Assembly (NCBI GenBank): GCA_964016885.1 | Contig: OZ024752.1 | Span: 30,752,001 to 30,816,000 of the forward strand | DNA: 64,000 bases | Direction of reading: 5' to 3' | Origin: Eledone cirrhosa | Taxonomy: Eukaryota | In this document: in pieces, positions 1 through 64,000 of the stretch | Position numbering within the stretch: position 1 is the stretch's first letter | How the letters are laid out: each line of letters begins with the position of its first letter | Notes under the pieces: model-generated | Databases searched by the model: none | Told to the model about the DNA's origin: nothing | Seen by the model: only the letters and a program-made list of their open reading frames with translations | Translations under genes and position numbers: made by a program

Positions 1-1975
1 CACGGGCCATTCTCGCCACTTTCACCCACCTTTCATAAAAACGACTGGGGTGGAGCACCTCTCTCTCCATCCTGATCCTTCTTCCGAAATGATATCGGAA
101 GAAACGGACCAGTTGTTGGCCAGAGAGAAAGGTGCCTGACCTCAGTCCTTTCAGACGCGTCCACCATACAATTTCTTTCACCATGGCTATTACGCACAGA
201 AACACCGCCTCTCCTTCATCTTTGAAGGGGGGAGGCGGCTTGATCATTACAATAGACTCGGTGGTCAACTGGATCGGTCCCACCCTTGACAGCAGTTGTT
301 CGATATAGCCCCACAGATCGGCTACGCCCGAGCAGTGTACCAATGCGTGTGAAACGGTTTCCTCGTCGCACACGCATCTGGGACAGATCTTTTTGGCGGG
401 GTCCCTACCCGGGCGCCCGTGTCTGTAGAGCTTTTCTCGAACGGGTAGAGCCCCTCGGTAGCACTGCCAGGCCAGGGACTTCTGGAAGTTGTCCATAGGT
501 CCCGGGCTGAATGTCCTACCGAACAGGCTGGCCAGTTCGTCCTCCTCCATGTCTAGGGCTTCTCCGAGGGCGTCGTCGCACCTGCTGCGTACCAGCCCTC
601 TATAGAATGTTGCGGTGGAGTCTCCACTGATAACCGGATCCGCCTGCCAGAGGGTGGTGAGCGCCTGGGCACACTCAGTGTGCCAGGCGCCCAGTTTTCT
701 CGGTCTTTGCTTGACCCAGGATTGCAGCTCGGTGAGTGAGACGAGTCTGGGAAAGCTTCGTCTCACAAACGAGGCCCACACCGGTTGACCGGTGAGGAAT
801 ACGTAGAGGTGCCGTAGCCTTAATGCGTGTTTACGCATCATTAGCCACGGCATCCCCAGCCCTCCTTTCGAAGGGTGTTGACAGCAGATGGATCTCCTTA
901 CCATAGGAGCCCGCCTCTTCCAAAGGAATTGGAAGAGCGCGCGCTCCATCTTGGTTAGGGTTTCCCTTGGGCAGGGCACTACGGTCAGGCGGTAGTAGAT
1001 GACGGACGCTATATAGGTGTTCGCCACCTCCGCCCGACCTTTCAGGGATAGTTTGCAACTGGCCCACTTCTGGGTCAGTGCAAACACCCTGTTCGTAACC
1101 TCCGCCCAGTTTTTCTCCACCTGGAGGCCCGTCCGAACCAGATCCCGAGCAACTTCACCGGGCCCTCCGTCCAGCGTCCGACGACGCCATCGGAGGGCAT
1201 CGGTCTGCCCCTCCACGTGCCGAGTTGCAAACCGATCGACTTGTCCCGGTTCAGCTTAGTCCCTGTGAACCTTTCGTACTCCTCCAGTAAGGTGCCGACC
1301 GCCTCGATTTCGGAGGCCGTCTACACCATTACTGTCACGTCATCGGCGTAGGCCGACACCGCTTTCCGTAATCCCGGTTCCAAAGAGATGCCCTGCAACA
1401 ACTCCAACTTCCGCAGTAGTGGCTCGAGAGTCAACACATACAAAAGGGAGGAGAGAGGGCACCCTTGTCGGATGGACCGCGCGATTTTGAACGGCTCCGA
1501 GAGGTAGCCGTTCCCCTTGACTCTAGAGCAGATGCGGTCGCTGTGCATAGCAGTGATCCAGCCCCTGAAAACGGGTCCGAAGCCTGCCGCCGCTAGCACC
1601 GCATCCAGGTAACCATGGTCGACCCTATCGAACGCCTTAGATTGATCCAAGTTGATCAGAGCCCCACCAAAGCCGGGTTCGTTCCCAACCCTCTCTATGA
1701 TGTATCGCATGAGGTGGAGGTTGTCATGGATGGACCTGGACGGGATAGCGCATGTCTGTGCATCTCCCACCAGGTTGCCCACGACAAGCGCCAACCTCTT
1801 TGCTAGCACCTTGGCCAAAATCTGTAACTCTGTATTTAGCAGGGCCTGAAGTTACTTATTTCGTCCCCCTTGTTCTCGTCCTTCCTCACTAGCGTGACTA
1901 TGCCCTTGGTCACAGTACAGGGAATTCTCCCGTTCTGTTGCCAGTTGCAGTAGACCGCCTCGAGGAGATCGGTTT
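1..1975 (-). mobile_element. Tx1/L1-clade non-LTR retrotransposon ORF2 (RT plus C-terminal CCHC), 5'-truncated and disrupted; continues beyond window start
   Basis: RT motifs in ORFs 1836..2021 (GIVTLVRK...NFRP) and 1321..1818 (LDQSKAFDRV, IRQGCPLSSLLY, AYADDV). Minus-strand zinc knuckle PRCVCDEETVSHALVHC near 330-380. Stops and frameshifts between segments. GC-rich relative to surroundings. Confidence 0.92.
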
Positions 1976-1999
1976 CATAAGATAGCTCTATAAGTTGTA

Positions 2000-2130
2000 T
2001 TTCTTCTTTTTCTTCGCCCACTTATTGCTGAGAGGGTCGTGCGGGCTGAGTCCTCAAACATTCCTTCCAGCAAGTCCTGTCACAAGCAACCGTCTCCAAC
2101 TGATCCAGCTAAGTGCGACCAGTCAAGGTC
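2000..2130 (-). mobile_element. RTE-type LINE extreme 3' fragment
   Basis: Minus strand reads LDQLETVACDRTCWKECL...* followed by a GAA-rich tail, typical of RTE C-termini. Confidence 0.5.
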
Positions 2131-2619
2131 ATCGATTTCTATAAAACTTTATCTCGTTTATACCCAGGTATTAGAAATAATAAAGAAAAAAAACAAAACA
2201 AAAAAACAAACATATTCAATTTACAAACCTTTACAATGTAACGAAAGTTCCATTGACATTACATAAAAATAATTGAGCAGTATCTAATAAAAACAGAAAA
2301 CCCACAATTAAAGGGAACAGAAAAGGAAAAATAAAAAGGTATTGAAAAGAAGAAAAAGAAAAAAAAGGTCAAGCAAAGAAAGAGAGATGAGGAGGGACAG
2401 ACACTGCACTCCTATCTGAGCTGTGCCACATTCACACCCTGCAGACAAAATGGCAAAGGCATTACCACAGAGAATGACCAGAGACACCCACTGCAACAGC
2501 TATCCCATCTCATAGGGCTCCCTCCTAAAGCAGGCTGCTGTCTTTCCAAGTATTGGGTGTTTATCATTTAGCTTGGCAGTCATTAATACTTTCACTAAAC
2601 AAACCCACACACTACATTG

Positions 2620-2998
2620 CAGGTCGGACGCCATGCTTTGAAGCATAGAGTTACCTCCCTTTATGATCTGAGTTCAAATCCCGCCGAGGTTAACTTTGCC
2701 TTTCATCCTTACGGGGTCGATAAAATAAAGTACCAGTAATGCACTGGATAATTGCTGGCCTTGTGCCAAAAGTAGAAACAATTATTTTTATTGTAAATGC
2801 GGTGGATTGGCAGTATCGGTAGAGGGTCGGACGCCATGCTTTGACGCATAGAGTTACGGCCCTTGCCATTCTGAGTTCAAATCCCACTGAGGTTAACTTT
2901 GCCTTTCATCCTTACGGGGTCGATAAAATAAAGTACCAGTAATGCGCTGGGATAATTGCTGGCCTTGTGCCAAAAAGTTGAAACAATTATTTTTATTG
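2620..2998 (+). mobile_element. Two tandem copies of tRNA-derived SINE family A
   Basis: A-box-like tggcagtatcggtagag, B-box gagttcaaatcc, body gcctttcatccttacggggtcgataaaataaagtaccag, tail agaaacaattatt; same sequence recurs many times in the window. Confidence 0.9.
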
Positions 2999-3047
2999 TA
3001 ATTAATATTAGATTTATTGTGTATATATATATTTCTATATAGTAATG

Positions 3048-3500
3048 TTGAAGGCGTGTGGCTTAGTGGTTAGAGAACTGGATTCATACATACCTACCTA
3101 CCTACCTTCATGCATACATACATACATACCTATCTACATACATACATACATGTATGCTTGCATGTATGGTCAAATGGTCAAGAAGTTTTCTTCACAATTA
3201 TCAGAGCTTGGGTTCAATCCCAGTGTGCGGTATCTTAAATGTTATTTATCAGAGCATAAAAGTTGACCAAAACCTTTTGAGTGAAATTGGTTGATGGAAA
3301 CGGTTTGGAAGCCTGTATATGTAATTCAAAGGGACAACCTTGTCACATACTGTGTCATACTGAATCTCCCTGAGAATTATGTTAAGAATACACATGTCTG
3401 TCGAAAGCTCAGCCACTTACATGTAAATTTTGCAAGCAGTCTGTTTTGTTAATGATCAAACAACTGGAATATTCACCTTCAGAACCAACGCAGGTCCCTT
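3048..3500 (+). mobile_element. Degenerate tRNA-derived SINE (family B-like) with internal (TACA)n
   Basis: ggcgtgtggcttagtggttagag head and gggttcaatccc B-box; diverged body. Confidence 0.55.
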
Positions 3501-3564
3501 CCATCCAATTCTCTGCTATAAGACTTCAATGTTAAGTGTTTTATATATATATATATATATATAA

Positions 3565-3750
3565 AAACACCCAGCACACACTGTAAATGTGGTTGGCGCT
3601 AGAAAGGGCATCCAGCCGTTGAAAAACAGCCAGAAACAGTACTATATGAGCGAGACGTGGTCACCTGACCCAACTTGCCTGAAGTGGGACAAACTCGTCT
3701 AACCCATGCTAGTGTGGAAGATAGACATTAAACGATCATGATGATGATAT
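3565..3750 (+). mobile_element. RTE-type 3' UTR fragment with (TGA)n tail
   Basis: aagggcatccagccgt...gacattaaacgatcatgatgatga matches the 3' end of the RTE at 60330-61072. Confidence 0.8.
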
Positions 3751-3857
3751 ATATATATATAAAAACAGTCCTATGCTATTGTGGAAAGTGGACATTAAAT
3801 GATGATGATGAGGATGATGATGATGATGATGATGATGCTGATATATATATATATATC

Positions 3858-4212
3858 TAGGGAATGTAACATGCAGTTACTGTAGGTTCACCCAGGTGAG
3901 CACTCGATGTTTAGATTCACGTTTGTAATGAGGTCTAGAGCTAAACAGAGTGTAAATGTAATAATAAAAGGACGATTTGTTATGTCTTCATTACGTTTAT
4001 TGATTTTTGACGGGCGTTTTGCTATTGATCGATCTGGGATCAAAAGCTTGTCAGACCTCTGCTGTCATTACCACAGCAGAGATCCTATGAGCTTTTGATT
4101 CCAGAGTCGGGCCAGATTGATACAAATCGAACCTTGAACTGATCAATAGCAAAACACGCGTCACCAATCAATAAACATAATGAAGACATAACAAATCGTC
4201 CTTTTATTATTA
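3858..4212. mobile_element. Fold-back PLE-terminus element with one-sided tail, in (TA)n
   Basis: Inverted arms ataataaaaggacgatttgttatgtcttcatta...gctattgatc (3961-4030) and gatcaatagc...aaatcgtccttttattat (4141-4210). Extra tail 3858-3960 contains gagcactc. Arms carry a degenerate hammerhead 3' half (AAAA-CACGCG-TC). Confidence 0.65.
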
Positions 4213-4353
4213 TATATATATTTATATATATATCATCATCATTTAACATCCACTTACAGCATATATATATATATCATCATCATCATCACAGTATATATAC
4301 ATACAGTATGTATATATATGTATATATATATTAATAATAAAGTGTCTTGCTCA

Positions 4354-4618
4354 TGTGTTGTTTCCTTGAGCAAGACACTTTATTTCACATTGCTCCAATT
4401 TACTCAGCTGTAGAAATGAGATGATAGGGACTGGGGTCCCTATCATTCCATTGCAAAGTGGTCGTGGAGGTGCCACGGCAAAAAAGCACCCAGCACTCAC
4501 TGTAAATGAGGTTGGTGTTAGGAAGGGCATCCAGCTGTAGAAATCAAGCCAGAATCAGTTCCCGTCCCACCCTTGCAAGCAGGGAAAAGCGGACGTAAAA
4601 TGAAATGATGATGATGAT
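4354..4618 (+). mobile_element. Composite SINE (family B body plus RTE-type 3' tail), 5'-truncated
   Basis: Near-identical to 32264-32520; ends in (TGA)n. Confidence 0.85.
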
Positions 4619-5329
4619 ATTAAATTTTTAGATTTTCATTTGGTAATTATATTAATTAGTCTAAGTAGGACAATTATTGTTCGTGGTCTTTAAATGGTTT
4701 CTTAGGTTGAATTGGTAGCAATAATAATCTGGGTTAGGTCTGAAGAGTTTATTGAATGTTTAATTTGAAATCTTCAAGGTTGATAATTGAGAGGGAGGGG
4801 GAAGAGGAGAGGTAGGAGAGAAACAAAGCGAGGCAAAAAAGAGAGGGAGTGAGAGAGAGATTGAAGAGGAGACAAACTGGGAGATAAAGAGATATCATGG
4901 TATGGTGTAGGGTGTGGGGAGGACAGAATGTAATCAATAAAACTAGAGAGGCAGGAAGGAACTATTGTAATAATAGTATAGAGGGGGAGAAGGGAGAGGA
5001 GTGGGTGTAGTGAGGAGAGAGATTGTGGGAAGATGAGGGAGAAAGAGGGGGGAGAAGGAAAAGGAGCAAGTGTGGGGAAGAGAGAGAAAGGGAGAGGAGT
5101 AAGTGTAGGGAGGACAGAGATTGTGGGAAGACGAGGGAGAGAGGAGAAGAGAGAAAGGGAGAGGAGGAAAGAGAGAGGGGGAGAGGAAGAAGAGTAAGTG
5201 TGGGGAAGAGAGAGAGAGAAGGAAGGGGAGACAGAGAGAGATACAGAAAAACCTTGATAGAGGGAGTAAATGTTTTTTAAACTGTTGGATTGTGAAGGTT
5301 TCCTCATGACAATATTTTTATTTTGTTGG

Positions 5330-5590
5330 TTACTTTATCTGTTAGAGAATCTAAGATAAATTGGCAGTTCCAGATATGTAAAATAGTGGTTTTGGGGAGG
5401 CTGAACCTTCTATGGGGCATTACCCTTTCCCTCGGACAACATTATAGGCATGGAGAGAGGGATACTGGTTTGCATGGACAATTGCTGGTCTTCCACAAAA
5501 ATCATCTTGCCCAGACTTGTGCCTCGGATGAAGTACATTCTAGGTGCAGATGGCATGGTCATTCATGACCAAAAGGGGTCTTTGCTATGC
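5330..5590 (+). mobile_element. Degenerate RTE LINE fragment
   Basis: ILVCMDNCWSSTKIILPRLVPRM...LGADG resembles the non-LTR RT C-terminal region; weak. Confidence 0.3.
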
Positions 5591-5645
5591 ATGTATGTAT
5601 GTATGTTTGTATATATATATATATGTGTGTGTGTGTGTATGATTG

Positions 5646-5682
<37 letters not shown>

Positions 5683-5687
<5 letters not shown>

Positions 5688-6317
5688 AAAATACTGCAGG
5701 TAGCACATGGTAACATGTAATAAAATAAGTCCCTCATCAGTGATTTGCCGAAGATCATAGATATTTCATTGCATTAAAAAATCATATATCTCACTTCGGT
5801 GCAATAATAACCAAAATAAGTTATTAGGACAATTAAAACGCGTAAAGCGAGTGAGACAGGAGAACAACAGAAAATATAGCATACCGTAGGGGAGAAACAA
5901 GCTTCAAAAATTATTCTGTTTAGCATAAGCTAGGTGAATATATGAGCGCTTAGAGAATAGTACCTACACGAACGAGGGCTATGAGCAGAGAGAGAAAAAA
6001 TAGCGTTCGTGAGTGCAGGATGAAATGAAGAGAAGAGGGAGAAAAACAGTGAGTGAGTGAAAGTGTGAGGAAGAGTTAACGGACAAGACAGAGGGGGAGA
6101 AACAGAGAGAATGGGGGAACAGTAAGAGAGAGAGAAAAAACACAGAATCGCAGTGGTAAATATATGTATTAAAATATAGAGAAAAATACTGCAGGTAGCA
6201 CATGGTAACATGTAATAAAATAAGTCCCTCATCAGTGATTTCCGAAGATCATAGATATTTCATTGCATTAAAAATCATATATCTCACTTCGGTGCAATAA
6301 TAACCAAAATAAGTTAA
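5683..6317 (-). mobile_element. Short element with ~140-bp direct terminal repeats (pseudo-LTR/partial tandem) in TA/GA microsatellite
   Basis: 5683-5823 is repeated at 6179-6317; a diverged homolog lies at 46301-46433; minus strand contains CTGATGA. Confidence 0.7.
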
Positions 6318-6442
6318 TATATATATATAGCCTGGAACTAGCTGGTGGAACGGCAAGAACTCAGTCGTCGGGTCCTGATTCTGTTGACTAATGATCTAAC
6401 CAGTTTCAAACTGAATCCACCCTGCTTTATCTCTCTCTCTCT

Positions 6443-6518
<76 letters not shown>

Positions 6519-6588
6519 ATAATAATAAATTTGAAGACTAAAATCCAAAGGGTGAAAGCAGCGATTTAAACTTTAACCTGTTATTTTA

Positions 6589-6632
<44 letters not shown>

Positions 6633-6680
6633 CGTAAAATAAGAAAATTATAAAATTAACTTACTTACTAAAATATTTCA

Positions 6681-6760
6681 CTCCCAACTAATTAGTTTCT
6701 GAAATGGAATAAATATACTTTCCGAAGAAAATATTGAGAAGCATTTCGTCGTCAGAGAAG
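6681..6760 (-). ncRNA. Minimal type I hammerhead ribozyme (PLE-type)
   Basis: Minus: CUUCU CUGACGA CGAAAUG...CAUUUCA GAAA CUAAUUAG UU GGGAG. Palindromic stem III ACUAAUUAGU; C-A mismatch at the base of stem II. Confidence 0.7.
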
Positions 6761-6945
6761 TCTATTCTCAGCTAAGTATCCAGGCAAAGCGTGGACTCTG
6801 GAAACTCATACAAAAATAATTCAGTGGATAGAAAATAGCAAAGCGTGGACTGAATTCCTAGCCATTGAGAAAATCACTGCCTACTGCGTCGGTGGCAAAT
6901 TCAAAAAGAATCAATCACTGGAGATAAGAGTAAATATATATATAT

Positions 6946-7110
6946 ATAGGAACGAGTAGGACCCCGACGGCTGAGCTCAAGCCGTTTCGACGGCTAATTC
7001 TGTCCAGCCGTCGGGGTCCTACTCGTTCCTATTACCCACTCTACTACTCTAAGTATTGAGTACTTTGGTGCGTTATGGTCCACCTGGTTCCTTACCACAT
7101 TTCCTTCGTT
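6946..7110 (+). mobile_element. Fold-back PLE-terminus element, family H1 (right arm partly deleted)
   Basis: Inverted repeat 6946-7032 plus tail with gtattgagtact; homologs at 41086, 54818, 61352; flanked by (TA)n. Confidence 0.8.
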
Positions 7111-7260
7111 ATATATATATATATATATATATATGTAGGAGGTGAGTTTTATTGTAGTACAATAAAGCAATGCAGATATCGGATAAGTAGCACTCTACAG
7201 TTTGTAGGACTGGAGTATAAATAATATATAAGATCAAAAGATGGTTAAAAGAGTTCCATG

Positions 7261-7331
7261 TATTTTATTATGCGCATTTCAAAAACAAATATCATCATGC
7301 AATAACATTTGCGTTTTCGTCAGATAAAATA
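7261..7331 (-). ncRNA. Minimal type I hammerhead ribozyme, intact core
   Basis: Minus: UAUUUUAU CUGACGA [~16-bp stem II] GAAA UGCGCA UA AUAAAAUA. Perfect 8-bp stem I; palindromic stem III AUGCGCAU. Confidence 0.88.
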
Positions 7332-7825
7332 GGGAGACATGATATGAAGGTTAAAACGCACTTGTGAATAGTGCAGTTTTAAATCAACATATGAAAAGTA
7401 GTTTTAGATTGATGTGTGATATTGGGAAAAAAATTGGGGGGTGGGGGTGGAAAGGATAAAAAAGAGGAGGAGATGAGAGTAAAAAGTGGAGGGGGAGGAG
7501 TATAATGAGGAAGGATGAGATAGGAGGAGAGATGGGTGATAGAGAGAGAGATAGCTTTTATAACTGAGAAAAATATATTGTTTTACATAGAGTTTTACAC
7601 TGAATATCATAATAATAGTAATAGTACTCCTGACGTCATTGTAAACTCTAGGCCAATTTCTGCAAACCCAAATACAACGTCAAACGCAACTTCGCTAAAT
7701 GTTCTTAATCCCATTCTAAATCAAGAAACTATTATTCCTATCGTAAATAACTTCTCCAATCCAATCCCTTCTATAGATAACACTAGGTCACTTGTTAATA
7801 ACTCTGTTAATCTCTCTAATCGCAA

Positions 7826-8256
7826 TTGCAATTGCCCTGTTAAAAATAAATGTCCTCTCAACAACCATTGTCTTGAAAAAAAACTTAATCTACGAATGTA
7901 AAGTTATAACTGACACCAATTCCTTTACCTATTTTGGCTCCACTTCCACCTCCTTTAAAGCTCGTCTTTATAATCATCATTCGTCTTTTAAATACCAACT
8001 TAAAAGAACCAACACGGCACTCTCAGAACTCATATGGTCCTTGAAAGACAAAAATATTAACTATAACATCTCTTGGAAGAAGGTTTGTTCTGCTTCTTCC
8101 TACTTGAATAGTTCTCTATCCAAGACATGCAATCTCTGTTTATGTGAAAAATTTACCATTATATCTAATTTAGATTCTATAATAAATAGAGGCACTAACT
8201 TGTTTTCTCTCTGCTTGCATAAATTCCACAGAACATTCCATAAAGTATACAGCTAA
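7826..8256 (+). pseudogene. PLE GIY-YIG endonuclease domain (frameshifted)
   Basis: CNCPVKNKCPLNNHCL, then a frameshift in the A-run near 7876-7884 into LIYECKV..YFGSTSTSFKARLYNH..SF..TALSELIW.LK..CNLCLCEK..LFSLCLH. Confidence 0.88.
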
Positions 8257-9224
8257 TATCTAATACTTTATCAATTTAAAATCCTTTTCTCAAAGGCACA
8301 TATATATTTCTTTAAAAATATACCCATCTTTCTACCTTATTTCAATGTTATTTATTATACATTATATAATACTAGTTACTCATTCTATATCACTCCTATT
8401 TATCACTTCCCTTCTTTCTTTTTTCCTTTTTCTTTTCTTTTTTTTTCTTTTTCTTTTAATTTCTAACCCCTAATCTGTACCTTTTCTTCCTAGATACTTC
8501 TCAATTATCATTGTGCCTAACGTAGAAACAATTATTACTCAGCACAATATATTCTTACTTTATATCACCTTGAAAAAATCCTTCGTAAACATAAACATTT
8601 TTTTGACGTTAGATTATTCATCTTCAATTCATTATTTTTTTCTCCCTTTCATGATCATCTAACTTATACATATAACACTTATTCATCCACTCTTCTACTT
8701 CTTTCACAATATATCCTTAATTACATTACTATTGCTATATTTTTATATTTTTTTAATAATACATATCAACAATTTCTTTCCATCGCACATATTATTAAAC
8801 CCTTAAATATTATTCTTAATACATATTAACAATTTCTTTCCATCGCACATATTATTAAACCCTTAAATATACAAACTTTAATTTAACATTATTCTAAATT
8901 TTTCTCTTCGTTAATTTTCAAATTCTTTTAATTTATATATTATCTTCCAACGGTTTTTCAACCTCTCTATGTAAAACAATATATTTTTCTCAGTTATAAA
9001 AGCTATCTCTCTCTCTCTCTATCACCTATCTCATCCTTCCTCATTATACTCCTCCCCCCCTCCACTTTTTACTCTCATCTCCTCCTCTTTTTCATCCTTT
9101 CCACCCCCACCCCCACCCCTCAATTTTTCCCCAATATCACACATCAATCTAAAACTACTTTTCATATGTTGATTTAAAACTGCACTATTCACAAGTGTGT
9201 TTTAACCTTCATATCATGTCTCCC

Positions 9225-9295
9225 TATTTTATTTGACGAAAACGCAAATGTTATTGCATGATGATATTTGTTTTTGAAATGCGCATAATAAAATA
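9225..9295 (+). ncRNA. Hammerhead copy with mutated core (UUGACGA)
   Basis: Reverse complement of 7261-7331 except C3->U. Confidence 0.75.
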
Positions 9296-9323
9296 CATGG
9301 AACTCTTTTAACCATCTTTTGAT

Positions 9324-9380
<57 letters not shown>

Positions 9381-9520
9381 CCAAATGTTAAACAAGGTTC
9401 ATTGATTATTCAATGAATATAGTTTTACAATAGATTAAAAGCACTCAACAAAGAAGTTTTCTGGAGTTATTAATATTATTAAAAATATTAATAAATGGAT
9501 AAATTCACATAATCAAAATA

Positions 9521-9594
9521 TATGTTTTAGTATATATATATTTCGGAGGTACTGTGCTGTTTTTTCAGTACGTCCTCATCAGATAAAATACATA
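9521..9594 (-). ncRNA. Minimal hammerhead ribozyme in a separate PLE-terminus fragment (~9380-9650)
   Basis: Minus: CUGAUGA GGACGUACUG..CAGUACCUCC GAAA UAUAUAUAUA. Stem II 9/10 paired, stem I imperfect. Tail has GAGTGCT at 9440-9446. Confidence 0.65.
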
Positions 9595-9754
9595 CATTGA
9601 TGTATGACATATCTCAACTGTGCTGATGGTTCAATTCCAGTTTTGGCATATATATATATATGGTTCATCAGAATTATTGAGCGCTTTCCACACATCTCGG
9701 AAGTTGTTTTTCGCTAATTCCAAAACCGAAATACGATTCTTGCTAATTTATATT

Positions 9755-9828
<74 letters not shown>

Positions 9829-9899
9829 TCAGGATTATACCAGTTTTAAACTAGTAAGACCATTATTCAGCAGAGTACTCAATACTTGGAATAGTAGAG

Positions 9900-10115
9900 T
9901 GTGCCTTGTTTTTTTTCTAATAACCAAGGAGGGTATCTAGAAAGATTTGATAATTTCTCTTACTTAGTTAACCTAATTAACAGTGGGAGGAGGTTGCTCT
10001 GAAAGCAGAGTAGCTAGAATAGGAACAGTGTAGAAAAAGGGACTTTCTTTAGGAACAAAGGGTCGATTGTATGATGCCTGCATGAGAAGTGTGATGTTGC
10101 ATATGTGTGCTGTTG
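9900..10115 (+). mobile_element. Degenerate RTE LINE fragment
   Basis: KGRLYDACMRSVMLH matches the RTE at 60336. Confidence 0.65.
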
Positions 10116-10389
10116 GATATATAATATGAATAAAAAAAGGATACTACAGTGAGCCATGGAGATGTTTCGTGGTTCCAGCAGACAAATTAGTGAATTTGTT
10201 ACCTGCAGAATGGCAGAGGAGCCATTCTACTCGGCAGGTGTGTTTACAGATGGCCATCTCAATCTTGATGAAATTATTTCACTACGTGTTTTTTAAGTTA
10301 TCTCCCTTGCACTGCCTGTACTTGTCTGAGCAATCAGAATATTTCTACCATTCATAACCTCCTTCTTATTATTAGTATTATTATTAGTG

Positions 10390-11060
10390 TGGGCAGGTGG
10401 ATTGATAGTATCAGTAGAGCGTCGGACACCATGTTTTCAAGCATAGAGTTACGGCTCTTTATGATCTAAGTTCAATTCCCGCTGAGATGAGCTTTGCCTT
10501 TCATCCTTACAGGGTTAATACAATAAAACACCACTAATAATCGACTTTCCCCTCTCCCCAAATTACTGGCCTTGTGCCTATACTAGAAATCATTATATTA
10601 TTATTAGTGTGGTCAGGGTGGTGGATTGAGAGAATCAATAGAGCGTCAGAAAATATGCTTTGCGGTATAGAGTTACGACCATTTATGTTCTGAGTTCGAA
10701 TCCCGCTGACGTTAGTTTTGCTTTTCATCCTTATGGGTCCCTACGGAGTCGGTAAAACAAAGTACCAGTAACACACTGTGGTCGATTTAATCGACCCCCC
10801 CCATCCCATCCCTAGATTATTGGCCTTGTTCCTAAATCAGAAACCATTATTATTATTATTTGTGTGAATTGGCAGTATCGGTAGAGGGTTGGACGCCATG
10901 TTTTCTAGCATAGTTACGTACTTTTACAGTCTGAGTTCAAATCCCGCCGAGGTTAACTTTGCTTTTCATCCTTACGGGGGTTGATAAAATAAAGTACCAG
11001 TAATGCACTGGGTAATTGCTGGCCTTGTGCCAAAAGTAGAAACAATTATTATTATTATTT
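10390..11060 (+). mobile_element. Three tandem SINE A copies
   Basis: Same head, body and (ATT)n tail as 2620-2998. Confidence 0.88.
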
Positions 11061-11569
11061 GTGTGGTCAGATCCAGAAATATCAAAAAACTAAGTTCGTC
11101 AGCTTAGCAAACTGTAAGTTGAAATTATTTTATTTGGGATAATAGGGTGCATAACTGTTCGAAGGAGGTGCAGATCATAGTCTGGGACACTAAGAATCCA
11201 TGTGACGGTTTTGTATATCTTTCTTCCATATTCAATGGCCACATCTCAATATTATATAGTATCAGCCTTCTTACACATTTCAATAGTACGTGTTCTACAC
11301 AGCTAGAGAAACGTTTGTATGAAACAAAGGTATGAAACCTATAAACATTTCCCCCCTTCTACAGAGTTGCTATAATTATTTCCAACACTGATTGGGTCAT
11401 ATAATTAACACAAACTATTTGCTATATATATTGTACCAACTGAAACGTCCAAACACTCCGTTTAATGAATGACCTTGCTGATAAATATTTGTTACTATGT
11501 ATCCTCTGGATTTGATTTCATGGCTGTCTGCCTGTTAATTAGAAAACTCACTTCATATTGTGCCTGCTT

Positions 11570-12135
11570 AGAGTACACAGTTATAGACAGTGTATAGAGT
11601 ACACAGTTATAGACTGTATATAGAGTACACAGTTATAGACTGTATATAGAGTACAGAGATATAGACTGTCTATAGTGTACAGAGATATACACTATCTATA
11701 GAGTACATAGCTATAGACTGTCTATAGAATACAGATATAGACTGTGTATAGAGTACAGTTATAGACTGTATATAGAATACACAGGTATAGACTGTCTATA
11801 GAGTACAGAGATATACACTGTCTATAGAGTACATAGCTATAGACTGTCTATAGAATACACAGATATAGACTGTCTATAGAGTACAGAGATATTGACTGTG
11901 TATAGAGTACATAGCTATAGACTGTCTATAGAATACAGATATAGACTGTGTATAGAGTACAGTTATAGACTGTATATAGAATACACAGGTATAGACTGTC
12001 TATAGAGTACAGAGATATAGATTGTCTATAGAGTACATAGATATAGACTGTCTATAGAATAGACAGATATAGACTGTCTATAGAGTACACAGATATAGAC
12101 TCTGTATAGAATACACAAATATAGACTGTCTATAG
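11570..12135. repeat. ~26-bp minisatellite with internal palindrome
   Basis: Unit tatagactgtctatagagtacagaga, ~21 degenerate copies. Confidence 0.9.
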
Positions 12136-12704
12136 ATTATACTCTCATGGAATGACAAAATGAGGTTTATTTTTCAACATAGTCCTTGGAAAGAAAGAAT
12201 GGTTATTAAAAAAAAAAAATTTAAATTAATGTAGACAAGATTTCACAGCTCTAGCATCACTCTTTCATAATAGTCATACCCTTGTGTATCATTCTTCATT
12301 ATATGGGGACCATTTGTGAAGTTCTTCAATTAAAACAAACCCAGTCATCACCATCATATCATTGGGAACTACAAAAGGTGTCTTATGTGTAATTCAAGGC
12401 ATTCATGATGAAATCAAAGCTGGAAGTTTCAAATACTTCAATACTGAATGTATATTATTATGTTGGTCATGTCCACCTCGGAACCGAAAAAAAAAAAGAA
12501 AAGAAAGAATTTAAGAGAAGTAAATAAAAAAAAAAGCAAAAAGGTATACAATGGAATATAGACAAAAGAAAATCTAATAGAGTGAAAAAAATACAAGGAA
12601 ATCTTTTTCAGAAAAAGGACACACACACACACATATAGAGTAATAATAATAAATGTGAAGACTAAAATCCGAAGAGATTTATATATAAATATATGTATTA
12701 TATA

Positions 12705-12885
12705 ATGTGTGGGTTCCCGAGTTGTGTCAGAGTAACTACAGTTTAAAGAAGGTACTCAATACGTTGGTAGAGTATAGGCATCTTTATTGTATATATAGAA
12801 ATGACTTTTAGAGGATTAGAACTGTTTCATTCGCATGAAATCATCAGATACAAATGAGACAGTTCTAGTCCTGTAGAAATCATTC
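12705..12885 (-). mobile_element. PLE-terminus element family H2 with hammerhead-like core and partial fold-back
   Basis: Minus: CTGATGA TTTC ATGC GAAT GAAAC AGTTCTA, then tail with tattgagtacc; homologs at 18024, 20417, 33559. Confidence 0.7.
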
Positions 12886-12888
12886 CTC

Positions 12889-13035
<147 letters not shown>

Positions 13036-13305
13036 TATGTGTATAGTAGTCTCAGCAATTGTTTGGCTCCATGTTATAAAACACCAAACGAGAGACAAAT
13101 CTCCTGGATAATTGCCAGTCTGTCTTACATGTAACATTCCTATAGGAACTTGCCACAATTAGCTCAACTGAAAGAAGTCAAATCAAATATCTTAACAAGA
13201 GTTATCTTAAAATACCTGTGACGAATTAAAATCACGGTGCGTGAATTCATTATAACTCAAGCTCTTGGTTATTTAAGCTTTTTAAATACACACACGTGGC
13301 TATAT

Positions 13306-13358
<53 letters not shown>

Positions 13359-14076
13359 TAGATAGGTAAATAGAGAGGTAGATAGACAGACATATATATA
13401 AGTAGATGGATAGACAGATAGATAGCTATACAGACAGACACATACATATATAAATATATATATAGGTAGTTAGATAGACATATAAGTAGATGGATAGACA
13501 AACAGATAGATAGATAGACTCATACATAAAAATATATATATAGGTAGATAGACATATAAGTAGATGGATAGAAAGACAAATAGAAAGACAAATAGATAGA
13601 TAGATAGCTAGATAGATAGATAGATAGAAAGAAAACATGTTAGGAGGGTGGGTAAATTATAGAGTAAAATTAAAAAAATATAAAGAGTAAGTCAAGGAAA
13701 AAGCTAGCAAGTTACACAGAGAGAGAGAAAGAGAGAGATAGAGAGAGAGTGTGTGTGCGCGTGAGAGTGAGAGATGTGTGTGTGTGTGTTGGTGTAAGAG
13801 AAGTTGAGAGTAAGGAAGAACCAGATCTACAGAACAAGGAAGAAAATTAAGTAATGAATAGAAGAAAAGGTAAAAAAGAAGATAAGAAAAAATAACACAA
13901 AACAATAAAGATGATGAGTGAAAAAAAAACAATGGAAGAAATGAAAATAAGAGAAATAGAGAGAGAGAGTGAAAAATAAGGTATTTAGAGGAAGGAAGAA
14001 TGTGAGAAGGCAGTGGATAAAAAAAAAAAATCTTTCTCTCATCTTTAGATGTAATATATACACACACACACACACA

Positions 14077-14154
14077 CAGGGTGTCCCCCCAAAAATGTAT
14101 ACAGTTTTATTGGAATGCTGTTAAAGTGTGTATACATTTTTTGGGAACACCCTG
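14077..14154. mobile_element. Tc1/mariner-like mini-MITE
   Basis: TIRs cagggtgtccc..aaaaatgtataca / tgtatacatttt..acaccctg; other copies at 15445, 29440, 41688. Confidence 0.8.
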
Positions 14155-15394
14155 TGTGTGTGTGTGTGTGTATTGGAAAGAGAGACACAAGAAGACTAAG
14201 AAAGATATATAGAGAATATGAAAGAGAGGAAAAGAAAGAAAGAGAGAGGGATAGAAAACAAGAGAGAGAAAGAGATGTAGCAATGCACAGATAGAGAGAG
14301 ATGTAGCAAGACAGAAAGCAAGTGAGAGAAAGAAAGAGATAAAGAGAGACGTAGGCAGTGCGAGATGTAATTTGCCAGGAGTGACTAATCCTTATCAACT
14401 TCCGCCGACACTGACTTGTTTTTTTTTTTTCTTCACCACGAAATAATAACAATAACAAACGTTACATCGTCGAGAGTGTAGAGGAAACAACACTAACTAA
14501 TACTACTGATATATTATTACTACTATTACTATCATACAAAGAAGACTAACTACTATTACACAGTGTATCTACCGGTCAGTGTTTATTATATTACTAGCTT
14601 TCTTTTTCACACTTTGCCGTAATTGTTGTTGTAACTGTTGTTGTCATATTGGAATTAGAAGAGTATAGTATAGTACTGTATAGTATAGTAAGGTATAGTA
14701 TTATTATTATCTATATAGTAATTACATTGACAATAATTAATTTTTCCGTCGTCTGAAATTCTGTAGTTGTCAAAATGTGTTCCACTGTTTAATATTTACC
14801 TATAATCTCGTGGTGGTGGATGGGGGATGGGGGATGCGTTGAATGTTTATATATGTATAGGCATATATATATATATATAATGTGTGTGTATATATATAAT
14901 GTGTGTGTGTATATATATATATATAATGTGTGTATATAAATGTATGTGTGTGTATATATATATATGTGTGTGTGTATACATATATGTGAGTGTGTGTATA
15001 TAAATGTATGTGTGTATATATATAAGTATGTGTGTGTATAAACATGTGTGTGTGTGTATATATATATGTGTGTGTATGTGTATATATATGCGTGTGTTTA
15101 TGTGTATATATATGCGTGTGTATGTGTATATATATATATGTGTATGTGTATATATATGCGTGTGCATGTGTATATATATGCGCGTGTGCATGTGTATATA
15201 TATGCGCGTGTGCATGTGTATATATATATGCGTGTGTGTATGTGTATATATATGCGTGGGTGCATGTGTATATATATGCGTGTGTGTATGTGTATATATA
15301 TGCGTGTGTGCATGTGTATATATATGCGTGTGTATGTGTATATATATGCGTGTGTATGTAAGTATATATGTGTGTATATGTATGTATATATATG

Positions 15395-15427
<33 letters not shown>

Positions 15428-15444
15428 ATATATGTATGTATATA

Positions 15445-15599
15445 CAGAGTGTCCCCTAAAATGTATACATACTTCAGCAGCATTCTAATAAATATATGTA
15501 TATATTTCGTGGGACGCAGCATTCTAATAAATATATGTATATATTTCGTGGGACGCAGCATTCTAATAAATATATGTATATATTTCGTGGGACACCCTG
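15445..15599. mobile_element. Same mini-MITE with internal ~39-bp triplication
   Basis: TIRs present; gcagcattctaataaatatatgtatatatttcgtgggac repeated three times. Confidence 0.8.
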
Positions 15600-15743
15600 T
15601 ATGTGTATATATAGATATATATACTGGTAACATGTAACCCAGTACAACCTGTCTCAGGTCGCTCATATATATATATATATTTCGTTTCTTCCCCTGCTCA
15701 CTCAGCCCTATCTTTCTATTTTTTTCTTTAATTTCTCATTCTA

Positions 15744-15779
15744 TTTTCTGATGAAGGATTAGCGTCCAAAACGTTAAGA
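15744..15779 (+). ncRNA. Degenerate PLE-type minimal hammerhead
   Basis: CUGAUGA A GGA UUAGCG UCC AAAA CG UU; GAAA mutated to AAAA at a CpG. Confidence 0.5.
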
Positions 15780-17372
15780 CTCTTTTCCTAATATGTCAAG
15801 CATAAAACTAATATATTTCTTCATTGCACTGTCATTTCTGCTTTGTTATTTCTGCCTACGTTTTGCACACACACACACATGTATATATATACATATATTT
15901 GTGTTTCGTTCTATTTGTGTTTCGTTCTATATATCTTTCCATTTCTTTGTTCCTCTCTTCATCCATTCCTGTCCTTACCTCTATCAATGTGTATTTTATC
16001 TGTCACTTTTTTTTCATTTAATCTATCTATCTATCCATACATCTATCACTCTATACATCTATCTATTTATTTGTGTGAAAGTTTGCTTTTCTCCATATTA
16101 TTCTTTCAAGCCTTGTTCTTTATCGAACTTCTCCATCCAATGTTTAAAGTGAGGTAGGGAATACCTCGAGGAAACAAACAGCTCTGAGTGTATATCGTTC
16201 TATCTAATTGTATGTGATTGAGGCATGAGATTAATGTAATGATAGCAATGCACACACACACACATAGACACACACACGTATACACTAACATACACATACT
16301 CACTCAAGACACATGCACACACGCAGAGACACGTACAATCCAGACACACAAACACATATACACTCTCACACAACCACACACTCACATACAGACACCCACA
16401 CTTTCACACAACCACACAGACATACTCACATACACTTTCACACAACCACACAGACATACACTCACATACAGACACCTACACTTTCACACAACCACACAGA
16501 CATACACTCACATACACTTTCACACAACCACACAGACATACACTCACATACAGACACCCACACTTTCACACTCACATACAGACACCTACACTTTCATACA
16601 ACCACACAGACATACACTCACATACAGACACCCACACTTTCACACAACCACACAGACATACACTCACATACAGACACCCACACTTTCCAAATATTGTTAT
16701 GTGCGATCCATTCACCAGAGAATGTCTTCTCTCACCAACAGTTATGTTTATGGTCATGTTGTGTTCCCATGTGAAGCTATGTAGGTATTCATTTAGAATA
16801 GAGTCGGATAAGTTTGAGAATAAAATCAAACTGAAAAATACCTTGTTTTCTTTACCAAATCTTTTATTATTTACTTGAGATTATTTTATTCTATTTTTAC
16901 AAATCTTGACCCTTTTTCTTTGTCTTCTGCCATTTATCTGCAACCGAATTTCCTCGCATTCACCTCAATTGTATTGTCAAAAATTATTCGACTCTATTTT
17001 ATACGAAGATCCGTATACATGTGTTATTTATATAAGTATACACGAACATACATCTCTTTATTCCCATGTGACTGTCTACTACAGACACACTTGTATATGT
17101 AAATATTTTTTATTAGTGTATACATGTACGAACATATGCTTCCTTGTTATCTTTTAGCCTCAGGTCAGCCCCGACGAGAGAAAAAATCTATAATCAAACT
17201 GGTTTCAGCCAACATCATCACCATCACGTTTTTTTTTTCAATTAAATTATTTATAAGAGAAAAAGAAAAAAGGACTATATTGACCGATATGTCATTCTCT
17301 TTTTTAAGACAGTGGGTGTGATTTGAGGGAGATTTGGCTGCAATTTCTAACAGGTTAATCCACAGTGCTACC

Positions 17373-17467
<95 letters not shown>

Positions 17468-17754
17468 ATAATATACACACATACATACACGCATGTCGAT
17501 AGATTTGCTGATCAACATGTACGCATAAGCGTGTCATTACATGTATATTTATACGCTATTCGCTATTCGCGTGTGCGGGCATCTGTACATATGCACGTCT
17601 GTGTCAGTGTGTGTTTATATATTTGTATGTGTGTGTGTGTGATCTCACGTTTCTGCATATATACTTGTGTATATATATGCATATATACTTGTGTATATAT
17701 ATGCATATATACTTATGTATATATATATATATACACACACACACACATATATAT

Positions 17755-17832
<78 letters not shown>

Positions 17833-17960
17833 TCTCGTGTTTCTGCATATATACATACGTGTATATATGAGTGTTTGTGTGTATCAGTGCATATATGTAT
17901 CTGTATGTGTGTACAAAAATCTGTATATGTTGCTGTCAACACTCGTGCCTTTGTATTTAC

Positions 17961-18023
<63 letters not shown>

Positions 18024-18028
<5 letters not shown>

Positions 18029-18208
18029 GATGAGATTCTACAGGACTAGAACTGTTTCATTCTTTAGAAATCATCAGGAATCTCTGATGATTTCTAAAGA
18101 ATGAAACAGTTCTAGTCCTGTAGAATCTCATCTATATTAACACTTTTATACTCTGCAATGTATTGAGTACCTTACTTACTGTGGTTACCTCCGATTCAAC
18201 CCGGAATA

Positions 18209-18210
<2 letters not shown>
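18024..18210 (+). mobile_element. Perfect fold-back H2 element with tail
   Basis: 54-bp arms (18024-18077, 18084-18137), 6-nt spacer, CTGATGA at the start of the right arm, tail with tattgagtacc. Confidence 0.85.
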
Positions 18211-18915
<705 letters not shown>

Positions 18916-20416
18916 TTTAACTGCCTATATGTATGTAAGTCTGTAATGCCTTTATGGTAAATAAAGAAATATATATGTATGTAAGTCTGTTTATCAGTGT
19001 ATATATTCAATATCAGCTGCGTCTAGGCAGGGCTATCTATGATCAAATTCGTACCAACTATAAACACTGCCCCATCCTTAATTTTTAGATACATTTATTC
19101 AGCCTGTACTTTCTTTTTTAAGACGATAGGGTGTTATAAAAGTAGATACAGGCCTATTAAATAATAGGCCTGTATCTACTTTTATAACACCCTATCGTCT
19201 TAAACTATCGTCCGAACTGGCTGGTTTGTTATATTGAGATTAAGATGCTTACGACAGCCGTTCTCTTAAGTGGTCACTCATCTACCTCACCATACTATTT
19301 GGGGCTGATATTCTGTTTCACTTTTAAAACGGTAGGGGTGTTTTAATTTGTTACATATCTGCCATGTCTCCACGTCCGACGGGGAGATTTGCAATAGCCT
19401 TTGGGGTGGGTGAGAGATGCCATCTCTTGTGAAAATGGGTATAGCTTTCATTATGTAAAATCTCTCCGTTTTGGGGTACTTATTTTTCATGGTACTCCCC
19501 GTTTGCGTTTTTAGAAGTTGGCAGGTCTGTTGTTAGTTCTTGCAGATTGAGTATCCACTTAGAAAGGAAGTGTAGTTCTGGTGTCCATAAGTAAAAGAAT
19601 AGCTAAAGTTTATTTATCATAATGTTAGTGATGAAATCGGGTGAATTTGAAATACATACCACATTAGTAACAAAGATAAAATGAATCGGAAAGGATACAA
19701 ACAAAAAGATGAAAAAGAAAGAAAATAGAAGCCATGCACGTTCGTTGTAAGTATAAACACATGTCTAGATGTATAACGATACCAACCCTTATATATATAT
19801 ATATATAACGATAAATCCGGAATAAGAGGAAACTGGCATAGTACTACATACACACTGCCGGGGGAGACTCTAAGTAGTCGCGTGATCTGTAAGAAATAGC
19901 AGTCAAATCTCACTCGAATTACACCCTTTTGTTTTAAGGAGGGAATTACACCACATTGGATAATGCGGCCCCAGGTGTTGTATTTATCGGGGACGGGGAG
20001 AGGGAGATAGGGTTCATCTCAGTTGAGATACTTTTCATCTCAAGGTCTCCTTGATCAGGAATCATTTTGGACTAAACAACAACAACAACAACAATACCAT
20101 ATGATATAGATGAGGAATCTAATTTTCAATTTTCCTATTATTAACAACAAGAATTAATTAGAAACTAATTTTTTTTTTTTGTCTTTCAAAAATTCACTAA
20201 TTAGTAGACAATTAATCTAATTACTTTTCTTGTTTCTATTAGTATGTGTAAGTCTGTTGTTTAGAGATGTTTAGTCCCAGTCCAGCCCTGGCTAATTTTT
20301 CTAGTCAGGACAAGGGCTGAACTTTTACCTGCTGAGGCCCTAAGCCATATGAAATTTGAGGCCCTTCTCTAAAAAAAATATAATTATTATTTGTTATATT
20401 AATGTTAATGATAAAG

Positions 20417-20484
20417 TACAGGACTAGAACTGTTTCATTCGCATGAAATCGATTTCATACGAATGAAACAGTTCTAGTCCCGTA
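20417..20484. mobile_element. Spacerless fold-back H2 fragment
   Basis: 34-bp arms with 2 mismatches; axis at aaatc|gattt. Confidence 0.8.
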
Positions 20485-20581
20485 GAAGCCATTTCTGTAT
20501 TAAATAATTGTTTCTACTTGTGGCACAAGGCCAGCAATCATCCAGTGCATTACTGGTATAAATAATGATATATATATACAT

Positions 20582-20612
<31 letters not shown>

Positions 20613-20753
20613 ATACAACTGGTTTTTCCACATAATACATATTGTTAGCACCCCAAACACTTAAATTGGGTTATATTTTAATATAACCTAATGTTTGTTG
20701 AGTGAGATGGTTACCAGTCAGAGTTTAGCTTTAAACTATCTCTGTTATTGTAT

Positions 20754-20803
<50 letters not shown>

Positions 20804-21251
20804 AATTGCACCAGAAATAAAACGTCGGCGTGAAGAGATTATATGTATGTATATATATATATATGACACACACACAGCTCGTCCGCTGACAAAGACAACA
20901 CGCATCGCATCCACTTCAATGAATCGCATCTTTATTTGAAGAGATATCGTACACAACACATAAACATAGATAAAACAACCAAATGGGATGGTAGAGGATT
21001 TAGGACAAGAAGTAGAACCGGTCATTTAAGTTCAAAGGAGAATATGGTCCGAAAACGAATACGATGTATTGTTAACTTATATTTCCTGGAGTGATGCCGG
21101 ATACCGACGAGAGATGGTTAATGGAGTGGTCAGCTTTACTCACCAAAACAAATAAACACTATTATACTTTGTTTTGCTTGTTGGCTTTTGTTAATCGATT
21201 GGATGGCTGCGGTGTTCCAAAAACTGGTTCCTAAAGTTTTTAATGGACATC

Positions 21252-21780
21252 TATCAATCAATCGGTCACGTTCCTGCAACTGGTGCAGCCAGTTGTTGGG
21301 GTGCCACTTCAGATGTGCAACTGGTGCTGCTAGTCGTTGGGGTACCACCGCAGACGCTTTCATAGTCAGCCATCGCCACTTGTTTCTATTCTCTGTCATG
21401 ACCAGTCTATTCTCTGTTGTGACCAGTCCAGTCTTTGATGTTGTCGGACCAGGATTTTCTTTCTCTGCTTCTACCCCCCCCCCCTTCCTCGATTGTGCCC
21501 TCGAGGCTCAAATTGCACAGGTCCCTGGGGATTACGATTCTTTTGTATGGGTATGAAAATTGGACTGTCACAGCTGACATGGAACGAAGGAACCAGGCAT
21601 TCGAAAACAAATGCTTCAGAAGGATGCGACACACCCTTTGCATGGAGCACAAAACAAACAACTTTGTCAGGCAGCAAGTTAACAAATATGTTGGTAGACA
21701 GGAACCACTCCTTGCGATAGTGAAAAGATGGAAGCTTGTCTGGTATGGTCATGTATCCCGCCTCAAATCCTTGTCTAAAT
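21252..21780 (-). mobile_element. RTE LINE 3' end with 5' inversion
   Basis: Minus 21505->21260 reads LEGTIE..RSRERKSWSDNIKDWTG..ENRNKWR with an (ATTG)n tail. Plus 21530-21780 reads LLYGYENW..AFENKCFRRM..KLVWYGHVSR.KSLSK. Confidence 0.88.
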
Positions 21781-22627
21781 GCACATACAATATCGAAAAA
21801 CATGAAAAAAGTAAGGTACAAAAATGTTTGTTTAATGAGAGAACTATCATGGACTGATTTTGTAACCGCGGGAAGGAAAGAGTTAGGGGAAAATAGGATA
21901 ACTCTAACCTATTTAGTTTAGATGTGGTATTTGGGGATTCAGGGATTCATATATAGTTACGGCCCCTTACGTTCTGAGTTCGAATTCCACTGAGGTTAGC
22001 TTAACCTTTCATCCTTCCGGAGTCAATAAAATAAAATAAAGTACCTGTAACATACTAGGGTCGATTTTATCGAGCCCCCCCCCAAAAAAAAAGAATTGTT
22101 GGCCTTGTGCCTAAGTCAGAACCATCCTGTAGTTGTTGCAATAATCGAAGTTTAAGTTCTCCAAGTTCAAATTGAATACAAGTTTTTTGGAACTTAAGGT
22201 GTTTGCCAAAATCGATACATTGCTAGAGTGCAAGCGCTCTGAGGTCTTGGATTTTTAGCATCAATTCTCTCATTGAGCGATCAAAGAACCGCATGATCGT
22301 TATATTATATATCGATCTCTTTTTGAGACATTACTGGAATAACATTTACTGTAGAGTGATTGAAATATAACATAGCTCATCCATGACATAACAAAATAAG
22401 CAAAAACTGAAATCAAAGTAACTAAAAACTTAACTCGACTTTTGTTATTAGCAAGACTGATCAATTTTTTTTATCTTTTCGATATGTAACAGTAAACGCT
22501 ATTACGATTTATACAACCCAGTGTAAGGACCAAAAACATATTGCGCCTATTTTCTTCCACCAATAAAATAAATTAGGATTAGGACGGTCTATGTGTTACG
22601 TTTAGTCTTGCGATTAAGTACCATGTC

Positions 22628-22984
22628 CAAGGCCGGACTTTCATCTGCTGAAGCATTAAGCTATATGGAATTTGAGGCCCTTCTCTAAAACAATTCGGGT
22701 AAAAATGTTTTAAAAATAATTATACATTTCCTTACGGGATCGATAAAATAAAGTAACACACTGAGGTGGATTTAATTGACCCACCCCGCTTCAATTTGCT
22801 GGCTTTGTGCCTAAAGTAGAAACAATTATTATTTTTATTTATATTAATGTTAATGATAAAGAATAAATAGTGTGTGTGTGTGTTAAGTATTTCCGTTGAA
22901 AAGAAGAGTGCTCTATGTATTGTACAGAATTATTTAATTACATAATAACCAACACAATATAATTATATTGTATTGTTTATTATG

Positions 22985-23037
<53 letters not shown>

Positions 23038-23318
23038 AGTATTCTGAGGATTTGATCAGAAGTAAACACTGTATTTAAAGTCGAGTGACGCAACTTCGAG
23101 TGATTAGCGGCCTTTAGACTCACCTCATCAATGAAACAATTGTTAATACTTGAAATAAAACCCCTTGTTGTACAGCCGACTATGTTATTCTTCAATCTTT
23201 CACTATATATATATATATGTATATATATATGGTCACACACCCTATTTAAAAATGAATCCCCCGAGGGTGTGTGGCCCTTACCTATAAACTAAATAAGTTA
23301 TAGTTAAGTCCAGCACTG
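22628..23318 (+). mobile_element. MITE interrupted by SINE and PLE-tail fragments
   Basis: Same family as the uninterrupted copy 26891-27077 and the partial copy at 20310. Confidence 0.6.
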
Positions 23319-23414
23319 ACGACGTCGAGTGAAATACTTACACACTACTATGCACAGAATTTAAATTTGCTTTTAATTGATGCAGTAAGCTCAAATATTC
23401 AAACCAAAGTTATT

Positions 23415-23845
23415 AAGGGCGGTGGATTGGCAGAATCTGTAGAGCGTCGGACAACGTGCTTTGCAGCAGATAGTCCCTTACGTTCTAATTTCAAATTTCA
23501 CCGAGGTTAGCTTTGTCTTTCATCCTTACGAGGTCGATAAAATATAGTACCAATAACGCACTGGGATCGATTTAATCGACCCCCCCCCCCCCCCCCCTAA
23601 AAAAAAAATGGTTGGCCTCGTGCCTAAATCAGAAATCATTATTTTTAGGGCGGTGGATTGGCAGTATCGGTAGAGGGTCTGACGCTATGCTTTTCAGCAA
23701 AGAGTTACGCCTCTTAATGGTTTGAGTTCAAATCCCGCCGAGGTTAACTTTGCCTTTCATCCTTACGGGGTCGATAAAATAAAGTACCAGTAATGTATTG
23801 GGTTATTGCTGGCCTTGTGCCTAAAGTAGAAACAATTATTTTTAG
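23415..23845 (+). mobile_element. Two tandem SINE A copies
   Basis: SINE A head and body. Confidence 0.88.
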
Positions 23846-24150
23846 AAGGGATTACAGTCTAGAATGTGTCTATAGGTTTTTTTTCTTCTTCTGGCTGTTT
23901 GCCTCGTCTTTCAGTATTAAAAGAAGAACAGTATAATCATTTGTACCGATTCTAAAGAAACTTTGTTTTACTAAATGGGTGTCCAGAAAGTCAGCAGTAA
24001 TAGAAATCCTGAACAAATTCTGGTTGGTAAGATATGACTGCCCCCCCCCCCCCCCCCCCCAATTCTTGTACTCCCAAACAGATCGCTGATGTGAAGGGTG
24101 TATTGGAAACATTCAGCACGTAAAGAGTTCTCAGTTCTTATATGATAGAG

Positions 24151-24922
24151 CAGTGTTTCTCAACCAGTGTTCCCAGGAAATCTGATAAATAAGTTATTGC
24201 ATTTTTGAGTAATTTTTGTTAAATTTTTGTTAAATTTTTGAGTAATTTTTGTTAATTTTTGTTTAATTTTGGTAATTTTTGTTAAATTTTATATTCATAA
24301 TTTTTCTAGACACGTACGCCATATTGTTGGGAAATCCTTGGTTATTTTAAAGGCTTCAACCTCTTATAGTATTTAAAACTAGGTCGTTATAAAAATATAA
24401 AAGTGATAAATATTAGTAATGATTTCTAGTATAGGCACAAGGCCAGTAATTTTTGTGGGGAGGAGAAAGTCGATTAAATCGACCCCAGTACGTTACTGGT
24501 ACTTTATTTTATCGACCCCGTAAGGATGAAAGGCAAAGTTAACCTCGGCGGGATTTGAACTCAGACCGTAAGGGGCCATAATTCTATGCTGCAAAGCATG
24601 GTGTTCGATTCTCTCCCGATACTGCCAATCCACCGCCCAATAGATATTGATAATTGTTTCTACTTTTGGCACAAGGCCAGAAATTACACAGTAAATTACT
24701 GGTACTTTATTTTATCGACCCCGTAAGGATGAATGGCAAAGTTAACCCCGGCGGGATTTGAACTCAGAATGGCAAGGGCCGTAACTCTATGCTAGAAAGC
24801 ATGGCGTCCGACCCTCTACCGATACTGCCAATCCACATAATAATTTTTATGCAGGAATTTCCTGAGACATGAAAACTATTTCAAGGATTCCACAAGGGTA
24901 AAAAATAGGTCGAGAAACGCTG
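24151..24922. mobile_element. hAT (Charlie-like) MITE with two nested SINE A copies (24420-24840, minus)
   Basis: TIRs cagtgtttctcaac / gtcgagaaacgctg; 8-bp flanks tgatagag / ttctagag. Confidence 0.8.
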
Positions 24923-25149
24923 TTCTAGAGTAATGTGTCAGACATACCTTTCAATTATACAGTGGCAATTTGATTTAGCTTAACAAAACATAAAAGAGAA
25001 AAGGAAAAACATGCAAATTGAGTATGAATCTGTGAATGTGTATTTGAAGAGATAGCGAATGAATTAACCGAGTTGTTTCTCAGTTTCTAAAATGTGATAT
25101 TAATATATAATATACGCAACACAGAGAACGTAAAAAGACAAAGTATCCT

Positions 25150-25470
25150 ATGATTCTATGGTAGGAGAACAATGAATATCTGATGCCCGAAAGAAAACCA
25201 GCTCATTGTTGAATCCTATTTAGTGTCTTAAGATTCTGTTGTAAATAATACAGATATAAGATTTGATCATTAAAAAAAGACAAAAAACACGTAATTTCCA
25301 AATTTAGAGCTTTAGATCCAAAGTATTTTAACAATGCAGATAATGTGAATAAATTCGAATTATTTTAGCAGACACGTACTCAGACGCCATTTCACAGTGA
25401 AACTGAAGTCGTACAAGAGTTTCTTTCATTCAAAGACACGTACAAAGAGATAATGAACATCTGCATGGTA
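25150..25470 (+). pseudogene. Degenerate hAT (ZMYM1-like) transposase fragment
   Basis: Broken frames give VLDSVVNN-like, IRFD, ISKFRALDPKYF and EVVQEFLSFKDTYKEI segments. Confidence 0.5.
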
Positions 25471-26032
25471 AATTGAAACGACGAGCAACTGACTGGCTCG
25501 CCATCCTATAACAACAGTGTGGTAGATTGAAACCACAAGTAACTGACTCGTTGGCCATCAATAATGTACTTAAATTCATGATGGTCAATGACGTGTACCA
25601 TTTATTCTACTAACCTGTCTGCTTTGTATTACATTTGTCTAACCTTCCCCAATAATTAACGCAGTCGTCATCAAACAATCCTTTAGTTAGTTGGCTCAGG
25701 TACACGGTTAATGGGGAACTGATAAATTATTATTTCGTTAGTTTTGCTCTCTCTCTCTCCATTGTAACACATTTCTCTCTACATCGATAATGTCATAAGT
25801 GTCATCATTTCAATACTGAAGTAGGTTATAATAAAGTGTTGGATAACGAATGAAGCTTTAGACAAATGGTTCTCAATCGGGGTCTATATGGTTCTTGGAA
25901 CTCCGTATAAGAATTTTGGGGTCTAAGGTAGCATTTTAGGGGCCCATTAAAAAGTTTTCGCTTAGAGAAAGAAAAAATAATAATAAAACAGTTACATCAA
26001 GGCAGTTGGTCCTAAAAAATCCTTGGTTTTAG

Positions 26033-26536
26033 TTCTAACAATCTCAGATCAAGTCACTTGACAAACGAGTTCAACTCTGGAGGTTCTTCCACGATATAAC
26101 TGCTTCAGTTCCAACACAGTCTCAGATCAAGTCACTTGACAAACGAGTTCAACTCTGGAGGTTCTTCCACGATATAACTGCTTCAGTTCCAACACAGTCT
26201 CAGATCAAGTCACTTGACAAACGAGTTCAACTCTGGAGGTTCTTCCACGATATAACTGCTTCAGTTCCAACACAGTCTCAGATCAAGTCACTTGACAAAC
26301 GAGTTCAACTCTGGAGGTTCTTCCACGATATAACTGCTTCAGTTCCAACACAGTCTCAGATCAAGTCACTTGACAAACGAGTTCAACTCTGGAGGTTCTT
26401 CCACGATATAACTGCTTCAGTTCCAACACAGTCTCAGATCAAGTCACTTGACAAACGAGTTCAACTCTGGAGGTTCATCCACGATATAACTGCTTCAGTT
26501 CCAACACAGTCTCAGATCAAGTCACTTGACAAACGA
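26033..26536. repeat. 78-bp tandem repeat, ~6.4 near-identical copies
   Basis: tctcagatcaagtcac starts at 26042, 26120, 26198, 26276, 26354, 26432, 26510. Confidence 0.97.
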
Positions 26537-26890
26537 TTTCCTACTCCGGAAAAATACAATTATGTATTTTATAGAAAACTGTATGTCTATTGTGTTTTGA
26601 TTTTAAATATAGAATGTAAAATGGATTTAAAAATATTTAGTAAATATCCTGGTGTCTTTTTTATATGCTGGCTCCCTCTCTCCCAGCATATGATGGACAT
26701 TGGTGGACATTCAGCTGGAGTTTTGTGGGGTTTGGGATCAGTGATGACTTAAGACACTATTGATGTACAGATGTGTTACGTATGCAGCGTGTGAACACTT
26801 GAAATGTTGACCCTTAGGACATTATCGATGTAGTAAGAGGTGTGTTGCATGTGCAGCGTCAGCACTTTAAAGTATTTAGTTTGCTGTAGC

Positions 26891-27077
26891 CAGGGCTTGA
26901 TTTTCACCTGCTAAGGCCCTAACCTAAATGAAATTTGAAGCCCTTCTCTAAAAATATATAATTATTATTTTTTATATGAATGTTAATGATAAAGAATAAG
27001 CCCAACTACACTGAGGTCCCTGAGAATGTGTGACCCCAAATTATAGCTTATTTAGGTTATAGCTAAGTCCAGTATTG
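26891..27077. mobile_element. hAT-like MITE
   Basis: Ends cagggcttgattt / aagtccagtattg; flanks gctgtagc / tatgtagc. Confidence 0.6.
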
Positions 27078-27089
27078 TATGTAGCTGTA

Positions 27090-28180
27090 GGATAGGGAGT
27101 TTCTATCTAAAGGGTTGCAGAGATTATCTTTTGGAAGAAAGGAGATATGATGTGGAAAATATGGGGGTTAGAAGAAATTGTAAGTTCTGGTGATGTTAAT
27201 TTCAATGGGAAAATGGACGATGGAGGCTGGGAACCTGTCTGCATGTGTAAAGGGAGTGGGTATGTTAGCAGTGGTAAGGTTGATAATTTGGGACCTGTTG
27301 AGCGCAGGCTCCACTACTGGACGATGGCATTCTTAATTAGATTTGAAGTTCGAAGACCGAATCGATGCTGCAGAGTAATCGAAGTCTGAGGATTTGAGAG
27401 AATGATATGAAAGATATATCGTCTAATGTAAAGGGGTGGGGTTAATGGAGATAAGAGGGGGGACCAGTGGGAACGGCGGGGGCATGTAGTGGACGATGTT
27501 AGCGTAATTAAAGTATATTTTAGGGTCCATTAGGGACTCAGAGGTAATGGTGATAGGACTGGTAACTAGCGGGGCTTGTTGTGGACGATGTTAACTTGAT
27601 TCGAGTACATCTTAGAGCAGGCATGTCAAACTGAGGGTCTCCCGAGGGCCACATAGGTCACATATGTGTTGTCTGAGGGCCACATAGGTCACATATGTGT
27701 TGTCTGAGGGCCACACAAGACAACTAATTTGCGCACATTAAAACTATTTTTTTAAATTTTATATTACGAAAATAAAACATGCTCGCGCAGTAGAAACCTT
27801 TGTGCGGGCTGCAAGTGTAGTTGTAATATTTGACATGCCTATCTTAGAGCCCACAGGGCCCCAGAAAACGCAATTGAAAGGGAGGCGAAACTGAAAATGA
27901 GGCAAAACTGAGAATGATATGACTTAGGCTAGACAGTGTAGGGTGGGTGAGTGGGTGTTGGTGGTGGTGATTACAGGTAAGGGTGGGTCGGTCGTCTTGG
28001 AAGTGCTGAACAGCTGATAAACTGTCGTCGTTGGGGGATAAACACGTGTAGAGTTATTTGGGAATGTCCAGGGTAAATAAAGGACGAAGTGAAGAGATTT
28101 ACGATATGATTAGTGTCGTTAATACCGTGTTAATAAGACGTAGACATGAGGTGAGAGCAGTTTATCACACACACACGTGT
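27090..28180 (-). pseudogene. Decayed Penelope-like RT remnant
   Basis: Minus-strand fragments RPLFTLDI..LYT, AVQHF.DDRP, PVGSKM and FSQILRLRLLCS match PLE RT motifs (FTLDVxSLYT, AMGSKM, SQFLRLRRICS). Confidence 0.7.
27618..27841. mobile_element. hAT MITE nested in the PLE RT remnant
   Basis: TIRs caggcatgtcaaa / tttgacatgccta; perfect 8-bp TSD tcttagag. Confidence 0.9.
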
Positions 28181-28781
28181 GAGTGTGGTATGTGTGTGTT
28201 ATGTTTATATATAATAAGCATGTATAGTCTTGCAAGGAGATTTAAACTGTGATCATATATATATATATAAACATAAATATATATAAACATATATATACAA
28301 GGAGGTTGAAGGTTGGGAAGTGTGGATATATATATATATACACACACACACGCGTGTATATAGTGACAATCTACGTAGACTGAAAGTCTAGCAATTTTTT
28401 GTTCTATTACACGCACATTTACACTAATAGGCTGTGTGATGTGTAAGTCTAACAAATTCTCTTTTACATATGCACATATAGCTCATATACACATATATAC
28501 ACACATAACATATTCACACAGACAAATACACACACATAAATACATGCACTCACACAACGGTTTTGATGATATTAACTGGTAGTAAACAAAATTCAACCTA
28601 CCCCCATATTTCTCCCTTCCCCCGCCACATCCATCCCATCCCCCTCCTCGTCTCCACCCCAACCCACCCTCACCCTACCCCACCCTCCTTCATTTTCTGT
28701 AGACTTAAACGTAGAACGTACAAACCCAAAGACAAATAACAAAACAGTAGCAATATATATTATATATATATGTGTGTGTGT

Positions 28782-28845
<64 letters not shown>

Positions 28846-28897
28846 ACATTTATTTATTTATTTATTATATTTATTTATTTATTATCTTTATTATATT

Positions 28898-28967
<70 letters not shown>

Positions 28968-29439
28968 TTATGTGTGTGTGTGTGTGTGTGTGTTTATATG
29001 TGTGTGTGTGTGTGTGTGTTTATATGTGTGTGTGTGTTTATATGTGTGTTTATATATATGTGTGTGTTTATATATAAATGTTTATATATATATATATATG
29101 TGTTTATATGTGTGTGTGTTTATATATAAATGTTTATATATATATATATGTGTGTGTGTTTATATATATAAATGTTTATATATATATATATGTGTGTGTT
29201 TATATATATAAATGTTTATATATATATATATGAACATTTTTAGTTCAACAAAGCTTCATAATCCTTCAGTCATCTATGATATTATTTTAGAAATATATTT
29301 TTATATATATCTTCCATATTGTTTTACCTTTTTTTAAAATATCATAATCTTTTATTTTCTAAGTAGAAAAGGAATAATTTTTTTGTTGATACACCAATAA
29401 ATTGGTGAAGCATACTGGAAAAAATATATTTTATATATG

Positions 29440-29517
29440 CAGGGTGTCCCCAAAAATGTATGCACATCTTTATTAGAATAGTGTTGAAGTGTCTATACAT
29501 TTCTTGGGTACACCCTG
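29440..29517. mobile_element. Tc1/mariner-like mini-MITE
   Basis: Same TIRs as 14077-14154. Confidence 0.8.
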
Positions 29518-29572
<55 letters not shown>

Positions 29573-29623
29573 ATATGTATATGTGTGTGTGTGTATGTAT
29601 ATATATATATGTATATATATATG

Positions 29624-29675
<52 letters not shown>

Positions 29676-29732
29676 TATACATATATATACATATATATAG
29701 AGTTTCTGCCGAAATTACCTCTTGTTGTTTTG

Positions 29733-29777
29733 ATTGCCCTGATGAGTCCTTAATAGGACGAAACATTGTCGGCTAAT
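29733..29777 (+). ncRNA. Canonical minimal type I hammerhead ribozyme
   Basis: AUUGCC CUGAUGA GUCCU UAAU AGGAC GAAA CAUUG UC GGCUAAU; predicted cleavage after C29770. Confidence 0.9.
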
Positions 29778-29934
29778 AAAAACTTTTGATGTATTAAAGG
29801 ATTCTTTGTTTTACTCTCTTAATATGTATATATATATATATGTATATATGTGTACATATGTATATATGTATATATGTGTACATATGTATATGTATATATG
29901 TATATGTATATATGTGTACATATGTATATGTATA

Positions 29935-29970
<36 letters not shown>

Positions 29971-29971
29971 A

Positions 29972-30236
29972 ATGAAGTATTTCCGTAGGAAAGGTAAAGG
30001 AAAGGAGAGTGCTCTATGTAGGCTACAGAGCTTTTTAGTTATGTAATAAACAACATAAGATAATTATTTCATTTACCAATGGTTTCTTGAAGACAGATAC
30101 TTATGTCTGTCTTCATCAGAAAAAATGTTTATTATCTAATAAAAAAATTTTCTGAAGAAGATAGACATAAGTTTCTGTCTTCAAGAAACCATTGGTAAAT
30201 GAATTAATTATCTTATGATTGTTTATTACATAACTA
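29972..30236 (-). mobile_element. Fold-back PLE-terminus element family H3 with defective hammerheads
   Basis: Arms span 30036-30236; tail 29972-30035 contains gagtgctc; homolog of 32552-33092. Confidence 0.8.
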
Positions 30237-30495
30237 TATATATATATATATATGTATATATGTGTACATATGTATATGCATATATATATGTATATATATA
30301 TGTGTACATATGTATATATGTATGTACATGTGTACATATGTATATGCATATATATATGTGTACATATGTATATATGTATATGTATGTATGTATATGTGTA
30401 TCTGTATGTATATGTGTATCTGTATGTATATGTATATATATGTGTCTGTGTATATACATGTGTCTATGTATATATATGTATACGTATATATATAC

Positions 30496-30538
<43 letters not shown>

Positions 30539-31102
30539 CCGTGTTTGTCTTTTAAGTTGTCACTCGATTTGCGCTAGAAATAGAAGTCAAATCTCTCTGA
30601 AACTCCACATGGTCACATTAGATAATCTGACTGTCTGACCTCTAGGTTCATTGCATGTACGGAAAAAAAAAAAACTGGATGGTCATAGGTGGAATGGAAT
30701 GGCCTTGGTTATATAAGTTAACTCAATCTTGGTTGATTCTGGAGCTGTAGTAAACATCAACATCAACACCAACAACAACGATCAGTAAGGGAACTTCTTA
30801 CAACGTCGCTCGACCTGCTAGAAATAGCAGCCACATCACCTTCAATTTAACATCCTATCGGATTTTTTTAGTAGTCAGCGCAAAATCATGATGCGTAGTT
30901 TGTTTATTCTGGCGCGCACACACACACTTACATACACACACAAACACACACTTACATACACACACAAACACACACTTACATACACACACAAACACACACG
31001 CACACAAACACACACAGACACATACACACGCACACACACATACACACACATACACACGCACACACACATACACAAACACATACAAAGTCATACACATAAA
31101 CG

Positions 31103-31133
<31 letters not shown>

Positions 31134-31434
31134 ACACACACACACACACACATGCAACACTCACACGCAACACACCCAAAGGCATACACACACAGACACA
31201 CGCAACACACACATACATACACGCGCACGCCCAGTTATACATACAAGTGCAACACACACACACACACACACTCAGACAAACAAAGTCATAGACACACACA
31301 CACGCAAAGTGATACCCCCTCATACAAACAAAGTTATGTGCTCACCAAATACTTGCGCAAATGTAAACTTGAAATTACAATACTGCCTTATACACAAGTC
31401 ATTAATTACTTTGAGTAACGCCGAATATGAAGGA

Positions 31435-31610
31435 GATGTGTGGCCTAGTGGTTAGGGTGTTGGACTTATGATCATAATATCGTGGTGGGTTCGATCCCTG
31501 GGTTGTGTGTTGTGTTTTTTAGCGAAACACTTCATTTCACGTTGCTCCAGTATACTCAGAAAATAACTTTAACCCTGCAATGACTGGTGTCCTATCCACG
31601 AAGGATTCTT
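31435..31610 (+). mobile_element. tRNA-derived SINE B
   Basis: gtggcctagtggttagggtg head and ggttcgatccc B-box. Confidence 0.75.
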
Positions 31611-31639
31611 GTACTCTCAGTTGCTTAATGCCACAAAAA

Positions 31640-31910
31640 CAAAAGGTTTCTCTCTATGAATGAAAGGCTGACTGTATGATGCCTGTGGGCAGTGAATGCA
31701 TGGGGGTGTGGGGGGTGGGTGATGGCTGGAGAGAATTGAAATGAGCTTAATCTGATGGATGTTCAATGTTAACGTGTGTGAACGACTCTGAGAAAAGCTG
31801 GGTATGAATGTAAGAAGCAAGATAGGATGTTCTAACCCATATGCTCTTCGACAGTAACGCCTAGTTGAAGCCAGACCAGCGTGGAAATGGCATCTAAAAT
31901 GATGATTGTT
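31640..31910 (+). mobile_element. Degenerate RTE fragment
   Basis: MKG*LYDAC and *WMFNVNVCER motifs plus 3' tail. Confidence 0.6.
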
Positions 31911-31935
31911 GTTGCCCCGTAACTTTTTATTTTCA

Positions 31936-32112
31936 TTGGCAGTATCGGTAGAGGGTCGGACGCCATGCTTTGATGCATAGAGTTACGGCCCTTTCCAATC
32001 TGAGTTCAAATTACGCCGAGGTTAACTTTGCCTTTCATCTTTACGGGGTCGATAAAATAAAGTACCAGTAATTCCCTGGCTAATTGCTGGCCTTGTGCCA
32101 AAAAGTAGAAAC

Positions 32113-32116
<4 letters not shown>
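31936..32116 (+). mobile_element. SINE A (others at 21950, 33630, 53045, 55525)
   Basis: SINE A consensus. Confidence 0.88.
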
Positions 32117-32154
<38 letters not shown>

Positions 32155-32189
32155 GTTTCTACTTTTATATATATATATATATATAGAGA

Positions 32190-32538
32190 GGCACATGCCT
32201 TAGTGGTTAGAGCATTGGGCTTGCAATCGAAAGGTTGTGAGTTCAATTCTCAGACCGGGTGATGTGTTGTTTCCTTGAACAAGACACTTTATTTCACATT
32301 GCTCCAGTTTACTCAGCTGTAGAAATGAGATGATAGGGACTGGGGTCCCTATCATTCCACTGCAAAGTGGTCGTGGAGGTGCCACGGCAAAAAAGCACCC
32401 AGCACTCACTGTAAATGAGGTTGGTGTTAGGAAGGGCATCCAGCTGTAGAAATCAAGCCAGAATCAGTTCCCGTCCCACCCTTGCAAGCAGGGAAAAGCG
32501 GACGTAAAATGAAATGATGATGAATGATGAAATGATGA
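32190..32538 (+). mobile_element. Full composite SINE (tRNA head + B body + hairpin + RTE-type tail)
   Basis: tagtggttagagc / gagttcaattc head, ccttgaacaagacactt body, aggaagggcatccagc and (TGA)n tail. Confidence 0.85.
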
Positions 32539-32644
32539 TATATATATATATGAAGTAATTCCGTCAGAAAGGTCCAGGAAAAAAGAGTGCTCTATGTAGG
32601 TTACAGAGCTTAATAGTTATGTAATAAACAACATAAGATAATTA

Positions 32645-32705
32645 TTTCATTTACCAGTGGTTTCTTGAAGGCAAACAAAATTTGCTTTCAATCATCAGAA
32701 TGAAA
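32645..32705 (-). ncRNA. Type I hammerhead ribozyme, intact core
   Basis: Minus: UUUCAUU CUGAUGA UUGAAAGCAAA UUUUG UUUGCCUUCAA GAAA CC ACU GG UA AAUGAAA. Perfect 7-bp stem I. Confidence 0.88.
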
Positions 32706-32999
32706 AAATCCTGATGTATTTATTGACAGTATTTACTGTCAATAATGAAATAATTGTTTCTACTTTGAAATAATTGTTTCTACAGTGCATTACTGGTACT
32801 TTATTTTATCGACCCCGTAAGGATGAAAGGCAAAGTAAACGTCGGCGAGATTTGAACTCAGACCGTAAAGGAACGTAACTATGCTGGAAAGCATGGCGTC
32901 CGAGCCTCTACCGATACTGCCAATCCACCACAATAATGAAATAATGAAATAATCCTGGTGTATTGACAGTATTTACTGTCAATAAATACACCAGGATTT

Positions 33000-33060
33000 T
33001 TTCATTCTAATGATTGAAAGCAAATTTTGTTTGCTTTCAAGAAACCACTGGTAAATGAAA
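33000..33060 (+). ncRNA. Inverted hammerhead copy with mutated core (CUAAUGA)
   Basis: Mirror of 32645-32705 with G5->A and a perfect 11-bp stem II. Confidence 0.75.
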
Positions 33061-34014
33061 TAATTATCTTATGTTGTTTATTACATAACTATATATATAT
33101 ATATATATTGAAAGAGTGAAGAATAACATGGTCAACAGTACAAAAAAGGGTTTCATTTACAGTCTAACAATTGTTTCACTGAAAACTATCCACAATATGA
33201 AGTATTCACAACCTCTAACTGGATTACCTATAACAATATTTTGTTATCCCATATATATATATATATCATTGTTAAACATCTATTTCCCATGCCTGATACA
33301 GGCAGGCATGGGAAATAGATGTTCCTTACCCTAAACAAGGGTTTATCTAAGTTCAATGTGGGGCATGTCCATGATTTCCATGTTGGTTTTCCACTTTTGT
33401 TTGTTGACATGGGTGAGGTGAAGTGGAAGCAGGGTCTGTTTTTCCATGCAAGAAGGAGTTGTTGGATGTACAAAATGTGTTGGGGGGGGGGGGAGCAATG
33501 GAGGAAGTGAGTGGGGGTACTTAGTAATGAGGTGGGGAGGGAGTATGGAGGGGCTTTTCTGATGGTTTCTTATGAAACAGTTCTAGTCCTGTAGATGTAA
33601 TTTCTATAATATTATGTTATAAGTATACAGTGGATTGGCAGTATCGGTAGAGGGTCGGACGCCATGCTTTCCAGCATAGTTACGTCCCTTTACGATCTGA
33701 GTTCAAATCCCGCCGAGGTTGACTTTGCCTTTCATCCTTACGGGGTCGATAAAATAAAGTACCAGTAATGCACTGGGTAATTGCTGGCCTTGTGCCTAAC
33801 GTAGAAACAATTATGTTATAAGTATAAATTGGTTATTACTCTTAATTTATTAAATTTTGAGCTCTGCAGTTTGTGCCATAACTGTCTATAAAGTAATCTA
33901 CAGACATTGAAAATCATTCAGCCTTTTCAGTTACTGTTGGATCAAGGATACTGATTAGCATTGAACTTCTATTTTGGTAAACTCCAATATATCCTAACAC
34001 ACACACATATATAT

Positions 34015-34155
34015 CATCATCATCGTTTAACGTCCATCTTCCACGCTAGCATAGGTTAGACAGGTTTGTCCCACTTGAGACCAGAGTGGTCGGGGGACCA
34101 TGTCCGCTTGTATAGAACTGTATCTAGCTGGATGCTCTTTCTAACACCAACCACA
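34015..34155 (-). mobile_element. RTE-type 3' end leading into the minisatellite
   Basis: (CAT)n, gtttaacgtcc..., ctggatgctctttctaacaccaacc. Confidence 0.8.
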
Positions 34156-36471
34156 ATTACAGTGTGGACTGGGAGCCTTTTAATGTGTCTTCTACACCTA
34201 CACGACCACTTTACAGTGTGGACTGGGAGCCTTTTAATGTGTCTTCTACACCTACACGACCACTTTACAGTGTGGACTGGGAGCCTTTTTACTGTGTCTC
34301 CTACACGACCACTTTACAGTGTGAACTGGGAGCCTTTTAATGTGTCTCCTACACGACCACTTTACAGTGTGGACTGGGAGCCTTTTTACTGTGTCTCCTA
34401 CACGACCACTTTACAGTGTGAACTGGGAGCCTTTTAATGTGACTCCTACACGACCACTTTACAGTGTGGACTGGGAGCCTTTTTACTGTGTCTCCTACAT
34501 GACCACTTTACAGTGTGGACTGGGAGCCTTTTTACTGTGTCTCCTACATGACCACTTTACAGTGTGGACTGGGAGCCTTTTTACTGTGTCTCCTACACGA
34601 CCACTTTACAGTGTGGACTGGGAGCCTTTTTACTGTGTCTCCTACATGACCACTTTACAGTGTGGACTGGGAGCCTTTTTACTGTGTCTCCTACATGACC
34701 ACTTTACAGTGTGGACTGGGAGCCTTTTTACTGTGTCTCCTACACGACCACTTTACAGTGTGGACTGGGAGCCTTTTTACTGTGTCTCCTACATGACCAC
34801 TTTACAGTGTGGACTGGGAGCCTTTTTACTGTGTCTCCTACATGACCACTTTACAGTGTGGACTGGGAGCCTTTTTACTGTGTCTCCTACATGACCACTT
34901 TACAGTGTGGACTGGGAGCCTTTTTACTGTGTCTCCTACACGACCACTTTACAGTGTGGACTGGGAGCCTTTTTACTGTGTCTCCTACATGACCACTTTA
35001 CAGTGTGGACTGGGAGCCTTTTTACTGTGTCTCCTACATGACCACTTTACAGTGTGGACTGGGAGCCTTTTTACTGTGTCTCCTACATGACCACTTTACA
35101 GTGTGGACTGGGAGCCTTTTTACTGTGTCTCCTACACGACCACTTTACAGTGTGAACTGGGAGCCTTTTAATGTGTCTCCTACACGACCACTTTACAGTG
35201 TGGACTGGGAGCCTTTTTACTGTGTCTCCTACACGACCACTTTACAGTGTGAACTGGGAGCCTTTTAATGTGACTCCTACACGACCACTTTACAGTGTGG
35301 ACTGGGAGCCTTTTTACTGTGTCTCCTACATGACCACTTTACAGTGTGGACTGGGAGCCTTTTTACTGTGTCTCCTACATGACCACTTTACAGTGTGGAC
35401 TGGGAGCCTTTTTACTGTGTCTCCTACACGACCACTTTACAGTGTGGACTGGGAGCCTTTTTACTGTGTCTCCTACATGACCACTTTACAGTGTGGACTG
35501 GGAGCCTTTTTACTGTGTCTCCTACATGACCACTTTACAGTGTGGACTGGGAGCCTTTTTACTGTGTCTCCTACACGACCACTTTACAGTGTGGACTGGG
35601 AGCCTTTTTACTGTGTCTCCTACATGACCACTTTACAGTGTGGACTGGGAGCCTTTTTACTGTGTCTCCTACATGACCACTTTACAGTGTGGACTGGGAG
35701 CCTTTTTACTGTGTCTCCTACATGACCACTTTACAGTGTGGACTGGGAGCCTTTTTACTGTGTCTCCTACACGACCACTTTACAGTGTGGACTGGGAGCC
35801 TTTTTACTGTGTCTCCTACATGACCACTTTACAGTGTGGACTGGGAGCCTTTTTACTGTGTCTCCTACACGACCACTTTACAGTGTGGACTGGGAGCCTT
35901 TTTACTGTGTCTCCTACATGACCACTTTACAGTGTGGACTGGGAGCCTTTTAATGTGACTCCTACATGACCACTTTACAGTGTGGACTGGGAGCCTTTTA
36001 ATGTGACTCCTTCATGACCACTTTACAGTGTGGACTGGGAGCCTTTTAATGTGACTCCTACACGACCACTTCACAGTGTGGACTGGGAGCCTTTTAATGT
36101 GACTCCTTCATGACCACTTTACAGTGTGGACTGGGAGCCTTTTTACTGTGTCTCCTACACGACCACTTTACAGTGTGGACTGGGAGCCTTTTAATGTGTC
36201 TCCTACATGACCACTTCACAGTGTGGACTGGGAGCCTTTTAATGTGACTCCTTCATGACCACTTTACAGTGTGGTCTGGGAGCCTTTTTACTGTGTCTCC
36301 TACACGACCACTTTACAGTGTGGACTGGGTGTTTTTTGTCGTGACACCTACAGGACCACTTTACAGTGTGGTCTGGGAGCCTTTTTACTGTGTCTCCTAC
36401 ACGACCACTTTACAGTGTGGACTGGGTGTTTTTTGTCGTGCCACCCACACGACCACTTTACAGTGTGGACT
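34156..36471. repeat. 48/49-bp minisatellite, ~47 copies, with an 831-bp higher-order duplication
   Basis: Unit tttacagtgtggactgggagcctttttactgtgtctcctacaYgaccac; identical ORFs at 34340/35171 and 34809/35640. Confidence 0.97.
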
Positions 36472-36947
36472 ATATATATTATATACTTTAGAAAGCGGTG
36501 TAAAGGAATGCAAGTAGCATGTATTGTTTGTTTGTGTGTGTGTATGTGAGTCTGTATGTGTTGTGACTATTATGGGGATTAGTATTAGCGAGAATTGCTA
36601 ATTTTGGGAAAGTATTTTCGGTTTAAGTGTGAAGTAGTAGTGTAGCTGTTATATTGAAACCCGTGGTATTAGCAACTTGATATTTATCATATTTGAAGTA
36701 TGTTTGAGAGAAAGAGAGAGAAAAACACACTCGTGAAACAAAAAACATCTATTCATTGTTTTATATATATATGTATATATAACGTCCCACCCTTGCAAGC
36801 AGGGAAAAGCAGACGTAAAATGATGATGATGATATATATTGAAGAATGAGTTAGATGTAAACAGCAACAAGGAGAAGATAACAACACATCGAAAGTATAT
36901 GTGTATATATATATGTTTATATAAATATATATATATAGAGTTATATA

Positions 36948-37007
<60 letters not shown>

Positions 37008-37347
37008 CTTGCAAGCAGAGAAAAGCGGATGTAAAATGGTGATGATGATGATGATGATATATATATGATATATATATATATATTTATATAATTTCGATGT
37101 TGTGTTGCATCATCTTGTTGTTGTTGTTGTTTACATCTATCTCATTCTTCAACCCCTTTAAGAGAATAAACAGAAGCTGACACACGCACAATCATACATA
37201 CATATACACACAATCATACATACATATACACACAATCATACATACATATACACACAATCATACATATATACATACAAACACAATCAAATGCAGACACACA
37301 ATCATACTCTTACAGAATCACACAGACACAATCACATGCACGCACAC

Positions 37348-37433
<86 letters not shown>

Positions 37434-37869
37434 ACACACACACACACAATCACACACACACAAGCACATGAACACACACACACACACGCACACACACACA
37501 CAATAACACACACAATAACACACACAATCACACACACACAATCACACATACATACAATCACACACACACACACACACACAATCACACACACACACACACA
37601 ATCATACACACACACACAATCTTACATACACACAAGCATGCATACATATTTACAGAAATTTCTTGCAAAGACTACTTAAGCAGCAGAGATTCTAGATAAC
37701 TGAAGAATAAGAATACAGGTGGGCGTCAGCAGCATCAGTAGCATCAGCAGCATCAGCAGTAGCAGCAGCAGCAGCAGCAGCAGCAGCAATAGCAGCAGCA
37801 GCCACAGCCATAAGAAGCCACAAGCCACAAACCAAATAAGAAAGTTTTTCTTCTTATGATTTTGTATCC

Positions 37870-38560
37870 AAGGGCAGTGAATTGGCGGAATCGGGAGAGC
37901 ATCGTATACCCTGCTTCACGGCATAGAGTTAGGGCCCTTTACATTCTGAGTTCAAATCCTGCCAAGGTTAGCTTTCCCTTTCATCCTTACAGGGTCGATA
38001 AAATAAAGTACCAGTCATACACAGGGGTCAATTTAATCGACTTTCCCCTCTCTCCCAAATTGTTGGCTTTGTGCCTACATCAGAAACTATTATATTCTTA
38101 TAGCTAGGGCAGATTCAATGGAGCATAGGATGACCTGCTTCGCGGCATAGAGTTACGGCCCTTTACATTTTGAGTTCAAATACTGCCGAGGTTAGCTTTG
38201 CCTTTCATCTTTACAAGGTTGATAAAATAAAGTACCAAAAAGTACCAGTCATGCACAAGGGTCAATCCAATCAACTTTTCCTTCCTCCAACATTTCTGGC
38301 CTTGTGCCTATATCAGAAACCATTATATTCTTGTAGCTAGGGCGGTGAATTGGCAGATTCGATGGAGCATTGGATACCTGCTTCACAGCATAGAGTTATG
38401 GCCCTTTACATTCTGAATTCAAATCCTGCTGAGTTTAGCTTTGGCTTTCATCCTTACGAGGTCAATAAATTAAAATGTCAGTCATGCATTGGTCAATTTA
38501 ATCGACTGTCCCCTCTCCTAAATTGCTGGCCTTGTGCCTATATCGGAAACCAATATTTTC
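37870..38560 (+). mobile_element. Three tandem older SINE A copies
   Basis: SINE A consensus, diverged. Confidence 0.85.
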
Positions 38561-39750
38561 TTGAACCTAATCCCCAGTATTTCACTTCCGTCAAATCCTA
38601 AAGTTGACTAGTTTACCATTTTCTGCTTTCACTACAAGTTCTTAAGTAAGAATATTAACAAAATATAGATTTCTAACAATGGTTTACATAAGGAAATCAA
38701 TACTTCACATAAATTATTATTTTTTTTATATATCTATTTAGTTATGAAGAACCAGGTATGAATGTCTCTTTGGTGTTTCTTTTTTTTCTTTTAAGATAAA
38801 ATGTCATGTGAAACCCAGCAATTATTGGCTTACAAACAATTTATTTTCAAATGATAACCATATTTTCCCACATAATTTTGGGAAAATACGGTTATCATAA
38901 ATCTTATTTCTGTTTGTTGTCTTGTCCTTCTTTGTTAATATTCTTAAGTATATATATATACTATGTGAGAATAATAATAATAATAATAATGTAAACCCTT
39001 GTGGTTAATAAAGAAATCATATATATATATAACTTGCAAACAATTTATTTTCATATGATAAACATATTTTCCCATCATTTTGAGAAAATATTTATATACA
39101 TACATAGGGGGTTAAATCCCTGTCAGGTTCTACACTAAATAACTCATAGTAAATTATTTTGTCCCACCCTTGCAAGCAGGGAAAAGCAGACGTAAAATGA
39201 GGATGATGATATATATATATATATATATAATTTGACATTCATTTTCCCTGATAGCAGGGCTTGGAGAGGTCATCACATTCCAAGTCAGAGGTTTTCATCA
39301 GAGCCACTGACCTCGTAGACAGGCCAGGAGCGCTCATTTAGCAGAGTGCATCAAGTGCAGTTTATTATGGCACCAACGATATGGAGGTTGTTGTGTGTTT
39401 GACATGGCCGAAGAGTCTTCCTGGCTCTTTGTTTGTTAAATTTTCTGTGGTTAGGTACCTTCCCTATCATCAACCACTTTACAGAGTGTGCTGGGTGTGT
39501 TTATTGGATCATCAACTCAATTGAAGAGTCCTCCTCTTAACCATTTTTTTTACATGGTTTCTACTGCTGGATGACCTTCTTATCACCAATCATCTCACAA
39601 GATATACTGGGTTTCCTATTTTTGTGGCACCAGTACTAAAAAGGTTGTCATATCATGATAGGTGGTTCCTCTTAATTCTTTTTGGCATTGTATCTATAAC
39701 TTGAAGCCCTTCCTAACACCAAGGTTGACCTATTGTTTTAAGGGCTCTGT

Positions 39751-40143
39751 TTAACCCTTTAGCATTAACATTACTCTATATATACTATTATAGTTTTGTG
39801 CTATAATATGAAATCTATAATAATATGAAATCTATATTTATTAAAAAAAAAAAAAATGAAATTATTGTGTTCAATGCTCAGGTGCACTACAACTCATCAA
39901 AGGTGCATGTATAGTACATAGAATAATGTACAAATGTCAGGAAAGTAACAGGGTATGAGTCATGATATACGTGTGTGCGTGTGTATGGAGGGGAAGCAAG
40001 GCATTCAGAGTATGATATTTTAGTATCATTTATTTTGAGAACAATACCTTAACATTAATACGAGTGATCGGATACAGCCAGTTTGAACAGAAATAGGTGA
40101 GAGAATTCTGGCCGGATATGGCCAGTTTAAATGCTAAAGGGTT
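39751..40143. mobile_element. piggyBac-like MITE
   Basis: ttaa-ccctttagcatt ... aatgctaaaggg termini; same family at 48007 and 58213. Confidence 0.8.
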
Positions 40144-40802
40144 CCTTCTTTTCAGCATTGTTTCTACAGCTTGAAGCCCTTCTGATCACCAAGGACGACT
40201 TCTTGTTTTAAGGGCTCTGTTTAAAGATAATGAGTTACTGAGTCAAACTAAGTAACGTATATCTTACAATATTTAGTTTTACCCTTCTAGATTCTGAGTT
40301 CAAATCTTACTGTGGGTTTGTCTTTTCATGTATTTTCCTCAAGCTAAGCTAGCAGCTCTGCACATGTGATAACCACACAGGTGCTCATTCAAAAAATTCT
40401 TTGACCTCATCTACAAAACTTGGACCTTGAGCTTAATCAATAGCAATCAATATATTAACAGTCTTAAGACAAGTGTAACCAATGAGAATGGTTAATGGTT
40501 TGTACCAATAAGTTACCAGAGTTGATTTTATTGATTATAACCTCATTTAAAGAAACAAAACCTAGCTCCAAGTAGCTTCTATGGGGCGGGGGTGGAGGGG
40601 TGGGGGAGAGGAGCTAAGATGGACGAGGAGCCATAAGATTATTATTATAAGTAACAGCGGCAGCAGTAGTAGTAGCAGCAGCAGCAGCAGTGATGTTGTG
40701 GAATTGATAAATATTTTGTTGATTTGTGGATTAAGTTCATTGGAGAAAGCCACTTATAGACCTACCATATATATATACTTGAATATGTCTAGGAGTATGT
40801 GA

Positions 40803-40833
<31 letters not shown>

Positions 40834-41085
40834 AAAAAAATCAATGGTAAATTGGGTTGGAGAGGTCTACATAGACAAAGTTAGTACTGGAGCAGGGCAA
40901 CTGACATCCCAGGCAGGCCACATAGGTCTATATGCCACTTATGTACGGACATCATCGAGTGCACAGGTGAAGTTGCTGTGTCTTTTGATACAAACTGATA
41001 GATCCTCCTAATGCTTTGTTTTGGTAAGCTTCCTACAGCTGCAAGCCATTCCTAACACCAAATATATATATATATATATATATAT

Positions 41086-41288
41086 ATAGGAGAAAGTATG
41101 ACCCCAACGGCAGAGCTCAAGCCGTTTTGAAGGCTATTTCTGGACTAAATAGTCAGAAATAGCCGTCGAAATGGCTTGAGCTCTGCTGTCGGGGTCATAC
41201 TTTCTCCTATTACCCACTCTACTACCCTAAGTATTGAGTACTCTGGTGCGTTATGGTCCATCTGGTTCCTTACCACAAATCCTCCATT
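41086..41288 (+). mobile_element. Fold-back H1 element with tail
   Basis: Inverted repeat 41086-41210; tail with gtattgagtactc; in (TA)n. Confidence 0.85.
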
Positions 41289-41389
41289 ATATATACATAT
41301 ACATATATATATATGTATATATATATACACACACACACACAAACACACACACATATATATACACACACACACAAACACACACACATATA

Positions 41390-41609
41390 TATCGTCAGTC
41401 GATCGACTTTCGTCAAATCAGACCAAGGAAACAATGTTTCCATTGGTCTTTCCAATTGCTAATACTATCTATCAGTCGCAACTCCAGGTAGAAGGATCAA
41501 CGTGAAATAAAGTGTCTTGCTCAAAGACATAACGCATCACCTGGTCCCAGAATCGAACTCACAACCTCATGATTGCGAATCCAATTCTCTAACCACTCGG
41601 CCACGTGCC

Positions 41610-41612
<3 letters not shown>
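41390..41612 (-). mobile_element. tRNA-derived SINE B
   Basis: Minus head ggcacgtggccgagtggttagag; B-box gagttcgattc. Confidence 0.75.
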
Positions 41613-41687
<75 letters not shown>

Positions 41688-41691
<4 letters not shown>

Positions 41692-41785
41692 GTCCCCAAA
41701 AATGTATACACAAAGGCTCTGCATTCTAATAAATATTGCCTGTACAAGTAATCAAAGGGTGCATACATTTTTTGTGGACACCCTG
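41688..41785. mobile_element. Tc1/mariner-like mini-MITE
   Basis: Same TIR family as 14077. Confidence 0.75.
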
Positions 41786-42273
41786 TGTATATATATGTGT
41801 GTGTTTGTGTGTGAAATCCTCTCATATATGTATATATGTATGTGTGTGTTTAGATGTTTTGGTGATGCATATCGGTGAAGGATGTAGACATCAGTGGAAA
41901 AAAAAACCCCAAAAACCCCAGAACCCTTTGAAGTCCTTTGTGCTGAGGTGTAAATACTCCTTTGTCATTCTCAGCAACAGAAATATATTGAACCATTGGT
42001 TGGGTGATTAAAAACCTGTAAACAACAGAAATATATCGAACCAATGATTGGGTGATTAAAAACCTGTAAACAATAATGGCATTGTTCACAAATGGTAATA
42101 TATAATCAAATCAAATAAAATATAAAAATCAACATTTGATACAAAGGTTATAGGATATTTCGACCCCTTACAAAAGAATGAAATATACATACATACACAT
42201 ATATATATACATACATTTATTTATCTTTCTCTCTCCCTCCCACCCTGCCTCTCTCTCTCTCTCTCTCGCTCTC

Positions 42274-42321
<48 letters not shown>

Positions 42322-42627
42322 TATATAAAACTGTTTAATGTGTTAGAAAAATAAATTCTAAAAATGGGTTTCATTGTTTTGTTAACAAACTGTGATATTT
42401 GCCTGAAACATTGCATCAAATGTATATTATAACATTATTATTATAGCATTATTAATATAGCTGGATGTGAATCAAAGCTGTAATTCCAGCTCACATCAAG
42501 TGAAACTTCTACTTACTTTCATTTAGGAAATACAAGATCAATATTCTGTGGTGGAAGTACAGTGGAAGTGAGTGGCTGGACCACTGCCTTAACTTTCCAT
42601 TTTTACGTGAAGAGTTATAGCATATGT

Positions 42628-43665
42628 TAGTACTAAAATAATGGTTTCTTATATAGGCACAAGGCCAGCAATTTTGGGGGAAGAGGGGAAAGTCGATTAA
42701 ATCAACCCCAGTGCGTGACTGGTACTTTATTTTATCGACCCCCGTAAGGATGAAAGGCAAAGTTAACCTCGGCGGGATTTGAACTCAGATCATAAAGAGC
42801 CATAACTCCATGCTGATTAGTACTAAAATAATTGTTTCTACTTTTGGCACAAGGCCAGCAATTACCCAATGCATTACTGGTACTTTATTTTATCGACCCC
42901 CGTAAGGATGAAAGGCAAAGTTAACCTCGGCGGGATTTGAACTCAGATCATAAAGAGCCATAACTCCATGCTGATTAGTACTAAAATAATTGTTTCTACT
43001 TTTGGCACAAGGCCAGCAATTACCCAATGCATTACTGGTACTTTATTTTATCGACCCCCGTAAGGATGAAAGGCAAAGTTAACCTCGGCGGGATTTGAAC
43101 TCAGATCATAAAGAGCCATAACTCCATGCTGATTAGTACTAAAATAATAATAATAATAATAATAATAATAGTTTCTACTTTAGGCACAAGGCCAGTAATT
43201 TGAAGGGGAAGAGAAAGTCGATTAAATCGATCCCAGTGCATTACTGGTGCTTTATTTCATCGACCCCGTCAGGATGAAAGGCAGAGCTATCCTCTGCAGG
43301 ATTTGAACTCAGATTGTAAAGAACCGTAACTCTATGCTGCTAAGCATATTGTCTGACACTCTACCGATTTTGAATGATAATAATAATAATGGTTTCTGAC
43401 ATAGGCACAAGGCCAGCAATTTTGGGGGAGGGGAAAGTCGACTAAATCTACCCCAGTACATTACTGGTGCTTTATTTTATTGATTCTGTAAGGATGAAAG
43501 GCAAAGGTAACCTCGGCGGGATTTGAACTCTATGGGCTGAAACTCTATGCCCTTACAGGGTCGATAAAATAAAGTACCAGTCATGCACTGGTGTCGATTT
43601 AATCGACTTTCGTCTCCCCCCAAAAATTGCTGGCCTTGTGCCTATATAAAAAAACCATTATTTTT
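42628..43665 (-). mobile_element. SINE A cluster: five minus-strand copies (three with 158-bp period) plus an inverted partial copy
   Basis: ctgattagtactaaaata at 42813, 42971, 43129; plus-strand piece at 43549-43665. Confidence 0.9.
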
Positions 43666-43796
43666 ATTGAGACTGAGTGGTATAAAGTAGCTCACCAACA
43701 CCCCCCAACTTCTGGCTCCCAACCATCTTGTCTCCCCTTCATACCATTACTATTGATACTGCAGTGATTTCTGTTCCTAGAAACAGGCTGGTCTCC

Positions 43797-45987
43797 TACC
43801 ACCTCCAGGCTTGTACTCCCTGACTCTCTTGCCACTTCTCCCATCAACTAACCAGTGTCCACTCTCTACTTTAGGTCCTACACTGACCACCTCTCCAGCC
43901 TTGTACTCCCTGACTCTCTTGCCACTTCTCCCATCAACTAACCAGTGTCCACTCTCTACTCTAGGTCCTACACTGACCACCTCCAGCCTTGTACTCCCTG
44001 ACTCTCTTGCCACTTCTCCCATCAACTAACCAGTGTCCACTCTCTACTCTAGGTCCTACACTGACCACCTCCAGCCTTGTACTCCCTGACTCTCTTGCCA
44101 CTTCTCCCATCAACTAACCAGTGTCCACTCTCTACTTTAGGTCCTACACTGACCACCTCTCCAGCCTTGTACTCCCTGACTCTCTTGCCACTTCTCCCAT
44201 CAACTAACCAGTGTCCACTCTCTACTTTAGGTCCTACACTGACCACCTCCAGCCTTGTACTCCCTGACTCTCTTGCCACTTCTCCCATCAACTAACCAGT
44301 GTCCACTCTCTACTCTAGGTCCTACACTGACCACCTCCAGCCTTGTACTCCCTGACTCTCTTGTCACTTCTCCCATCAACTAACCAGTGTCCACTCTCTA
44401 CTCTAGGTCCTACACTGACCACCTCCAGCCTTGTACTCCCAGACTCTCTTGTCACTTCTCCCATCAACTAACCAGTGTCCACTCTCTACTTTAGGTCCTA
44501 CACTGACCACCTCCAGCCTTGTACTCCCTGACTCTCTTGCCACTTCTCCCATCAACTAACAAGTGTCCACTCTCTACCCTAGGTCCTACACTGACCACCT
44601 CCAGCCTTGTACTCCCTGACTCTCTTGCCACTTCTCCCATCAACTAACCAGTGTCCATCCTAGGTCCTACACTGACCACCTCCAGCCTTGTACTCCCTGA
44701 CTCTCTTGCCACTTCTCCCATCAACTAACCAGTGTCCACTCTCTACTCTAGGTCCTACACTGACCACCTCCAGCCTTGTACTCCCTGACTCTCTTGCCAC
44801 TTCTCCCATCAACTAACCAGTGTCCACTCTCTACTCTAGGTCCTACACTGACCACCTCCAGCCTTGTACTCCCTGACTCTCTTGCCACTTCTCCCATCAA
44901 CTAACCAGTGTCCACTCTCTACTTTAGGTCCTACACTGACCACCTCCAGCCTTGTACTCCCTGACTCTCTTGCCACTTCTCCCATCAACTAACCAGTGTC
45001 CACTCTCTACTCTAGGTCCTACACTGACCACCTCCAGCCTTGTACTCCCTGACTCTCTTGCCACTTCTCCCATCAACTAACCAGTGTCCACTCTCTACTT
45101 TAGGTCCTACACTGACCACCTCCAGCCTTGTACTCGCTGACTCTCTTGCCACTTCTCCCATCAACTAACCAGTGTCCACTCTCTACTCTAGGTCCTACAC
45201 TGACCACCTCCAGCCTTATACTCCCTGACTCTCTTGCCACTTCTCCCATCAACTAACCAGTGTCCACTCTCTACTTTAGGTCCTACACTGACCACCTCCA
45301 GCCTTGTACTCCCTGACTCTCTTGCCACTTCTCCCATCAACTAACCAGTGTCCATCCTAGGTCCTACACTGACCACCTCCAGCCTTGTACTCCCTGACTC
45401 TCTTGTCACTTCTCCCATCAACTAACCAGTGTCCACTCTCTATTTTAGGTCCTACACTGACCACCTCCAGCCTTGTACTCCCTGACTCTCTTGTCACTTC
45501 TCCCATCAACTAACCAGTGTCCACTCTCTACTCTAGGTCCTACACTGACCACCTCCAGCCTTGTACTCCCAGACTCTCTTGTCACTTCTCCCATCAACTA
45601 ACCAGTGTCCACTCTCTACTTTAGGTCCTACACTGACCACCTCCAGCCTTGTACTCCCTGACTCTCTTGCCACTTCTCCCATCAACTAACCAGTGTCCAC
45701 TCTCTACTTTAGGTCCTTCACTGACCACCTCCAGCCTTGTATTCCCTGACTCTCTTGCAACTTCTCCCATCAACTAACCAGTGTCCACTCTCTACTTTAG
45801 GTCCTACACTGACCACCTCCAGCCTTGTACTCTCTGACTCTCTTGTCACTTCTCCCATCAACTAACCAGTGTCCACTCTCTACTTTAGGTCCTACACTGA
45901 CCACCTCCAGCCTTGTACTCCCTGACTCTCGTGCCACTTCTCCCATCAACTAACAAGTGTCCACTCTCTACTCTAGGTCCTACACTA
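43797..45987. repeat. 88-bp tandem repeat, ~25 copies
   Basis: Unit ccagccttgtactccctgactctcttgccacttctcccatcaactaaccagtgtccactctctactYtaggtcctacactgaccacct; 90-bp and shortened variants occur. Confidence 0.97.
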
Positions 45988-46018
45988 GTATTGGTCATCA
46001 GAAATTTCGTTCCTGTAC

Positions 46019-46059
<41 letters not shown>

Positions 46060-46095
46060 GTATAATAAACAATACAATATAATTACCTCATTACC

Positions 46096-46145
<50 letters not shown>

Positions 46146-46300
46146 AAATTGAAGTGAAAACCAACAGGTGTGTGTGTGTTTTTATTGGCAGCATGACCCT
46201 CCCAAAGTATAACAATATATATATATACATATATATATATATATCATCATCATCATCATCGTTTAACGTCCATCTTCCATGCTAGCATATATATATATAT

Positions 46301-46431
46301 AAATAAAATTAGTCCTTCATCAGTGATCTTCCAACCATCATTGGTATGTCATCGCTTTAAAGACCATATACCTCCAGTTGGTGCGAGCAACGGCTAAAAA
46401 AAGTTGTTGGGTCACGTAAATAAAGGGAACA

Positions 46432-46433
<2 letters not shown>
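46301..46433 (-). mobile_element. Diverged homolog of the 5683-5823 terminal repeat, in (TA)n
   Basis: Colinear alignment aataaaat.agtcc.tcatcagtgat...catata.ctc...ggtgc...aagtt. Confidence 0.7.
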
Positions 46434-46493
<60 letters not shown>

Positions 46494-47066
46494 GCACACA
46501 CACACATATATATATATATATAATCATCATCGTTTAGCGTCCATCTTCCACGCTAGCATGGGTTGGACGGGTTTGTCCCACTTGAGGCAAGATTGGTCAG
46601 GTGACCATGTCTCACTTGTACAGAACTGTTTCTGGCAGGTTTTCTATGGCTGGATGCCCTTCCTGACACCAACCACATTCACATATATCTATATATTTTT
46701 ACAATTATTCAAGAAAATTAACCCATCATAGCCACAACTATTTCCTTCAGACAAAACAAAACCACTGACAACAAATCTATTAACCTTTTTCATGAAATAT
46801 TTTATATTTTCTTATTATTTCCATGTGTAATGAAATTCCGTGTTCCAGATCAAACGAAACAAATAATAATAGAAGATATCAATATTTCATGAGATTTGGT
46901 CGAGAGAAAATGTCTCACAATATTAGGGATTTTCTCCTTCACCTATTTTTAATTCTTCCTTCATTCTCTTCGTTCTCGTTTTTTTTTTTTTTTGTTCTTT
47001 CTGTGTTTTTGTTAATCCATATTTGTCTTCTATAACTACAATGCAGACGTTTTTAGAAATTTCTTT

Positions 47067-47111
<45 letters not shown>

Positions 47112-47502
47112 AGCTTAGCTTTCATCATGACCAATTTACTACAAATTGGGAGAATGCCAAATGCTGCATACTTCATATTAATTCACCTGGTCTCTTGCTT
47201 CTTTTGTTTATTTGCTCCTCTCCGTCTGTAGGCATGTCTGTCTGTCTGTTTGATTATTTGTCTGTCAGTCTATCTGTCAGTCTGTCTCTCTTTGTCTCTC
47301 TCTATCTGCCAGTCTGTCTCTCTTTGTCTCTCTCTGTCTGCCTGTCTGTCAGTCTATCTCTCTCTGTCTCTCTCTGTCTGTTTATCTATCTCTGTCTCTC
47401 TCTGTCAGTCAATCTACGTCTGTCTGTCTCTCTGTTTATTTGTCAGTCTCTCTCTCTCTCTCAGTCTATCTCTATTTGCCTGTCTGTCAGTCTGTCTGTC
47501 TG

Positions 47503-47533
<31 letters not shown>

Positions 47534-47714
47534 GTCAGTCTATCTCTGTTTGCCTGCCTGTCTGCCAATCTATCTATGCCTGTCCCCCCCCTCCTCTCAG
47601 TCTATCTATATCTGCCTGTCTGTCCACCTGAATGTCTGTATCTCTTTCTCTGTGTGTGTGTATATGCAAATATATGTGTATGAGTGTGTATATGTGTGCT
47701 TGTGCACATAGGTA

Positions 47715-47795
<81 letters not shown>

Positions 47796-48006
47796 AGGTG
47801 TGTGCACATATGGAAACATTTCCAGTATGTTTATGTACAATAAACATTTATAAGTCTCATTGTGGGTATTTTAAGCCGTGATCATGTCACAGCTACCTCA
47901 GCTAACTTTTGTCTTTAGTCTTTGCTAAATTTATTTTTAGGCATTTTGATTCTGGGTTCTTCTGTCATGTCTTCAATTTTGCCTCTAAATCCTCTACTGA
48001 TTCAGT

Positions 48007-48384
48007 TTAACCCTTTAGCATTTACATTACTCTCTATATACTATTGTATTTTTGTAATGGCTTTACCTCACATGAATATCCCCAAATAGAAGCCAACCTC
48101 CCTCTACAATTGATTTTTTGGTCACATATTCCTCAGCTTATATTCGAGTATATACAGTATATCTTCTTTAATCCTTTAGCATTTAACATTACTCTATATT
48201 TACTATTGTATTTTCATGGTAAAGGCTTTATCTTACATAATAATCTATGAGATTTCGATATTATTTATTTTGAGAACAATACCTTAACATAAGTATGAGC
48301 AGCTTGTTACGGTCAGTTTGAACAGAAAGAGGTGAGAGAATTCTGGCCAGATACGGCCGGCCGGTTTAAATGCCAAAGTGTTAA
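48007..48384. mobile_element. piggyBac-like MITE
   Basis: ttaa-ccctttagcattt ... aaatgccaaagtg-ttaa. Confidence 0.8.
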
Positions 48385-48625
48385 GGACTAGGCCCTAGTC
48401 TTTAACACTTTAGTCACTAGGGTATCGACATACAGGAGTTCCCTTAGACAGCCAGTTTTAAATTCTTCTGTTATGACCTGTTAATGACACACACATATAC
48501 ACACATATACACACATATACACACATACACACATACATCATATATATACACTTATACACACACGTACATACACACACATACACAATTATACACATACACA
48601 TACACACACATATATATATATACAG

Positions 48626-49297
48626 TGCAGGGCAATAAAGATAGAAAAAGTGCAGGGCAATAAAGATAGACGGTAGCCACGGAACTCGAGAGAACGCTAC
48701 GTTGGTATGGTCACGTGATGCGCATGAAAGACGACAGCTGTATAAAAAAGTGCAGGGCAATAAAGATAGACGGTAGCCACGGAGTAGGCAGACCCAGAAA
48801 AACCTGGGACGACCTGATAAATTCCGACCTCACACACTTACACCTCTCCAAGACAGTGTCACTGGACGGAGACCTTTGGCGGTACTCAGTAATAGAGAAG
48901 ACCCGCCTTACCTAAATACAAAGTAAAACCTACTACAGTCAGTAGGCATCTCTAACAAAATACACCCCTGTCCTACCACCCCCTCCCCATCCACGCCGCC
49001 CCTTTCAAGGTAAATTATGTTGGTGCCACAACATCCAGGCCGAAACAAATGAGATCGTGTAGGTGTCACGACAAAAAAACACAGTCCACGCTGTAATGTG
49101 GCCGTGTAGGCAACACGGTAAAAACCTCCCAGCCCCACACTGTAAATGTGGTTGGTGTTAGGAAGGGCATCCAGCTGTAGAAAACCCGCCAGACAGTCCT
49201 ATGCGAGCAAGACAACCACTCTTGCCTCAAGTGGGAAAACTCCCGTCCAAACCCATGCAAGTGTGGAACACGGACAGTAAACGATGATGATGATGAT
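48626..49297 (+). mobile_element. RTE LINE 3' portion
   Basis: LRWYGHVMRMKDDSCIKKCRAIKIDG..GRPRKTW, 3' UTR and (TGA)n tail; an inverted copy of the UTR lies at 54453-54795. Confidence 0.9.
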
Positions 49298-49923
49298 ACA
49301 CTTATACACACATACACACACGCATACACACACACACATACACACATATATCATATATATACACTTATACACACACACGTACACATACACACACATATAT
49401 ACACACACATACACAATTATACACATACACGTACACACACATACACACATATATCATATATATACACTTATACATACACACGTACACATACTCACACATA
49501 CATACATACACACACACATACACAATTATACACATACACGTAGACACACATACACACATACACACTTATATACACACACACATACACATACACACACTAA
49601 TCTCTGTGGTTGCTTATTTGTGATTTTTACTTTCTCATTTCCCTTCTATACTTTGTTTTTCTTGTTTCACTATCTACCACACACATACACACACATACAT
49701 AGCCAAAACAGAGCCACTTACAGATACACACACACACATACACACTCACACATACATACACGCACTCACATACACACTGACACACACACTCACACATATA
49801 CACACACACATACATAGCTAAAATAGAGCCACTTACAGATACACACACATACATACACACACATACACACTCACACATACACATACATACAAGCACTCAC
49901 ACATACACACTGACACACACACT

Positions 49924-49955
<32 letters not shown>

Positions 49956-50241
49956 TACACCATAGCCACTTACACATACACACATACACACTCACACATA
50001 CACACATACACACTCATACATACACATACATACACACATACACACTCACACATACACATACAAACACATGCACACACACACATACACACACGCACACATA
50101 CACACACACGCACATATATACACTCACACATACACATATACACACACACATACACACACACGCATACATACACATGCATACACACACCCTCTTTCTAAAC
50201 TCTCTTTTTTTTCTTTGACAGTTGGCCTGTCTGACCGGCTG

Positions 50242-50276
<35 letters not shown>

Positions 50277-50603
50277 TCTATCTGTCTCTTTCTCTCTCTG
50301 TCTCTCTGCTGCCTCTCTCATTCTCTCTCTTTCTCTCTATATATTTTCTCTCTCTATCTTTTGCCTCTCTCTCTCTTTCTCTCTATATATCTCTCTCTCC
50401 CCCTGTCTGCTGCCTCTCTCTCTCTCCCTGTCTCCCTGTCTCTCTCTCCATCTCTCTCTCTCTCTCTCTCTCCATCTCTCTCTCTCTCCATCTCTCTCCC
50501 TCTCTCCATCTCTCTCCATCTCTTCATCTCTCTCCCTCTCTCCATCTCTCTCCATCTCTCTCTCTCTCTCTCCATCTCTCTCCCTGTCTATCTATTGCCT
50601 GTC

Positions 50604-50649
<46 letters not shown>

Positions 50650-50774
50650 CATCTCTCTCTCTCTCTCCATCTCTCTCTCTCTCTCCATCTCTCTCCCTGT
50701 CTATCTATTGCCTGTCTCTCTCCATCTCTCTCTCCATCTCTCTCTCTCTCTCCATCTCCATCTCCATCTCTCTC

Positions 50775-50806
<32 letters not shown>

Positions 50807-50911
50807 CCCCCTCTCTCTTTCCTCTCTGTACTATTTTAATCCTTCTTTGATCAAAAGGTAAGCCAATTTGTAGCTGCCACTGAACACACACCTCAAAGAT
50901 GTACACCCACA

Positions 50912-50961
<50 letters not shown>

Positions 50962-51755
50962 TAAATATATACATGAATGCATACATACATACATATATAC
51001 CTACACACTCACACACATACATATACACATGCACATATATATATACATATAAACCTACTCGCACATGCACATACTTATATACATATGCATGCACACATAC
51101 ATACACATATATACATATATACCTACACATACATGCATACATATACACATATACATACATGTACATATACACACACATATATATATACATACATACATAT
51201 ACACATATACATACATGCACACATACATACACATACATATACACATATACATACACATACATACACTCTGTCTCTTTCTCTCACATACACACACACTCGC
51301 ATGCACACTTACATATACATAAACACATGTACACATATATATATACATACACACACACACTCTGTTTCTCTCTCACATACACACACACTCGCATTCACAC
51401 GCATACTCACACACGATCACAAATACATTTACTTATATATATACACACATACATACACACTCTCTCACACACACACACAATCACATATACTTATATATAT
51501 ATATACACATACACACACACTGGTATTTACTGGTCTGTTTACCAAACCCAAATCATCATTGTTACTTGTGTTGTTCTTTATATTGCTATTTATATATTTT
51601 TAATGCTGAGATCATTTTATCTTTATTTGTTTACTGTTTTTTGTTAATATTTGTTTTTTTAGTTTTGTCATGTTAGCTGAGAGGGCACCTGAACATAATC
51701 TGGCCACTCCTCCTGCCCTTTATTAAGGACCTATATACCTTGTCCAACACACCTC

Positions 51756-52345
51756 ATGTCCCTTTATATCCAGCTCAACTTATCTTTAGTCCTCTAGGCT
51801 CAGTTCAGTTTATGTCCCTTTATACCTAGCTCAACTTATCTTTAGTCCTCTAGGCTCTGTTCAGCTTATGTCCCTTTATACCCAGCTCAACTTATCTTTA
51901 ATCCTCTAGGCTCTGTTCAGTTCATATCCCTTTATACCCAGGTCAATTCTATGTTTAGTCCTCTAGACTCAGTTCAGCTTATGTCCCTTTACACTCAGCT
52001 CAACTTATCTTTAGTCCTCTAGGCTTAGTTCAGCTTATGTCCCTTTATACCCAGCTCAACTTATCTTTAGTTCTTAGGCTCAGTTCAGCTTATGTCCCTT
52101 TATACCCAGCTCAATTTATCTTTAGTCCTCTAGGCTCTGTTCAGCTTATGTCCCTTTATACCCAGCTCAACTTATCTTTAATCCTCTAGGCTCTGTTCAG
52201 CTCATATCCCTTTATACCCAGGTCAATTCTATGTTTAGTCCTCTAGACTCAGTTCATCTTATGTCCCTCTAAACCCAGCTCAACTCTGTCTTTAGTCTCC
52301 TAGATTCGGTCCCTTTATACTCTGCTCAACTTATCTTTAGTCCTT
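51756..52345. repeat. 56-bp minisatellite, ~10 copies, with a 280-bp higher-order repeat
   Basis: Unit tgtccctttatacccagctcaacttatctttagtcctctaggctcagttcagctta; variant ggtcaattct at 51941 and 52221. Confidence 0.93.
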
Positions 52346-53717
52346 GCATGTTCAATAAAATAAGTATCAGAATATGTTTCCTATTACATTACATGGCCAA
52401 ACTCTAGCCCTCAAAAATATGAACTTATCTAGCTGTAAATATGAGCTACCATGTAAAAGATATGCTACTGGTATAAGATGCTTGAGTTAGCTTGTAGTGA
52501 TGGTGTTCAACACATACCAATGTGTGGATCTCATTTGGAAAGAAATTGCCAAATTCTAGATACCCAACATAGGAAGAGATAAAGTCTTCCACCCTTCCAC
52601 CTCGCCTATTTAAAGGGATTATATGACCATCTTAAAAAGCAATACATTCATTCGAGATGGTCATGGCTGGACTACATTCAGTCGTATTTCTGCTCCATTA
52701 CTGTTGACCTCAGGCTACACAACAGCAACATTGAGTTTTCTATAACAATTCGACCTATTCTTAATCGTGAAGTGAAAGCAAAGAAAACAAAAAGCACTTT
52801 AATGGTATCTATATATAACTATTCTAAATATATATACAGTTTTCTGAGAGTTGTTATGAAGAGAAAATGGCACAGAAAATGTAAAGGAATATATTAAGAA
52901 AGAAAAAAAAAAAAATGATTTGGATGCAGAAAATTTAGATTGCTTCTTTTGCTCAGCAAGAATCTGAACAACTTAAGTGTTGAATAAGATTGTATAGTCA
53001 TGTCAAATAATGGTTTACATTACAGTGCATACTTGAATAAGGTTTTGAATTGGCAGAGTCATTAAAAGCGTTGGATAGAGTGCTTTGTGGTATTCATTCT
53101 GGCTTTCTCCTCTCTGAGTTCAAATCCCACCAAGGTCAACTTCGCTTTTCATCCTTTTGAGTTCGATAAAAAAAACTACTTGTTTAATACTGGGGTCTGG
53201 GGTCAGTTCTTCCTCTATATCTCTTTCTCACTTCCTCTCTCTCTCACTTTTTATCCTTCTCTGGAAGAAATCTGCTGTATTCAGGCATGATGAGGAGATG
53301 GGCTCCATCAGGCTTAAATTGACCTAAAAAAGTTGAATGTCAATACAGTACCCTCAACGACTCCATCGGGAGTTATGGGACTCAGAAGAAGAATATACTT
53401 GAATATAAGATGAGAAATATGTGACCCCAAAAAATCGATGAATGCCCTTCCCATCACCGACCACTTCACAGAAGTGGCAACTTCTAGCAATATGTGTCTG
53501 GGGGTGGGATGGGGGGGGATGTGCGGTGGAGTTGAAGTAGTGATGTTCAAAATAAGACACACACACACATATATATAGATATATAGATATGTAAAAAGCT
53601 GAAACCGCTGGGCATTGTAGTCAGGATTTTACATATCTCTATACAAACTCAGCGTCTCCTCATGCATTGAGTGCTCCCATGATTAGTGGTCTCCTCGGTC
53701 TCATCACTGCGGAACCT

Positions 53718-54438
53718 ATGAATTGAGAGAGGGAGAGACTAAGTATAAGAGGAATCAAATGCTGTGTGCAGGAGAGGAGGTTGCGTTGGTATGGACATGT
53801 GATGTGTATGAAGGATGACAGCTGCATAAAAAGGTGTAGAGCGCTAAAAATTGATGGAAGCCTTGGAGTGGGGGAGACCCAAGAAGATCTGGAATGAGAT
53901 GATGAAAGCTGATCTTGCCCAATTGCACTTCTCAAAGGTGATGACACAGGACCGTGACCTCTGGCGTCACACAGTAATACAGAAGACCCGACTTCCCACG
54001 GGTACAAGCCGAAGCTGAAGCATATAGACAATATGCCTCCACCCCTCCCACTGTAAAGTCGTCGTGTAGGCGCCACAGTAAAAAAGCACCCAGCACTCAC
54101 TGTAAATGAGGTTGGTGTCAGAAAGGGCATCCAGCTGTAAAAATCAAGCCAAAATCAGTTCCGTATGAGTAAGACATGATAACCCCAGGGCCGTCTTAAC
54201 GCATGGGCACACTGGGCAGTTGCCCCGGGGGGCCCCACGAGGATAGGGAGCCCATTTGTATTTTTATTCCTGTGAGTGGTTGTGTAGGAAGGGGCAGTGC
54301 TCTGCTTTGCTCAGGGGCCTATAATGCTGTTAAGATGGCCCTGTCTAACCTGACCTGGTATTGCCCACAACAGGAAAACCCATCTAACCCATCTAACCCA
54401 TGGTAGCGTGGAAGAATGGACGTAAAACGATGATGATG
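53718..54438 (+). mobile_element. RTE LINE 3' portion interrupted by a MITE
   Basis: Highly similar to 60495-61072. Confidence 0.9.
54186..54343. mobile_element. hAT-like MITE
   Basis: TIRs cagggccgtcttaac / gttaagatggccctg. Confidence 0.8.
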
Positions 54439-54817
54439 TATATATATATATATCATCATCATCATCATCTTCGTTTAACGTCCATATTCCACGCTCGCAT
54501 GGGTTTGGACGGGAGTTTTCCCACTTGAGGCAAGAGTGGTTGTCTTGCTCGCATAGGACTGTCTGGCGGGTTTTCTACGGCTGGATGCCCTTCCTAACAC
54601 CAACCACATTTACAGTGTGGACTGGGAGGTTTTTACCGTGTTACCTACACGGCCACATTACAGCGTGGACTGTGTGTTTTTTTGTCGTGACACCTACACG
54701 ACCTCATTTGTTTCGGGCTGGATGTTGTGGTACCAACATAACTTTACATTGAAAGGGGTGGTGTGGATGGGGTGGGGGTAGTGGGACGGGGGTGTATATA
54801 TATATGTATATATATAT

Positions 54818-55069
54818 ATAGGAAAATGTTTATCCCCGATGGCAGAGCTCAAGCCGTTTCGACGGCTATTTCAAGCCTAAGAAATATATTTTAGCAACTT
54901 AGCATGAATCACTTTTTACTTTTTATATGAGTTCAGAAATAACCATCGAAATAGCTTGAGCTCTGCTGTCGGGGTTAAACATTTTCCTATTACCCACTCT
55001 ACTACCCTAAGTATTGAGTACTCTGGTGTGTTATGGTCCATCTGGTTCCTTACCACACTTCCTTCGTTA
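54818..55069 (+). mobile_element. Fold-back H1 element with captured local sequence in the loop
   Basis: Arms 54818-54872 and ~54935-54990; tail to 55069. Confidence 0.8.
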
Positions 55070-55087
55070 TATATATATATACACATG

Positions 55088-55118
<31 letters not shown>

Positions 55119-55427
55119 ATATATACATGTATATATATCATCTTGGTTAAGAGAGTGGGACTGGCTTTGTGCAGTGCCTTTGCTTACTATAAAAGCTTCA
55201 CGGCACAGGCATTGCTTTATATCTGGAGATCTCTCTGCACTTGTCGTCACATGCTACCATGGGCCCAGCACTATGTGTCAATAATTGTCACAAGTGTAGT
55301 GTTTGTACCAGAGTTTTCAAGTCGCTGGCTGGACTAAAACGTCACACTCGTTCAGTGCATCGGTAGGGGTTCTCCTACATGGATATAAAGTAGTGGCCGT
55401 ACTCGAAATCGAGTTGGCAGCCACCAT

Positions 55428-55475
<48 letters not shown>

Positions 55476-56221
55476 ATGGACGTTAAACGATGATGATGAT
55501 GATATATATATAACATTATATATAAATCCCGCCGAGGTTGACTTTGCCTTTCATCCTTACGGGGTCGATAAAATAAAGTACCAGTAATGCACTGGGTAAT
55601 TGCTGGCCTTGTGCCTAAAGTAGAAACAATTATATATGTATATATATATATATAATGTTTTTGGCTGGAAACCATTCAACTGAGCTGAGGATCCAAAAGG
55701 TGAAACAAATTGTCATCAAAAATGGTTAATTAACTGTTGTGGATCTAACTTCTACCAAACTCGTCCCATGGACTGAGTGCTTTATTACTATGGATATAAT
55801 CTCCCAGTATTCTATATATACAAACACACATACATACTGTAATATTTATAGAGAAAATCCATTCTGGTTAATTGACATAATTGTTCCTTATGAAATGTAA
55901 TACTTTAAAAAAAAAACTTCAAGCCTAAGAAATATATTTGATAGAAATATATTTTAGCAACTTTGCATGAATCACTTTTTACTTAGAACTGTTGATGGAC
56001 GGCAGATGGTTTGGATAGGTTCCAAACTTATTACTATTTCTTTCTTGTTGGAGATTTAGAGATTTAGGGAAGTTATGGTTTTTATATAATTAAATATATA
56101 TATATATGTATATGTATATATACATATATATATATATGTGTGTGTGTGTGTATATATATGTATGTATGTATATATATATATATATAAATGAAAGATATAA
56201 TTTGGCCCTTTTAAGTCTTCC

Positions 56222-56252
<31 letters not shown>

Positions 56253-56523
56253 ATGTATATATGTATATATATAATGTATATATGTATGTATATATATATA
56301 ATGTATATATGTTATGTATGTATATATATATATAATGTATATATATAATGTATATATGTATAAGTATGTATATATATAATGTATATATGTTATGTATGTA
56401 TATATATATATATAATGTATATATCTGTATATATATATAATGTATATATCTATGTATATATATATAATGTATATATGTATGTATATATATATAATGTATA
56501 TATGTATGTATATATATATAATG

Positions 56524-56554
<31 letters not shown>

Positions 56555-56643
56555 TTGTATATATATATATATATATATAATGTATATATGTATATGTATA
56601 TATATGTGTGTATATATATATATATATATGTGTGTATATAATG

Positions 56644-56696
<53 letters not shown>

Positions 56697-56859
56697 ATGT
56701 ATGTATGTATATGTATGTATGTATATATATATGTATGTATATGTATGTATGTATATATATGTATGTATATGTATGTATGTATATATGTGTATGTATATGT
56801 ATGTATATGTATGTATGTATATGTATGTATGTATATATGTATATGTATGTATGTATATG

Positions 56860-56916
<57 letters not shown>

Positions 56917-58212
56917 ATATATAATGTATATATGTATATATATGTGTGTGTATATATAATGTATATATGTATGTATATGTATATGTATGCATATATGTAT
57001 ATGTATGTATGTATATATGCATATGTATATATATATATATGTATATATGTGTATATATATGTATAGATATACATATATATCTATATATATGTATATATAT
57101 ATATGTATATATGTATATATATATTCACAAATACACACACACATACACACACAGATATATATATAATGTATATATGCATATATATATATATATATATATG
57201 CATATATCACGCACACATATATATATATCGTTAAACAATGATGATGATGATGATATATATCATGTATTCCTCTCTATTTCCTCAATATAATTTAGCAATA
57301 TTATTACGTTACTAGAAGATTCCACAATATTTAGGGCGTTGGACTTAATTGCAAAGGAAATGTCCATAATTTTGTTTGGCAACTAACTCAATTATTTCTT
57401 GTTTTTTCTTCATTCTTCTTTTAAGGGGTAGGTGTCTGTGAGCGGGGTGAGGTGCAGTTTATGACGTTGGATTTATAAATAACCTGTTTGATTATTTTTC
57501 TTATTTTTCTTGTCTGTTTACATCACAGGTGTTTTACAGCTGAACACCCATTCTCATAGAAAACAGTTTCTGGAGATAATTACTAATAAATAGAAGAATA
57601 TATGTTGTGTTTGTGTGTCTGTATTTCTGTGTCTGTGTTTCTATGTCTGTGTGTATATAATTATATACTCTAGGGTCCCAGAATAATAGGCGTGTGTGGG
57701 GGGTGGGTAAGAGGTGGGTGGTGGATATTTGCTTAAATTATTATAAGCAAGGGTGGGTAGGTAGAATAAACGGGTGGTTGGCAAATCAGTAATTGTATAC
57801 TGGTGTTCCTAAATATGGGATTTCTTGTAATGTTCTTTTTTTGTCATATATAATGTTTTTTTTTTATTAATGTAAAATAAAATTATTATTAGATTCTCCA
57901 GGTGCTGTATCAATATGATACACTTTTTGCTAAAGATGGATTACCAACATTTAATAAGCAGGTGGGTTGGAATAAAACATTTGGAAAAATTCTGAAAAAT
58001 TAATAAGCGGGTGTGGGGGATGATTATTCAAGACCTGGGAGTAAGTGTTTATGGATGGGGGTGTTTTTTTTTAGAGTGGGGAGGGCTTTGTATTTTTTGT
58101 ATAACCATGGATATGTAGTTGGAAAGCTCCTCTCCAAGATACAGACTTTTGTATGTTTTTTTCTCTGTAAAAACATTTTACTTTAAGTTGGCTGAGTTTG
58201 TAGAGCATTTGA

Positions 58213-59210
58213 TTAACCCTTTAACATTTAAACCAGCTGTATCCAGCCAGAATTCTCTCACCTCATTTTGTTCAAACCGGTTGTAACTGGCCGCTCATAC
58301 TAACGTTAAGGTATTGTTCTCAAAATAAATAATATCAAAATCTTGTACATTCGATATTATGTGAGATAGAGCCTTTTCTCTGAAAATACAATAGTAAATA
58401 TAGAGTAATTTTCTAGGGCGGGTAAAATTCCCGAGATCCATGGACGAGTTCTCTCCAGCGGTCTCTGACCCTCATTATCGCTGCCATGTCCTGCGTCTCC
58501 AACAGACCAATGTCTGTCCTTAGGGCATCAACATACGTTAACCTTGGTCTTCCTCTTCCTGTGTGTCTATGTAGGGGCTCCCACAGGAGTGCAATGTCAA
58601 CTCTGGATGTTGGTGAGCATGTCCAGCTAACCTCAGTCTCCTCTGTGTCACTTTTGAGCTGACTTTTGGGAGGCTGCCATACAGCTCTGAGTTTTTCATC
58701 CTCAGTGTATACTGATTAATGTTCAGAGCCATCCTCAGCATTCTCGTGTAGCACCCATCCACCATCTGAGTGAGTTTCTTGGTCAGTGTCCAAGTCTCAG
58801 ACCCGTACAGCAGTACAGACTCCACTACAGCAATGAAGAGGCGGATTTTCAGGTCTTTATGAAAGTTCGACTTCCACACCGATCTCAAGCTGTGGCACGC
58901 TGCCCAGGCCTTGCTCTTCCTCTCAAACAAGTCATCTTCCATATTCCCAATCTTTGCTCCCAAATACGGCTCAGAGCAGGAGAGTTAAGGCGAAAAAGAT
59001 ATCATGCCGACGACATAGTTTTGGTGACAAATACAGTGAAGGAGGCAGAGGATTTGATGCAGGAGGTTGAGATTGTGTTGATGAGTGTGGGGCTGAGAAT
59101 GAATGAGACGAAAACAAAATATCTGGTAGAGAATGTTGAGAAGCCAGAGGGGATCACTAATGTAGGCGGGAAGCCGCTAGAATAGAGTAATGTGAATTCT
59201 AAAAGGTTAA
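58213..59210. mobile_element. piggyBac-like MITE split by an RTE insertion
   Basis: ttaa-cccttt start; the final segment gtgaattctaaaagg-ttaa lies after the RTE. Confidence 0.8.
58410..59181 (-). mobile_element. RTE LINE with 5' inversion and 10-bp TSD
   Basis: Minus 58970->58410 reads YLGAKI..LLYGSETW..RRLRLAGH. Plus 58995-59181 reads HADDIVLV..GLRMNETKTKY..GKPLE. TSD atagagtaat at 58400-58409 and 59182-59191. Confidence 0.92.
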
Positions 59211-59337
59211 ATATCTTGTGATATTTTGTTTTAGTGTTGATAAAATAAGTACCCTAGAAAAAGGCTGTGCAGCTGTATTGATAATCACAGTTCAATGATT
59301 GAAAACAATAACACAATATACTATCTATCTATCTGTT

Positions 59338-59376
<39 letters not shown>

Positions 59377-59378
59377 CA

Positions 59379-59419
<41 letters not shown>

Positions 59420-59518
59420 GTGTGTATACATAGCTATACTTTATACTTGTTGTTCTGTTGCATTTTGGTTGTCTTGTTTTCCTTGTTTCCTTTTGACTTT
59501 CCATATATATATGAGTGC

Positions 59519-59618
<100 letters not shown>

Positions 59619-59661
59619 CCCCCCCCCCCTCCCACACACATATATATATACATACGATAGT

Positions 59662-60042
59662 TTAACCCTTATGTTACTAAACCATCAGAAACCACCCCTG
59701 GTTTTGTGATACAAAACAACTTATTTTAAAGTGTTTATATTTATCTATAAAAGCCTTTGTTAAGTTATGCTCCAATTCTTCTTCTTGTGTCATGTGATGC
59801 CTTGGGGTAGGTGTTCGAGCTCCAGAGGGCTTGATTGACCATTGTAGCACATAGATTTGTTCCTTTGAGGCCTTTGTCCATCTCCATGATTGCTTTCAAG
59901 GTGATATCTGTTCCAAACAACTCCAAACTAATAAGAAAATTAGTTATATTACCAAATCTTTCCAAATTCTTGATTATATTCAAAATTATTTGAAAATCAT
60001 AAGTAGTTTCTTTCATTAGAAATATGGTAAGAAAAGGGTTAA
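59662..60042. mobile_element. piggyBac-like MITE, second family
   Basis: ttaa-cccttatgttac ... gtaagaaaaggg-ttaa. Confidence 0.65.
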
Positions 60043-60329
60043 ACTAATTATTAGTCATATGGTAAGGGTGAGTCCTGTAATCCACAGGATTTAAGAATGG
60101 CACTGAATATTTTTCTTGGGAAATCTAACACTAAATCAGTGTTTCCCCAACTGCAAGTTATATATACACACATATGCACACATATATGTATACACACACA
60201 CACACAGATACTCACATATGTATATACCCACAAGCTCTCTCGTTCTCTCTCTCCCTCTCCCTCTCTCTCTCTCTCTCGCTCTCTCTCTCTATATATATAC
60301 ACACACACACATATATGTATTATATTCCC

Positions 60330-61072
60330 TCAGAATGAAAGGCAGACTGTATGATGCGTGTATCCGAACAGTGATGTTGCATGGTAGTGAGACCTAGGCG
60401 CTGAAGGTGGAAGACTTACATAGATTAGAGAGAAACGAAGCCTGCATGCTCCGATGGATGTGTAACAGTAATATACACGAACGACAAAGCATAAATGAAT
60501 TGAGAGAGAGACTGAGCATAAGAGGAATCAAATGCTGTGTGCAGGAGAGGCGGTTGCGCTGGTATGGACATGTGATGCGTATGAAGGATGACAGCTGCAT
60601 AAAAAGGTGCAGAGCACTAGAAGTTGATGGAAACCGCGGAGTGGGGAGACCCAAGATGACCTGGGATGAGGTGATAAAAGCCGACCTTACCCGATTACAC
60701 TTCTCAAAGGCAATGACACACGGCCGTGACCTCTGGCGTCACGCAGTAATACAGAGTACCCGACCTCCCATGGGTACAAGCTGAAGCATATAGACAATAT
60801 GCCCCCCCCCCCACCGCAAGGTGGTCGTGGAGGTGCCACAGCAAAAAAGCACCCAGCCCACACTGTAGAGTGGACGTGTAGGCGCCACGAAAAAGCACCC
60901 AGCACTCACTGTAAATGAGGTTGGTGTTAGGAAGGGCATCCAGCTGTAGAAATCAAGCCAAATCAGTTCCTGTATGAGCAAGGCATGGTCAGCCGACCAG
61001 ACATTGCCCACAACAGGACAACCCGTCTAACCCATGCTAGCGTGGAAGAACGGACGTAAAACGGTGATGATG
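60330..61072 (+). mobile_element. RTE LINE 3' portion, 5'-truncated with in-frame stop
   Basis: MKGRLYDACIRTVMLHGSET*..RLERNEACMLRWMC..RRLRWYGHVMR..GRPKMTW; (TGA)n tail. Confidence 0.92.
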
Positions 61073-61135
61073 AAAGAGTCGGACCTTGACAGCTGAGCTA
61101 AACAGCTATTTCCACTATACATATATATATATGTA

Positions 61136-61193
<58 letters not shown>

Positions 61194-61351
61194 ACATTGA
61201 GCTACTTAACTTACTGGTAATAAGGTAGTAATACATTACTGCCTACCACTATTTAGGGTTTGTATAAAAAATACATATAAGTGCAAAAGGTTTTTGTATT
61301 TTCATAACCATAAATAGTACAATTAATACTATATATATATATATATATATA

Positions 61352-61554
61352 AAACGAAGGAAATGTGGTAAGGAACCAGGTGGACCATAACGCACGAAAG
61401 TACTCAATACTTAGGGTAGTAGAGTGGGTAATAGGAACGAGTAGGACCCCGACGGCTGAGCTCAAGCCGTTTCGACGGCTAATTCTGGACTGAATTAGTC
61501 CAGAATTAGCCGTCGAAACGGCTTGAGCTCAGCCGTCGGGGTCCTACTCGTTCC

Positions 61555-61557
<3 letters not shown>
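61352..61557 (-). mobile_element. Perfect fold-back H1 element with tail
   Basis: 61-bp perfect arms (61431-61491, 61497-61557), loop gaatt, tail 61352-61430; in (TA)n. Confidence 0.9.
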
Positions 61558-61585
<28 letters not shown>

Positions 61586-62172
61586 TATAAGAACAGATTA
61601 AAGTTTAAGCAAAGAATCGTTGCTTTCACCCTTAACGGGATCTTTAGATTTTAGTCTTCACATTTATTATTATATATATATAGCCACAAGTGAAATTAAA
61701 TTCAGTACTACAAGCTAAAAGTACAACGGCATCAGGTTCTTATCAGCTACTGCCATTTATTTGTGTTTCTATGGTGGCAGTTGTGGTGTTGTTGGTGGTT
61801 GTGGTGGAGGTGTTGGTGGTGGTAGGGTGGTGGTATTGGGGTGGTGGTGATGGAGGGGTGCTGTGGGTGTTGGTGAGGGTGGTAGGGGTATTGGGCAATG
61901 TTGGCAGTGCTGATGTCGGTGATGGTGGTGTTAGTGGTGGTGGGGTGGTGGTGATGGAGGGGCGTTGTGGGTGTTGGTGAGGGCAGCGGGGGTATTGGGC
62001 AATGCTGGCGGTGCTGATGTCGGTGATGGTGGTGTTAGTGGTGGTGGGGTGGTGGTGTTGGTGTCAGTGATGGTTGTGTGTGTGGTTGGGTTATTACTAC
62101 TGTTTATTTGTCTGTCTGTATTTCTTTTTAAATGAATTATTTATATTGGTGTTATTCCTAATCTTGGATGTT

Positions 62173-62286
62173 CATCATCACCATCATCATCAACACCATC
62201 ATCATCAACACCATCATCGTCATCACCATCATCATCATCATCATCACCATAATCACCATCATCATTATCATCATCATCATCATCAC
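62173..62286. repeat. (CAT/CAC)n trinucleotide repeat
   Basis: Direct inspection. Confidence 0.95.
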
Positions 62287-62399
62287 GAGATGCTGGCACA
62301 ATGTTTCAGTCACCTGTTTCTAATCATTTTCAGGTGATATAACCTGTCTATTACTCACCTGAGCTGGGGGTATATATATATATATACATACGAACTTAA

Positions 62400-63420
62400 A
62401 CCTACAGTCAATAGGCACCTCTTAACCCAATATACACCCTTCCCGACTCCACCTACCCCATCCTCCCACTTCTGTCCTCTGTAAAGTGGTCGTGTAGGTG
62501 ACACGACAAAAAGCACCCAGTCCACACTGTAACTGTGGTTGGTATTAGGAAGGGCATCCAGGGCCATAGCTCTATGCTGCAAAGTATATTGTCTGACACT
62601 CTACCAATTCTGCCAATCCACCACCCTATAATAAAGAAATAATTGTTTCTACTTTAGGCACAAGGCCAGAAATTATCCCAATGCATTACTGGTACTTTAT
62701 TTTATCGACCCCGTAAGGATGAAAGGCAAAGTTAACCTCGGCGGTATTTTGAACTCAGAATGGCAAGGGCCGTAACTCTATGCGTCAAAGCATGGCGTCC
62801 GACCCTCTACCGATACTGCCAATCCACATATATCATCATTTTACGTCCGCTTTTCCCTGCTTGCAAGGGTGAGACGGGAACTGATTCTGGCTTGATTTCT
62901 ACAGCTGGATGCCCTTCCTAACACCAGAATAATAATATAATAAAGAAATAATTGTTTCTACTTTTGGCACAAGGCCACCAATCATCCCAGTGTATTACTG
63001 GTACTTTATTTTATCGACCCCGTAAGGGTGAAATGCAAAGTTAACCTCAGCGGGACTTGAACTCAGACCGTAAAGAATAATAATTGTTTCTACTTTTGGC
63101 ACAAGGCCACCAATCATCCCAGTGTATTACTGGTACTTTATTTTATCGACCACGTAAGGATGAAAGGCAAAGTTAACCTCGGCGGGATTTGAACTCAGAT
63201 CGTAAAATATAATAAAGAAATAATTGTTTCTACTTTAGGCTCAAGGCCAGCAATTACTCAGTGCATTACTGGTACTTTATTTTATCGACCCCGTAAGGAT
63301 GAAAGGCAAAGTCAACCTCGGCGGGATTGGAACTCAGATCGTAAAGGGACGTAACTATGCTGGAAAGCATGGCGTCCAACCCTCTACCGATACTGCCAAT
63401 CCACCATATAATAAAGAAAT
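62400..63420 (-). mobile_element. Nest of SINE A copies and RTE-type 3' ends
   Basis: Several minus-strand SINE A copies; RTE tails at 62440-62560 (+) and 62830-62927 (-). Confidence 0.85.
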
Positions 63421-63659
63421 AATAATAATTATTATTGTTTGATATATTTTCAGGTTTAAAACAAGATGTGTTCCCTGCTTGAACATCCAAATGACACCAT
63501 GGTCTGTTGCTTTTACCACTCAGCTACTTTCTAATGACAGGTAATAAAATAAATTGAAGATTTTTGTTTCCTTTATTTTATTCTATTCAAGGGCGATGGA
63601 TTAGCAGTAATTGGTAGAGCGTCAGCTAACATGGTTTGTGGCATATAGTTACAGGTGTT

Positions 63660-64000
63660 TACGTTGTTGATGTTGCTGTTGATGTCGTTGCTGAGGTTGT
63701 TGTTGTTGTTGCTGCTGAGGTTGTTATTGTTGTTGATGTTGCTGCTGATGATGTTGTTGCTGCTGATGATGTTGTTGCTGTTGTTGATGTTGTTGTTACA
63801 ATTGTTTGCTGTTGATGATGTTGTTGTTGATGTTGCTGTTGATGTCGTTGCTGAGGTTGTTGTTGTTGTTGATGTTGCTGCTGATGATGTTGTTGTTGAT
63901 GTTGTTGTTACAATTGTTTGCTGTTGTTGATGTTGTTGTTGATGTTGCTGTTGATGTCGTTGCTGAGGTTGTTGCTGCTGTTGTTGTTGTCATCGTCGTC
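63660..64000. repeat. (GTT/GAT/GCT)n compound trinucleotide repeat
   Basis: Direct inspection. Confidence 0.95.

What the first reader, a model, noticed from the sequence alone, without database searches (positions are those of the whole stretch)
61352..61557. 'Headless' hammerheads: fold-back palindromes centred on ribozyme stem II (family H1)
Seen: each arm reads ...aattagccgtc GAAA CGGCU UGAGCUC AGCCG UC ggggucc, which is the 3' half of a hammerhead (GAAA, stem III, GUC site, stem I 3' strand). The palindrome centre gacggctaattctggact-gaatt-agtccagaattagccgtc sits exactly where stem II belongs. The stem I 5' strand and CUGAUGA are replaced by an inverted copy of the 3' half. The same geometry recurs at 6946-7110, 41086-41288 and 54818-55069, each with a one-sided ~80-nt tail and (TA)n flanks. 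Inference: nascent cDNA snaps back on the stem II hairpin and self-primes second-strand synthesis, reproducibly producing MITE-looking, catalytically dead hairpins. Inverted pseudo-LTRs with a tail are known for PLEs, but I do not know of the ribozyme helix being described as the turn-around point.
Basis: partly seen in the sequence, partly recalled or inferred. Interest (0 to 1): 0.72.

Follow-up and report, generated by a model that had tools for sequence, protein, structure and literature searches.

The report
Penelope stubs starting inside a ribozyme
This DNA palindrome is one of more than sixteen thousand tiny head-to-head double copies of the end segment of a protein-coding Penelope-like jumping gene, and it lacks the front half of the element's hammerhead-ribozyme motif, likely because the element's RNA starts inside that motif and is likely copied twice back to its start, not because the copy turns round on the ribozyme helix.

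Summary
The palindrome is real (61-bp perfect arms, one-sided 79-nt tail, TA flanks); at least 16,687 such palindromes exist genome-wide. The parent was found: a Hydra-clade Penelope-like retrotransposon whose end segment folds as a type I hammerhead with a UUGANAA (U3-A8) core rather than CUGANGA (5,735 matches). So 'half a hammerhead from a PLE' is right. The proposed turn-around on stem II is not: its predicted product has 0 exact matches, the centre differs from copy to copy, and the left 'stem II strand' is a mirror of the right one. Instead both halves stop at a wall inside loop II, at an Initiator-like T(T/C)AGT 29-31 nt behind a TATA-like box, often with an extra G absent from the parent (359 against 8 control joints). 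Best reading: two cDNAs, primed from both cut TA ends at two fixed sites, run off the capped 5' end of one RNA and are end-joined. The start site is inferred; no RNA holder was listed. Inverted pLTR, tail and U3-A8 core are published; this scan already noted the cap model on other pieces of this genome.

The parts
61352..61430 (-). Tail: segment between the two fixed ends (site 1 and site 2); present on one copy only
   Evidence: 81 of 100 sampled copies meet the TA run at the same base; in a tandem parent the tail runs on into the 5' leader and ORF
61352..61491 (-). Tail-bearing copy of the parent's end segment, from the inferred RNA start (A at 61491) to site 2
   Evidence: 97.9% identical over 145 nt to parent L151
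61497..61557 (+). Tail-less copy of the same segment, from the inferred RNA start (A at 61497) to site 1
   Evidence: 100% identical over 63 nt to parents L151, L153, L158; 53 of 67 scored left copies end at the same base
61492..61496 (.). Joint between the two copies; copy-specific
   Evidence: 34 different centres among 38 sampled two-armed copies
61497..61514 (+). 3' end of loop II and 3' strand of stem II of the parent's hammerhead-like fold; begins with the AGT of the Initiator-like T(T/C)AGT (mirror at 61474-61491 on -)
61515..61542 (+). 3' half of the hammerhead: GAAA 61515-61518, stem III 61518-61523 with 61531-61536, GUC 61535-61537, stem I 3' strand 61538-61542 (mirror at 61446-61473 on -)
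   Evidence: sequence; the parent's minimum-energy fold forms these helices
61330..61351 (.). (TA)n flank, the target repeat
61558..61580 (.). (TA)n flank, the target repeat
6946..7110 (+). Second stub, same subfamily; tail-side arm lacks GAAA and stem III
41086..41288 (+). Third stub, another subfamily (closest to L136/L155, 92-94%)
54818..55069 (+). Fourth stub, older, with a non-palindromic spacer of about 55 nt

Best explanation
The feature is a miniature head-to-head insertion of a Hydra-clade Penelope-like retrotransposon, likely made when both cut ends of a TA repeat primed reverse transcription on an element RNA that likely starts inside the hammerhead motif, so that both cDNAs would run off the capped 5' end after about 60 and 140 nt and would be joined by end-joining repair. 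Shown: parent, ORF, two fixed outer ends, a sharp inner wall at x = -40 to -47 (x = 0 is the C of GUC), copy-specific joints. Inferred: that the wall is a Pol II start (TATA-like box in the stem II 5' strand, Initiator-like T(T/C)AGT in loop II), that the extra G records the cap, and that the two halves are two cDNAs. On this reading the stubs are headless because the transcript's own 5' copy of the ribozyme is headless; a whole motif occurs only in the 3' or read-through copy.
For: Parent: 5 of 30 tail-anchored copies share a long upstream sequence; 5,735 genome matches to its core region; L166 holds a tandem unit with an open 719-codon ORF. Wall: of 100 consecutive tail matches on contig C1, 55 tail-side copies end at x = -33 to -47, 3 at -48 to -260, 11 beyond -260, 3 at -22 to -32 and 28 are shorter; 106 of 117 scored arm ends lie at -22 to -47. 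Promoter geometry: TATA-like TATT(T/C)A 29-31 nt before the purine of T(T/C)(A/G)GT in 8 of 9 parents tested. Extra G: 0 of 22 parents have G at -41, yet joints with both arms at -40 and G on both sides number 359 against 8 with A on both sides; untemplated G is read as a cap mark in LINE-1 and SVA (PMC4859970, passages). Two template classes: 51 short tail-side copies have a short partner and 6 long ones a long partner, with one apparent long-short case that is an alignment artefact; 22 head-to-head pairs among 100 listed parent cores. Two cDNAs: either arm can be the longer (12 left, 19 right, 7 equal of 38); 15 of 50 listed joints are zero-loop palindromes; 9 of 50 carry templated extensions on both ends; the tail sits on either side of long insertions. 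In vitro a PLE protein nicks and extends both strands and starts at two sites that bound the tail (PMC11167929, parts 1-2 of 4 read).
Against: No RNA 5' end was observed. 42 of the 50 listed G-type joints can also be read as templated inserts copied from the arm, so only 8 of 50 (about 57 of 359 by extrapolation) need an untemplated G (counted by eye). Ends spread from -33 to -47, with many past -40 (T-runs, -44), which needs end trimming plus a second start or slippage; one search pooled subfamily references and can overcall ends by a few bases. The wall also coincides with the 3' strand of a small hairpin in loop II, so a structural stop is not excluded. No clear DPE match was seen by eye. 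One recurrent joint (left arm to -40, right arm from -34) occurs in 6 of 100 copies, each with the left arm longer, an asymmetry the model does not explain. 5 long and 9 short copies had no partner scored.
Confidence: 0.65

Rival explanations
1. Same two-cDNA insertion, but the wall is a structural stop or an RNA cut: reverse transcriptase halts, or a nuclease cuts, at the extended helix II domain of a long RNA.
For: The wall lies on the 3' strand of a hairpin predicted inside loop II; U-rich loop and U|A or C|A steps sit at -45 to -40; A-runs at some joints suggest slippage on a U-run.
Against: A chance stop per cDNA predicts many long-short insertions; sampled ones are nearly all short-short or long-long. 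The sister family stops upstream of its core, outside helix II. It does not explain the G excess or the TATA-Initiator spacing. A cut of the RNA would keep the short-short coupling and is not excluded.
Confidence: 0.2
2. One cDNA reaches the RNA 5' end, folds back on a micro-hairpin at its own tip and self-primes the second arm, which then jumps to the TA repeat at site 1.
For: Templated inserts copied from the adjacent arm are common; several frequent joints can be drawn as 4-6-nt loops; self-priming was proposed for PLE junction palindromes (PMC3846280, passages).
Against: Zero-loop joints (15 of 50), joints extended on both ends (9 of 50), longer arm on either side, and site 1 used as an exact end by direct copies too fit two primed ends better.
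Confidence: 0.08
3. One reading: the cDNA snaps back on the native stem II hairpin.
For: The centre does fall in the helix II region far more often than elsewhere.
Against: 0 of 38 centres keep loop II; 0 exact matches genome-wide to the predicted product against 16,687 palindromes; the left strand is a mirror, not the native 5' strand.
Confidence: 0.03
4. The stubs are a self-spreading non-autonomous hairpin family or a MITE, with centres eroded after insertion by hairpin-tip repair.
For: Many near-identical copies, some sharing one centre; nested centres occur.
Against: Ends are asymmetric; each stub subfamily matches its own long ORF-bearing parent; lengths run from stubs to 5 kb with the same outer ends; no transposase link was seen. 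One search was selected for likeness to the query.
Confidence: 0.04

Closest known systems
Hydra clade of Penelope-like elements, incl. Hydra-1_Obim (Craig et al. 2021, PMC8557442; sections 6 and 11, passages, supplement rows and part 24 read)
   Same: C-terminal GIY-YIG, DKT, RW(K/R), CxCX5C linker, CxxC and CxH motifs, (TA)n target, hammerhead near the 3' end, inverted 5'-truncated copy, one-sided tail.
   Different: A separate family: its arm and tail motifs were not found in that supplement. Core U3-A8 or C3-A8 instead of the canonical core reported for the clade; tail 79 nt, not 30-40; most copies are stubs ending at one wall.
Poseidon PAc of Anolis (Frangieh et al. 2024, PMC11167929; parts 1-2 of 4 read)
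   Same: Both strands nicked and extended; two internal start sites bounding the tail; AT-rich target.
   Different: Other clade; in the parts read there is no account of the head-to-head joint or of cDNAs running off the transcript start.
Adineta vaga Penelope families (Arkhipova et al. 2013, PMC3846280; passages)
   Same: Head-to-head inverted pLTRs, junction palindromes, tail on one side, TATA and Initiator-like motifs in the pLTR.
   Different: Explained there by self-priming on an antisense template; few copies; no wall mapped.
Minimal PLE hammerheads with U3-A8 core in Schistosoma Cercyon (Cervera and de la Pena 2014, PMC4209133; parts 1-2 of 4 read)
   Same: U3-A8 covariant core, short helix I, long helix II with a bulge near its base, motifs found close together on opposite strands.
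   Different: Here helix III is a full 5-6 bp and loop II is 31-33 nt and carries the predicted promoter.
LINE-1 twin priming and cap-derived G (PMC4859970; passages)
   Same: Two primed target ends on one RNA; untemplated G at the RNA 5' end.
   Different: LINE-1 twin priming copies two different parts of the RNA and gives an inversion; here both copy the same part and give a palindrome.

Membership tests
Hydra-clade PLE (parent) | Single ORF, RT followed by C-terminal GIY-YIG endonuclease | tested here: met
   L166 4580-6736: YRDD, then VIYQC...AYIG; atlas neighbours at 0.96-0.99 carry GIY-YIG, RVT_1 or HTH_animal in part of their members; Pfam itself gave no hit
Hydra-clade PLE (parent) | DKT for DKG; RWK motif | tested here: met
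   HSDKTGNLY and RLRWRTFF (RWR, one conservative change); compared by eye with Hydra-1_Obim
Hydra-clade PLE (parent) | CxCX5C linker; CxxC and CxH round the conserved E and N | tested here: met
   CNCPDRSIC, CNLCSEE, CKH
Hydra-clade PLE (parent) | (TA)n target; unit under 3 kb | tested here: met
   TA runs on both sides in all but two of 30 loci; L166 unit about 3.1 kb between cores, slightly above the usual size
Hydra-clade PLE (parent) | Placement in a tree with named Hydra elements | not tested
   The published sequences were seen as text only
Hydra-clade PLE (parent) | Canonical hammerhead core | tested here: not met
   A8 in 100 of 100 listed rows though left free; U3 in 76, C3 in 24; no Rfam match
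EN+ PLE complex insertion (this feature) | Inverted 5'-truncated copy plus direct copy, tail on one end | tested here: met
Type I hammerhead (parent motif) | Three helices round the core; N7 free; G10.1-C11.1; UH site | tested here: met
   Minimum-energy fold is the three-way junction; N7 takes all four bases; 90.9% of cells paired
Type I hammerhead (parent motif) | Compensatory changes in the helices | tested here: inconclusive
   0 pairs changed on both sides among 14 closely related rows
Type I hammerhead (parent motif) | Self-cleavage | not testable with these tools
   Weak hint only: 3 clean and 3 ambiguous of 100 copies begin at the predicted cut (by eye)
Type I hammerhead (this stub) | 5' core strand and stem I 5' strand present | tested here: not met
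   Absent from both arms; no Rfam hammerhead match among the 150 of 208 rows shown
MITE / DNA transposon | Symmetric ends, fixed target duplication, transposase-coding partner | tested here: not met
   One-sided tail; partner codes RT and GIY-YIG; a duplication cannot be read inside (TA)n
Naiad PLE | N-terminal endonuclease, DKA motif | tested here: not met
   Endonuclease is C-terminal and the motif is DKT

The most novel reading that the evidence does not exclude
This PLE has built its core promoter into its ribozyme: the TATA-like box is the 5' strand of helix II and the start site lies in loop II, so a transcript from the promoter carries a half ribozyme that cannot cut, and only read-through or 3' copies carry a whole one. 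Reverse transcription from the tail of the 5' copy yields a strong-stop-like cDNA pair that integrates by itself, so tens of thousands of genomic palindromes are a fossil map of the cap site and of two-ended priming, and a built-in source of perfect 60-bp RNA hairpins.
Probability: 0.5. Interest if true: 0.68.

Novelty: new variant of a known kind. Interest (0 to 1): 0.5.

Why it matters
How PLEs make inverted pLTRs and tails is an open question named in PMC8557442 and PMC11167929. These stubs give thousands of natural products with base-exact ends that favour two-ended priming on one RNA over self-priming, and predict an exact transcript start that one CAGE or 5'-RACE experiment can test. They also explain a MITE-looking repeat that annotation would misfile as a DNA transposon, and show that canonical-core searches miss this family's ribozyme. 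Where stubs lie in transcripts they would form perfect hairpins, likely substrates for A-to-I editing (palindromic repeats as editing targets: PMC5625713, passages); not tested here.

Tried and rejected
Search for a CTGAnGA parent: 49 matches, none with a paired stem II; they are joint variants, foreign inserts or long copies with a point change. A looser CTGAnGA pattern returned 1,220 matches; the 100 listed and 12 read belong to an unrelated repeat. Naiad as parent: considered for its (TA)n target and lack of canonical hammerhead, rejected on domain order; four arm and tail motifs plus one more had 0 hits in that paper's supplement. Rfam, Pfam and PDB gave nothing for the parent. Covariation test uninformative. 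No RNA holder listed. Contigs of three runs were laid on the parent: loose TA ends at L166 4409 and 4489 agree with the two outer ends, but two runs may be the window's own source and depth is no copy number, so it is not counted as support. Searches were swamped by microsatellites. One search had an off-by-one error and was replaced. One search compared the parent with a neighbouring, different PLE-like ORF: only a weak match. The first regional fetch took the wrong side for some loci. In print: searches listed no paper that ties PLE stub palindromes to the transcript start or cap; the library lacks most subscription papers, and Repbase entries could not be seen.

Full report
Observation. The window lies in a 3.0-Gb animal genome. 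At 61352-61557 there is a 79-nt tail, then perfect 61-bp inverted arms round a 5-nt centre, between TA runs; the RNA fold has z = -18.9 against 200 shuffles. Three related copies lie at the quoted places, each less regular. The family is large: 16,687 palindromes with an exact 16-mer in both arms and 36,846 exact matches to a 30-mer of the tail; both are lower bounds.

Parent. A search for the predicted CTGAnGA parent gave 49 matches, none with a paired stem II. Reading upstream of 30 consecutive tail matches showed 5 with a shared long upstream sequence. It reads ACCCC, then (T/C)TGAnAA, G, a 9-bp stem II with a 31-33-nt loop, and then the GAAA, stem III, GUC and GGGGT of the arm. The region has 5,735 genome matches; in the 100 listed, position 7 takes all four bases, position 8 is A in 100 and position 3 is T in 76 and C in 24, though all three were left free. 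Its minimum-energy fold is the hammerhead three-way junction, without compensatory changes among 14 close relatives. The U3-A8 core is known from Schistosoma PLEs (PMC4209133). Locus L166 holds a tandem unit with an open 719-codon ORF: RT, then GIY-YIG, with DKT, RWR, CxCX5C, CxxC and CxH, the marks of the Hydra clade (PMC8557442 section 11; Hydra-1_Obim compared by eye). The window's tail-bearing copy is 97.9% identical over 145 nt to parent L151 and the other copy 100% over 63 nt.

Outer ends. Among the first 100 tail matches on contig C1, 81 meet the TA run at one base, and 53 of 67 scored tail-less copies at another. Long insertions of 0.1 to 5 kb have the same two ends, with the tail on either side. 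This matches the two reverse-transcription start sites that bound the tail in vitro, on both nicked strands (PMC11167929). The two arms of one copy differ at 2.0 of 41 positions on average, arms of different copies at 5.7 (38 pairs), so both come from the same source subfamily.

Inner ends. With x = 0 at the C of GUC, 55 of 100 tail-side copies end at -33 to -47, 3 at -48 to -260 and 11 beyond -260; 31 are shorter. Of 117 scored arm ends, 106 lie at -22 to -47 (arms without a recognisable GAAA anchor were not scored). Centres are copy-specific (34 forms in 38). Snap-back on stem II would keep loop II between the stems: 0 of 38 do and an exact pattern finds 0 in the genome (main subfamilies only). 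In a sister Hydra-type family, 29 arms seen in held DNA keep the whole canonical core, and the palindromic ones turn 2-13 nt upstream of it, near CAG(T/C) motifs with A/T-rich boxes further up in the three long arms seen; those arms were selected by their core, so this shows only that a turn outside helix II is common.

What the wall is. The A at -40 lies in T(T/C)AGT, an Initiator-like motif (consensus recalled from Drosophila), 29-31 nt behind TATT(T/C)A in 8 of 9 parents tested; pLTRs of other PLEs carry such promoters (PMC3846280, PMC2377424; passages). Parents have T or C at -41 (22 of 22). Of 100 listed arms that reach -40, about 24 are long; 15 have G at -41 and 4 have A (by eye). Joints with both arms at -40 number 359 with G on both sides, 105 with C (templated in some subfamilies) and 8 with A. 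Most G-type joints can also be read as inserts copied from the arm; 8 of 50 listed cannot. Untemplated G marks the cap in LINE-1. Short copies pair with short and long with long (51 and 6; 14 without a scored partner), which points to two classes of template rather than chance stops.

Mechanism. Inferred: the promoter in an upstream pLTR of a tandem starts the RNA at -40; the protein cuts both strands of (TA)n; one end primes at site 1, the other at site 2; both cDNAs run off the 5' end; their 3' ends are trimmed, briefly extended on the arm, and joined. Zero-loop joints (15 of 50), joints extended on both ends (9 of 50) and either arm being longer fit two ends. Long insertions would come from read-through or 3' copies. 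The stubs lack the 5' core and are predicted to be locked in a perfect hairpin, so they are likely inert as ribozymes in cis. A structural stop or RNA cut at the loop II hairpin remains the main rival; no RNA holder was listed.

Known and new. Inverted truncated copy, tail, junction palindromes, Hydra clade and U3-A8 core are published. My searches listed no paper on stubs ending at the transcript start. I had written down the start-site idea before opening the scan's notes, which hold the same model for other pieces of this genome, one likely the same family; the G counts were run after that. Verdict: real, largely explained as PLE insertion debris, with a testable mechanistic point.

Noticed in passing
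window 29733-29777 (+): Canonical minimal type I hammerhead, Rfam RF00163 at 31.7 bits (gathering 34), next to a TA run.
   Followed up: no
window about 18020-18190; also about 12790-12890: Palindromic stubs of a sister Hydra-type family with an intact CTGATGA core in each arm and a tail sharing the GTATTGAGTAC motif.
   Followed up: partly
window 7135-9330: Another, truncated PLE with inverted ends and a broken GIY-YIG part (38% to the parent), inserted in the TA run right after the 6946 copy.
   Followed up: partly
window 30075-30196 and near 32698: A further palindromic family with CTGATGA and GAAA-like motifs.
   Followed up: no
L042, L048, L032 (around 1350-1520): Foreign DNA at the joint is itself palindromic, next to an arm that ends near -40: template switch followed by mirror copying.
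   Followed up: partly
L031, L049, L034, L042: Arms joined head to head with, or fused to, the hammerhead-bearing end of a different PLE family: possibly two different RNAs used at one cut.
   Followed up: no
L078, L241 and rows: Runs of 10-17 A at the joint directly after the arm end, as if the enzyme repeats on the U-run before the start, telomerase-like.
   Followed up: no
L056 1089-1349; L066 7955-8241; L109: Copies with the tail on both sides: both ends primed at site 2.
   Followed up: no
PMC8557442 supplement, 3' ends of Naiad_Obim and Naiad_Ovul: GAAA lies before CTGATGA with possible stems I, II and III in permuted order; may be a permuted hammerhead behind the 'half core' label. PMC10085705 on non-circular permutations (search listing only) may bear on it.
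   Followed up: no
window 34154-36550 and 43773-46116: Long tandem arrays of 49-bp and 88-bp units at 97-100% identity.
   Followed up: no
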